Both the position numbers and the translations under genes were made by a program. The notes under the pieces are model-generated. The model searched no databases. It was not told where the DNA came from and saw only the letters and a program-made list of their open reading frames with translations. DNA of 64,000 nucleotides from Takakia lepidozioides (lineage: Eukaryota > Plantae > Bryophyta): positions 33,046,001 through 33,110,000 of the forward strand of contig CM060731.1 of assembly GCA_030704615.1 (NCBI GenBank), read 5' to 3'. This document shows, in pieces, positions 1 to 64,000 of the stretch (the stretch's first letter is position 1; every line of letters starts with the position of its first letter).

Positions 1-913
1 TGTCAGTGACGGGTCATTAGTGAGTACCACACACAATCTCATACTCAAGGTGGTCATGATGCCACACAGAAATGGTGTCCTGTTTGTGCACCAAGTGGTT
101 TACATTGCATTTGTGGGATGCTGATTCGGCCTCCCGCGGAGTCCAGCTCTTCATCTTATGCGAATCAGATCTATGCTCATTGGCTGTCAACGGACACAGG
201 ATTCCTGCTCTCGGCTTGCAAGTCCCTCTTCCGAGTCTGAATCTACCAGCTTTTCCTTTCCTTTACTGCGCGGATTTGCATTCCGGCCTGAATTTCAGAA
301 GTTCCCCGACAGTCATCTGGCATTTGCTTGTTGTAACTTTCCGTGGGATTAGGCATGGTGAGGGATCTTCGCTCTGAGAAACCCTAGAAAAGCTCCAATT
401 GGGAAATTGTTGCAACTTGGGAACATCAACGTCCGACTGGATGTTGAATGCCATCGCGTTTTCTGGCTCCTTTGGTGAGACTACAAGTCTGACATGAAGG
501 AAGACATCAAGAATAAGTGGTTAGCTGTTTCCGGCGGATGGCTTCAACAATTTTCCTAGAGTAATGTATCCAGCTGAAGTTTGGCCCTTGGAACTTAGAA
601 TGGAACTAAAGCCTGAGATGTGGGGTGAAAGTTGTCAAATTCGAAGGCAAGTCATACACGTTACTACATTTCCATGCGTCTACCAAACTGGCATAGTATT
701 CTGGGCTGACACTGCTTGGGCTTCAATTGGGTCATCATTGTGCATTGCCATGAAAATTTTCCGTAGCTTGATTTTCTGTGGTTAACCAGTCTGTGTCAGA
801 ATTGATGGAAATAGGTTACTTTACGGGTTTCTTCCTGTACTGGTTGTTGGACTAGACGAGTGAATGGGGGAGAGGATTAGTGCAAGAAATGCGTGAACTT
901 TTTCGTGCTGCAG

Positions 914-3900
914 TGGCAGTTGTGCGGTTACTGAGGATTGAGGAAGGAGGGGCCTACAGTGATGTGCTGACTGGGGAGGGGGAGAATTCATGGGAGAATG
1001 AGATGGCATATGTGGGACGCACTCTTGGGTTCCGCACATCAGAGCTAGAGCTGCGGGGCCGAAGACTGGTATGCAGGTGCTAACCTCTAATTCAAAGCCA
1101 GTAACATGTTTTTCACTCTCTATGTTGAAGCCCTTAGTTGATGAAAAAACAAAAACTGCAGTTTCGAAGTGTTCAGAAGAGGTGGTTCATATTCTCAAGC
1201 ACGCTGTTACAAGGTGTCCGCAACAAACATTGTGTGGTGTTTCTGACAGCTTCTTGATTATGTGGTTGCGCCAGGTGACAGATGAGGTGGCAGGGGTCGT
1301 ACGGTTCAAGCGGTACCTGGACTTCCTCATATTCTCATTCTACAAGAATGATGTTCGAGACTATGACCGTATGGAACCTCTGCTCCGTCAGGTGCTTCTA
1401 TCGGTTCTTCTTTATGTGGTAGCAAAGAAGTCACAGTCTTTGATGTACTGTTAATGCTCTAGGCAAGGACTGATACATGTCAGCGAGTCATGACTTTGGA
1501 GTGCCCAGCACTGCTGCATACCTTTGGATGCAGAGGGCACTAACTCTACCCTTGCAGTGATTTCCAGTCCAATTATTCTATCAATGGAGGGTATGGGGGA
1601 AGTGAGACTTCAGATGGTTGATGCCTCTTCAGATTTTTGTCAATCACACACTGTGCATGTAGGTCACATATTCTGATGCTTCCTCATAACCAGTGTGACC
1701 TTATTTACAGATCCTCCGTGTTGGAATCTACGAGCTACTGAAGCTGGAGATGCCCCCCCATGCTGTTTTGAATGAGGCAAGTACCTTGTCAATTCCCTAT
1801 GAGAGTTCTTTGGATTAGCAAAGTGTGGCTGTAAGTTGTCAGATGTGCTTCTGGTCACTGTTACCCACAGTTCCCTGTGGATCAATTGTGGACTTACTAA
1901 ACAATTGGCGTGGTAAGTGTCAAAGATGATTGAGGTGGCTGGCGTGTTTTCTGCAGACGGTGAAGCTTGCTAAGGTTGCTCTCAGGGAAGGAGCGGGTAA
2001 CATGGTCAATGGTCTCCTGCGCTCTGTCCTTGCTCACAAGGTATATGTTGAGTTAATGCATTATTTTGAACAGTGAAATGAGTTGGGCTGTAGTCTTCCC
2101 CTGGTCAGTATCCTATCGTTTGGGTCAGTCCTGAGATATTGTTGGGTCCTTGTGCAGGAGAAGGGTACGCTTCCTTTTCCACCTGTGGAAGGTGATGACC
2201 GATCACGGGCAAGAGCTCTTGCCACAGTCTACTCTCATCCTGTTGTACGTGTTCAATGCTCTGGCTTTTGTCGTGTGTTTTAGGATTCCATGGGGTCAAC
2301 ACATCTCTCTCCAACCCCCACTCTTTACTTCAAAAAATAACAGCCTCACTTTTGGTTTCTGCTGGTTGGAGGGTAGGCAGGTGAGTTCCAGAAGAACTTT
2401 CTTGCTTAAGTTTGCTCGGAACTGAAGGCTCAAGCTAGGTCAAGTATGGATACTTGTTGAAGCATTTGTTTGTGTTACAAATGGCGCTATTAGTGGATGG
2501 TGAGGCAATGGATGGCTCAATTTGGAGAGGAGGAAGCCGTACAACTCATGGATTGTAACAATCAACGTCCGACTTTTGCCCTTAGGTGCCTTTTAAGTTC
2601 CTGTGGCAGTTCTTGTTTTTTCTTCTTTCTGAGTACGTCCAAAAGCAGTTGTATAAGCTTGACATTCAGGTAGTTGTACATTCTTCTCTTTCCAAGTGTT
2701 GTAGCATCACTAGGCTTATCTCATTTTCTTGATGTCTTGGGCAGGGCAAACAGTGCTCGGGGCATAACAAGAGAGGATCTGATTTTAGAACTGGAAAAGC
2801 TTGAGGTTAGTGTGCTCTCTTCCTCTATACTCCAGTCTCACGTGTGTGAATATCAAACACCTAATGGAGGTACTTGAGGTTAGTGTGGGATACAGGCTGT
2901 CTCCCTCCATACTCCGGTCTGATATGTGTTAGACATCAGTGGCCAGTCAATTACAGGCAACGTCCTTTTCAAGCCTTTGATCTTACGCATTTAGCACATT
3001 GTATGAGGTGTTCCATTTCTTTTTCTGTAGACAGTCATCTGAGGAGTCCCAAAAACCTGGGGGTGGGTGACAGGTGGCACACACAGAGTCACCATATTTG
3101 CAAGACTTTGTGAGGATCTCTATAGGTATGCAGGTGGGAATCTCTGTAACTGACCTGTGTTGTGGCTTGTACTGGTGCCCTTCTATTGCCACTCTTCCAT
3201 TTGCACTCATTGGCTGCAAGTTCGTTGGTTGAACTGGAGACTGTACAGGAAGAGGTCAGCAGACAGGGTCCAGCACCAGCCTTCTAGTGCAGTTGTCGAT
3301 AAGTATAAAGAAGTGATTGACATGTGTGTGTCACTACAGGAGGTTCTACGCTCAGGACTGCTTCAAAAGGGCAGCTGTGCTGTCCAGGATGAGAGTGCTG
3401 GTAAAATTTATTTCCTCAAAATTTCATACAAAGCACATAGCTTAGTAATTAGATGGTAGAAGTCACCTTGTTAGTACTCCCTAGTCAGGAAAAAATATAG
3501 TAGATTTGTTCTGGACATACTTTGATGTACTGAACTTTTTCTTCCAGTGTGGCATTCTTTCATGGTTGGTCCTAAGTGAGGTGCTAGCCGTTGTATTCAA
3601 GCAAATGTTCAAAGATGAGAAGGTGCTGAAGGGACAGATTTCTGAAGCAACTTAGGCTATGGTGAACCAGGGCTGGTGGTCGCAGTGGTAGATGCTCAGC
3701 CTGGAGACACGGTCATTGACTGCTGTGCAGCACCTGGTGGGAAGGCCCTTTCCCTGGCATCCCGCCTTAAAGGTCAAGGTAAGCCTTTCTACACACAACT
3801 GTAGTAATGATATGTAGCCCCATTTGGAGTATTTGTGTGACAGAAGATGTGCATAGCCTACATATATGGGCTCACCAAAGCATCAGATTCACTAGTCATT

Positions 3901-5960
3901 GAAGGAGTTACAATTAGTAAGCAATTATGAATGAGGAGCAAGGATTCCTTAGTGAGAATGGTGTGGCAGGTGCTGGGACAGGCAGGGTTATAGCAGTGGA
4001 TGTAAATGAAGGGCGGCTGCGTATGCTCACAGAGGCCGCCCAGCAGCAGGGCGTGGATGACATTGTCACTTCATGCCACTATGACCTTCGCGATTTTGCG
4101 GTGCCCATGAATCCTTTAGTTAATTTTTGCTGATGTTTAGCCATGCTTTTTCTTTTCCAACCATCTGTGGGAAGTTACAGACTGCCATGGCTGTCAGATA
4201 CGGCAGTCTTCAAGACTTGAATTCACATTTAGGTTGTAGATAGCTCCATCAATTGCTATCATGATTTCCAGTGAAATTGTTCTCCTGTTGCCAAAGTGCA
4301 CTACGGTATTGATGACAGAATCCCCGATTCCAGGAACATTTGCAAAAGCTCCTCACTCTGGGTCCACCCTGGTTGGATTCAGTTTGGTTTTCACAAAACT
4401 ATGCATTTCAGCTGATCCAACAATGAACTAATTGCAAGACAACAAATACCATGAACTTCACATTTTGGGAGGGGCCAAAAAGGGTGTTCAAATTGTGTTG
4501 TTGTGTGGGGTGCAGGTGAAGGGGACAACCTCGGCCGACCGTGTGTTGGTGGATGCTCCATGCAGTGGCCTAGGTGTACTTTCCAAGGTAATGTAATCTC
4601 TTGGTATAGTTGGGAAAGTACAAGCTTTGAAAGACTTATTTCTCTACTTACTGAACTCTTCTTGGTGATATGTACATGTAAACATGCCAAGACTCGACAT
4701 GTCATGGAACCATGGTCATGATTGATTGCAGATACGTGGCCACAAACATTTCTTGTTGCATTCTTCCCAACAAGTCACACAGTAGTCTTTGATTTGTGTC
4801 AAACGTCAACCCTGGATGGTTGGCAATAGGCCTAATTTAACTGTGTTCTGACTTCGCTACAAACTGAAGGGAGCTTTGTCATGTGGGGTTCTATAGAGGG
4901 CAGATCTCAGATGGAAGAGGGCAGCTGAGGATCTGCAGCAACTGACAGACCTACAAGATTCACTGCTGGATGCTGCTTCGTTGTTAAGTTTTAAGACCTC
5001 ATGAAATCATGTTTGCCATTTCATTGCTTGTGCTGCAATCTTTTCTTCTCCTGGGGATCACACGCAGGGAATCGAATCAAACATCAAACCTTGGATACTT
5101 AAACAGTTGCAACTTTTGAAGGTTTCCTGCTGTAGTTGCGTGCAGACGTCTACTTTTCCCAACCCTTTTGGCACCAACAAATTCCTGCTTTGGCAGAACC
5201 ATTCTCTTTGCGATGCTCTTTGCTTTTCAACTTACAGCAAATATTAACCTCTGCTCGTGTCATTGGATCAGGCTGGTAAAGCCTGGTGGAGTATTGGTGT
5301 ACAGCACGTGCTCAATAGAGCCCAATGAAAATTCTGAGCGGGTGGCTGCCTTCCTCTCCAATCATCCTGTATGCCTTCCCATATCCCCTGCCCTTGCAAT
5401 ACTGTGACAAGTAATATGAAGGGTTGTCAGAAGACCAGGATTTCTTGGAGGGGCTTAGTAGATTATTCCTGCTAGAGTTGGTGAGTGAGATTCTGAGCGG
5501 CTGGGTCTTGAGGATGAGAGCCAGCTGGCCAAATGCTTATTCTGAGATACCAGAGGGAACGTCGTGCTGTAGCTAGGCTCTTAGGCTCATTGTACCAAGG
5601 GGCCTGGCACTAAGTATTGTTAGTTACTACAAGAGTTCTTGTCATTTCTGTTGTCTTTAGCCGAAGCTATTGCCCAGTGGGAGTAACAAGATGCTATGAG
5701 AAGTTATTTTTGCAAGATTGGGCCAGCTTGTCTGGTAAGTACTCGCAGAAGAGCAAGGCTGCAATCATTTCGTCCTAGAGAGGCAGAGGGTACCACGTTG
5801 GTTTAGCTTGTTCTGTGTCACATTGCAGGAGTTCTCAATTGAAACTGTGGAAGGCTTTGTACCAATGGCAATGGTATCAAAAGAGGGCTACTTTGTTTCA
5901 TACCCACATCGACATCAAATAGATGGAGCATTTGCTGCAAGGATGCGTCGGAAATGTTAG
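914..5960 (+). CDS. RsmB: Plastid 16S rRNA m5C methyltransferase RsmB (NusB + NOL1/NOP2/Sun domains); multi-exon, 5' transit-peptide exon(s) not resolved
   Basis: Spliced exons (~914-1068, 1274-1391, 1711-1776, 1957-2040, 2158-2244, 2494-2585, 2745-2807, 3074-3133, 3340-3400, 3671-3778, 3984-4100, 4517-4588, 4897-4982, 5271-5368, 5829-5960) give [18 protein letters not shown]...[50 protein letters not shown] and [12 protein letters not shown]. This order is colinear with plant RsmB as I recall it. Confidence 0.92.
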
Positions 5961-7506
5961 AGAGACCACGCATTGGTGCCAAAACCATGTTTGATCCTGA
6001 TGTACCCCCACCAGGGTATTAATGCTTGCTTCTGGAGGGTCACTTAATCCTACGTTCTCATCGATGTTGAGCGGCTGCTTCTCTTCTTTTCCTTGGAAGC
6101 ATAGGAAGAATAGGAATTCAAAGATAAAGGCACACCTCAATTTTGAGGCCCTTAGAGCCAAGCGGTAGCCTTCTTAGTGCTCCTTTTCGGATTCTGGTCC
6201 TGTCATCTGCATTTGCTTTTCCTCTCTGCTCGTTTTTGTGGCAAGTTTGCATATGGCCAACAGGCATAGACAGCAGAAGTTAATTTCTTAGATTTATGCC
6301 CTGGCAGTTTTTTACATTTTCTGGTTCTTAGCAGCTGTCTTATTCAGTGAACCATGACTGGTTATTTGGCTACCCTCGTGCTGCTCTGGGAGGTTACCCC
6401 CCATAGTTTTGTCTTATGGCCCCTCACGAGGTTATTTTTTCCTCGTTCTTTAATTTGAGGAAATTTTTTTTTGAGAAACAGGGCTCCGTTACCTTTCCTT
6501 ATAAATAAATAAGTAAATACATAAAAATAAAAATAGCCATAATATGCTAGAATTGGATATGGCGGCCAAGATTAGTGAGATCATGAAGGAAGAATCACTC
6601 GACTCTTCACAGATTAACAGGGACTGGAGGACCAGCCGAAGGGCCCACCCATGCTGGGCTCTAAGGCTTTTCAGTTCAAGCTAGTAATAGGCTGCAGAGG
6701 TCTCTACAGAAAGCTAATTATCCAGAATGATAGGTGTACAGAAAGAGCCTAGTACAGAGCTTAGTAGGCTCAACACAGCCAATGGACACTTGAAGGGACA
6801 TTTTGAAGTATCAGATCTGTATGCATGCTGATCAGGGTAACAGGAGTTTGCAATCTAATGGAGACTTGGCAGGTTGAAGGATGGTTGGTGCATACAATTT
6901 CTCTCAACACACTAAAGCTTCCCCAACTCCCTAAACCCCACCCCCCGCCTGTCTTACTCCTCTCTCTTTTGCCAATCTAATACCCCACTATTCCGCTACT
7001 TCCACTCATCCCCCATTCTGTTGCAACAAGATGTTACTGAAACCTCTGAAAATAGCTACAGTGTAGCTCAAGCCTGCAAATATCACGCCCCTGGCTGTGA
7101 GAGAGGTATAGCAGTTTCGTTTTAAAATTGCCACCCACGTAAGCAGGGGTTCCATTACATGATACTTCTGGAGCTGTTATAATGCGAAACATCAATTACT
7201 ATTGCTTAACAAACCCTGTCCAAAATTGTTATTGTTATTGTTATAGAGAAGTGCACAGAGAGTACGACAAGCAAACATTACAGAAGCAAAGCCACTTGTG
7301 CATCATCACGGAACCCGCTCAGCTGTTACTGGCAGTCATAATGAGGTGTGTCGCAACGCCGGTTCCAAGCCCAGCTGCTCCTCCCCCCTCACTTGCAGAA
7401 GGTGGGGGATGGCGACGGCTTGGAGACCCGCATCTCCAAGAAGCCACAGAGGATGGACATCGCAGGCTTTGACGTGCATTGTGTCGTCCGAACGAGGGGT
7501 GTTGGA

Positions 7507-10379
7507 TCAAGTTCCTGTCATTGTGACAACAACCTTGCGAGCACTCCCATGGTCCCGATGTTCACACAACCAGATTCCCTGCCATTGGCCCCACATAAGA
7601 GTCCAGTATGACTTTCAAGAAACTTATCCCTTTGCTCCCAAGAAGGGCGATAAAGGCACATAGATTGAAAGAAAGTAAAATAAAAAAGTACCTGCCATGT
7701 CCCAAGGTTGAGGTGACCCTCAGTGATAGGCACACTGCATAAGAGGCACATAGAACACAATGTCAATAACAACTCACATTGTCAAAGCTGAGCTTGCCAC
7801 ATTGAATTGGCAGACAAATCACTTGGCCAGGAGTTCATGTAAGCCGGAATTGTCTCTAATGCAGAAAGAAAACCTCCACTCAGCTTCAATCATTTGTAAT
7901 TAGTTTACAAAAGAAAAAGATAGAAGAGAGAGGGTCATAAGCTAACATACGTGATAGAGCAACCAAACATTGATGACTTGATGTGTGCCGGCATGTCATC
8001 CGGTCCTACATACGCACCCCAAACACAGATTGTTAGCAAGCCAAGAAGTTGCAGGAACCTCGACACATTGCCAACCCATAGTCCAGCTCATTGCCTGTTA
8101 GTAAGCAATAAATGGCTGCACATCTCCAAGTATGCATCTAATATATGATGATTCCTTCTGTTCCCCTGGAGCCGAGCAGGCAATCACCATTTGAAGTCAA
8201 CTTTCTGACATCATCCATCTGATGTGTCATGCATGTAACTTATCATATTGCTGAAGCATCTGACTTACAATCACACAGTGGAACAGTCCCAAGAAGTCCA
8301 ATCTGTGCTTGAGTCCTTAATCAGGGTTAAAGCCATATGTTTGACTAACCCCTAAACCTTACTCTGAACCACATTTTAAACAGTGTTGAATAACTTTCCT
8401 GGGAGCAGACCACTATAAACTCATAAAAATTCTGCACAATTTGATGTTAACCACACCCAAAATCAACATGACATTTACATGCAGGTATGACCTTTGTTTG
8501 CTTAGTTGTAAGTTGGTGCATTCATACAAGATATGAATGAGATGGATTCCAGCACTGCCAATGCAGCCCTCTGCCCAACACAGACATGCACATTATCAAC
8601 CAAGAAAGAGGGACACCATGAGACTTGAGCAAGGGCTCGAAGAGTTCTGGGGAAGGGAGTGCCGCCACAGAGAGGACAAGGATCATAGTGTTTCAAGTAA
8701 CAGAAGAGTACTTGTTTGTACAATCTTATTGAAATATTGAGGGCCTTCCTTACCTTCAATTGTATGCTTCCATGGAGCTCTCCTTCCCTGCATTAATTGC
8801 AATCGACTAACAATGTCAAATGACGACACCCCAATGAATTACACTGCTAAAGGCGACAGAATCTGTTGAGACTGCAAAGAATGACAGCTTTTTGAAATCT
8901 CTCAGCGAAGGCAAAAGATTGCCACAAATGCAACTCTTTCAGTTGTCCTACTTCCCATAGGCCCCTCTGGCCATTATCAGTTCTTTTCTTTATTTCTCAC
9001 CTCAGGCACAGTTCCATTGAGGAAAGTCTCAACATCCTCCAGGACATCACTGTCATAGTTTTCATTGATTGTCAATGATGCACTTGTATGCTGCACTGTT
9101 CCAGCCCAAACCCACAGCATCAACTGTCAAACAATCTACCAAGTCAAGAAACCATAATTCTCTGAAAGAGGCTAACGTTACCAAGGGGATGAAAGGGGGA
9201 ACCACAACCTCCATGAATATAGAGTGTTACAAGGGAGGAATGAAGTTGGTTACTCACAGAAAAAGTGGGCCAGGCCACATTTAAATTTTGCCAGGTCGGC
9301 CCCAATGTCCCGTAAAACCTGCCACCAACCATCCACATCTAGTAAGACAGGCCGGATCTACCTAAAAATTTCAACACCCCAATAATTATGTAACCCGATT
9401 CCTACCAGGGTTCACAGGCCCTGAAATGTTATTGAACATTTGAACTCTCAAAAAACCAGGCTGTCTTTCTCCCCATTGGCAGTCAGCTTTTTCAAAGTGG
9501 ATTCAAGCAATAGCATAGTAAAATAATCCGTTGGACAGTACAGTATTGTTAATTGAGTCATCTCATCTGGTAGCATATCTGTAGAAGAATTCTTCCAGGA
9601 ACTTGAATCAAAAGACATCACTAAGGAATTATTGGCCATGTGCTCCCAGAGGTTCGTCACTTCTTCGGAGAATCGGAGAGGCTGCTTAGAAAGCTTCCCA
9701 GGCAATCAACATAGCTTCCAGAACATTAACACTTCAATAAAACTTCAATCAGGATCGCCGTAAGGCACAGATCATTCATTCGGTTGGACTGGAAAAAATT
9801 GGGAAAATCTAATTGTGTTATAAGAAAGAACCAAATTAATTGGACAGACTGACAAGAAGCAAATCGCATGCGACCGTACTATACCCAATCGCCTGCATTG
9901 TCTTTCAAGTGAATCAAACACTCGCACAATCCAATAGTAGCAAAGTAGAGAAGAGAAGGGCACACCATAGGTGTGATGAGGTGGCATCCGCGCTTTTGAG
10001 GTGTAAGCACGATTGTTTTCTGGGCCCACCTCGGAACCATAGCCGCCTCCCCCCCAACAGAATTACTCTTATTGTCACCATCCTTCTTGGCGCTCCTTCG
10101 CTCGAGAGAGGCAGCTGGAATCTGCCCCGCAGTATTTTTCCTAGTCTCCCCCCTCGAATTTCTCTTTTCCACCATGGCTGGCAATCCCCCCATAACACTT
10201 CTCTTGCTTTCACTGTTGCTTTTCTGTGCAGCCATCTCCACCGCAGTACCATTCATGCCCTCCCTCGCTGTGCGTGTTGTCTGAGTTGTTTCTACTGGGT
10301 CATCTACTCCAGGAGCAATCACGGCTGTGGGTTCTTCCTTGAATCGCTCAATCACCTCTGGCTGTGCACCCTCCTCCAT
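7507..10379 (-). CDS. YjbQ/UPF0047 family protein (secondary thiamine-phosphate synthase-like), 7 exons; start at 10379 or 10040
   Basis: Exons read RWAQKTIVLTPQKRGCHLITP / VLRDIGADLAKFKCGLAHFF / LQHTSASLTINENYDSDV / GRRAPWKHTIEG / PDDMPAHIKSSMFG / VPITEGHLNLGTWQ / GIWLCEHRDHGSARKVVVTMTGT*, with GT-AG junctions. Confidence 0.92.
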
Positions 10380-10788
10380 GTTTCCAGAGTAACTCGTACC
10401 CGTGGGTATCCGCGCACAAAATCAACCCAAATTGAAGCCTCCAAAACCAATCACAAGTGCAACTTGGGTGGATGCTCATCTCTCCTACGGGAAGCACGTA
10501 AGGCCTCTCCACGCAAAACAACCTGTGTGAGTTAAGTCAAGTAGTTCTTTCCTTCACAAATGAGTCCATCACACACAGGCACCTCGGTGGCAATGTGTCA
10601 GCGGACAATCGATGGCACCTTCTCATGCACCTCATAACATCCGGGGGTATCAAAGTATCAAGTATGAAGCCCGCATCCACAACACATCAACAGCTCATGA
10701 CTCATGACTCCCCGGCTTCTGGATCGCCACATTGTCATGATATGCTAACAAGCCAAGCTAACTTAACCTGAGGGATGAGTCAGGATCA

Positions 10789-11113
10789 GTGTTGGACCCG
10801 TATATAGGTCTTGGGTGGGTATCAACTAGAATAAGGGTAATGCTACGAAGGATCATACCAAGGTCGGGTACCTAACAAGGGCAAAACCCTGCAATACCCT
10901 GGTGGGGTAGGATGCATGGACTTCTAAAACCCTGACGCAGAAAGAAAGTATTATGCCTCCCAAAGGAAGCGTAACTTATGGAGTCACTTCACCCCCCAAG
11001 GGCTACTGCCTTCCACTAGGAAGGTGGACACCTTCATGACACACCAGACCGTGGTTTGAACCCACAACCACATCCAACATGGTATGTACCCATTACCATT
11101 GGGCTACATGCCC
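10789..11113 (-). mobile_element. Putative tRNA-derived SINE
   Basis: The minus strand starts GGGCATGTAGCCCAATGGT (A box) ... GGTTCAAACC (B box) at tRNA-like spacing, but no cloverleaf can be folded. The 3' boundary is a guess from a 5-bp ATCAG direct repeat. Confidence 0.55.
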
Positions 11114-11352
11114 ATCAGGTCTTCTTCCTTGCGCTACCACCTCCAATACCATGCACGCGTCAGATGAGGGATGGGATGCAGGGATAGGGTCTAGGGTAGT
11201 TTGAGGTCTAGTGTTTTCAAGAGGGCACTTCAATGAAGATGAGTTACAGGATGCTAATACGTTTGAAGAGGAGTAGATGAAATGCAATTTGTGATAGAGA
11301 AGAGTTAAGGGCCATTTGGGATATTTTTCAATATTGAAATGGGCGTTTGAAC

Positions 11353-11694
11353 TAGTGTTGGGCGGTTATTTGATTTTTTTCATAACCGGCGGTTCCGGTT
11401 GTTTCGAATTTTAGGAAACTATTAACCGTGGTTGCCGTTATTAAATTTTTTATGGCTAAATATAACCTCAGCAGTTACGGTTACTTGCAAAAACCTCAAA
11501 TAACCGACGGTTTTCATCAAAATAACCGCGGGTATTGGGCAGTTCTTTAAGAGGTTTTTTGCTCGGTTATTTGAATGGGTGACCTCCACCGGTTCCTAGC
11601 TTGACCGGTTACTTCATTTTTTCACCTCCGCCGGTCATATATATATAACCGGATAGGTAACCGCCAGAGAAATTCAAATAACCACCCAACACTA
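11353..11694. mobile_element. Non-autonomous hAT element (MITE)
   Basis: 21-bp TIRs TAGTGTTGGG(C/T)GGTTATTTGA with 1 mismatch; 8-bp TSD GTTTGAAC/ATTTGAAC; many internal AACCG/CGGTT motifs. Confidence 0.88.
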
Positions 11695-14600
11695 ATTTGA
11701 ACAGTTGAAATGGCCATTTGAATAGTTGAAATCTTAATATGATTTAAAGGGCCTTCGTCCATTTTTTATTTTTATTTTCATTTTCATTTTTATTTATTTT
11801 TAAGAGTTAGAAAGAATTGCGCTAGTGTAGCTGGTACCAGACCCTGGCACATACGAGGCCCGTATGACTTTTCAAAGTTTGCTTAATACCATACCAGTCA
11901 TATTTTCACTTTGATACCATACCTTATACCATACCAAGCTATTAAATTTCTTTTGCTGAAATTGCATGGACTAATGCGGCAGTAAAGAATGACATCTTTA
12001 ATCTGCAAGGTTTCAATGTCTGAACATGCCTTTAATTTGGACCCTTAACAAAGTGTTCAGGAAGGTGACAGGGTTTTTGTTCTCCATCTCATCCCTGAAT
12101 TCAGTGAGTGCACTCACATTCACATAAACTTATGATGATTTGCAGCAGTGACCTTTGTCACACGTGCAATAGCGTAGCCAGAGGCTCTCTTATCTGCTGG
12201 TGCATACAGCATCAAAAACCCTTTAAATACACAATGTAGGCCTCCTTCCAATTTAGTTCTTACTGGGTAGCTTCTGACACTGCTTCCAGGCTGAAAATGG
12301 GGCTGTCCCCAGTTGCAGAATGTTGGAAGTAGGTCTGTTCTGCATGATTGGGTGTGGTACTAAAAGAAGGTTATTGGCGCTGGGTGGGCAGTGCTCAGAA
12401 GATCTGTCAAGTGTAGCATCAGTAACAACGTGGACCTTGCGCACCTCATTCCCAGAATATGTGATCACAACCATCTTGGTAAATGCTCTATCCTTAACGG
12501 TGTGGTCACTGAAAGGTGTTGGTGGCTCGAAATGAAACAGTGAAGTGAGGCTGTGCAGAGTCCATAGTGGATGTCTCAGTATGCTATGTGATCCTTTGTT
12601 ACTTGCAGTAATTTTCCTGCTCACTTATGAAATGTTGCTTACTTCTAGTCTACTTGATTTTCAACAGAAGAAGGGTGAGTCATGATAGTCTGTTGCACTA
12701 CATCTATGTTAATAAAAATATACTGCAGCGTGTTGTGAAAATCATGGGAAGGAAAGAGAGTTCCTACCCACACAATAGAAATGGAAATAGGGGCAAGGAT
12801 AGCTAGTTGAGAAGAAAGATGACTCCTAGGGGCATGGCCACAATGTGTGTCCCCTTGTTTTGAGGTGTCGGATTTGCATTGATCAGAAGCTGTGCAGAAT
12901 ATGCAGAACGAGAACAGAACAAGTTTTAGGTTGTTCAGCTGTATGTACTAGAACGTGTCAACTGCATGTGAAATATACATGTTGTTCTGTTTGTTTAAAG
13001 AGACAACTCTGACATTTTTGACATAGCTGTTTGTCGGTCTATTATGCCTTAAGATGAGATGCTTGGAGGTGGAGCCCCATTTTTCTGCTTACATTGGGTT
13101 TGACACAAGTTCACAATCTGGGTTTAGGGTTTATGCATCTATCTGCATCTAAGAGGTATGTAGTCTCTTGTTTTTCTTTTGATAGAATTGTACACACGGG
13201 GTTGACGAAGGAGAAGGTCAGAGCTATTCTTGAGTCTCTGAGCTTGAAGCAAAATCTTTGCTAGTCAAGGTGCTTTCTGTTGTGGTACAAATGGGGTTAT
13301 GCAGGATGGTGAGGCCAGGCTTTTTATGAACTGAATAATGAGTCTGTGTCCACAGAACTTGAGAATGGCACCTTCATGTGTGGTCATTTTTCCCCGTGCA
13401 AATGCAGTTGTGGATGTTCATCATGAAAGGCTATTTGTAGTTCAGCTCTTTCCCAAAGTTCAGCTGACAAAGTTGCTTCAACAGTATGCTACTTTGATGA
13501 AAGACCATTCCATCTCTGATGCAGATGGCTGTGGCCTCTCCCCTGATACCCTGAATGCCACATTCTCAGCTCTGATTGCTCTTCTTAAAGCACCTTGTTG
13601 TTCCAGCACTCCATCAATTATTAAGATGCATCATCATGTGTGTAGAAAATGACACTTCAAGGTACATTTGGTGCCTAATAGGCCCCAAGCTAACATGAAT
13701 GAATATACAAAGACACTCAATCTCAGTTTCTTTTGCACACTGTCCCACTTTACTCACTTCAAAATTACTAAGTTTGATCAGACATCAGTGTGTGAAACAA
13801 AAACAGGGTGACTCCTCTTACTCTTCAGAGAACTGATTGTCACTGGTATGGTGGGTGAGGACCTTCAACTATGGATTAGCTACCTCATACAATGGGAAAT
13901 AGTAGGTTGAAGTATGAATGTAGAAGATGAAGAAACAATTCAATGGTATAGTCTTAGTTTCGAGGCTCGATTTCAGAGCAACTAAAGCAGACTGCTTTTG
14001 AGTTCATCAGTGTTTTGATTGACCAAATTACCTCATGTGGACAACTCATCAGAGGAGCTATACCAAACTTGCCCTCTGATCCAAGAGTTTCTCTAGTTTC
14101 TCTGATCATAGAGTTCTCAAAGTCCCTGGTCAAAATTTCTTGTTTGGAGTTGTATTGCATTTTTCTTCAAATGTTTATTTAAATACATATTCAAAATTTG
14201 AATTTCAATATAAGTTTTTAGATAAATCCTTCCATTTTATTTTTGGAGTGAGTGTAAAGTGGAAATCCATTCGAACGTGACTAAATGACCTCAATGGTTT
14301 TAGATGTTTTTTATTTAATCAATCACTATCAAACTTATGAGAGAAAAAAATGCATGCCTAGTGATTTATTAGCAGGTAGTTTTTTTTAATTTTTTTGTGG
14401 AAACAGAAGACAGGGCCCCTGAAATTCCATTTAATAAAGGTGGCGGGAGAGAAAAATCATCTTCAGGGGGGCTTAAAGCGTATCACATGGGGAACACCCG
14501 AAACGAACGAAGTGGGCAGACACAAAGTGACAGAAATCAAGTGGCCAGGACTACACTAGGAAACAACCCCGTGAGGCTGGGGAGGAAACGAGCACTAAGA

Positions 14601-14865
14601 AGCCAACAACAATGGCACACAACCTTACACCATGTTTGAGATTTAATCCCAACAGAACAGTTGTGCTCAATTTTTCTCTTTTTTCTTTTTTCTAAACAGA
14701 ACTGGGGGATTGTAGCCTTGATAAACTTTATTACAATTTATTGTGGGGAAAAAAATTAAAACCCAGATTACACCATGAGGCATACACACCGTGATCAGTG
14801 TTCTAAGAACCATACATCCCCCAATGGGGATCATGCCTATGAAACAAAACCAAGGCACACTGCCC

Positions 14866-16487
14866 GCGGACGCTAAACCGTGAGCGGTTAGCTGGAAATC
14901 ATGAGCCCATAATATAAAATTTATATGATTATAAGCATGGATGGTCGTCAAAATATTAAGAAATGGGACGTATTTTTGCCGATTATTGCAAAAATGACAA
15001 TATGAGGGTCGTTGTCCATGTTTTGTAAGAACAAAAATTAAATAAAATAAATTAAAAACCACTGTTGTCTGGTATGCGCCGGCGCATACAAAATATGAGG
15101 GCAATTGTCCCTGTTTTGTAAGACAAAAATTTAAATTATTTTTAAAAACAAATATTTTAAAAACAAAATCCCCTCTATTGTAAAATTAAAAATTAAAAAC
15201 TTTTTTAAAAATAAAAATGAAAATTTAAAAACATTGTCTTAAAACAAAATCACTGTTGTCTGATATGCGGCGCATATGAGGGCCACTGTCCCCTGTTTTG
15301 TAAAATTAAAAATTAAAAAACAATAATAAATGAAAATAAAAAATTATTAATAAAATAAAATAAAAACAAAACATTGTTGTCTCATATGCGCCAGCGCATA
15401 TGAGGGCCACTGTCCCCTGTTTTGTAGGAAAAAATTTAAAAACTTTTAAGAAAATAAAATTTTAAATTTAAAAAAAAAATTATAAAAAAACACTTGCACT
15501 GGCGCATATGAGGGCCAGTGTCCCATGTTTTCTCAGAAAAAAATAAAAAATAAAACATTGAATTTTTTTATTTAAAAAAAAAAAAAAACTGTTGCCTGAT
15601 ATGCCGCGGTGCATATGAGGGCCACTGTCCCCTGTTTTGTAAAAAATGAATTAAAAACATTTAAAAAATGAAAATTGAAACATTAATTGTTTTTTGAAAA
15701 AAACACTGTTGTCTGATATGCGCCGGCGCATACGAAATATGAGGGCCACTGTTCCTTGTTTTGTAAAAAAATTAAATTTAAAATTGTTTTTAAAAAATAT
15801 TTTTAAAACAAAAAACTGTTGTCTGGTATGCGCCGGCGTATACGAAATATGTGGGCCATTGTCCCTTGTTTTGCAAACAAAAAAAACAAAAAAAACAAAC
15901 CCATGAAATTGTTCTGAGATTCATTCATGTTGAGGTTGGCCTGCTGCACAGAAGCTCCACGACTTTGTCTTCCTACTAATTTCATCCGATCCTCTCAAAC
16001 AATCAACCTTTAGAGACATTGCCCACTTCACCTCTCTAGCGTCCGCTATCGTCCCTCCCTCCCTGGCTCTATCGGATTCTTTCCCTCTATGATTGCATAT
16101 GAATTATTGGGTGTGTACATATGGCGGGATTGCATACGTACGTACATGCACGACGTAGTCACATTCATCTACGCAGAGGGCTATTCATTCACATCCACTA
16201 TTTCATCCCGGACATCCCGGATAATGTTCCATTCAAATACAACGATATTCATCCATTTCCTAGCATGGAAGGACTTGGTACGTAAACCACGTCTAAATGG
16301 ATGAAACTGATGGATGGAATGGATGTAACAGATGTCATCTGTAATGACTGAATAGGGTTAATCAATCCGCGGAAATAGGCCCTGCAAGTTTGGAATTCCA
16401 TGTTGACGTGGCGTGAGCTTCTGCTGGGCTCACGAGCTCCTGGGCTCACATGCTCATGCCTCCAGGCTCACGGAATAGCAACCCTCA
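14866..16487. mobile_element. Non-autonomous Mutator-like element, copy 1
   Basis: Flanked by a 10-bp direct repeat CACACTGCCC (14856-14865 and 16488-16497). Degenerate TIRs GCTAAACCGTGAGC / GCTCACGGAATAGC. Subterminal CCGCGG and ATGGATGA motifs are shared with copies 2 and 3. Confidence 0.75.
15000..15875 (+). repeat. Array of about 7-8 copies of a ~60-bp GC-containing motif separated by A/T-rich spacers
   Basis: Consensus CTGTTGTCTG(A/G)TATGCGCCGGCGCATA...TATGAGGGCCACTGTCCCCTGTTTTGTA at ~15061, 15252, 15374, 15498, 15589, 15706 and 15815. Confidence 0.9.
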
Positions 16488-16849
16488 CACACTGCCCAAG
16501 ACATCAGACTATTCATAAACATAGGGCTACCTACTGTTGGAGTTCCCAACACAAACCAACAATAAGGGGATGAGGGATGTTCAAAGTAACTAGGCCATTG
16601 ACCTTTCCATAAGCAGAATGGATGATCTATCTATAATTAAGCCTCGAGGCTGTCGTGGAAGGCTTGAGATGCTTCCAATTAACCTCGCGCTCAAACTCAG
16701 GGGAAAGAATGGAAGGGGCATGGTGATCTCGCCAAGCTGGTGGAGGTTTAGGATCAGGATTATCCTACATGCAGGCCGTTGATGTGAATGGTCTGTAATC
16801 AGAGGAAAATGTACTAGTTATCGAAAGCAAGATCACCCTTCTCAACTAA

Positions 16850-18540
16850 AATTCATAGATGACTTGGTTCTTTTCATTGCAAATGGCTATGAGTCTTTAT
16901 ATGTTGTAGAATCCCCTTGGTTGTGTAGATTGGTTATGCGCAGGGATCCCAAGATTAGATTTCCCACCAGAAAAGCCCTAGTGAAAGAGCACATCCCTCA
17001 TATGCTAGCGAACAGACATGCATAGAGCTGTATGTTTTGAATGCTCTTGCTACCTATGCCACTACTAGCTAGTAGCGTGACATTCAACTTGTGGACGTTA
17101 AAGGCAGAGTTGGATACCTTTTCCCTTGTAGTTAACTTTATTGATGATCAGTGGCAGCCACAACATGTATTGTGGGCTTGTTCAAGGCACTAGACACTAC
17201 CGGGTCTGCTTTGGCTGGTCTTGTAAAACCCCTGCTTGCCCAACAAAAATTGACAGACAAAAAACTAGCCTACGTTAAGGATGAGGGGTCAAACCTTGTT
17301 ACTCTTGCTTCTGTTCTGTCAACCGTGGTCACGTGTGCCCCATTACAGCTGCAAACTCTTTTGCTGCAGGTCATGTTGTTGTTTTGGTCATGTTCTCTTG
17401 AAAGCTTGTCAGAATGCTACTAATGATACCAAGGTTTATGCGGGTATGAAAGAAGTGTCCTTGAAGAATGCTCGGTCTGCACTCCAGAAAACCATCACAT
17501 GGACGAAGAAGTCTGGGAAGGGGCCGTCAAGAGTGGGATCGAGCTTGCATTGACACATGTCTGCAGCCTACCAGAAAGCTCAAGATGCCAGTAAAAACAA
17601 GGTTCGCCAGCAAAGTTGACATGTTATTTTAGAAAACATTGGCTTACGCAAATGCGATTTAACATTCGTTATGGCAGGCAGAGTTTGTTGCTACAGGCTC
17701 GGGTGCCTTCTGGCCTAACATGGACCATAGCTCGTGCTGTGATGGAGACCTTGTATCCCCTTGTAACTCAGTGTGTTCTAAACCAGACCCGTGGGTACTG
17801 GTTGTTGTCCGATGCTTGCACGCAGCTATTATAATCTCCATTAAGTTAACAGGTGAGGCAAACCGACGTGCAGAGGCTGTCCGAGACTTACGCTATGGAG
17901 ACTCAGATTTAGAATTTGAGATCCTGTATTGCAGAACGGCTCAGGAGGCTGAGAATGTACTGAAGTTTTTTCTTGCATTTGTTGTTTCTTTTCAAGCTGA
18001 TAAGGCTCACAACATGGTGTACTTATGCTTGATCCAAGCTTCAAGGGATTACAGTGTGTGACTGAGTTCATTGGAAGGGACAGAACCAAATTGATTGTTG
18101 TTCACGATTATGACAATATGGTTGTAATCATTTGCTTGTGAAAGCTTGTAAATTTTTGAATCCAGGTGTACCAATCGTTGTAGGCCCAGCACAAGATGCA
18201 CATGTTGATTCTCTATTTGATACTCCTACATATGAAGCAAAGTTCAAACGATGGTTTGCTGCGGTTAGAGTTGTCATTTTTTCAACGACTTGCTGTGAAG
18301 GAAGAAGAAGCAGTTTCTCCTTTGCAATGGTGGAAAGAAAATGCTTCAAGGTTCCCCAATGTGTTATTCTTGGCCAAATAGATTTTAGCCATCCCCGGCA
18401 GCCAGATCGAGACTAAATGTATTTTTTAAGTGGCAGGAGTCCTCACTAGTTTACGTCACTGCAGATTAGGGGTAAGATATTTGGATATTTGGATGCTATA
18501 ATTATGATTTACAAGAATTGGCCAAGTGATGCACGTATGT
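16850..18540 (+). mobile_element. Decayed hAT transposase (many frameshifts and stops)
   Basis: Fragments: LVVNFIDDQWQP, AYVKDEGSNL, CFGHVLLKACQ, PVKTRFAS, and the hAT C-terminal dimerisation signature PLQWWKENASRFPNVLFLAK*ILAIPGSQIETKCIF*VAG. Confidence 0.85.
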
Positions 18541-19409
18541 GTTGCCCGCTAGCTACGCAATCAGTTTCAGAATATTATTTTGCAGAAGCTGAGTTGCTAG
18601 ATGAGTGTGAAAATGAGCTGGGGGAGGTTGGCTTGTTGGAAGAAGAGTAGAGTGCTCTGATTTGCCATCCAGAAATCTGTCCAAATTATACTTGTCATGA
18701 AGAATTTCTACCATGGAGCCTGTATTGATACCAATATTGATATACCCCCAGTATAAGTTTTGAAATTTGCAGAACTGGTACCATACCATACCAAGCCAAA
18801 CAAAAACAATGTACATACCAGACTGGTACATTAAAATTTTAGTATCTACTTTGATAACATGGGGATTGCTATTCCGTGAGCAGAAAATACTATGAGTAGA
18901 ATTTTGCTCACAGTCCTCGGAATTAGAATTCAGGGTTGGGCCTATTACCGCGGTGCGTCAACTCCTAGAAGCCTTAGTGCCGCGGGGCTTAACTGCCGAA
19001 AATGGGAGCTTAGTATTCCTGGAGTGTGACTAAGGCTAGTTGGCAATAAGATTGGTGAGTGGATGAATGATGGATGAATGATGGATGAATGTGATATGAT
19101 AAAAATCTGGATGAAAGTAGAGTGGATGAATGTAAAATATCGATTCCAGTCCGCTTATCGCGTAAGGAAGGTAAAAGACTTGAAGAGGGAAGAAGTTGCT
19201 TTGGAGGAGAGAGGGGGCGATGCTGCTTTCCGTGTATGATGGCCAACAGGTTTCGTCTGCAGCAATCTCACAAGAGGATTCCTTCTCGGCGCATCAGCTT
19301 TTCTACCCATGGGACACAATGGTTTTTGTTGGTAGAAATGCTAATGTGTTGAGTAGGAATCATGACTTGGGAAGTGTGCACGTAAGCTGTGGTATCCTGT
19401 GGATGCCTT

Positions 19410-19775
19410 TCTAGAAAGGCTTTATGCACAACGTTGTGCTAACCCCACTTTGCCATGACGTCTGCAGGCACAAAGCAAGGCCCCCTACACCAACATGTCT
19501 GGGTCCATTAATGGTAGTTTGGCAATCAAATCGCCTGCCTCATCCAATATCCCCGGGCGGCCAAGAACCTCCACCATGACTAGTAGTCCCACATGACTGC
19601 AAGTAGAGATAAGTGGAATAAATGTGATATTGTCTGATGTATGATGCAATTCCTGCTTTTTGAATGAGGTGAGCATGGGTTTGCTTGCCCTTCCCTAGGT
19701 ATCCAAGGTTGGCACATACATTGACTCCGCTAATGAAAGTGACCATGATCGGTCGCACCCCTTTCTGTGACCAGC
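19410..19775 (-). pseudogene. Captured PLS-class PPR fragments (L, L2, S2, E1 motifs) with deletions and stops
   Basis: KGVRPIMVTFISGVNVCANLGYLGKGKQTHAHLI; DNITFIPLISTCSHVGL; MVEVLGRPGILDEAGDLIAKLP...GALLCACRRHGKV. Confidence 0.85.
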
Positions 19776-19865
19776 CGATGTTGCATCCTGTGTTCCATCT
19801 CCACTGAATGAATTTGCTCGACCACATCACAGAGAGCCATTGCAATGGTATGTCTGAATGGCTAC

Positions 19866-20162
19866 CTGTCTGGGTCTGGATTAAGATGGCATTGACGCCA
19901 GCTTAATCTCCACCCTCTAAGCTCAAGGAAACTGAAAAAACAAGAAAAAAAAAAAAAAAAAAAAAAACAACCACTGAAGTCCTACCGTCTGTTTGTCTGT
20001 TTTTGTACCTGTCTGTCTGGGTCTGGATTAAGATGGTGTTGATGCCAGCTTAATCTCCACCCCTCTAAGAACAAGAAAATTGACAAACAAAAAAACAACC
20101 ACTCAAGAACCCTGTCTGTCTGGGTCTGGATCAACGCCAGCTTAATCTCCACCCCTCTAAGC
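19866..20162 (+). repeat. Three copies of a ~50-bp repeat with A-rich spacers inside MULE copy 2
   Basis: CTGTCTGGGTCTGGAT...GCCAGCTTAATCTCCACCC(C)TCTAAG at ~19866, 20013 and 20116. Confidence 0.85.
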
Positions 20163-21220
20163 AGAAGGATATTGAAAAACAGAAAAGCAGCAACCAAAAA
20201 AAAACATCAAAAAAAAAAAATCAGATTTGGAGATCGGTCCCCGCTTACAATCTGCTCACGCTTAAGGGATTATGCTCACGGGTTCTGCTCACACGGTAGC
20301 TGCCTTCTGATAACATCACCTGCCAAGTATGAAGAAGGCCTCTTCACCGATAATACCCGACCTTGGCTGATATGAAATATTTATGACACCGGTCCAATAC
20401 TGGTTAGAACCAGTGTTGTGCAGGTATATTGTTCTAAACATACCCTCCGGGTCCAACCCTCTTGGTTAGGGTATACTATATTTTCAAACTGGTTCAGATA
20501 AGGCTATATACTGCTGGAGGAATCTGGAGGGTATAAATAAATAGTAAAAATCCTCATATATATCCTGAGGGTATAAATAAGTATCGAGTAAAGTTAAATG
20601 AATTTATTTCTGTTGTTTATTCAGCTATATATTCAAGATATATGAGTGATATACTCAACAATGCTTACAATATTGATAAAAGAATCAAGGGATAACCTTC
20701 ATACCTACATAACACAACTTTATGAACTCCAAAAACTAAGATTTGTAGAGGACCGGGGTGGAGCACAAGGTATTTTGGAAGTGCTACAAGAGATTGGGGG
20801 TCGGCCAAGCTTGAATACAGGGCGGGTGGAGAAGAGTGGGGCCCATCAATTATCAATTGAGGTGGTTGAGAAGATTACCTATAGCACGGTTGGCTCAAAG
20901 CAATTGAGAAAGGGTTAAGGTGGGATAATGATTTACTATTTACCAATTACCATTTATCATTTAATTATAAATAATATCAAACCACTAATTACTAAATATC
21001 AACTATAATTACCATTTTTTTACCATTTTTTTAAAATAAATGGTAACTGGTATATTTATCATTTACCAATTAAATAGAAATTATTCCATTATCCCACCAT
21101 TATCCCACCATTTGATTTCCTAACTGATAAATCAATACTCAATAACCTGGAAAAAAAAAAAAAAAAAAAAAAACTGACCTTCCCACTGGATCACAATTAC
21201 AATTGATATTATTATTACTA

Positions 21221-21848
21221 CTAGGGTAGCCTGTGTTGTTGGCCCAAGTGTCCAGTGTCATCTTAGTCCAAGTGCAATCCCCTATGTATGCAAGTGCGTC
21301 TGCTATGTCGAGGCCCAAATGCGACCTCTAGGGTAACCTGTGCCGTTGGCCCAAGTGTCCAGTGTCATCTAAGCCCAAGTGTAAGATCTTATATGTATCC
21401 CAATGCGTCTGCTATGTTGAGGCCCAAATGCGACCTCTAGGGTAGCCTGTGCCGTTGGCCCAAGTGTCCAGAGTCATCTAAGCCCAAGTGTAAGATCTTC
21501 TATGTATCCAAGTGCGTCTCCTATGTCGAGGCCCAAGTGCGACCTCTAGGGTAGCATGTACCTTCGGCCCATCTCTGAAGAGTTGAAATCTAAGACCAAG
21601 TGCAATTTCCTATGTATCCATTGATTTCTTTCCTTAAATATTATTTTCTCTTATGTGACCACATTGACCACTTTGCCGAACGGCCATAGAATCCCAATGC
21701 GTCTCCTATGTCAAGGCCCATCAAGTGCAATCTTCTATTCATTTATCCAAGTGCATCTCCCATGTAGAGGCCCAAGTGTCTAGTGTCATCTAACCCCAAG
21801 TGCAATCTCCTATGTATCCAAGTACGTTTGGGCGTATGTCAAGGCCCG
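21221..21848 (+). repeat. Tandem minisatellite, unit 107-109 bp, 3 good copies plus decayed copies
   Basis: CTAGGGTA(G/A)C starts at 21221, 21328, 21437 and 21546; the unit is built from CCCAAGTG sub-repeats. Confidence 0.9.
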
Positions 21849-22154
21849 ATTCATTTTTTTTCATGAATTAATTGAGTAGTAATGTATCCAATCATTATTG
21901 ATATATCTCCCGTCGAGGCTCCAATCATTACAGGAAAGCCCACTTTGCTATTTTTCACAAATTTTCAGCAACCAAAAGTACTTGAAAATCCACATCTCCC
22001 ACACCGTAGGTCCAAAAATCATGAGATTAAGCCGGTGCACCCCTTCTCATCGAGGGTTTCCAACGGTACCAAGCACCAGGGTTGGGCCCTTGCGGTTTGG
22101 GACATCTCAACCCTACAAAACAAAACAAACGTCTCACTTTATATATTGATCGCT

Positions 22155-22245
22155 ACTAATATCATTATCACTATCATCACTATCATTATTACTATCACTA
22201 TTATTGTTATTATTATTATCACTATTATTACTGGCCTTATTACTG
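22155..22245 (+). repeat. Imperfect (ATT/ATC/ACT)n trinucleotide microsatellite
   Basis: Directly visible; gives the Ile/Thr run in ORF 21882-22340. Confidence 0.85.
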
Positions 22246-22545
22246 TGTCGTATGGAGGCTTATGTCGCAACAATACTGGTATCAACTGCAATCTTGTCCA
22301 TCACAATACTAGCTCGGTATGGTACTCTAAATTGCAATAGAAAACAAGATATGTATTGCCCCTAGTATGGTATTGCCCGGGGTATTGGCCACCCTACCTA
22401 CCAGCCGGGTATGGTCTTTGATATCAGTATTGATACCCAGGTTGGACTTATATACCAGTCCAACACTAGTAAATTCTCCAAATTTGCTCTACTAAGATCA
22501 ACGCTCCTAAAATGTCCTGCAGTTTTACTTGGATCCAATTTCCTG

Positions 22546-23893
22546 GGAGGATGCTAGTCCGTGAGCAGCTCACATGAGCGGGAACATCCGTGAGCGGAGA
22601 TTCTGCTCACGTTTCTGGATGAAGTCAAAGCAAGGGGCCTATACCCGCGGACAATGCCTCATAAGGCCTATTTCCGCGGGCTTGAGTTCACAAATTTCGG
22701 GCAGTACTATCTAATTTTTTGGAACATGTTTGTGACAATGGATGAATAGTGGATGAATGTTGGATGAATGATGGACGGAAAACTGCATGATGAATGAGGA
22801 ATGGATGATTGAAATATTTTTTCCATCCAAGAGACAACAAATCCCTAATTTGCGAATCGTGAAATTCTCCTCATATCTTCCAGATGCGATGTGATCTTCT
22901 CCTCAACTCTTCTAGGTGCCAGTTGTTCTTGTCTTTGTAGTTCACTTACCCCTGTACGTAGCTTGTGAAGTTGAATGGCGATGAGGTTGGCGTGCTTCTG
23001 CTTGTAAATCAACTCATTCATCCTACCAATATAAATAGGGCATATTGTGAGAAGAAGGGTTGATTGACAATCGGAGGCATGAGAACTTCATTACATTTTT
23101 TCCATGAAATATGCACCACGGAGTAAAGATTTTAATGAAATTTTGTGCATACATAGGGGATCGGGGACGGGGGCTCAGGTCCAGGCAATTCCCCAATTGT
23201 CCAGACATTGCCTGACACTCCAAAACCCAGGGGTGATGCAGTGTCAGAGATGCTTGAGGTGCCGCAAGCATCTTGTCTGGCTCTCCAACAAGATGCTTGC
23301 GGCACCGCAAGCATCTTCCCTCGCTACCCTTGTTAGGCAGCCCCAGATGATGCTTGCGATAACGTAAGCACCATCACTCGTACCATCAGTAGAAAGAAAC
23401 ACCACAAATAAAAACAACAGGAGGGAACTCCATACATGTACATCACTAGTTTCATAGCTTTTTTTCCACCAACCTAGTTGTCGAAGTCATGCGATCTCAA
23501 GATGGCTCCTTCCCTAGCAAACTCTATGAAGAACCCATACTTCCACACCAAACCTTTCCACTTCCAAATATATGCCTCGAACGATGGTCAGGCTTGACAA
23601 TCTTGAATGAGATCAATCTTGTTTCGCAATCTATCTTTTTTCAGTCATTCATCCAGTATTTTTTCATCACACATTCATCCAAATCCAATCTTTCATTCAT
23701 CCAATACTTTTTCATCCCACATTGCATGCATGGAGCTCGGTAGCTTTGGTCACAGGCAGCAAGTAATTTGCGTCCACAACAACATGCCTTGTTTCTCCCC
23801 CGGTTATAGCTGGCTCATTTTCCCTAATGTGCTCACGCTTAGTGTGCAAAGCGTGAGCTTGCTCGCGTGAGCTGCTCATACACTAGCTTCTCC
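22546..23893. mobile_element. Non-autonomous Mutator-like element, copy 3
   Basis: ~34-bp TIRs GGAGGATGCTAGTCCGTGAGCAGCTCACATGAGC versus reverse-complement GGAGAAGCTAGTGTATGAGCAGCTCACGCGAGC. GGATGAAT clusters on the left and ATTCATCC clusters on the right. No clean TSD. Confidence 0.7.
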
Positions 23894-25338
23894 TGCTGTG
23901 AGTCTATGCTTTGCAAAAATCTAAAGTACACCACAAAAAAATACTTAGATTTAGAGCAAAATTCCAAGTTAGATGAATAATTTGTGAGTTTCTTGACCAT
24001 TGACAAGATAGGCACGTGACAAGGTTTTGGCCTGCCATGTGGGCGGTCAACTTGTAGGGACTCCCCCACCCAAGTCTTACCTCTCCTGAAACTCCAAACA
24101 TCTAGCAGTGCAGGTCTTCACGATGTTTGTTGGAACGTGTACAGGACAAAAGGGCCAACATTCTTCATTCAGATGTCACCTTCATCTGAGATCATCCATA
24201 GAAGATATGACATGGATGAAAAATGAAGCGACCTGTTTCGGGTCGCGTCATCGTTTTAGGGGGTCCAAGACAATTTTGTTTTTGGGCTTCACCGCAGCCA
24301 AAATGTGAGTAACTAATGGTTGACCTTGGACCGAGTTACCTAACAACTCACAAATCAAAGAAAATCCAAGCAAAAAGATAAGTATTTCAGTGCGACTTAC
24401 AAATCGAAGAAAATCCAACAAAAGTTGATAACTATTTCAGCACCAATCGTTAGTGAAACAAGCCTAAAAACGGCAATGGGCTCTCTTGCTTTGTTAAAAC
24501 ATAAGAGGAAGGTGAGAGTGAGGGACATGACTCAGCACAACACACCAATCTTAGCCTTGGCACACTGTGTCCTTTGACCACATTTTTTCCATTGACCTGA
24601 ACATGTTGGGTAGTCACTCTCTACAAGACAGCCAACAACCTAAACACTATTTAAAGACAAAATATGTTCATACCTCCCAAAGAGGAGTTTTTTTTTTTTT
24701 TTTTGGGCTATTTCAACTGATGTCGGATCTGGATTCTGCATCCCAAACTTCCTTTTCGTACATTTTATTACAATAGAATCTTGAAATATGCCAACCTTAT
24801 TCGGGCAGCGACCCAGCATGGGCTTTACGTTGATAATGGATACATGTAGTCAGACACTATAACTCAAATTCATAATGGATACATGTTTTTTTTAAAACGT
24901 TTTAACAGAAGGGGATGGAGGCCCTTAAGTTAAATGATATTAAAAGGTGTCTTGGAAAAAATAACCAAGACAGGAGGCCATGAGGCATTACAGGATATAT
25001 GTCCTAGTCAGATACTGTAACTCAAACAGTTAATGAAAATTTAACCAAAAACAGTGAAATCTGCATGTTATATTTGACCCCAGAAACACCCAGCGGTTTG
25101 TATGTGCCTGATCTCTCTGCACAGGGATGTAATGTATTGTAATGTAAGAGCTGCACTGCGAATTCTCTCATAATATGGCTACATTGACAGGATAACATAA
25201 TCCATACTTGCGCTGATCCCCAAGTTCCCACCATCACACGGCCCAAGCCAACCTGCAAGCATTGCAGAAATAAGGCTCCTACTTCAGAGTGACGATGACA
25301 GGAGGCCGCAGCCCAAGGGATTCTCACAAACGCGGATT

Positions 25339-25382
25339 ATCCCATATCGATTGCCAGTATATCGGTGCCCAGAAAGTATATA
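25339..25382 (+). promoter_or_regulatory. Plant snRNA promoter: USE plus TATA box
   Basis: ATCCCATATCG (25339-25349) has 1 mismatch to the plant USE consensus RTCCCACATCG. TATATA lies at 25377-25382, about 27 nt upstream of the U1-like RNA. Confidence 0.75.
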
Positions 25383-25403
25383 GCTCTGCGGAAACGAGTA
25401 AAT

Positions 25404-25558
25404 CTACATACCTGGGCAGGGTCTATCGGTTGCCACGAAGGCTGATGTCCTAGGGCGGATCCCTTCATTGCACTTCGATTGGAACGACCCTAGCACCTAC
25501 GGGGGGCATGCACGTCGTAATTTGTGGAAGATGGGGCTCGCGTCCGCTCGGCCCTCAC
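25404..25558 (+). ncRNA. U1: U1 spliceosomal snRNA, divergent variant (or pseudogene)
   Basis: In canonical order and spacing: 5' TACATACCTGG, loop I ...CACGAAG, U1A loop ATTGCAC (25467-25473), Sm site AATTTGTGG (25519-25527), GC-rich terminal stem-loop IV. Confidence 0.88.
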
Positions 25559-25687
25559 CAGAAAACCTAAGCCTGGATATCTTCTGTGGAATCATGTAGA
25601 CGTGGAAATATGTTTTGCCGGATAACGGCGTATCTAAGAAGTGCTTGAATAGTCACTTTGCACGTCCAATGCCAACCACTCACAGCA

Positions 25688-26300
25688 GTTGAGAGCTCAG
25701 TTGTATTGCGATGAGTGTCACCCAGGTGATTCTGGGCTCAAATCCTGTTGCCTTGTCGGGTGTGGTATAATCTTCTCCCTAAACTGGACATCCCTATTCT
25801 TCTCCTCGTAGTGAGTTGGTCGGGGTGTTCCCATATTGAAAACATTAAGAAACAACAAAAAGTCACGTTCACTAAAAATCATACTGAAAGCATTGCTAAG
25901 TCGGAATCTTGCACTATCCACGAAAAATGTCCACAAACTACCGGCAGACTCACTTCCCGACAAGATTGGGTCGTCATCCCCCCGTACGCGTTGGTTGCTC
26001 AACACGGCGGCACTACCCTACGCGGCATCCTATGTCGCCGCCACGACCGTCCTTAGTTGTTATGTTTTTCGTCATTTACGTTAACAAGTAATTATATCTA
26101 TATATTTGTAAATTGTAATAGTAACCTAATTGCTTCCAATAAAAGCTGGTCAACACAACTCGAAGTAAGGCCCTTTAATGTACGAGCCATAGAGCGTACG
26201 ACAGACTGAATTTGAAGCAGAACTATCACCACGCACTGCAGCAGAATTTGAGCCCGGGATGATCTGGGTGCCACGCAACGCACCACCAACCGAGCTACCG
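25688..26300. mobile_element. Pair of related tRNA-like (SINE-head) sequences in inverted, convergent orientation
   Basis: Plus strand 25688-25785: AGCTCAGTTG...CACCCAG...GGGCTCAAATCC. Minus strand 26300-26208: TAGCTCGGTTGG...CACCCAG...GGGCTCAAATTC. Confidence 0.6.
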
Positions 26301-28253
26301 AGAGAAGGACAGTTGTAGGTGATGTTTTTTGGTTAAAAGGAGTTGTTAACGCACATTACGATGGTCGCCGCATCCGCACTCGGTATGACTAACGTGTTTT
26401 GAGGGGGGGGGTGTTCCCGACGACTCGGTCTAAAACCCAACCACAGTTGTCAACTTGGTCGCTGTGTGAAGAAATGGACAAGAAACTACGAGTGCTTATA
26501 AAGGGATTAGAGGGCAGGGGAGGTGTGTGCGCAGCAGTGCGTCACAGAACCTTCTGCCTTCGAAAAAAACAAAACAAGTGAGTAGGAGAGACGTGACACA
26601 AGGTTTGGGCTGTGCTTTTCCAATTACCGGTGTTGCTTTCCCTGTGGTGGAAACGGGGCAGGCAGACTGCGTGTCGTTTCTCAACTCATCACTTCCACTT
26701 TCTTATCCTCCTTTGTATCTCATGACAATGCTCCTTTTTCCCTTGTTTTTCTCATATCCGTGAGCAGTTGACCTCATTTTTTTTTCTCCTTGCCTCTGCT
26801 TGTTTCTAGTTTAGCAGGGGCTTGCTGAAATGTCTCTTCAACGATTATCTTGAAGACGTCGAGAATGGAATCACCAAAGGAATCTTGCGTTCTCTGCTAT
26901 CTTCCCGGTTCTTCCATGGTACAGGATTTGACAAGTAGTCTCCCTGCTTGTTGCTCTCAATGTGCAGCTTGAGAAACAAGTCACACCTGTGCGCAGAGAG
27001 AAAACTGCCATATCTTTGCTGGGATTTGTAGGATCGTCGTTTGTCACATCTTGCATCTCCAGTGTGTCACTGTAGAACAGCTCGCCAGCCACGTGCAATC
27101 GCTGCAATGCAGAACCAAGTCTCGGCTCCCGCACCGAGTTCTTGTCTTTTGAGTATGATCTTGGCCTCTCGTAAGGTATGTCTTAGTGAAGGACAGCAAG
27201 TAGCATGTTTTTCGCCAGAACTGCTGTTGCTCCCGTTTGTTTCTTGCTTCTATCTCTTAGATTTGGAAGTTCAGCTTTGGCTTTAGCTCTAGGCGGAGCT
27301 TTAAGCATCACAGGCTCACCGTCACATTATCTTTTTTCAGCTTTGCAGGTCTGGATGCTCCGACCCCTTCAGTCTCAAAATTTTTGTTTAGGGAGCAAAT
27401 GTTCAAAATTAGAGTTCCCCAAAACCAGAAGCAATAATTTATACTACATTCTGGCAGCTTAGAGCTAGGGTTTCAGTGAATGAGTATTTTTATGGGTAGT
27501 AGATCAACTTTTCGTGGGAGGAGGGGCTCTTGTGCAAATGCTAAATTGTCCTTGACAAGCAGGGGGATGATGGAGAGTAGCGAAACCGCAGCAAAAATGC
27601 AGATATTGGATTCGTAAAGGAGGATTGCGTGCACCACGGTTGTTGCTGTACTGGAGACAGGATTCTTCTGGCTTAGGTCCCCACCTTGTCATGGATATTG
27701 ATGCTCGTAAGACCAAACTAGGAGAACTATCTGAACTTTTCGATCGCACAGGACATGCGAGGATGCAGGACCTGAGAGGATGGTGCTCACTCACTGGACT
27801 TTCAGGTTCAAAGGGACTGGAAGAGACATTTGAGCAGCCAGGTAGAGAGTCCCTAGGAATGTCTGCAAGATAACAGCTGAAGGCTCGCCTGAAGTAGAAA
27901 GAATGGCAAGAGGACACCCTCAGGGAAGAACTCAAAAGGAATACAACAGGGTAGTCTTCAACCTGAGCATCGACCAATGTGCGCTCAAGTGGAGTTTAGA
28001 AGTTATGTGCCTAGTCACAGTAGTGGTTTGACAAGTGACAATCAGACAAGTTAATTGGTGAGAGTGCAAGAGGGTTTCCTTGTACTTTGAAAAGTAGATG
28101 CCAATCTCTCAACAGGGTAGGGGCTCACTTGACCCAGCAATTCATTTGACAAGGAGTCAAGTGGGGATTTGGCTTGTGCATGTGCTGGCGTGGGAGTGAT
28201 GCATGCCTGGAGGACCACATCCACCCTGTGCTGATTCAGTTTTCTTCCGAAAG

Positions 28254-31200
28254 ATGAGGGTGAGAGAGGCATTGAAGGGACCATGGTTGCCTGCAGCATT
28301 AATATTGACTTCAGTATTGAGTATCGCGGGGCTCGCTAGGGTGGAAACCTCATGTGTGCCACAAAACGGATGCCAGGTTGCGCTAGCCTATTATAGGGCT
28401 CAGTTTAATGATACTCTAAACATTATTTCTGGGAATTTTCAGACAAGCTTAGCCAACATAAGGAGCTACAACCCCAGTATAACAAATATGGACTACATTA
28501 CAGATAAGGAGCCCATCTTCATTCCATTTACATGCCAGTGTGTGGACAATCAACTGGGTCACCAGTTCCTGTATAAGGTATACTTCTATTTGGCTGTTGA
28601 CTATTTAGAAGGTTGCAATTCTGTGTGGAAGCATTGCTGGATGCCAATTTCAAAGTCTTTTGTGCCGTCAATTATGGTGTAGCTGGGACATGTTATGGAT
28701 GGAGTGGTTGGGACCAAACCAAGCAGGTATTGCACCTGCAAAAAGCATGGTTCTTAGTTTTGTACAGCCTCATGAGCTATTTAGTGTGAAGCAAGAAACT
28801 TGAGAGTACAATTATGCATTATGTAGTTTTGTACAGCCTCAATGACCTATTTAGTGTGAAGCAAGAAACTTGAGAGTACAATTATACATTAAGAACAACT
28901 ACCAGTTGAACTAACCTTTCCAGTGAGGCCACTACCTCCTTGGTTGGCATCAAGGTCTATAATCAAGCAAGTCACTGTAAAGAATCGTATTCAGAGACAA
29001 TGGTTACAGCTGCAAGAAAGAAGAGCATTAAGGCTTGACGTTTTGGGATTGTACATGACTGACAAACCTTCAGAGGTACCCTGAGTTTGATGATATTTAC
29101 ACCAATGAGAAACCTTAAGGTGTGGGTGGTTTGCTCCCAGACTTCACTGTTAGACCTTTAGAAAGCAATAATGAGCCAGCCCCAAATTGAAAAAACAACA
29201 GAGTAAGGATTCATAGGTGGTGTTGTTCTCGTCGTCACTCAAGGTGTGAGATCGCTCTCTCATTTCCTTGCAATTCTCGAAATCCACGTCCCTTGATGAC
29301 TATGCTTACTTCTGATGTACTCTTACATCAATATATTTGGTGTCTGTGCATTTGCTGACATCTGAGGTGTCCCTCTTCCATCAATGTACTTGTGTTTGGC
29401 AGGTTCAGAATGGTGATACTGTGAGCCAAATAGCAGCTACTGCATATGAAAATCTGACTACGTCAGGGTGGATCGCCACTGCGTCATCCCTCACAAGTGT
29501 AGATGACATTTTGATAGGATCCACCTTGAATGTTCCAGTCAACTGCTCATGTGGGGATTCCCATGTCAGTAGCCAGTATGGCCTTTTTGCCACATATATC
29601 GTGCAGCCTGGTGACGATGTTTCAAGCATTGCCTCACAGTTGGGCACTGATGAGGCCCTTGTCAGAGAGTACAATGCTGATGTGAACTGGAATAACTTGC
29701 GAGCACAGCAGATCATCTTTGCACCTGTCAAAGGTACTTGAATGTCCAATATTGTGGAAGGCATTGGGGGCTTCTGTGAGAAGGTCTTAAATCATTGTGG
29801 AACCCTATAATAGTGTATCTGCTATACTACTAAGATTTTCAATTATAGCCTGTGTCTAGTATGAAGGGTGTGAACTCTCCCACTGGCAGATCAATCGCCC
29901 TAGACAGTTGTAGTCAAGAAACCAGTTGTGAAAAAAAAATGTGGTCACCACAGCCAGTAAAACTGGTACATTTTCATGTCTGGCAAAAACTTCCGAGAAG
30001 CAAGTGCCACCACAATAACTGGGAGGCCCATGTCCGTTGTATATCAGACATTCTAGCATGTTTTGCTGATGGAGATCTGGTGAGGCCTGCCGGTACAAGT
30101 ATCTGACATCGATTTTATCACTGACCTGGTTGTGCACGGTGTCCTGTGCGGGTCCAGATGCAACGGGCAATTATCCATCATTTCTTGGGTAATTCTACCA
30201 CTCTTGTCTTCTGGTTCTTGATTTGTTCATTTTGTTGTTCTTGTCAAACATGTTATGGTTGGTTTCAGTTGTTAGAGATGGATGCGACTCTTGTTAACCT
30301 GTTGTTTAACCAGGCTCTGTTGATATGGACCGTTGCATGTGGGTTTCTGTTCTGTCTTACACCTGAAGATATATATATATATATTGACAACTTGATGTTT
30401 GTGCTATTCTTTGAAGCTTGTCACTATCGTCCAGCAGTCAGTTTTTTCTGCCTAGAGTACTTTACAGTGATGCTGGACTGGGCAAAGCCAGATCACGGAT
30501 GCTGTCCATGTGGCAGATTTGTACTGTCTAATCCAAGGGTCAAACAACTCATCTATTCCTCTTGGCAATTTGTGCTGTTGCTGACTGCAGTCTTGTGTTT
30601 GTTGTTGTCCTTGTGCTGCTGCAGCTCAACTGGTAGGCCTTTTTCCATCTCTTCGTATGTCCAACAAAGTTTTGCAGACAAGTTTCCCCTTCCCCTTGTT
30701 AAGAGTGCATCAGTGTTTCTCGTTGGTTACATTTAGCTTTAATTGCAGGAAGGTCACTCTTAACCAAGTGTGTCTGCATTGAAGGCTTAGTTTACGTTCC
30801 TCATGTGCCCCCAAATCTTCATCCCTGCCTCTGTTTTCGCGTACTATCCATTTCTTCCCCTATTTTGTCACCTTCAATTACCAAGTAGATGAATTACACG
30901 CAATTCCTGAAATACACATCTGAGAAGGTAAAGTGGTTTGGGTGTCCAGGGACCTCACGAGGGCTGAGTGCTGGTGCGATTGCGGGGGCTGCAGTCGGAG
31001 GGGCACTTGTAGTGTTTGCTATCATTGCATTGGCTCTCTTCTGTTTATGTGTCTACATCCCCAAGAAAGAAAGCAAGCTCAAGAAGCAGCAGGAGGAATT
31101 AGATGGTGGCATCAACAACTTTGGACCTGATATCAGAAGACAACGTTAGTACATCTTACAGTTTCTGCTGGTTTGGCTTGAGGACCTTGAAAAGAGGGGT

Positions 31201-34200
31201 TTTATTTGGACGTTCACAATTATTGAGACCACTCTCTCTCATCCCATTCCCTCCCAAGCCATCTGGTGTCCTCCCTTTTTGGCCACCATTCCCTTTTCCT
31301 GTTTCCCCTGGGTGCCGTTGATCTCAAATGTGTTTATCTGCTTTTTCTTTCCTTAAATCTTCTGGTTTTCTGAAAGGAAAGAGCTTCTCTGCATGATTGG
31401 AGATTATGGCTAGCAATGCAAGAATCTACTGTGTCATTGTCAATCAACCAGCTGTAATATTGGGATACTAAAGCTTTTCTTGTCTCTTGAATGTACAGCT
31501 TCATCAGGAACATCATTAAGGGCAACCTCAAGGACAGCAAATACAACTGTAGTGCCCACAATGCTGTCAGACTTCACAGTGGACAAGTCGGTCGAGTTTA
31601 CATATGAAGAGCTGGTGAAAGCCACCAACGAGTTCAGTGTGAGCAACAAAATTGGTCAGGGTGGCTACGGCGCTGTCTATTACGGTGTAATTAATGGCCA
31701 GGTCTTTTTCCTCTCCTCCCTCTACCCCTCCCACCCTTTTTCGCAGTTATGCATGATAGTTGTGCTTGAGACAATGCTTCAGAGAATGCCAAGTAAGGAT
31801 TTTGTGATTGCTAGCTTGAGCACTACGGCAAGTTTTAGCTGACTTTCCATGGGTAGAAGAACAAGCTTCTGGAAGAGTTGAGATCCCACTGGAACCATGC
31901 CAGATACTTGAATGCCACATTTGCAGGGAACTGTTTTTTGGTACTTTTGCTCCTCTCTATGCCATCCAACCAGTAAGGTAGCCAGCAATGACCAGATAAC
32001 TCTCGATGGTGTGCAGAAGTTGGCCATTAAGAGGATGAATCTGCAGGCAACAAAGGAATTCATGGCTGAGCTTCAAGTCCTCACTCATGTCCACCATACC
32101 AACCTGGTACGTGTCTCTCTTCCTTCCCCTTCTATGTCCCTTTTAAATTGAATGAAGGATCTATGTCCACAAGATTGTAACAAACAATATCTACCTCTCT
32201 ATACACATTTGTTTGTATGCGTCCCACTCTGATCAATTCAACCTTGCATGCAAGATTATTGCTGGATTAATACTCATGCCCAACGTGAGGAGGTTGCACT
32301 TCCATCTCTACTGATGATAATCCACATGTGGGCTGCAATGTTACAGGTGCAATTGATTGGATACTGCACTGTAGAATCATTGTTTCTTGTCTATGAGTTT
32401 GTGGAGAATGGAACCCTGGATCAGCATCTCCACAAAGGTACAGTCCTTTGTTGTGGCATGTACTGTCATTGCTGGTTGTTTTGATATTCGGGTATGTTGA
32501 GGCGAGGACAAATAAGTTGACTGCACAATTGTCGTATAGTGCCGCCTCCTTCCTGGTTCGGTGAATGGAAGGTTCGAATAAAACGCAGCGGGGAGCCTGT
32601 CGGATCAACAAGTTCCTGCGTGGCAAGCATTGTACATAGTCAGCTCCATTAAGTATGTTGTGGCAAGTCTTGGGCTTTAGGAAGCTGCAATGTTGTGCAT
32701 TAAAACCCAGTGCTCTTGGCTGCGCCACTTTAAACCCTCCCTGCAGCACCTCATATGGACTGGTCCCTTATCCCAGCAACATCAGGCATTTGAATTCTGA
32801 TTAGTTTGTTTGAGCACCAGAAAGTGTTTGGCGCTGTAAATGGCTTTTGGTAAGGCCTCAGTGCAAGCTCTCACGTGGACATATGGTTTACTGTTTAGAA
32901 TATGCTGTGGCATTGATATTGTCTGATTGCCATCTGTGTGGGCTTGGGTGGGGACAGGAACAGCATCACTACCATGGATTGCGAGAGTTCAAATAGCCCT
33001 GGATGCTGCCAGAGGGTTGGAGTACATTCACGAGCACACTAAGCCAACTTACATACACAGGGATATAAAATCCGCCAACATTCTCATTGACAAGCAGCTT
33101 CATGCAAAGGTTAGAAGGATTCCTGAGCATTTTGAGCTACAGATTTACTTTGAATAGATCAAGAGTTGTATGGACAACTATAACTCATGTTGAGGAGCTG
33201 AAAGGTTATTTATAGATCTGGATTGTGCACTGTGCAGGTGGCAGACTTTGGGCTGACAAAGCTGACGGAGTCTGGAATTGGGAGCCATTCAACAACCATG
33301 CCCACTAGGGTAGTTGGCACATGGGGCTACATGTCTCCTGAGTGCGTACTTGTTTGTTGCACTAGAGAACATTTCCAGAGTAGATCCATAGATCTCTTCA
33401 AGCCTCTGCTGGTATATTAGCATCTTTCTTTGTCCTTTTCCCCCAATCCTAGGATGTCATACATGTTGGCCAGTGGAGCTCCTGGCCAGGATTTCTGTGT
33501 TGGTTCACCCACTTTTGTATGTTTTGAAGCTAATTTTTATTGCGCAAGGTTGATCAGGTATGCGCGGTTTGGAGACGTATCACCAAAGGTGGATGTCTAT
33601 TCATTTGGGGTTGTTCTGTTTGAAATTATTTCTGGGAGACAAGCCATTGTGCGAGTGTCGACAGGTAGCTCTGGTTCCTCCTCAATTCCTCACAGAGAGG
33701 AACAGAGAGCCCTTGTGTCTCTGGTAATCTCATCCACTCTCACCTCCTTTTCTCGTGCAGTGTTGTTGTTGCCATGTTCAGCCAATTGTCTTCTAAGGGG
33801 TGTAATGGATATGCCATTTCATATTCTCTGCAACAAATTCTATACTTGAGAAAATAGCTCATTTTGCTGATGATCGCTCATATACACTTTAGTAGATGGT
33901 CCCCTGAATATTAGACATGTGAGGGAGATCTCAGACTTCCGGAGGAAATCCCAACAGGAATGGTGTCTGTAGCACTTCTATTTTCTCCACAGTTATCCCT
34001 TGACTCTTCATGTCTTTCCTTGAGGCGTTTTGACCCTACACTTCAGTAGCTGTAATATTTACACGAAACAATCATTGACCTCACAATGAGCTTGCAATCA
34101 TCTTTTTTTGTGGTCCTTGGTGTGGTTTGCTTGCAGTTTGAGGCTGAGTTGAAGGACCCCAACGGCAAAGAGAAACTGTATACTCTTGTGGACCCTTCTC

Positions 34201-34563
34201 TTGGGGACAATTACCCTCTAGACTCGGCATGGAAGGTGCGATTTGTTGTTCTTAATCTCCTTTCAGCTTGTTTAGGGACATTGTCGCCACTTCCACCCAC
34301 CTACAGTGCATGTATAAACTGGACATGGTAACAGTGCTTCAGTAATAAGAAAATCTCTCTCAGCAGGCAACACATTTTGGTGTGCGGGTTGACAGATGGC
34401 GCAGTTAGCAGCAGCTTGCACGCAAGAGAATCCAGAGTTAAGGCCGAGTATGCGGACGGCAGTGGTGGCACTAATGACATTATCCTCGTCAACACAAGAA
34501 TGGGAGATTAGTGCTTTTGCAGGGGATACAGCTATGGGGAGTGGTGTAATTGCAGGACGATAG
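28254..34563 (+). CDS. LysM receptor-like kinase, LYK/CERK1 type, 12 exons
   Basis: Signal peptide; three LysM domains separated by CQC and CSC; TM helix [28 protein letters not shown]; [12 protein letters not shown]; kinase motifs [41 protein letters not shown]; TAG at 34561-34563. Confidence 0.95.
28756..28891 (+). repeat. 68-bp tandem duplication in LysM-RLK intron 1
   Basis: TAGTTTTGTACAGCCTCA...GAGAGTACAATTAT occurs twice. Confidence 0.9.
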
Positions 34564-35408
34564 CATAGAAGACTGTAGGATTAGGTCTGACCTTCTTAGC
34601 AAGTCTGGCATTTAATGTAGGGCGGGGGGGGCTACTGGCTTGTGTAACATATCATACTAAGCCTGTTTTCCATTATTGAGTCAGATGTACTGCTGATCTG
34701 TAACATAGAGAGCCTATTTACGGTCATTCAGCGAGATTTGTGGTTGGTGTGGAGTGTAACATGAAGAGCCCACTTCCCTTCATTCAGCAAATATACTGTT
34801 TCCCTAGTGAGAAACACAAAAAAACATCCTTTTATCAGTGTTTGTCTCCACACTCATTCAGGTAGTGATGACAATTTCTCGAGGACTACAGTCTGTGTCT
34901 GGAATACTCTCCAAAGAGAATTCATGGGGGCAGGTGGCACGCCACATGGTGCTGTTCCTAGAGTAAAGGAGCATAATGGCAGTGTTGGAGTGCCTACATG
35001 CCTGAACCTACCCACCAAGCCCCAGAGCTTGAAACAGTTGTAAGATTGATGGAGGTCTCAGCTTTGAGGCCTGAAGTCATTGAGATCATGCAACTGAGAA
35101 ATCTAGCAATGGCAATTCCCTGCAGAAGCTGTAAGAATCCCCACATCATTCCTGTGAATCTTGCACACTTTGAAGAGAGCTCATGTGCATTTTCACTCCT
35201 CATTCCTTGTCTAGACACACTGAAGCTGCATGTCAAAGTTTTTCTCTTGGCTCTCTCAGAAAAGGGAGAGATGCAGACAATAATGTAGACGGCAGGAGTG
35301 AAGCAAAAGCAGCAAACCCGGGCAGTGCATGTAGCAAGCCTTGTTGCGCTTTCTGTTGGGCTTTCGTGACCTCGTGGAGTCATGCTGTGGTGGATCGATT
35401 ACGTGCAG

Positions 35409-36054
35409 CGGGCACGGATAAATCCGATCAGGCCCGTGACCTTGACCTACCTTTGAAGGATCGGTTCTATCTCCAGCCTAAGACCCCGAGTGATGCGGTG
35501 GAGCGACGCCAACGAGTCAGCCAAGGAAATTGTGGGAGTGAAGTCTTTGATTGATAAAAAGGCTTGGCCCTATGTTCAGAATGGTCTTCGTTCCTCAGCC
35601 AGCTACTTGCGCTTCGATTTGAACACCATTATTGCATCAAAACCAAAAGAGGAGAAGAAAACGTTAAAGGCATTGTCTGCCAAATTTTTTGACTCCCTCA
35701 ACTCTGTAAGTCTTCCTGAAGTCTGTTGGTGCGCTGAATGAACCATTTTTCGTGTTGGTGTTTGTTTGGTGGTTTGGGGATGCAGCAACTCTCAATACTG
35801 GTATCTAGAAGAAAGGTTTAAGCCTGGTTTGGTGTATCAAATGGTGATACTGATTGGAAGCGAATTCTTTCAGGAGAACCTTTTTCTCCAGCTCATTTAG
35901 TGCGGAATTTGGTCACCTGGCAGTCCTGACAGTATTAATTGTCGTCTGTATGCAGTTGGATTACGCTGCCAGGTCCAAAAGCACTCCCCAAGCAGAGAAG
36001 TACTACGCCGAGACCGTTGCTCTACTGAACGATGTCCTTGCCAAGATAACTTAG
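35409..36054 (+). pseudogene. PsbQ: PsbQ (OEE3) 3' part; +1 frameshift at ~35507, N-terminal exons not found
   Basis: [23 protein letters not shown]...[frameshift][28 protein letters not shown]...; intron 35706-35955; LDYAARSKSTPQAEKYY...AKIT*. Confidence 0.82.
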
Positions 36055-37859
36055 TGTGGATGGGATCTTAAATTAGTCTTCTCAAGTCAATATTCACATT
36101 TCTTCACAGCCAGTCATGGGCTGTGAAGATCCTGACCAAATGCAAGGCCCTGTGTCATCCTTCGTACAAGTCACCTCATGTGGGTTTGTAAATAAAGCTC
36201 CACAGGACTTCATCATGGTTCTAGCGATCATTGTCTGTCTCCAATTTGTGGCCATACCGGACAATTAAACTGTGTGATACTTTCCAAAACTACAGTGGTC
36301 GCGAGACAGTGGAGACCGGCTGTGGGTCCATGTGGTGGACCTGGAAATCTCAGCTCATAACAAACTCTTGGTCCTCAAGTTTGCTTGTGTGAAAGGGGGA
36401 TGTCTTTAAACCTACCATCGACAGATTGACAGATTTACTTGTCAAAACGTGTGTGCAACGAGCGAGCTACAGGGAGCTGGCTGGTCATTAACATAAGAGA
36501 TTTGGAGATACAAACTGGCAAGGCTTGCATGTAATTCCATGCCATTCCAGATTCTGGGTATTTCTTGCAGCACGCAGGATTTCGACCCCAGGCAAGGCCT
36601 TTCAACTGTCATACTCAGTATGCTCTCTGAATTCCAACACTGTGGATCAAAATACTGAATACTGGGACGAGCAAGCAAATCCTCAATGAGCGAGATTTGA
36701 ACGAGCACTGGGTTATAATACAACCACTAATCCCGCCAGCCATAGCTTCTCTATCTTTTTTTTTTTTTTTTTTTGAGCTTCTCTATCACAGACTAAGAAA
36801 ACTGGATTTGAAGACTGGAAAAACAAAAGAAAGTTGATATCTTATTCACACTGCTCCACAACAGTCCTTCCACACAGTCCTTTGCAGCAAACCGGCGTCG
36901 AGACGCTGCAAGGAAGTTAAACTGTTCCAGACACAGTCCATGTTATGAACCCTGGTTAATGGTTATGATCCAATAAGCCAGTGACAACTTGGTAGACCGG
37001 TGGTTACGTAGGCTGCCCTCTTAGTTATTTAGCAGTGGACCTCTTCATGGTTCTTTTCTCCACGGCTCCTCATTTTAATATGAGAACGGTTGATGGTCGT
37101 GGCTTGGTCATAGGAAGCTGCGCTTAAAACTCTGGCTCCTTAGCTGCACCCTGGTGGTTTTCACAGACCAATCCACAGTCTCCAGACTACAGGCATTAAT
37201 AGTTCACACAGCAGTCCTTTGGATTGAGGGGCAGTTGAATCCTCCTTGGGTGAAAGGAAAGCTAGCTGCTGCCATGGCACGAGGTCGGACAAAGTGTGGT
37301 GAGGGCACCTTCTTCTACCACACCTTTATGCATGTTTTGTCCTCTTATCAGACTCATCCCTACTGGGTTTTGGAAGTTAGCTTGTTGGATGTATCTAAGG
37401 TGGTTCAGCGAATTTTTGACATGTCACTGCCAGTGGAGTTGCAGACAAATGTTCGAAAACCGAAAATAGAGATGAGGGAAAGCTTTGGAAGGATTTTTCG
37501 AACCCCAGTGGGTGGTGGGACAATAGAGGCAGAAAGGTGAATGCCTGTCAAGTTACAACACAAGCAAAAGCACATACCATGATGCATCGAAAAAGGTTTC
37601 GTGCAAATTGTCATCCTCCCTCTCTCCCTAACACTTTTACACAGCAATTTAAGCATAAAAACTAGTGTGTGGGTGTTTGCTTAGCAAAATTTGGGATAGC
37701 TGAAGGAGGAAGGATGGAGTGTGGGTGCAGACGCATCTGGGAGCCAAGCTCAAGAGAACCAATGAGGCACTCTGGATTCACAACTACGAGAAACCTGTAT
37801 GGGTAGATGATCAACTGGTGGCAGCAGCGGTCCAGCTTACTGCATCAGACACCTCCACC

Positions 37860-40034
37860 ATGACCACTGCTTCTGAAAGAGGACCAAGAGGCGGAGTCCA
37901 CAAGATCTCCTCTGGCACCTGTGAGCATGTGAGGACACTATGTGAGGCAGGACAGCTGCAAGAGGCTCTGCTCGTCTTGAACGAAGGAGGCATTCCAGCA
38001 GACTCCAAAACTTATATCTGTCTCTTGCACAAGTGCATCAAGATGAAAGGCTTAGCAGCAGGAAAGCAGGTGCACACTCACATCATCCGAAGTGGATTTA
38101 AGCCAAATGTGTTTCTACACAACACCCTTGTCAACATGTATGTCAAGTGTGGGAGCATTGGAGATGCACACAGAGTGTTTGCCAACATGCCTGAACGAAA
38201 TTTGTTTTCATGGACTATAATGATGGCAGGATACACCAAGCATGGGTGTGGTAGGAATGCCTTGGAGACCTATGAGCAGATGATACGGGAAGGAGTGACA
38301 CCCGACCAGGTCACCTTCATTTGCGCTCTCAAAGCATGTGCCAGCCTGGCAGCCCTGGACAAGGGCAAAGAGGTCCATGTTGAGATCATGAAAGCTCGAA
38401 TAGTACCAAATATCATTTTGGACACTGCCCTTGTGGACATGTATGCCAAATGTGGGAGCATCAAGGATGCAAAGGGAGTCTTCGATGCCATGGTCAAACA
38501 AAATGTGGTCTCATGGAGTGCAATGATCACAGGATATACCCAGCATGGGAGGGGGATGGAGGCTTTGGAGACCTATGAGCAAATGATACACAAGGGTGTG
38601 AAGCCCGACCAGGTCACTTTCATTTGCATTCTCAAAGCATGTGCCAACCTGGCAGCCCTGGAAAAGGGCAAGCAGGTCCATGCTGACATCATGCAAGCTG
38701 GAATTGTACCAAATATCAATTTGGATACTACCCTCGTGGACATGTATGCCAAATGTGGGAGCATCAAGGATGCAAAGGGAGTGTTTGACAGTATGGCTAA
38801 ACGAGGTGTGGTTTCATGGAGTGCAATGATCGCAGGATATGCCCAGCATGGGTATGGGCTGGAGGCTTTGGAGATCTATGAGCAGATGATACGGGAAGGG
38901 GTGAAGCCCAACCAGGTCACTTTCGTTTGCATTTGCAATGCATGTGCCAGCCTGGCAGCCCTGGAAAAGGGCAAAGAGGTCCATGCTGACATCATGAAAG
39001 CTGGAATTGAGCCAAATATCATCTTGGACACTTCCCTCATTGACATGTATGCCAAATGCGGGAGTATCAAGGATGCAAAGGGAGTGTTTGACAACATGGC
39101 TGAACGAGATGTGGTGTCATCAAATGCAATGATCGCAGGATATGTTCAGCATGGTTATCACAGGGAGGCCCTGCAACTACTTGAAGAAATGCAAAAGGAA
39201 GGCTTGAAGCCGGACAATATCACCTTTATATGTGTTCTCTCTGCATGTAGCCATGGGTGCCTAGTTGTTGAAGGCAGACACTACATTGATTCCATGAGTG
39301 AAGACCATGGCCTCACTCCTACAGTGGAGCACTTCGGCTGCATGGTGGACCTTCTTGGTCGTGCAGGGCAATTGGATGAGGCAGAGGACTTCATTAACAA
39401 AATGCCAATCAAACCAGATGCTGTGGTGTGGAAGGCCTTGCTTGGTGCTTGCAGAATTTATGGCAATGTGGAGGTGGCAGAACGTGCAGCAAAATCTATT
39501 CTCCAGTGGGACCGACAGGACCCTGCGACTTATGTGTTGCTGTCAAACATCTATGCTGCAGCTGGCAGGTGGGATGATACTGCAAAGGTGAGAAAAATGA
39601 TGAAGGTCAGAGGTGTCAGGAAGGAGCCAGGTCGTTCCTGCATTGAGGTCGGGAACGGGGTGCACACATTTGTGGCCGATGACAAATTGCATCCGCAAAT
39701 TGAGGAAATCCATGCTGAGCTGAGAAGATTGTTTGGGCAGATGAGGAAGGCAGGGTATATGCCTGACACACGCCTTGTATTGCATGATGTGGAGGAGGAG
39801 CAAAAGGAAAGTTCTCTTTGCTACCATAGTGAGAAGCTGGCCATTGCTTTCGGGCTGATGAGCACAGCGCCTGGGATGCCTCTCCGTGTCATAAAGAACC
39901 TTCGGGTGTGTGGCGACTGCCACATGGCCACCAAGTTCATCTCAAAGATTGTTGGGCGATCAATTGTTGTACGGGATGCCAACCGCTTCCACCACTTCAA
40001 AGACGGGGTTTGTTCTTGTGGGGAGTACTGGTGA
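37860..40034 (+). CDS. PLS-class PPR protein with E1-E2-DYW deaminase domain ending EYW (organellar C-to-U editing factor); start uncertain
   Basis: Intronless P-L-S triplets, KEPGRSCIEV, GYMPDT, HSEKLA, CGDCH, RFHHFKDGVCSCGEYW*. First in-frame ATG is at 37860. Confidence 0.95.
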   Translation: MTTASERGPRGGVHKISSGTCEHVRTLCEAGQLQEALLVLNEGGIPADSKTYICLLHKCIKMKGLAAGKQVHTHIIRSGFKPNVFLHNTLVNMYVKCGSIGDAHRVFANMPERNLFSWTIMMAGYTKHGCGRNALETYEQMIREGVTPDQVTFICALKACASLAALDKGKEVHVEIMKARIVPNIILDTALVDMYAKCGSIKDAKGVFDAMVKQNVVSWSAMITGYTQHGRGMEALETYEQMIHKGVKPDQVTFICILKACANLAALEKGKQVHADIMQAGIVPNINLDTTLVDMYAKCGSIKDAKGVFDSMAKRGVVSWSAMIAGYAQHGYGLEALEIYEQMIREGVKPNQVTFVCICNACASLAALEKGKEVHADIMKAGIEPNIILDTSLIDMYAKCGSIKDAKGVFDNMAERDVVSSNAMIAGYVQHGYHREALQLLEEMQKEGLKPDNITFICVLSACSHGCLVVEGRHYIDSMSEDHGLTPTVEHFGCMVDLLGRAGQLDEAEDFINKMPIKPDAVVWKALLGACRIYGNVEVAERAAKSILQWDRQDPATYVLLSNIYAAAGRWDDTAKVRKMMKVRGVRKEPGRSCIEVGNGVHTFVADDKLHPQIEEIHAELRRLFGQMRKAGYMPDTRLVLHDVEEEQKESSLCYHSEKLAIAFGLMSTAPGMPLRVIKNLRVCGDCHMATKFISKIVGRSIVVRDANRFHHFKDGVCSCGEYW

Positions 40035-40156
40035 AACAATGTTCTGCTTGTAAGCCTAAGTGCCTTGCTCCATTTGTTCAAACTGTGCAGTGACAGGAGG
40101 TGTTCAAAGCGTCTTAAAATCAGGAGGCCATGCATGTTTTTATGGTTACATGGCAG

Positions 40157-40275
40157 TTTGTGGATAAAAGCATAGATTGGGCTCAGTTGGATATTGGAGG
40201 GTATGTCGGGAATCAGAAGACTGGCACATCAACTGGCTTTCCTGTGAGGCCACTGGTTAAGTGGATTGAATCTCA
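40157..40275 (+). pseudogene. Orphan exon resembling the C-terminus of M17 leucyl aminopeptidase
   Basis: After a CAG acceptor: FVDKSIDWAQLDIGGYVGNQKTGTSTGFPVRPLVKWIE, resembling the plant LAP ending FVxxxxxWxHxDxAGP...TGFGVxTLVEW. Confidence 0.6.
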
Positions 40276-40289
40276 GTCAGTGGGGGATT

Positions 40290-40530
40290 GGGCTGATGAG
40301 GAAGGTGATACTGGCAATGGCAATGCAGATGATTCTGCCCCCCCAGATGATGATACTGCCACCGGAGATGATACCCTCAAAGTAGATGATGATACTGATG
40401 ACGATACTGGCAGTGGAGATGATACTTGCCCCCGTGATCATGATACTGCCAATGGAGGGATACTTGCCCCTGAGATGATGACACTGTCAACGAAGATGTT
40501 TTTGTCAACGGACATGATACTGTCAACAGA
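40290..40530 (+). repeat. Low-complexity GATGATACTG-type repeats (Asp-rich when translated)
   Basis: Repeated GATGATAC(T/C) units; ORF reads DDDTATGDDTLKVDDDTDDDTGSGDDT. Confidence 0.75.
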
Positions 40531-41025
40531 TATTAACGTCCAGAGATAGTACAAAATGTATTCAGTCTAAGAGAATCAACCCCAACTTGGGGCTATAGCA
40601 GCTTCACCACACACTACACAAATCTATTCAATCACATCTCTAGTGCCCACCCACCAATCAAACAATCAAGAGTGCTATGATTCACTCAGGGACAGGTGCT
40701 CTTATGTGGGGGAGTATACACACATATCAGCAATAAAAGCGTCACATTGTTGAAGCAACAGTAGTGTGTCACCAGGAAGTGTATAGGGTAGCATTCAGAG
40801 ACTCTGGTGCTGCAATTCAACCTCGCACCCCTGGGAATTTGTTGATGTAAGGCAGGATGGTATGTAAGGTGGACATTCTGAGGATAACTGAGGGGGGTCT
40901 GTGTTTCCACTACAATTTTTCAGTATGCCGCTCAGGTACTTTCTTCAAAAAATTTCCCTTGGTTGTTAATGAGGGCACAAAGATCTATAGAGTGTTGTCA
41001 TGCATGCCATTGTGCATCTCTTTGA

Positions 41026-42948
41026 AATGATCCCCTTTCGCTGGCGACAGGGGGTCATTGTCAATCTATACAAGAAGGGTGACAGAGAAGAACTGGGGAA
41101 CTACCGTGGCATCACGCTCCTCAATGCTGTTGGCAAGACATTCTGCAGAGTTATAAGTACTCGTCTCGAGGTTGATCTGGAGTCTAGAGGTTGTTTCCAC
41201 GAAGGCCAAGCTGGCTTTCGGCGAAACAGGGGCTGTGTGGATCATATCTTCACTCTAAGCCAGATTATCCAGGGAAGGAAAAAAGAAGGGAAACTTATGT
41301 CTTTTTCCTGGATGTCAAAAAGGCTTATGACACAGTGTGGAGAGATGGCCTATGGTTCCGCCTCTGGTCTTGTGGGATCAAGGGAAAGATGTGGAGAGTT
41401 GTCCACAACTTGTATGCTCACACCAAAAGCTGTGTCACTGTTAACAGACAGAAGTCCAACTTCTTTGACATAGAACAAGGTGTAGCTCAAGGTTGTACTC
41501 TCTCCCCTCTGCTCTTCAATGTTTTCATCAATCAACTCCTCGAGGATGTGGAAAGTGAGGGATTTGGGTTAAGGGTGGGTGATACCACCATACCAGCCCT
41601 TATGTTTGCGGATGAGTTCGCAGGCATAGGGGAGACTCCAACCAATCTCCAGGAGTTGATTGATTGCGCGAAGAGATACTTTGATCTTTGGGGGCTAGAG
41701 GCTAATGTCAGCAAATGTGCAGTGGTAGCATTCAACGACAGAGGAGAGGGAGGAAGTGATCTTAAGTGGCAGTGGGGTAGCCAAGAGATCCCGGTCCTCC
41801 CTTCCTACACTTACCTGGGCGTTGAGTTCTCCTCCAATTGTAATTGGGATGCACATATCCGGAAAGTTGTTCAAACTGGCAAGGCAAAGCTCTGGGGCTC
41901 ACTAAATTTTTCCACTGCAGAGGGGTCAACTCTGAGGTTAAGAAAACCATGCTTTGTCGCGTTATTAGACCTGCCTTGGAGTACGGATCTGCTATATGGG
42001 TTGATAACTCCAACCAGCTAAGTCTCTAGAATCCATTCAAGTGGGGGTGCTTAAGGAGTGTATGTCAGCATGCTCCAAAACAGCAATGTGGCTGTTCGGG
42101 GTGAGTTTGGCATTCCATCCTTAAGCTCCCGACGAGATGAATTCAGGTCAGATGGTGGAGTCAGCTGCAACATATGCCCAACACCAGATATCCTAAGTTA
42201 ATCGACTCTATATCTTGGAAACAGGACCGCCCTGTCAAACAGGCTAAGTCCTGGCAGAAGAGAGTAGAAGAGATTCTCAAGGATCTGGACCTGGATCCGC
42301 AAGTCTTGACCCTGCTGGATATATCTGACTTAGAGGCTGTAGTGTCCTCAGCCATGTCTGTTGCCATGAGATTGTCTGATGAAAATGAAGTTAGGCAGAA
42401 ACTTCCCTGAACTTGTTTCGTCTGTGACATGGGGGAGGACATCTTGGATGACCTCAAGGGTCTACCCACTCTCGGCACTAGACTGAAATTTAAACTCAGG
42501 GCAGGAAGCCTACCTTTGAACAGCAAAACAGAAGCAGAGAGGAAAGGGAGAGTGCAATTGCCCGTGTGTGGGGCAATCTGAAGACAGTATTCATTTTCTG
42601 ATACACTGTCCGGGGTTCTCTCACCAAAGAGACGCTCTCTTCAAATCTATTAAGGGAATTGTGCCTGTACCCCTGTTCACCAACTTTGAAAGTCTCGAGG
42701 CTGAGCCAAAAGCCCAGGCCCTCCTGAGGCCTAGTTTTTGGGCAAATCACACACAGCAGATTGATGCTTGTGTGAAGGGATTTCTAGAGGATATCTGGAA
42801 AACCCGGATTAATTCTTTATATGGAGATAAGTCTTACTACCAACGTCAGCCCCTGACAGAGGTAGGTTCTGTCCCTTTTGTTCCCGCTCAAACTGGGCGC
42901 GGGGTCAATGGCCACAAGGCTACGGCAAACAACGTCTTATGAGTACAA
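41026..42948 (+). mobile_element. 5'-truncated, decayed non-LTR retrotransposon (RT + C-terminal Zn knuckle)
   Basis: NYRGITLL, QAGFR, FLDVKKAYDTVWR, GVAQGCTLSPLLFN, FADE (at the YADD position), YLGV, CPVC...HFLIHC. Several frameshifts. Candidate 7-bp TSD TCTTTGA (41019-41025 and 42949-42955). Confidence 0.9.
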
Positions 42949-43873
42949 TCTTTGACAGACGTTTTGACAGGCATGCATATTTAGGAGAACAAAAACCTTT
43001 GGACCCTACTTTTTGATTATTTTATGTGTTGCATGTGTGTACATGTACACTTGTACTGGTCACGTTGGTGGCTAGTCATCAGTTAGCCCAAATTCTGAGG
43101 AGTGTCTTGTTTCCCCTCAAGTGGTATTGTCAATCACCGTTCCCTAGTCATATGGGAATGAGTGATAGCACAACACAAACTCAGCAGTGTATGCAAATTT
43201 CTTGCACAAAATCAAGATAAGACCCGAATGGAAATAAAAGCGGAGTGAGGAGAGAGAACAACAGCAAAGATATCTATTTATTTTTCGTTTCGACTTTTCA
43301 TCTCCTACACACCTTCGACGGAAATAATATTTGTGAAATCTGAGGCTCTACATGTGGTAACCAAACTCCTGATGGGGCTCTTCACTACATTTCCTAAAGA
43401 TGTTCGGAAACCACGAGCTAATCAAATCCTGTGAGCCAATGCACAGGCACCACTGCACTGTTTGGTCTTTTCCCAGGCCTCACCAAACCTTTTCATGTGC
43501 ACTTCTATTATAGCTAACTACGTGGGCTCTTATTATCCACTCAGCGTGTATTAGGATCTTGAAGAGGATTCCAAAAAATTCTTGAGAAAACAAATTGTGT
43601 TCTGGGGAGACTGCTGAAAAAGCCAGACTTTCCTCCATTTTCTCCCTGGGTGCGAGTAGAAGAAAGCAAACATCAGTGTATACACAATTGGATAATGTTA
43701 ACTTTTTGTGGAAGCCTTATTTTCCAAAATTGACTGCCTCCACTGCAACTTCCTGGATCGTGTATTGGAACTACTGCACACTCTGGTTTCTTGCAACCCT
43801 CATACTAGTGTTGATACTGATAATCTTGACAGTTGCAGATGCCCAAAAAACGCCAACCAATGTGACCAAAACT

Positions 43874-46800
43874 TCATTGACCACACATTGTGGGGTTATT
43901 CTCATTCCCGCTCTTCCTCAGCCACACTGAATCGGCAACCTCCCCAGTGATACTCTCTCCTGCTTCAGCAACATCAGAAGCAGCTAAGAAAGTGGGCCCC
44001 CATGTAGGCGTGCCATTTTCATAGGCATTGTGGGTGAGCCGTTGCATCTCAGTTCCGTCAGCTTTGCTCACAAAAATCTCACCGTATGGCTGAAATTGGT
44101 GGGGCATTGAGATAGGTTCAGCAGACAGTCCTGCAAGGTCTGATGTGAAGACAATGCTTTTCGAGTCGGGACTAAACCAGGGGTGATTCACACGGCCCTC
44201 ATCACCACCAAGGACCCTATGCAGTCCCGTCCCATCAGGATGAACATAGTAGAGAGCAAAGTTGCCTTCACCTGCAAGGGGCATCTGGACTTTGAGTGCA
44301 TAATACTTCTCAAAATCTCTCTCTTCCAAACTAAGTGCAGGGTCTATTGCCACAAGGCTACAGCAAACAACGTCTTGAGAGTACATTCTCTCTCTCTCTC
44401 TCTCTAAATCTGTTCTACCCAAACTGGGTGTGGGTTCTATGGCCACAAGGCTGGCAAACATCTTACGCGTACATTCTCTCGCGTGTCCCTTTGACCTTTT
44501 GGCCGGCATCCCTCAGTTGTAAGAAACTTTGCTCTCACTCTCTGACACGTCTGACAAATTCTGCGTCCTCCCTCTTGCCGGAGAGTCAAGATTCTAATGC
44601 CTTAAACTGGACAATCAAGTAATTCACAAGTTTCAGAATCTCAGCCGCATTACAATCTTGTGGAAAGCATATATCCATACTCACAGCTTGACGAATCAAA
44701 GCCACCGGACATTTTCTTTTACTAAAATCTTTGGTTTGGCAATGAGTCATGAAGCTGCCCATCCGACTGGACACGAAATCTCCCCTAGGTAATTCTATCA
44801 TTGCTGAACACAAGAGATAGAATATCCCCCCACCTGGTGGTGTCCCCCCAACGTGATTGTGTCTGTCAGAACAAAATGCAATCCAGCGATTATCAGGTGA
44901 CCAGTTGGGCATGGTATCTGACCAAGCCCCTTCTGTCAATTGTCGCAGGTATTTCCCCTCTCCTTCAGCAGCATCCATGATGTACAGGTTTTTACGCCCT
45001 GAACGGCCAGATCGGAAGACAATAAACTTGCCATCAGGTGAAAGAGCTGGAAATGCGTTGTTCAAGGTGCCTTCCTTGGTTAATGTCTTCACAGTGGACC
45101 TGCTGTCATTGGCCTCGTGATCAGCAACCTCTGCATTGTTGATGGCAATTATGTGTACAGTCTTGTCCTCTGAAGCAAAAAAGGGACCACAGCTTGTGTA
45201 AAGTACACCCTTCTTTACCGGGTCCCACACAATTCCAAATACCTGTGCATCAAAGACTTTTCTTTTGCCTGTTCCATCCAGCTTCATCACATAGATGCCA
45301 GGGCTCAACCTTTCCCTCACAGGAACATAAGCTATCAGAGAACCATCTGGAGAGATTGCAGGGAATGCACCACACACATGAAGAAGAGATACATGTGATA
45401 GTGGTGACCATATGAACTCCACATAAGGTTGTTGATAGGGAGTGGAAGGTACACCCCTCTTAATCTCACTTGACTCCCTAATCTGTCGGCATCTGTGGTA
45501 CCCTACTCTCTCCGAGTTTGGAAAGACAAGGGGTTTAAGTGGTGTGCATGGGAAGTGACCAGCTCTGTGAGCTTGGTAAAATTCTTGCTCTCCAGATCAA
45601 AAATCTCAATATGGCGGAAATCGAAGTTGGGACGACGAGTAGCGACAGCAATCCATCTGCCTGTTCGCGAAGCTGCTGGCGTGAAGGCATGTAAGCCTGG
45701 TGGTGTGACCCTCTCAGCTCCGCTGGGACCTACAATACAGCAATCCATTTCAATACCTACTTGTAAGACTGGGTTTGCAGTGTGCTCGACGTTTCAAAGC
45801 AATGTTTCTTCAATTCAATCCTCATAAGTTCAAACACTTGCAAACCTTCTGCAGAGAGAGTGACTTTGAAGATGCTCACACACCATCGTCAGCTAGCCTG
45901 TGGAAATAGACAGTGGCGTCATCCGCCCAGGAAGGCCAACCGCCATTTTTCACCACCAAGCGCCGCTGCGAGCCATCGATGGCGCTCAGCATGTAGAGAT
46001 CAAGACACAGACTTTCAATCTCTCCTTTCCAGCCCCGTCCTTGATTGGATGCTACCATCACCAACTTACCTGCAAGACATTTCCCAAACTTGATCTGGCT
46101 TCAATGGAACATGGTCTGACTTTCCTCTAGCGGTAAGCCCTCCCACAATTATGAGGGTACCTGCGACAAACACATAAAAGAAAGGATTCTACCCTGTACT
46201 GTTAGGACTTGATGGGTGGCCATATGGCATATGATGTATGAGCAACTCTCCCCGTCAGGGGGTCAAGGTATATAATTTACTGTATGCGGAAAGCCCTGTT
46301 GTCTATGCTTTGAAGAGGCACTTCTCTGCACCACCCTCAATTCATTTAGCAACATTTGCAGCCTTCAACCATATACACACATGCTTACCTGAGGGTGAAA
46401 CAGAAGGATGAAGTCCGTCACTCCCTGTGGTGTGAGTCGATTTGTAACTCCCGTCTTGAGATCAGTAGCAAATACTGCATTCCAACTTTGCCGAGGACTG
46501 CCCAAAGCATCCTGTGAAGACACATACACCACTCTGCCCCCCGCTACAGAGGGCCGGTCCCTGAGGCATACTTTTGGGGTCCTAAAGAGAGCCCCCAACT
46601 GAATGGGTGTTGTCCCTGTCTCTTCAACACCTGTGAGGCAGCGGGAAGAAGTACAACTGCTGTAAATTAAATAGATGTAGATGTCTTGACACAGCAAAGA
46701 GCAGAAAGTTTCACTAATAGATCGAACTATAATTGGTCTACTAAAGATCCGCAGAGGGATTAAGCAGAATTGGTAGTTTCGACAAGTGGGATTGTGGAAA

Positions 46801-47343
46801 GGCATCTCAGTATCACGAGAACCTGTTGCTCCTCTTCAAGAATTGTTTTTTGTAGACGAGACCTTCCCGCAGGGAAGGTACGAAAATGACAAATTTAGTA
46901 ACAGAACTCAACCGGGAGAAACATGCATAGAATTGCTACTCACAAATCGCTTACGCACAAAACTACGACCCACCCTTAGCCGCCGCGAAGCTGAAGTACA
47001 CATCAGGAATTCCAGTGTTCTCCGAAACATGGGCAAGCAAATCTCCACTGGCACTCCCCAAGCTTGCTGCCACTTTCAAGCCCTGGCCCTTCAAATGCTC
47101 CAGGACCGCCGCCCTCTGCGACTCTTCCACCAAATGTGCATTGTAGTTCAGCCCCTTGCCGTCTGTGGGGCGGGTTTCTTGGGGGTGGTCGAAAGCGGAA
47201 TCATGGAGAGACAGACGATTAAGGGACAATGAATCAATAGAGGCAGGTACAGTGAGAGAATAGATATCGAATGCATAGGTTGCGCGTCCCAGAGAGAAAT
47301 ATGCAATTGTCCCTTCCACTTTCCGCAGTTGGGTGTCCTCCAT
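43874..47343 (-). pseudogene. TolB-like / DPP6-N PD40 beta-propeller protein gene with at least three 1-bp deletions
   Basis: GTIAYFSLGRATYAFDIY, NGGWPSWADD, VTPPGLHAFTPA, FPALSPDGK, DTMPNWSPD, NHPWFSPDSK, HQFQPYGEIF. The frame must be corrected at ~46408, ~45880 and ~45529. Confidence 0.85.
44328..44478 (+). mobile_element. Two ~60-bp copies of the LINE 3' terminus, each followed by (TC)n, inside the last intron of the TolB-like gene
   Basis: AAACT...GCCACAAGGCT(AC)(A/G)GCAAACA...GTACA at 44328-44386 and 44421-44473 matches 42890-42947. Confidence 0.8.
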
Positions 47344-48209
47344 GGTGTCCAACCAGCCACGTTCAGAAGCTCATCCCTCAGCTGGACAGTGACTTCTACC
47401 CACTTCTAGTCTCAAAGAGATGTAATCCACTGCACCGTGCCACTCACCTCCGACTCCACCGCTGCATCTGATCAGAATGCAGCTTGGAAACAGACCCCCC
47501 TACCGAGACTACCGGCAGTTTACTTATTTGCCGCCTGGCACCACAATTCTGTGGCTGCAGGCGATCAACCACACGACACACGACAGAGCTAGAATTCAGC
47601 TACGAAGAAGTCGCTATGCTTCGATTTGGCAACGCGCGTCCTCTATTTCCTGAGCAGCTAACAACTGCGAGACAGCTCTGCTGCAGACAATCTGAATGGC
47701 CCTTGTCAACAACAGTATCGAAACTGTTACACACACTTGTACTGCGAAATGTTAGTGCTTCCAACTACGTTTGGCTGCAAAGTCCTACTTCACGAGAGTA
47801 TGAGTAGAGCTGCAGAGCTGCATCGCCGCAGGGTGCTTTATAACTTAGCACTAGAGCCCAATTGGAAATTCATATTCAAGTGGCAGCAACTGATTTGTCA
47901 GCTTTGTCGGTGTGGGTTTTGGAGGCTTTACTATGGAGACCATGAAACAAGATCATTTTAGTCACTAGTTTTAGCTGCCAGGCCCCCCCTCTTCCAAATC
48001 GGAACGGGTGTTCCATATAAACCAAAGAACCACCCAATTCACTGCCAACACTCATTTTGTCCTGCTCACGCCAAACCAGCCCAGAGTCTGAGCTCCAGCT
48101 TCATTTTTACATTTTCCAGCTCCCAGTTCCAGTTTCAATTTTTCCACCTTGGGCGGTCTCCGCATGTCCCGTTTTATTGGTTTCAGTTGTGCACTTTTTC
48201 CAACAGACC

Positions 48210-48361
48210 AAAAATATCCAAATCAAATTGAATTATTTTTTAAGTGCAGTGTTTCTTCAATAGAAGCAGTGTGCAGAAACTGACAAAAAATATCCAAATC
48301 AAATTGAATTATTTTTATAAGTAGCAGTGTTCTTCAATAGAAGCAGTGTTGAGAAACTGAC
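48210..48361 (+). repeat. ~76-bp tandem duplication
   Basis: AAAAATATCCAAATCAAATTGAATTATTTT...AGAAACTGAC occurs twice. Confidence 0.9.
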
Positions 48362-49898
48362 TATGTACCGTTGCAGAATGTAGGTAGCTTTGAAGGAGCT
48401 TCTAGTTTAGGAGCAGCTAGAAAGCTGTTGAGAGGTGAGAAGCTTCCACGGGCGCTTCCTCTCGAGGAGTTGAAGCTTCCCTCGGCGCTTCCTCTCAAAG
48501 GAGGAGATGAGGGCTTCAGTAGGCGCTTCGCCCCAAGGGGGTATTCAAGGACTTGAATCTTTGTACCATCTACTTTCCGACAAGGAAATATCAGCCTTCC
48601 CTTCTTATTATGTATGGAGCGAACCCTCGGTCTCCATGGATGATTGGACAACAGCGGTGCCCCATTTATTTTTTCAGGTCCAAAGTCCAAAGTAATAATA
48701 AATAAATAAGGGCCCCAAATCCTGGCAGGGCTACTCCTGAAGGTTGAAAAAACGGAGAGGATTAGAGGAGTCACTGGGGAGGTAGGACACGTGTGTTGGA
48801 CTGGGTGCAATGTGAGGCCACATGTAGAGGCTTGCATACAAGTAGGAGGGTGGGAGTCCAGCAGGATAAGGCTGTCGGATGAGGCCGTGGTCCGTTGGTG
48901 GGACCCACCACCTTGAGACAATACATATACAGGGTGAGTAAGGGCTACATACATTAAGGTTTCTTCTGTCCACCTCACCAAATGGTGGGCTCTGGGGCCC
49001 CGCTTAGAAGATGAAAATCTGGAACTCAAACCGTCTTCAAACAATGAGGAGCAGATAGTACGTGGGAGCAGGGCTCGCAATGGGGTGGGATACCAGGTTA
49101 TCGTTTGGTAGCAAATTGCACTGGTCTTCAATTAGTTTGCACTGACATGTTCAGCAAAGAGTCTTTGTGGTAGTTGTATTGTAATCAAAGAAATCACCTG
49201 AGGGTGCATCCAGATCCTTCGGTAGACTTTTGAACCTATTTACCAGTCCGTCCGTGGTTACATGAAAGTTCATTTTCCAATTTACAAAGCAGTAGGCTCT
49301 GTAAAAGCATGGGACATTTGAACAAACGTTTTTAATCTTTTTGGGATTTTAAGAAAACCTGTCAAGGATACAAAGAGAACATTTATGCAGTGAATCAGCA
49401 ACCTTCATGGGAAGGAAGTTGCCTCTCATAAGAACACTTCAAGACTAAGCCTGCCATGTTTGCATAGGCCTCCTGGGTATAGTGGTGTGGGTTTAGAATG
49501 AGCTAAAAGATCGATTCCTGCATTTGCAAGTATTGGTTTTACCTGCGAAAGATGGTAACTTCAAATGCCAGTAGTTTCCAGTAGATTCTTGGGTGGCACA
49601 TTTGATACTCAAGGAAGGAACAACAAATGCAACCTGTTTACAGAATATTACTCGGTAGAAACAGCCTGGTATAAACACACAACCAGGATCTAAGATTCGT
49701 GAATTACATAAATAATTGAACTCTGAACTCCTCCCAATAAGACATACACCATGGAATTTGGACAGTATATTCTGGTGCCATGTGCCACTGGTGCGAATAT
49801 TCAGAGAGAAAAAGCAATGTGAGGACTTGAAAGTGACCACTTGGGTAGAGGTTTAGGACAACAAACTCCGCAGGAAAGGAGTGGGGGCAGGTACCTGT

Positions 49899-50394
49899 AC
49901 CTTTTGCACCAGGTTGATTCCATCAGGACCATGAAGGTCAACTACCTCCTGACCTGTGATGAGCTCTATCAGCAACTGCACACGTGGCCGGCAGCGCTTA
50001 ACTGTTGCCAAATTAAATACCCTGGATCCAAATATCTACTTGCCATACCTCCAATACAATCAGGAATTCATGGGCCTGGATGGAACTCAGTATGAATACT
50101 GGACCCACTTATGCAATCAAACTTAGTCATACCTTCAGGACAAATGGACAGGAAAAAATAGTTCTACAGAGATCAGCACGGGTTGGGGGGGACAGAGAGT
50201 ACCCAGCAGTAGCAGGCCGAGTGGGAATCTGAGTATCCAAGTCATCTCCCACTTTAGAGATCCCAAAGTCAGAGAGCTTAGCCACCACCAGGTCATCCAG
50301 CAAAATGTCCTGGGTTTCACATCCCGGTGGGTAACCTGTGCATCCTCCCGTCCTGGTTCACTGCCAGTTAGACTACGCTTTAGATAGATGAGAC
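49899..50394 (-). pseudogene. Receptor-like/cytoplasmic protein kinase remnant (subdomains VI-X), frameshifted
   Basis: HRDVKP [frameshift] ILLDDLVVAKLSDFGISKVG...TRPATAG; intron; YLDPGY...LIELITGQEVVD...NLVQK. Confidence 0.8.
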
Positions 50395-51002
50395 CTGCAG
50401 GAAAATAATCCCTCAAGTGGCAAGCAAACAACAAAAAGTCCCTGGGGGAACCCAAGAGACTAGAGTAAAAAAAAGGGAAAGTACTCAAAGCTATGATATT
50501 ACATTTGACTCAACTCCCACTGCTTGGTGATCAAGAAGAAGGGAGCATCGTACTTATAGAACATACATTACATAATTCATTTTGGTGCTATTTCTGCTCA
50601 GCAATACATGCTTCTTCGCAATCATTCCAGAACAACTGCTCCAGATATGTGGTGGAAGTCATCATGGTCATCATGGTATCATCGTACATTCTTATAACAA
50701 ATAGTTGACAGTTGTTGTCAGTCACTTACATCGCTGGTTTGTTGGAGGTTGTTTCAGGTACTGTGATGTAGTTGCAGTATGCACTTCTGCGCAAGAAGGT
50801 TAGCCCAGTATTTCAAAGCTACCGTTTACAGTGACTGGTCCAATCCAAGAGTCCGAGAATGGAATCTCTCTGGTAGAGCCTTTGGTTGCAGCGCTTGGAT
50901 TACCTGCATGAGACACTCCGACTGCATGCTTTAGTAGTTCTCTGGTTTCTGCAGTTGTATGTTTTGTTTCTATTGTTCTTTGTTTAGCTGCATTACTGGC
51001 TA

Positions 51003-53972
51003 TCACCAATAATCCCCACAAGAACATGCCCCATTCTTGAAGTGATGAAAGCGATTGGCATCCCTTGCAACAATTTCTCGCCTGACGATCTTTGAGATGA
51101 ACTTGGTGGCAGTGTGGCAATCACCACATATCCTAAGGTTCTTGCTGATACGAATAACTGTCCCTGGGGCAGTGCTGATGAGGCCAAAAGCAATGGCCAG
51201 CTTTTCACTGTGGTGGCAGAGAGCCTGTTCCTTTGTCTGCTGATCCACATTGTGCAAGACAAAATGTGTATCCGGCACATATCCCAACTCCTTCATCTGC
51301 CTAGACAATCTCTCCAACTCAGCATAAATTTCATCTGTTTGTGGGTGTAGTCTGTCTTCTGTAACAAATGTATGCACCCTGTTCTGGATCTCAATACGCG
51401 TGTGTCCTGGTTCCTTTTTCACACCCCTCACCTCCACCACTTTTCTGACCTTTGATACATCATCCCACCTGCCAGCAGCAGCATAGATGTTTGAAAGCTG
51501 CACATATGCCGCAGCATTTTGTGGATCTAACTCAAGAAGATGTCCTGCAGCATATTCGGCTATATCTACATTGCCATGGATTCTGCAGGCCGCAAGCAAT
51601 GCCCCCCACACTGGAACATCTGGTTCAAATGGCATTTTCTTTGTAAAGTCCTCTGCATCATCCAAGTACCCTGCCCGACCAAGAAGGTCGACAACGCAGG
51701 CATAGTGCTCTGGTGTTGGTGTGATGTCATGATCTCCACTCATGGAACAGAAGTACTGACAGCCTTCATCTACTAGGCCCACATAACTACATGCAGAAAG
51801 AACACCAATAAATGTGACATTGTCTGGCTTCACCCCTTCCCATTGCATCTGTTCAAACAGTTGGAGGGCCTGCTTGCCATGACCATGCTGGGCATACCCT
51901 AGAATCATTGTGTTCCATGACACGACATCTCTCTTGTTGATTCTGTCAAACACTTGTCTGGCATCCCCCACACTCCCACATTTGGCATACATGTCAACAA
52001 GTGCGTTTCCTACCCGGATATCTGACTGCAATTGACATCCCATGATGTGGGCATGAATCCACTTGCCCTCTTCCAGGGCTGCTTGGCTGGCACATGCTTT
52101 GAGGATGCTAATAAAAGTGACAGCATTTGGCTTCATGCCTTCTTGTAGCATCTGCTGGAAAAGGTTAAATGCCTCGGTACCATGTCCTTGCTGAGCTAAA
52201 CCTGCCATCAGGGCATTCCACGAGATTACATCTCTTTCCGGCATTTTATCAAACACTTGGCCAGCATCCACGAAACTCCCACACTTGCAGTACATGCTCA
52301 CAAGGGCATTTCCCACCCGTACATCTGAGTTAAATCCAGCTCTGACTATGCCTGCATGGAGCACCTTGCCCTGTTCTAGAGTCACTGGGCTGGCGCGGGC
52401 ATTGAGGATGCTTGTGAAAGTTATCTTGTTTGGTTTCATGGCTTCTCGTTGCATTTGCTGAAAGAGTTCAAATGCCTCTTCGCCATGTCCTTGCTGGGCG
52501 GATCCTGCAATCATCGCATTCCATGATACCACATCTCGCTTAAGCATTTTGTAAAATACTTGGCGTGCATCCACCACACTCCCGCATTTGCAATACATGC
52601 TGATCAGGGCAGTCCCAACTCGAACATCGGACTCAAATCCGGCTTGGATAATGTCCGAATGGAGCCGTTTGCCCTGTTCCAGAGCTGCTGGGCTGGTACA
52701 GGAGTTCAGTATGCTTATGAAGGTGATCTTGTTTGGCTTCACACCTTCTCGTTGCATATGCTGGAAAACTTCAAAGGCCTCCGTAGTATGCCCTTCCCAA
52801 CCCAGTCCTGCGATCATCACAGTCCACGAGATCACATCTCGCTTGCGCATTTTGTCAAAGACTGTCCGCGCATCCACTACACTACCACACTTGCAGTACA
52901 TGCTAACAAGGGCATTCTCCACCCGGGCATCTGAGTCAAATCCAGCCTTGATTATGGCCGCATGAAGCCGCTTGCCCTTTTCAAGTACTACTGGGCTGAC
53001 ACATGCGTTGAGAATGATCGTGAAAGTCACGTTGTTAGGTTGTAAGCCTTCTCGTTGCATTTGCTGCAACAATTCAAACGCCTCTTCGCCAAGCCCTTGC
53101 TGAACAAGTCCTGCTATCATTGAATTCCATAAGACTACATCCTGCTTAGGCATTTCAGTAAACAATCGGCGAGCCTCTGCCACGCTCCCGCACCTTCCAT
53201 ACATGCTAACGAGTGCAGTACCCAGTCGAACATCTGACCCAAATCCAGCTTCACTGACGCTGGCGTGGATCTGTCTGCCCTGTTCCAGAGCAGCTGGACT
53301 GACACATGCATTGAGGATACTTAAGAAGGTGATCTTATCTGGCTTTACGCCTTGAAGTTGCATTTCCTGAAAGAGTTCAATTGCCTCTTCACCATGCCGT
53401 TGCTGCGCCAACCCTGCAATCATCGCATTCCACGATATCACATTGCGTTGGGGCACTTCATCAAACACTCGGCGCGCATCAACAACACTCCCGCATTTGC
53501 AATACATGGTAATAAGGGTGTTCCCGAGTAAAGTGTCTGACCCAAATCCACTTTTGATGATGTGGGCATGGACCTCCCTGCAGAATGCCAAGTCTTTTGT
53601 CCGAGCACAATCCTGCAAGAGACTAACACACGCATCAGAATATACCGCAAAGCCTTGCTGCTCCGCCACATCCAGAATGTGCACTTGCTCGTTCAATCGT
53701 CCCTCTTTGCACACTATGCTCTCATGCCTGATTTCCTTTCCCCCTCCGCTTACTCTTCGTCCGTTAGAGGCAGTGGTCACAGTTGCCGTGCAGACATCCA
53801 TATCTTTGCCCAGACGCTGATGCCCAACAAACAAACCAGTCTGATTCCACAACTGAAACCCCCAGCCCTTGCATGGTAATAAAATGTCCCCAGAGCACAA
53901 GGCAACTGAGGGTTCAGTATGGAGAAACGCAATGTGGATCATTTTGCTCACATTGCAGGCAGAGAGATGCAA
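51003..53972 (-). CDS. PLS-class PPR-E1-E2-DYW protein (organellar C-to-U editing factor)
   Basis: 989-aa intronless ORF with about six P-L-S triplets, [29 protein letters not shown]. Confidence 0.96.
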
Positions 53973-55387
53973 GCAGCGGCCACCAGCTCGATTACTGAGA
54001 GAGAATCACTCCGAACCTGCCTCCAGGAAGTTCTGACAATTTGTTGACAAGATTGAGCGGACCGAAGCAAGTTGTAACTTGACGACCTCGGGTTTCGGTT
54101 TTGGGTCCATGAGTCCCGTCCTAACACCGGTCTGGTTTCAGAATTGGAAAGTGAGATCATATTGTACTCTGTTTCCGGATTTCTTCCAGATCGTACTCAA
54201 TCAGATGAGTTGGAGAACCAAGAAATGCACTTTTACAAAGAGAAACTCATCTCCCTGCTGTGACCGAGGATTGAGGAGAGAGTCTTGAGCTGAAATTGAC
54301 AGGAAAACAGATCGCAATTTCAGTGGAGGGGAGGGTGACAATCTCATGACAGGCATTACAACCATCAGTCAAGTCCTGCTACCTTGGAGATACTCTATGG
54401 CTGCAAAGCCCATCAGACTCGAACACTTACATATCTATGTGCTTTCACCATACCCAAGACCCACCACTGCATGGTTGGGCATTATGGCAAAAAATGTGGG
54501 GATATGTAGTCTAACGGTATACATTGAGAGATGGTCACAATGTTGGTATTATCTTCCAGAGTCAAATCTTGGGATGCTGACGCAGCGATAACTTCGTGCG
54601 TTGCCACTCTACATCTTCAGTGAGGACTCCGTGCTCATACAGGGTCCACAGATGAAGGGCCGGCTGAGCCCACCACCAGCGGAACCTCGTGCAATGCCCA
54701 GCCTCTTTGGATTGCCCGACAGAAAGCAAGATCAAAGTGGCTTCCACGGGTTGCTTCTTCTGCGAGAAACTCTCGGTGCGTAAGTGCAACCTCCACTTTT
54801 CTTTCGGGATTAACAAGGCATGCTGTGGCGGTAGGCTGTGGTAAGCTCACAGAAGGCTAACATCTATTTTCACAAGCAGCTTCTTGCACTTGAAGTAGAA
54901 ATACAGGCTACAGGCTCCATATGTCCTTCCGCTGCTTGCTCATACTCCCCTTGAACTAATGTCATTGCATACTACGAAATGGTGTAACGCACACACTCAG
55001 CCTGCAGAGGCATCATGTGTGGTTCTTGCAACAACACACAAAGCAAAAGAAATTGGCACCCCGCATTATGCCCTGTCGAACAAGTTTCAGTGCGAAGTAT
55101 TTGGCAACTCAGAACAAGCATGCCACAAGTTACAGTAGCAAAACTCAGTACACAAGTGATAGTAACAAGAAATCTTTGCTCGTCTCATAGGCAAAATTGT
55201 TTGAGAACTAGACAGGGACATACTCATCCCATTCCTCAGTCTGCCAGTGAGATCAATACTTTTCAGTCGGACCACCATTGTCAACCGATGGTAGGATCCA
55301 TCAAGTGCATTCCTGAATGATTCCATATCACTCGAAACGAGACCTACAGCGCAGATGCGACTGGCTGCTAGCTCACACGAAGCTTTA

Positions 55388-55759
55388 ACTACTGTGTTCA
55401 AGCTATCACAGATTAAAGAAAACTAGCGGGTACCTTGACAGAACCATGACAGCCTAAAAAAGCTTAAAAAAACCTCCACAGGGTTAAGTCGAAAGGGGAC
55501 CTCCGTACATAACTACTGTGTTCAAGCTATCACAGATAAAAGAAAACTAACGGGTACCTTGACAGAACCATGACAGCCTAAAAAAGCTTCAAAACACCTC
55601 CACAGAGTCAAGTCGAAAGGGGACCTCCGTACACAACTACTGTGCTCAAGCTATCATAGATAAAAGAAAACCATCAGGTACCTTGACAGAACCATGACAG
55701 CCTAAAAAAGCTTCAGAAAACCTCCCCAGAATTAAGTCGAAAGGGGACCTCCGTATATA
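55388..55759. repeat. 124-bp tandem repeat, 3 copies
   Basis: ACTACTGTG starts at 55388, 55512 and 55636, with high identity across the unit. Confidence 0.95.
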
Positions 55760-56574
55760 ACATGAAATGTTAAGAGTTCAGTGACGTAGAGACAAATATA
55801 ATGTTGCGAAGTGGAAACCAGAGAGCATCTTCCAAGCTGCAACAACTAGTCCTTCGGAAACCTTGAGACCAAAGATACAAGAGCAGATGGACGGACAACT
55901 CAACACCACAGACTGAAGTCTGTAGGCAAGACTATAAGACCTCCCAAAGGCACTCATCGGTGTGCCTAGCAACACTGTATAGCACTCAAACTACCACAAG
56001 CAGATGGATGTACAACTAGGAGTCACAGGAGTGGAAGTTTGTAGGCAAGACTGTACTCGGAGAGAACTTCCAGAAGCACACGTCGGAGTGTGCCAAAACC
56101 ACACAAAACAGATCATTTACGAGCTCAGAGCAATTAATAAGTATCACAGGACAGGCAGTGAGCCTGCTTCAGAATCTCTTGGGAATAGATCTTCCTGCTG
56201 CAAAACAGTACCGAGCATATATCAATCAAAACTTTCGAACATGACATAGAACAAGAACAAGGGCCATGCAACAAGGCCTACGCCTCTTAAGGCCGATCCA
56301 ACGCCTGAGGCCCCCTCCACACGCAGTGTGGTCAAAGATGAAGTGGCTTTCCGGTGGAAACTGTGGCAAGTATGGCCGCAACCCGCACGTCTCATCCTCC
56401 AGAGCAACCATAGCCGACAGCTCTGACATTACTTCAGAGACACCAGGACAAAGCCGGCAACCAGTGTTGAGAATCCCCGGAGCTGCTGCCAGATTTGTAC
56501 AGCTCGCTCAGAGATACACAGGGCTTAGATATCGCGTCAAAAGCTGGACCACCAGTAAAGCTTCGCCTTCACTT

Positions 56575-57087
56575 TCAGAAGTCGCTGTTTCGGTCATTCT
56601 TCCAGTTCCCTGAACCGGATCCGCCACGGCCACCACCGCCATACCCGCCACCACCCCCATAGCCACGGCCACCACCACCGTAACCGCCACCACCGCTCCC
56701 ACGGTCATTGTCACCATGCGAACCACCTCCATAGCCTCCGCGGCTTCCACCACCGCCATATCCACCCCCTCCTCCGCTGCGGTAGCCACCACCACCTCCT
56801 CGACCACCTCCGCCGCCTCCGCCACCACCACGCGACTGCGCTTGATTGACAGTAATATTTCTCCCATCAAGCTCCTTCCCGTGCATGGACTCAATGGCAT
56901 TCTTCATCGCCGCTTCATCAGCGAAGGTCACAAAGCCGAACCCCCGAGAGCGACCAGTTTCCTGATCGTTGATCACCTTGGACTGCAGCACTTGTCCGAA
57001 GGGCCGGAACGCATGTTCCAGTCCCCCCTCATCCGTGGCCCATGCCAGCCCTCCCACGAAGCATCTGAACTCACCAGAGTCCCCCAT
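56575..57087 (-). CDS. Glycine-rich RNA-binding protein (RRM + Gly-rich tail; GRP7/8-like), coding region intronless
   Basis: MGDSGEFRCFVGGLAWAT (RNP2), ETGRSRGFGFVTF (RNP1), LDGRNITVNQAQSR, GGYG repeats, GNWK. Confidence 0.95.
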   Translation of the reverse strand: MGDSGEFRCFVGGLAWATDEGGLEHAFRPFGQVLQSKVINDQETGRSRGFGFVTFADEAAMKNAIESMHGKELDGRNITVNQAQSRGGGGGGGGGRGGGGGYRSGGGGGYGGGGSRGGYGGGSHGDNDRGSGGGGYGGGGRGYGGGGGYGGGGRGGSGSGNWKNDRNSDF

Positions 57088-57426
57088 CGCTCTTGCTCTC
57101 TCTAACCCTACAGCGCAAGGACGGCCAGAGCAGAAGCGAAAGAAGCAGAGCGAGAGCGGGAGAGCCTGAAAACTCAAGAGAGAAGAAAGGCTGCGAACGA
57201 CGACGCTTCCAAGGCCCTCCGTGTCCCAAAATATCCCTGCTCACTCCACGTGGCCACATCTCATCCGTTCGTCCACATCTCATCCATCCAAGTTAACACT
57301 TAGGCTTAGGGTTTCCTGAGAGCGCCGTCGGCCGTAGCTCTGTCTGTCTGTCTGTCTGCCTCTCTCTCTCTCTCTCTGTGCGTGAAGGATCCTTGTCCCA
57401 GCAATCGAGCTTTATACAATCCAGCT
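57088..57426. promoter_or_regulatory. Compact bidirectional promoter between the GRP and RPS2 genes, with G-box and telo box
   Basis: The ATGs are 340 bp apart. CCACGTGG at 57246-57253, TAGGGTTT at 57307-57314, CT-rich tracts in both leaders. Confidence 0.65.
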
Positions 57427-58421
57427 ATGGCGGAAAGAGGAGGAGAAAGAGGTGGAGGTGAGAGGGGCGGGTTCGGGCGGGGATTTGGTCGGGGCGACCG
57501 TGGAGGGCGTGGAGACAGAGGGCGGGGCGATCGCAGGGGTGGGCGTCGGGGGCCCAAGCGGGAGGAGGAGGAGAAATGGGTGCCTGTGACCAAGCTGGGA
57601 CGGCTGGTGAAGGATGGGAAAATTAAGTCTCTAGAGCAGATTTATCTGTTTTCGCTTCCCATCAAAGAACATCAGATCGTGGAGTTTTTTCTGGGGGCTG
57701 CCTTGAAGGATGAGGTGATGAAAATCATGCCCGTGCAGAAGCAGACTCGGGCTGGACAGCGGACTAGGTTCAAGGCGTTTGTGGTTGTGGGGGATAGTAA
57801 TGGGCATGTTGGTCTTGGAGTTAAGTGCAGCAAGGAGGTGGCCACGGCCATCCGAGGGGCAATTATCTTGGCGAAGCTGTCTGTAATCCCTGTGCGGAGA
57901 GGCTACTGGGGTAACAAGATTGGGAAACCGCATACGGTGCCCTGCAAGGTGACTGGGAAGTGTGGCTCCGTGACTGTGAGGCTGGTTCCTGCCCCTCGAG
58001 GGTCAGGGATCGTGGCTGCCCGCGTGCCCAAGAAGGTGCTGCAGTTTGCAGGCATCGACGATGTATTCACGTCTTCTCGGGGATCCACCAAGACGCTTGG
58101 CAACTTTGTGAAGGTAGTTTTTCTTTCTGACCTACTGTCTGTGGCATGTTTTGGTTTCCGAAGCTTCAATTTGCAAGGAAGATTAGGTTCTGGTGTAAAT
58201 AGTTTGATGCTGAATTGTATATTCGCCCCTTTTGACTGTTGTCGGCATTTATCATGCAGGCCACGTTCGAGTGCTTGTTGGAAACCTATGGATTTTTGAC
58301 CCCTGACTTGTGGCGAGAGACACGCTTCACCAAGTCTCCATTCCAAGAGTTCACTGACTTCCTGGCGAAACCTCACAAGATTAGCGTGCTGGAGGATGTG
58401 GAGAAGACCCCTGTCTACTGA
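57427..58421 (+). CDS. RPS2: 40S ribosomal protein S2 (uS5), 2 exons (57427-58113, 58260-58421)
   Basis: RGG-rich N-terminus, [46 protein letters not shown]|ATF...[20 protein letters not shown]. Confidence 0.97.
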
Positions 58422-61400
58422 TCTGCATGGTAGTTTAACCGCAAGAAGTCCTGCATGGTAGGCGAGAAGCAAGCAAGCTCGAGTTGACATGTCACATGCA
58501 GGAAGGATAGAAGCCCAGTGCTAGAATTGCACTTGGGACATGAGTTTGTTTTGTTCCCTATTCTCCTTACCATCCCTGCCAACGAAAATCCCCTCTCACA
58601 TCATGTTTTGGTGGTTCTGCAGCTTACACATAGTGCAGTGAGAACGTAATTTGGTGGTTTGTAATACTGGTACTCTGGTAGTAATTCAGTCTAATGGGTC
58701 AAATTTTTTACACAGCCAGTTCACTTGCAGCATTGGGTTATCTCAGGTTGGATTTTGGATTAGTGGGGTATTATCTCTTGGCTGATATTGAACTCAGAAC
58801 AGATGTAATTAACATTGTCTGAGAGTCTTGTTAGCAGACCCCAATCCTACCGGGGGGATTGGCCTCAGCAGGACTCCCTCCCTTCTGTTAAAAATGCAGA
58901 GAAATGTTTGAGAGTTCGTCTCTTGGCTTCACCACCCTACCCGTAGCACTGGGCTGGTGCTTTTCACCCAGCCCCCAACATTCTGCTCCCATCACATGTG
59001 CTGACGAATGCCTCAATGCAACTTTTTTTTGGTTTGAGAAAGGAATCTGATTGGACAATCATTTTTTTCCCTTACCATTCCATTATGGGGATCAAGATAA
59101 TGGGGATTGACAGACCTCTTCCAGCAGTGCAACTTGGACTTCTATTCAGCACATTGTAGCTCAAGTGGAATGTTGGAGTTCAACAACAGCATAACCCTCA
59201 CTTGACCTGCCCCCACAAGCTTTGGCAAATGTATCTCTTAGTTTACGACTCACAAGCACTCCAGAACCTGAGCTACATATTCCAGGTTCTTCCCAACCTT
59301 CAATTTCGTTCCAAAACGTCACGTCTTTACAGATACCAGCCTGTAATCAGATACTAGCCTGTAAGTTCAGCACGATTACTTGCGTGTGCCTGCTTTGGTA
59401 TCTTAGGATGGTAAGATTCATCCATCATCTCCCGAGCAAGGATGTTCACTCAGTTTCAGCGGACGTTTCAATCTGAAACAAGAACCGCCGCCATGACGGA
59501 CAGTATGATTCATCCATCGTGTTCCCGAGCAGGATGTTTCAGATTCAGTGGACCTCGACAGTCCGTTGTCGACAGGGACGTGGTTGCTCGGCATCCCCCC
59601 TCTCTCTATCCTTCCTGCAACGCTCCTCGATCACCACAAACATGCACAGATTGGGCATTTCATATCTTCTGTTGTATCGACGACCTCTCTTTCCCCTCTC
59701 TCTGGATCTCAATGTTTATGTAGTTAGGCGCCCCTCTCTCTTCCCCCATCCCCGCTGCCTCCAGCCCAGTAGGGGACAGTGTTTCTGCACATCCAACATT
59801 GGCTCCAACCTCGCAGCTGCCGGACATGGTGGATTTTGTAATTATAAGACTTACATGTCTTTCCGCCTGCATTGTGCAGTGACTTCAATGGCAGTGACTT
59901 GACAATCACCTCAGAGCCGCTGGACAGTTAATATTTTCAGGTTTCTCTTGATAACTACGTGGGTTTCAAACCTAGGTACGATCATGCAATGTGGAAGAGT
60001 CGTGCTGTATTCATCATATGCTAGATCTCTTGTCCTCAAAAAATTGCAGTCGCTTAGTTTGAATTCTAGAGGCAATGCAGATAGGTTCATTCTTCTGGAT
60101 TCTCATTGTGGCCAAGGCCTTTTCTGTGAATTTGTCCCTGGCTTGTAGCTCTTAGCCATGAATAGTTGATTGACATCAAAAGTATCTTCATGCCCTCGTC
60201 ATGCTCTCATTGCCTTAACCAAGCAGATCGGATATCGTAGCAGTTGCTTGAAAGCATGTGAATATAGTACAATGTGGCAAGTGTGGTCGTACTACTGCAG
60301 GTAGAGCAATGTACTCTTGAAAACATCATTACAGCGTCGATTAACTGTAGTACCGTGCACTTGGGGTTCCACGCTGTGAGCTCTATAAACTTTGTCTTAG
60401 GAGACCATCTCCAGTACACGTGAGCTGTTAGCTTTTGAATGTTTCAAAGCCTAGAACCTTGAGATGTGGTATCTATCACCCACATATATAAACAGCAATA
60501 CATGTGTATCAGCATTCTTAAGTCTGGTGAGTGAATGTGATGGAAACAGGAGCTGTGGAGGCTCTTGCGTCCTCTCCACGAAACCAGCAACTTAGCAAGC
60601 GGACGGTAGCTTTCACTGAACATCATGGCCGTCGCTTGCATGTGACTCCTCCCCTGCGGTCCAGTGGCAGCAATTAAGCAAGGAACATTTTTGTGACGGA
60701 GATGATCGCATGATATGTACAGCGCATTGTTTTGCTGTTGATATCCCCCACTTGAATGGGGCTCAATGTTCGTTCAACTCTAACCACAGCTACAATTTCA
60801 ACGAGTTTGACATGTGGTCTGGATTTAGTAGTTGCACCTTCCCTCACTAACTCATGACCGTTGCTCTTTTCTCGGCATGAGAATCTTCTGTAAGTAGACA
60901 CATGTGCTTGATGGTCAGCAGACATCATCATCAGTGATCCTCACTCTGAGGAGAGCTTCAGACTTTCACTCAGTGTTCTTCAAGAAAGGAAGATAGCGCT
61001 GGCATACTGAGAAATTATGTGGACATTGGTCCTTCAGCTTGGTCACGGTCACATACGTTATTCTTCTTTTCCAGTGCTCAACTGTCCATTTTTCACTTTA
61101 CTACTTCTGTTTCCTTCAAGCAGGAAGCTGTTTCACTATCTGCGAGCAACACCGAACACGGCGGAAGGAGGGATTCTCTTCAATCACAGACTCTATTTCG
61201 CGGAAGATTCTACAAATGGCAAATTGACATCTTTCTCATCGATCTTTCTGTACATGGTATTCATCTTTCCGCTTCCATTGCTATATATTATCATCTCTAG
61301 ACGAACTTCTGCACTCCTAGATATGGAACATTCCTGCGGTAATTTCTCTTTTGCACAGTAGTTGACGATGGAGGCTGCGAGTAGAAGACGATTTGGACAG

Positions 61401-61573
61401 ATATCATAATCAACAGATTGGTCGAAGATTGATACGTAATATCGCAGTTTCAACTACCTCAATTGTATGTAAGAAGTAAAAATTTATGAGAATTGTCATT
61501 GCACATTGGGGCACATATCGCACATAATACAAGACTCTGTGATGTTGTAGAGAGGAAAAAGCAGTTTGTACAT

Positions 61574-62769
61574 TTAAGCTAAAGCACTGGTGTTGTACAC
61601 CAACACTGCTCCACCCAAAAGCAGAGCTCCCAGAAGCAAGGCCCAGATAGCTAGAGCAGGTGTTCCTGTCAGAAAATACAACAAAGACGTTAATTACTGT
61701 GGACAAGTGAGGGAGATGGTATGGACATGTAAACTAGGTGGATGCAATTTTATTACTGCGGGAAGTGTAAAGGGGAGACATGTAAAATTACAATCGAAGT
61801 AATAGACAAATTACGATGACATTGTGTTATGCGAAATTTAGTGGATTGGGTACGCATTCTTACCCCCTGCATAGGTGTCACCATTTGCTGACCATTCCTC
61901 GGGCGCATAAATTGGACTGCAGGACAAGTATCATTTCAAAAACCAAGAAGAGAACACAACCTTGAAGGTTCACTTACGAAGATGGCACTCTTCACAGTAA
62001 TCTCAGCACGTGAATGATTTGCCACACTGAATGTCACTACGGCTGAAAGTATAGGATCGAAACATCATATGTACCTGTAACCATCCACGTTAGCTCCATA
62101 TTTCTTTTGGAATTGATAAACTCCCTTCCCCTGCAATTAAGACAAGAGAAAGACATGTCGCTCTTAGAGGTAAAAGTGCAACATCTTCAAACTCCCTTCC
62201 CCTGCGGATCGACACTGCTGTATCGTAGAGAAATCAGTCTCTAAAGCAATAGCCATGCCTTCGATATGCGCCACAAACTGCAAGGAAGAACGACGAACCA
62301 GCAACCCGAGTATACATCTGCAAGCCTCACCTTGGGTTTCCTGCCGCCCGCATCTACGCCATTCTTGAACTTGAGGTTACCAGAAGGACCTGCAAACAAA
62401 TCCCTCTTATAAGAGGCCAGCGCGTTAAGTTCATCACTGGAAAGAACGATCCAACGTAAACACCCTCCAAACTCCAAACCTGCGTACCAACAACCACGAT
62501 CTACACATCTCCTTCCTCACACTCTGCGATCCCATCCACCGGCTCTCTAATTTTCGAAACACTGAAACACCGAAACCCCTACCGTATGGCTCCTTAGTCA
62601 CAGTCTTCTTCGCGCTGGCTGCCACTTGGAGCGAGAAAGACGACGGTGCACGTCTGAGGACTGGCAATCCCTGCACAGCAGCTCCCGAAAATGAAGACTT
62701 GTCCAAAGAACCAGCAGCGACGCCCATAGCCGGAGTTACCAGAACAGCAGACACGGTAGTAGCGGCCAT
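61574..62769 (-). CDS. PsbR: Photosystem II 10 kDa protein PsbR, 5 exons
   Basis: Transit peptide, then KKTVTKEPYG / PSGNLKFKNGVDAGGRKPK / GKGVYQFQKKYGANVDGY / SPIYAPEEWSANGDTYAG / GTPALAIWALLLGALLLGGAVLVYNTSALA*. Confidence 0.95.
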
Positions 62770-64000
62770 GGTTGCAAGATCGCAGAGTGCTTCGTCTTCC
62801 TTGTCACTGCTCTTTCCACCCGCGCTACTGTACATTACAAGCCCTGCTTTATCTCTGCACCAGGGTGGTTGGCACCTCACATGCGCCCCTCGATTCCACA
62901 CGCTCGCTGACTGGCCCCAAGCCCTAAGGAGATAGGGGTGGACATCAGGGGAACGAATCACAAGTCCCCGTTCAGCTCAGCGCTATCCGCTTTCTCCTCC
63001 AACCGCGTGGTCGAACACAGCTCGTCCTCGTGCCGGAATATGACACGGATGCGCACTGAACGAATCTTACCATCATCGTGGCGTGGTGACGTACCTGGAC
63101 ACAATGTTGTTGTAGACCTGTATCTTTATTTGACAGTATTTGGTGTCTATGATTCCAGTTTCAGAAATGTTGGTTCCATGATGTTGTTACAAGCATGTCA
63201 CACCCCTGAACCTGTACTAAACTGCAGACAGCTCCGGGTTTGAGGGTCCATGTAACTACCCGCTGATGGACCCACTAAAATTGCCATGACCAGCCAACCA
63301 CAGGGACGATTCCACACATGTTTCTTCAATGACTTAGCATTGCAATGCCAAGCCATAATCCTGACCTGACGCTTGGTAAGGTTTGACATCGCCAACTCAC
63401 CAACATGTCTGCCAAGGCTGGAATGATCCGCATCAGTGTACTGACACACTCCCGTAATCCCCTGGCATTTCAATGCAGTATTCCAAACTTCATGTTCATT
63501 TCCATCAAAGTTGAACTGCCTTCTTTGTTGTGATTGGAACATCCCCACTCTGGCAGGGGCCGAGACAAGAAAAGGAATGTGAATGCATTAAGGGGAAATG
63601 AACACCTTGGGTACAAAGACATTGAATATATTGGACATAGCAATCCTGTCGGTTCAGGCAGCTGGAAAGGTAGGGTAGAGAACTTGAAAAGCTATAAGCA
63701 CTTTGCAGGTCTAATTTTCTGATATGTCAATGTGGAATAGAGTTCGAGAGAGAACACAAATAAGATAGTTAAGACCTTCACCGGGATCAAGTTGAGCAGT
63801 TTTCTAGTGTGGAGCCTCGAAACAGTGGATTTTAAAGAGTGATGAATGAAACCATTCACGGGGTGCTTGAGAGCTGATAAAGTATGGGTAATGGGTTCCT
63901 CAGAGTAGCTACGAAAAAGGTTTCAGAGCACATCAAACGTACCTTTACGAACATCATCATATACAAATTATGATAAAGTTGTTCAAATTCGTGATGGAAT

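Follow-up and report, generated by a model that had tools for sequence, protein, structure and literature searches.

Variant U1 genes have been described in humans, where some are transcribed and where all of them together account for <0.1% of cellular U1 (PMC8457000). In these human RNAs U1-70K associates poorly where G28U is present, alterations of the U1-70K site accompany poor snRNP assembly and low Sm occupancy, and damage to stem IV accompanies a short half-life (PMC8457000). Arabidopsis has 14 U1 genes, of which about 10 are active and 87% identical and about 4 are putative pseudogenes, the latter recognised because they are little similar to the rest, lack signals or fail to fold (PMC545797). 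That U1 can be redirected to a mutant donor by a complementary base change in its arm is an established principle (Zhuang and Weiner 1986, as cited in PMC8457000). The arm itself reportedly does not vary between yeast and human (PMC4383343).

Here we report on a natural plant U1 copy with an altered arm, located in a 64-kb stretch of DNA that is referred to throughout as the window. We give a probability of about 0.6 to the reading that this copy is a DNA-duplicated, single-copy and strongly diverged U1 paralogue of the variant-U1 or U1-pseudogene class, relaxed or decaying and giving rise to at most a rare, unstable RNA. Both the arm and a protein-binding loop are altered and the copy is a minority beside many U1 copies, as is characteristic of that class. 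An earlier note on this DNA had favoured a specialised U1 instead of random decay, and its claims are taken up below where the evidence bears on them.

The window was searched with cmscan, and one Rfam family was matched, U1 (RF00003), at 25404-25558 on the plus strand, scoring 84.6 bits where the gathering score is 69.5 (E 1.7e-19) and covering model positions 1-166, the full length. Nine other plant U1 genes reach 102-136 bits on the Rfam score, compared with the 84.6 bits of this copy. A permissive Rfam scan of the window (E up to 1) returned nothing relevant beyond U1, and a tRNA search of the 64 kb returned none. U11 or another RNA family was rejected for 25404-25558, as there was no competing Rfam match. 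A MIR530-like match at 15368-15524 (26.5 bits where the gathering score is 85; E 0.88) is almost certainly due to chance. According to the Rfam alignment and a hand-built structure, the landmarks of the locus follow the order of a U1 gene:

25339-25349, plus strand: USE ATCCCATATCG, the only exact match to TCCCAYATCG in the 64-kb window
25350-25376, plus strand: USE-TATA spacer of 27 bp, compared with 32-34 bp in eight angiosperm U1 genes
25377-25383, plus strand: TATA box TATATAG, first base at -27 of Rfam position 1
25404-25558, plus strand: variant U1 snRNA coding region, full-length match to the RF00003 model (84.6 bits)
25404-25414, plus strand: 5' splice-site recognition arm CUACAUACCUG (DNA CTACATACCTG), with C1 and A5 in the Rfam alignment
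25419-25451, plus strand: stem-loop I, loop UGCCACGAAG (DNA TGCCACGAAG) at 25431-25440
25452-25491, plus strand: stem-loop II, 11 base pairs, U1A-type loop AUUGCACUUC at 25467-25476
25493-25511, plus strand: stem-loop III, short and weak, 6 pairs interrupted by a 2-nt bulge (-2.5 kcal/mol)
25519-25527, plus strand: Sm site AAUUUGUGG (DNA AATTTGTGG), from the sequence and the Rfam alignment
25533-25555, plus strand: stem-loop IV, C-U mismatch in the upper stem, UCCG loop (TCCG at 25543-25546)
25563-25577, plus strand: downstream box AAACCTAAGCCTGGA, a putative signal for processing of the 3' end, 13/15 to the flanks of other U1 copies at the same distance

The earlier note had placed all U1 landmarks in order at 25404-25558, and the Rfam match has identical coordinates. 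The changed arm and loop I, the short stem-loop III and the UCCG loop of stem-loop IV that it described are all present in the sequence, and the stem pairs it quoted (AUCGGU/GCUGAU; UAGGG/CCCUA) exist. Likewise, the U1A loop, Sm site, USE and TATA box, which it had given as retained, are in place: the loop motif AUUGCAC is exact (7/7, ATTGCAC from 25467), and so is the Sm site AAUUUGUGG (9/9). Stem-loop III carries a 4-nt and a 2-nt deletion relative to the Rfam model, on both strands of the stem. The window copy is confirmed as a real U1 homologue with these sequence changes.

The clear genes of the window are largely intronless. Two intronless PPR-DYW editing-factor genes are found at 37719-40034 (plus strand) and 51003-53972 (minus strand), with best matches elsewhere that are 50-58% identical (Diphasiastrum, Ginkgo, Calypogeia, Ceratodon). 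Both are long and encode DYW deaminase domains, which marks the host as a land plant, one rich in DYW-type PPR genes; an exact-protein look-up of one PPR ORF gave no match. Additionally, there are a reverse-transcriptase fragment at 41191-42021 (plus strand), a PD40 beta-propeller gene fragment at 44586-45422 (minus strand) and a gene for ribosomal protein uS5 (S2) with an unusually long first exon at 57382-58299 (plus strand).

At model positions 1 and 5 the arm CUACAUACCUG has C and A (the latter called A5 here), in contrast to the canonical invariant arm AUACUUACCU. In computed duplex energies the window arm pairs with CAG|GUAUGU at -11.8 kcal/mol and with CAG|GUAAGU at -7.4 kcal/mol, and the canonical arm gives the mirror image, with -7.8 and -11.6 kcal/mol, respectively. 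This bears out the earlier proposal that A5 moves the pairing preference from GUAAGU to GUAUGU. The GTATG sites which the same note had put forward as donors, at 1069, 5369 and minus-strand ~7950, are real pentamers, but no more than candidate donors. As raw counts over both strands, which are not donor counts, the window contains 152 GTATG, 162 GTGAG and 90 GTAAG; counted in the same way, there are 12 AGGTATG and 6 AGGTAAG.

The preference inverted by about 4 kcal/mol, together with the USE, TATA box, Sm site, U1A loop and downstream box that were kept, argues for a specialised functional U1, made by Pol II and assembled as an Sm-class snRNP, whose A5 arm picks +4U (GUAUGU) donors while U1-70K binding is perhaps altered or absent. 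The identity of the +4 base also matters for the later handling of 5' splice sites by U6 in Arabidopsis (PMC9803359), and legumes conserve A5 U1 genes with perfect folds and normal promoters at syntenic loci, as described below. We nevertheless consider a specialised U1 unlikely here, for the window copy is single, has C as its first aligned base and has lost the loop I contacts, the fold stability and the Pol II spacing that the legume A5 genes have, A5 being all that it shares with that clade.

The start of the RNA is uncertain, because the base aligned to position 1 is a C. From the usual TATA distance and the rule of a purine start, transcription is likely to begin at A25406 (ACAUACCUGG...) or A25408 (AUACCUGG...) rather than at C25404. 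A start at A25408 would leave an arm with four bases fewer, and little would then remain of the A5 reading. As this argument is built on promoter spacing judged against angiosperm genes, it serves as a warning rather than proof.

Loop I reads UGCCACGAAG compared with the canonical U1-70K site GAUCANGAAG, the equivalents of G28, A29 and U30 having become U, G and C while the seven other loop bases are retained. In the U1 structure, a flipped-out G28 is stacked between the U1-70K residues Arg172 and Tyr112, the loop is closed by a pair of A29 and A36, and U30 packs against Leu175 and bonds Asp177 (PMC4383343). The alteration of the U1-70K site seen by the earlier note is therefore located on the contact bases themselves.

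The promoter elements are present, as the earlier note had stated, but they lie 27 bp apart, where Pol II snRNA genes typically have 32-34 bp. In Arabidopsis a spacer of 32-34 bp specifies Pol II and one of 23-24 bp Pol III (PMC8287931), and the window copy fits neither class, being 5-7 bp short of the Pol II range. The USE lies at -64 of model position 1, compared with -72 to -74 in eight plant U1 genes, about one helical turn closer, and the first TATA base lies at -27, compared with -29 to -32; these eight genes were taken from metagenomes and are angiosperm, so that the baseline may not be the norm of the host species. Around the USE, at 25336-25355, the DNA contigs include at least one further U1 copy of the species with a likeness of 80% or more.

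The downstream box changes an earlier statement that there was no clear 3' box. Two of the three recovered downstream flanks of other U1 copies share a short box 5-6 nt past the coding end, and the box of the window copy agrees with that of one family of copies at 13/15 positions, in surroundings without similarity. No match to CA(N)3-10AGTNNAA, the consensus given for the 3' box of angiosperms (PMC5079582), lies behind the window copy. Since a species-typical downstream element is retained, even though it is off the angiosperm consensus, the statement needs to be softened.

The spacing also bears on a change of polymerase, in which the locus would be near Pol III geometry and make a re-purposed, U1-derived RNA, uncapped, 3'-extended to TTTT at 25613-25616 and with a non-splicing role or none. 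The distance from USE to gene points that way, being 10 bp below that of the eight plant U1 genes of Pol II type, as spacing decides polymerase choice in Arabidopsis (PMC8287931). A length of 27 bp, however, falls outside both the 23-24 and the 32-34 class, the downstream box common to the other U1 copies favours Pol II-type 3' processing, and nothing else suggests a new function; we hold a polymerase switch to be highly improbable.

A USE-like site with one mismatch, TCCCATATTG, is located at 25829-25838, 270 nt downstream of the U1 copy, and is without a TATA box. U1-U4 tandems with a spacing like that between the U1 copy and this site occur in Arabidopsis. With 4.9 such sites expected per window, the site is probably due to chance, and a second snRNA gene behind it was rejected, there being no Rfam match at E up to 1.

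The fold was evaluated in silico, with protein stabilisation not counted in the energies. The plain MFE fold of the 155 nt is a non-U1 structure with z = 0.74, which is not decisive alone, and constrained and domain-wise folds were therefore compared with those of ten other U1s. The canonical U1 structure, hand-built with standard pairs only, has -31.8 kcal/mol compared with -50.5 kcal/mol for the MFE, which is about 19 kcal/mol worse. By domain it gives -6.9 (stem-loop I), -10.4 (stem-loop II), -2.5 (stem-loop III) and -6.8 kcal/mol (stem-loop IV), and stem-loop II, whose own MFE is the expected hairpin at -10.4 kcal/mol, is the sole fully sound domain. When the region from the arm to the Sm site of eleven U1s was folded alone, the four-way junction was the plain MFE in all eight plant metagenome U1s, and the same region of the window copy gave an unrelated long-range fold, not the cloverleaf. 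Stem-loop IV of the window copy has -10.5 kcal/mol compared with -13.8 to -18.9 kcal/mol in the ten other U1s, with a C-U mismatch in its upper stem where other U1s have C-G, and helix H is weakened as well.

Copy number was assessed with contigs of four DNA-type and two RNA-type runs of the same organism, aligned to 25330-25620 at 80% likeness. The interval 25330-25495, which spans the promoter and runs 92 nt into the gene, is covered by own-locus contigs only, at depths of 28 and 57, and is therefore single copy. Single-copy status, which had been named beforehand as speaking against specialisation, is thus what is seen at 80% likeness over 25330-25495. Over 25496-25558, which comprises the end of stem-loop III, the Sm site and stem-loop IV, many other contigs align with 5-8 differences per 59 nt, to summed depths of about 750 versus 28 and about 1100 versus 57, and from these depths we estimate some 20-27 copy-equivalents of other U1 genes in the genome. 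The two RNA-type runs contain no contig on any U1, even over the part shared by all copies, and are therefore silent on expression.

The other U1 copies are 86-91% alike to the window copy in the 3' third and under 80% elsewhere; they are known from 30-nt loose contig ends and from this shared third, their 5' halves lying outside the data. They have four extra bases in stem-loop III compared with the window copy. In the loose contig ends, 7 of the 15 positions of the 3' strand of stem-loop II differ between the commonest other copy and the window copy, and the 11 base pairs that form in the window copy despite these differences imply that this stem underwent compensatory change at some point in the past.

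As the 5' halves of the other 20-27 or so copies, at ~74-79% identity, fall below the 80% cut-off, A5 might be the norm of the species, with all or most U1 genes of the host carrying it, and high-scoring A5 U1s do occur in some metagenome eukaryotes (L008, 152 bits). We hold a species-wide A5 to be highly improbable: the arm is reported invariant from yeast to human (PMC4383343), the legume A5 genes sit beside U5 genes, and the defects of loop I and of the fold would be left unexplained. Furthermore, in a control scan of GTDB bacterial and archaeal bins we found six contaminating eukaryotic U1s, on animal-derived contigs that did not look human and were used for the 5' read-out only, and 6/6 read CATACTTACCTGG.

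A5-type U1 genes elsewhere were collected by scanning metagenomes for ACATACCTGG and then for loop I and loop II motifs, which yielded 14 loci, 11 of which hold U1 genes with A5 according to Rfam. Because the scan was A5-selected by design, it says nothing on the frequency of A5. Six loci, with five distinct sequences, are plant A5 U1 genes with the arm ACAUACCUGG:

L001:10191-10348 (the same sequence as L009:7727-7884)
L004:6944-7100
L010:561-717
L006:1691-1850
L007:956-1121

In all six, the USE and loop I (GAUCAAGAAG) are canonical, the spacer measures 32-34 bp and the RNA folds cleanly into a cloverleaf. L001 and L009 are cowpea, a neighbouring HSP20 ORF being 100% identical to Vigna unguiculata, and L004 and L010 come from related plants and are syntenic, sharing a GDSL lipase gene and having flanks that are 80-87% identical. 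In L001/L009, L004 and L010 a second U1 (TCACTTACCTGG) is located 0.5-1.3 kb upstream of the A5-type gene, and within each legume species the A5 and U5 genes are alike in stem-loops II and III. Of the 46 pairs predicted for the eight plant U1 genes, 16 have changed on both sides and still pair. Judged from these comparisons, A5-type U1 genes are evidently maintained under structural constraint in phaseoloid legumes, and because they are kept at syntenic loci with compensatory changes, an A5 U1 is maintainable in plants. A literature search found no description of A5-type plant U1 genes, and the variant arm string led to unrelated primers only.

Among the other loci, L008:3717-3882 is a U1 gene of a metagenome eukaryote (152 bits, arm AUACAUACCUGG). 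It is accompanied by a U2 gene (906-1097), a histone 3' stem-loop (1974-2019) and a partial U1 (1-112), which looks like a tandem U2-histone-U1 repeat unit; since the gene sits in this apparent repeat, A5 may be the main U1 of that organism. An identical GC-rich U1 (72.6 bits, AUACAUACCUGG) was found in four metagenome samples, at L002:2236-2401, L005:4999-5164, L012:1021-1186 and L013:1234-1399.

The comparison with the legume genes gives no support to one ancient A5 clade that includes the window copy, which shares A5 alone and no other derived character with them. A wider proposal, in which A5 U1s are a recurrent, selectively maintained minor class of land plants and the window copy is a diverged but working non-seed-plant member whose snRNP favours +4U (GUAUGU) donors and meets U1-70K through a re-modelled interface, we regard as distinctly unlikely.

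The relaxed or decaying paralogue described at the outset draws on evidence of two kinds. An exact USE, Sm site and U1A loop, a downstream box at 13/15 and a well-paired stem-loop II count toward long-term constraint, and motifs are better preserved than expected under uniform decay, given that no similarity to other copies is left in the flanks. Toward a loss of function count the five changed key positions, the fold, stem-loop IV and helix H, the spacer, the non-purine start and the single copy. The claim of the earlier note, that the copy is specialised rather than randomly decayed, is contradicted by the single copy, the fold, stem-loop IV and helix H, the spacer and the non-purine start, and a pseudogene, which that note had left as a possibility, is the more likely option compared with a specialised U1.

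We accordingly envisage an old U1 paralogue that would have worked during much of its existence and has since become relaxed or started to decay. Its USE, TATA box, downstream box, Sm site and loop II motif may still allow transcription and the binding of Sm proteins and U1A, while changes have gathered at positions that working U1s keep, namely C1, A5 and three U1-70K contacts, in addition to the upper-stem mismatch of stem-loop IV, the weak helix H, the truncated stem-loop III and a spacer that is 5-7 bp short. Any RNA made would presumably start at a shifted purine, A25406 or A25408, fold poorly into the U1 cloverleaf and bind U1-70K weakly, and because of this poor fold and weak binding it would be rare or unstable, like most human variant U1s, and would not be dedicated to donors of the GUAUG class. 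Anatomy, copy number and computed fold of the window copy are direct readings, from which we infer its transcription, stability and protein binding.

Should the copy prove functional and its arm re-targeted, it would represent natural splice-site tuning by an snRNA paralogue in plants and would tie in with the handling of the +4 position by U6. As it stands, the locus illustrates that an intact-looking USE and TATA box with preserved Sm and U1A motifs are insufficient to call a variant snRNA functional in its host genome. The more useful lead is provided by the legume A5-type U1 genes with their compensatory changes, in which the idea of a specialised U1 is directly testable.

Compared with known systems, the window copy resembles the legume A5 U1 genes (L001/L009, L004, L010 and L006; also L007) in being a plant U1 with USE, TATA box and an A5 arm, but it is without their canonical loop I, 32-34 bp spacer, cloverleaf MFE, GDSL-lipase synteny and compensatory stems. 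With the human variant U1s (vU1, derived from RNU1 pseudogenes) it shares G28U and the damage to the U1-70K site and stem IV, whereas those genes have a DSE/PSE promoter instead of the plant USE/TATA. The Arabidopsis U1 family is likewise multi-copy and unusually divergent, with USE and TATA promoters; compared with its pseudogenes, the window copy has signals that are present but mis-spaced, the 5' arm itself is altered and the host is a non-angiosperm-like land plant. Engineered suppressor U1s follow the same A5/+4U logic and are otherwise wild-type with strong promoters, while the window copy is natural and carries many further changes.
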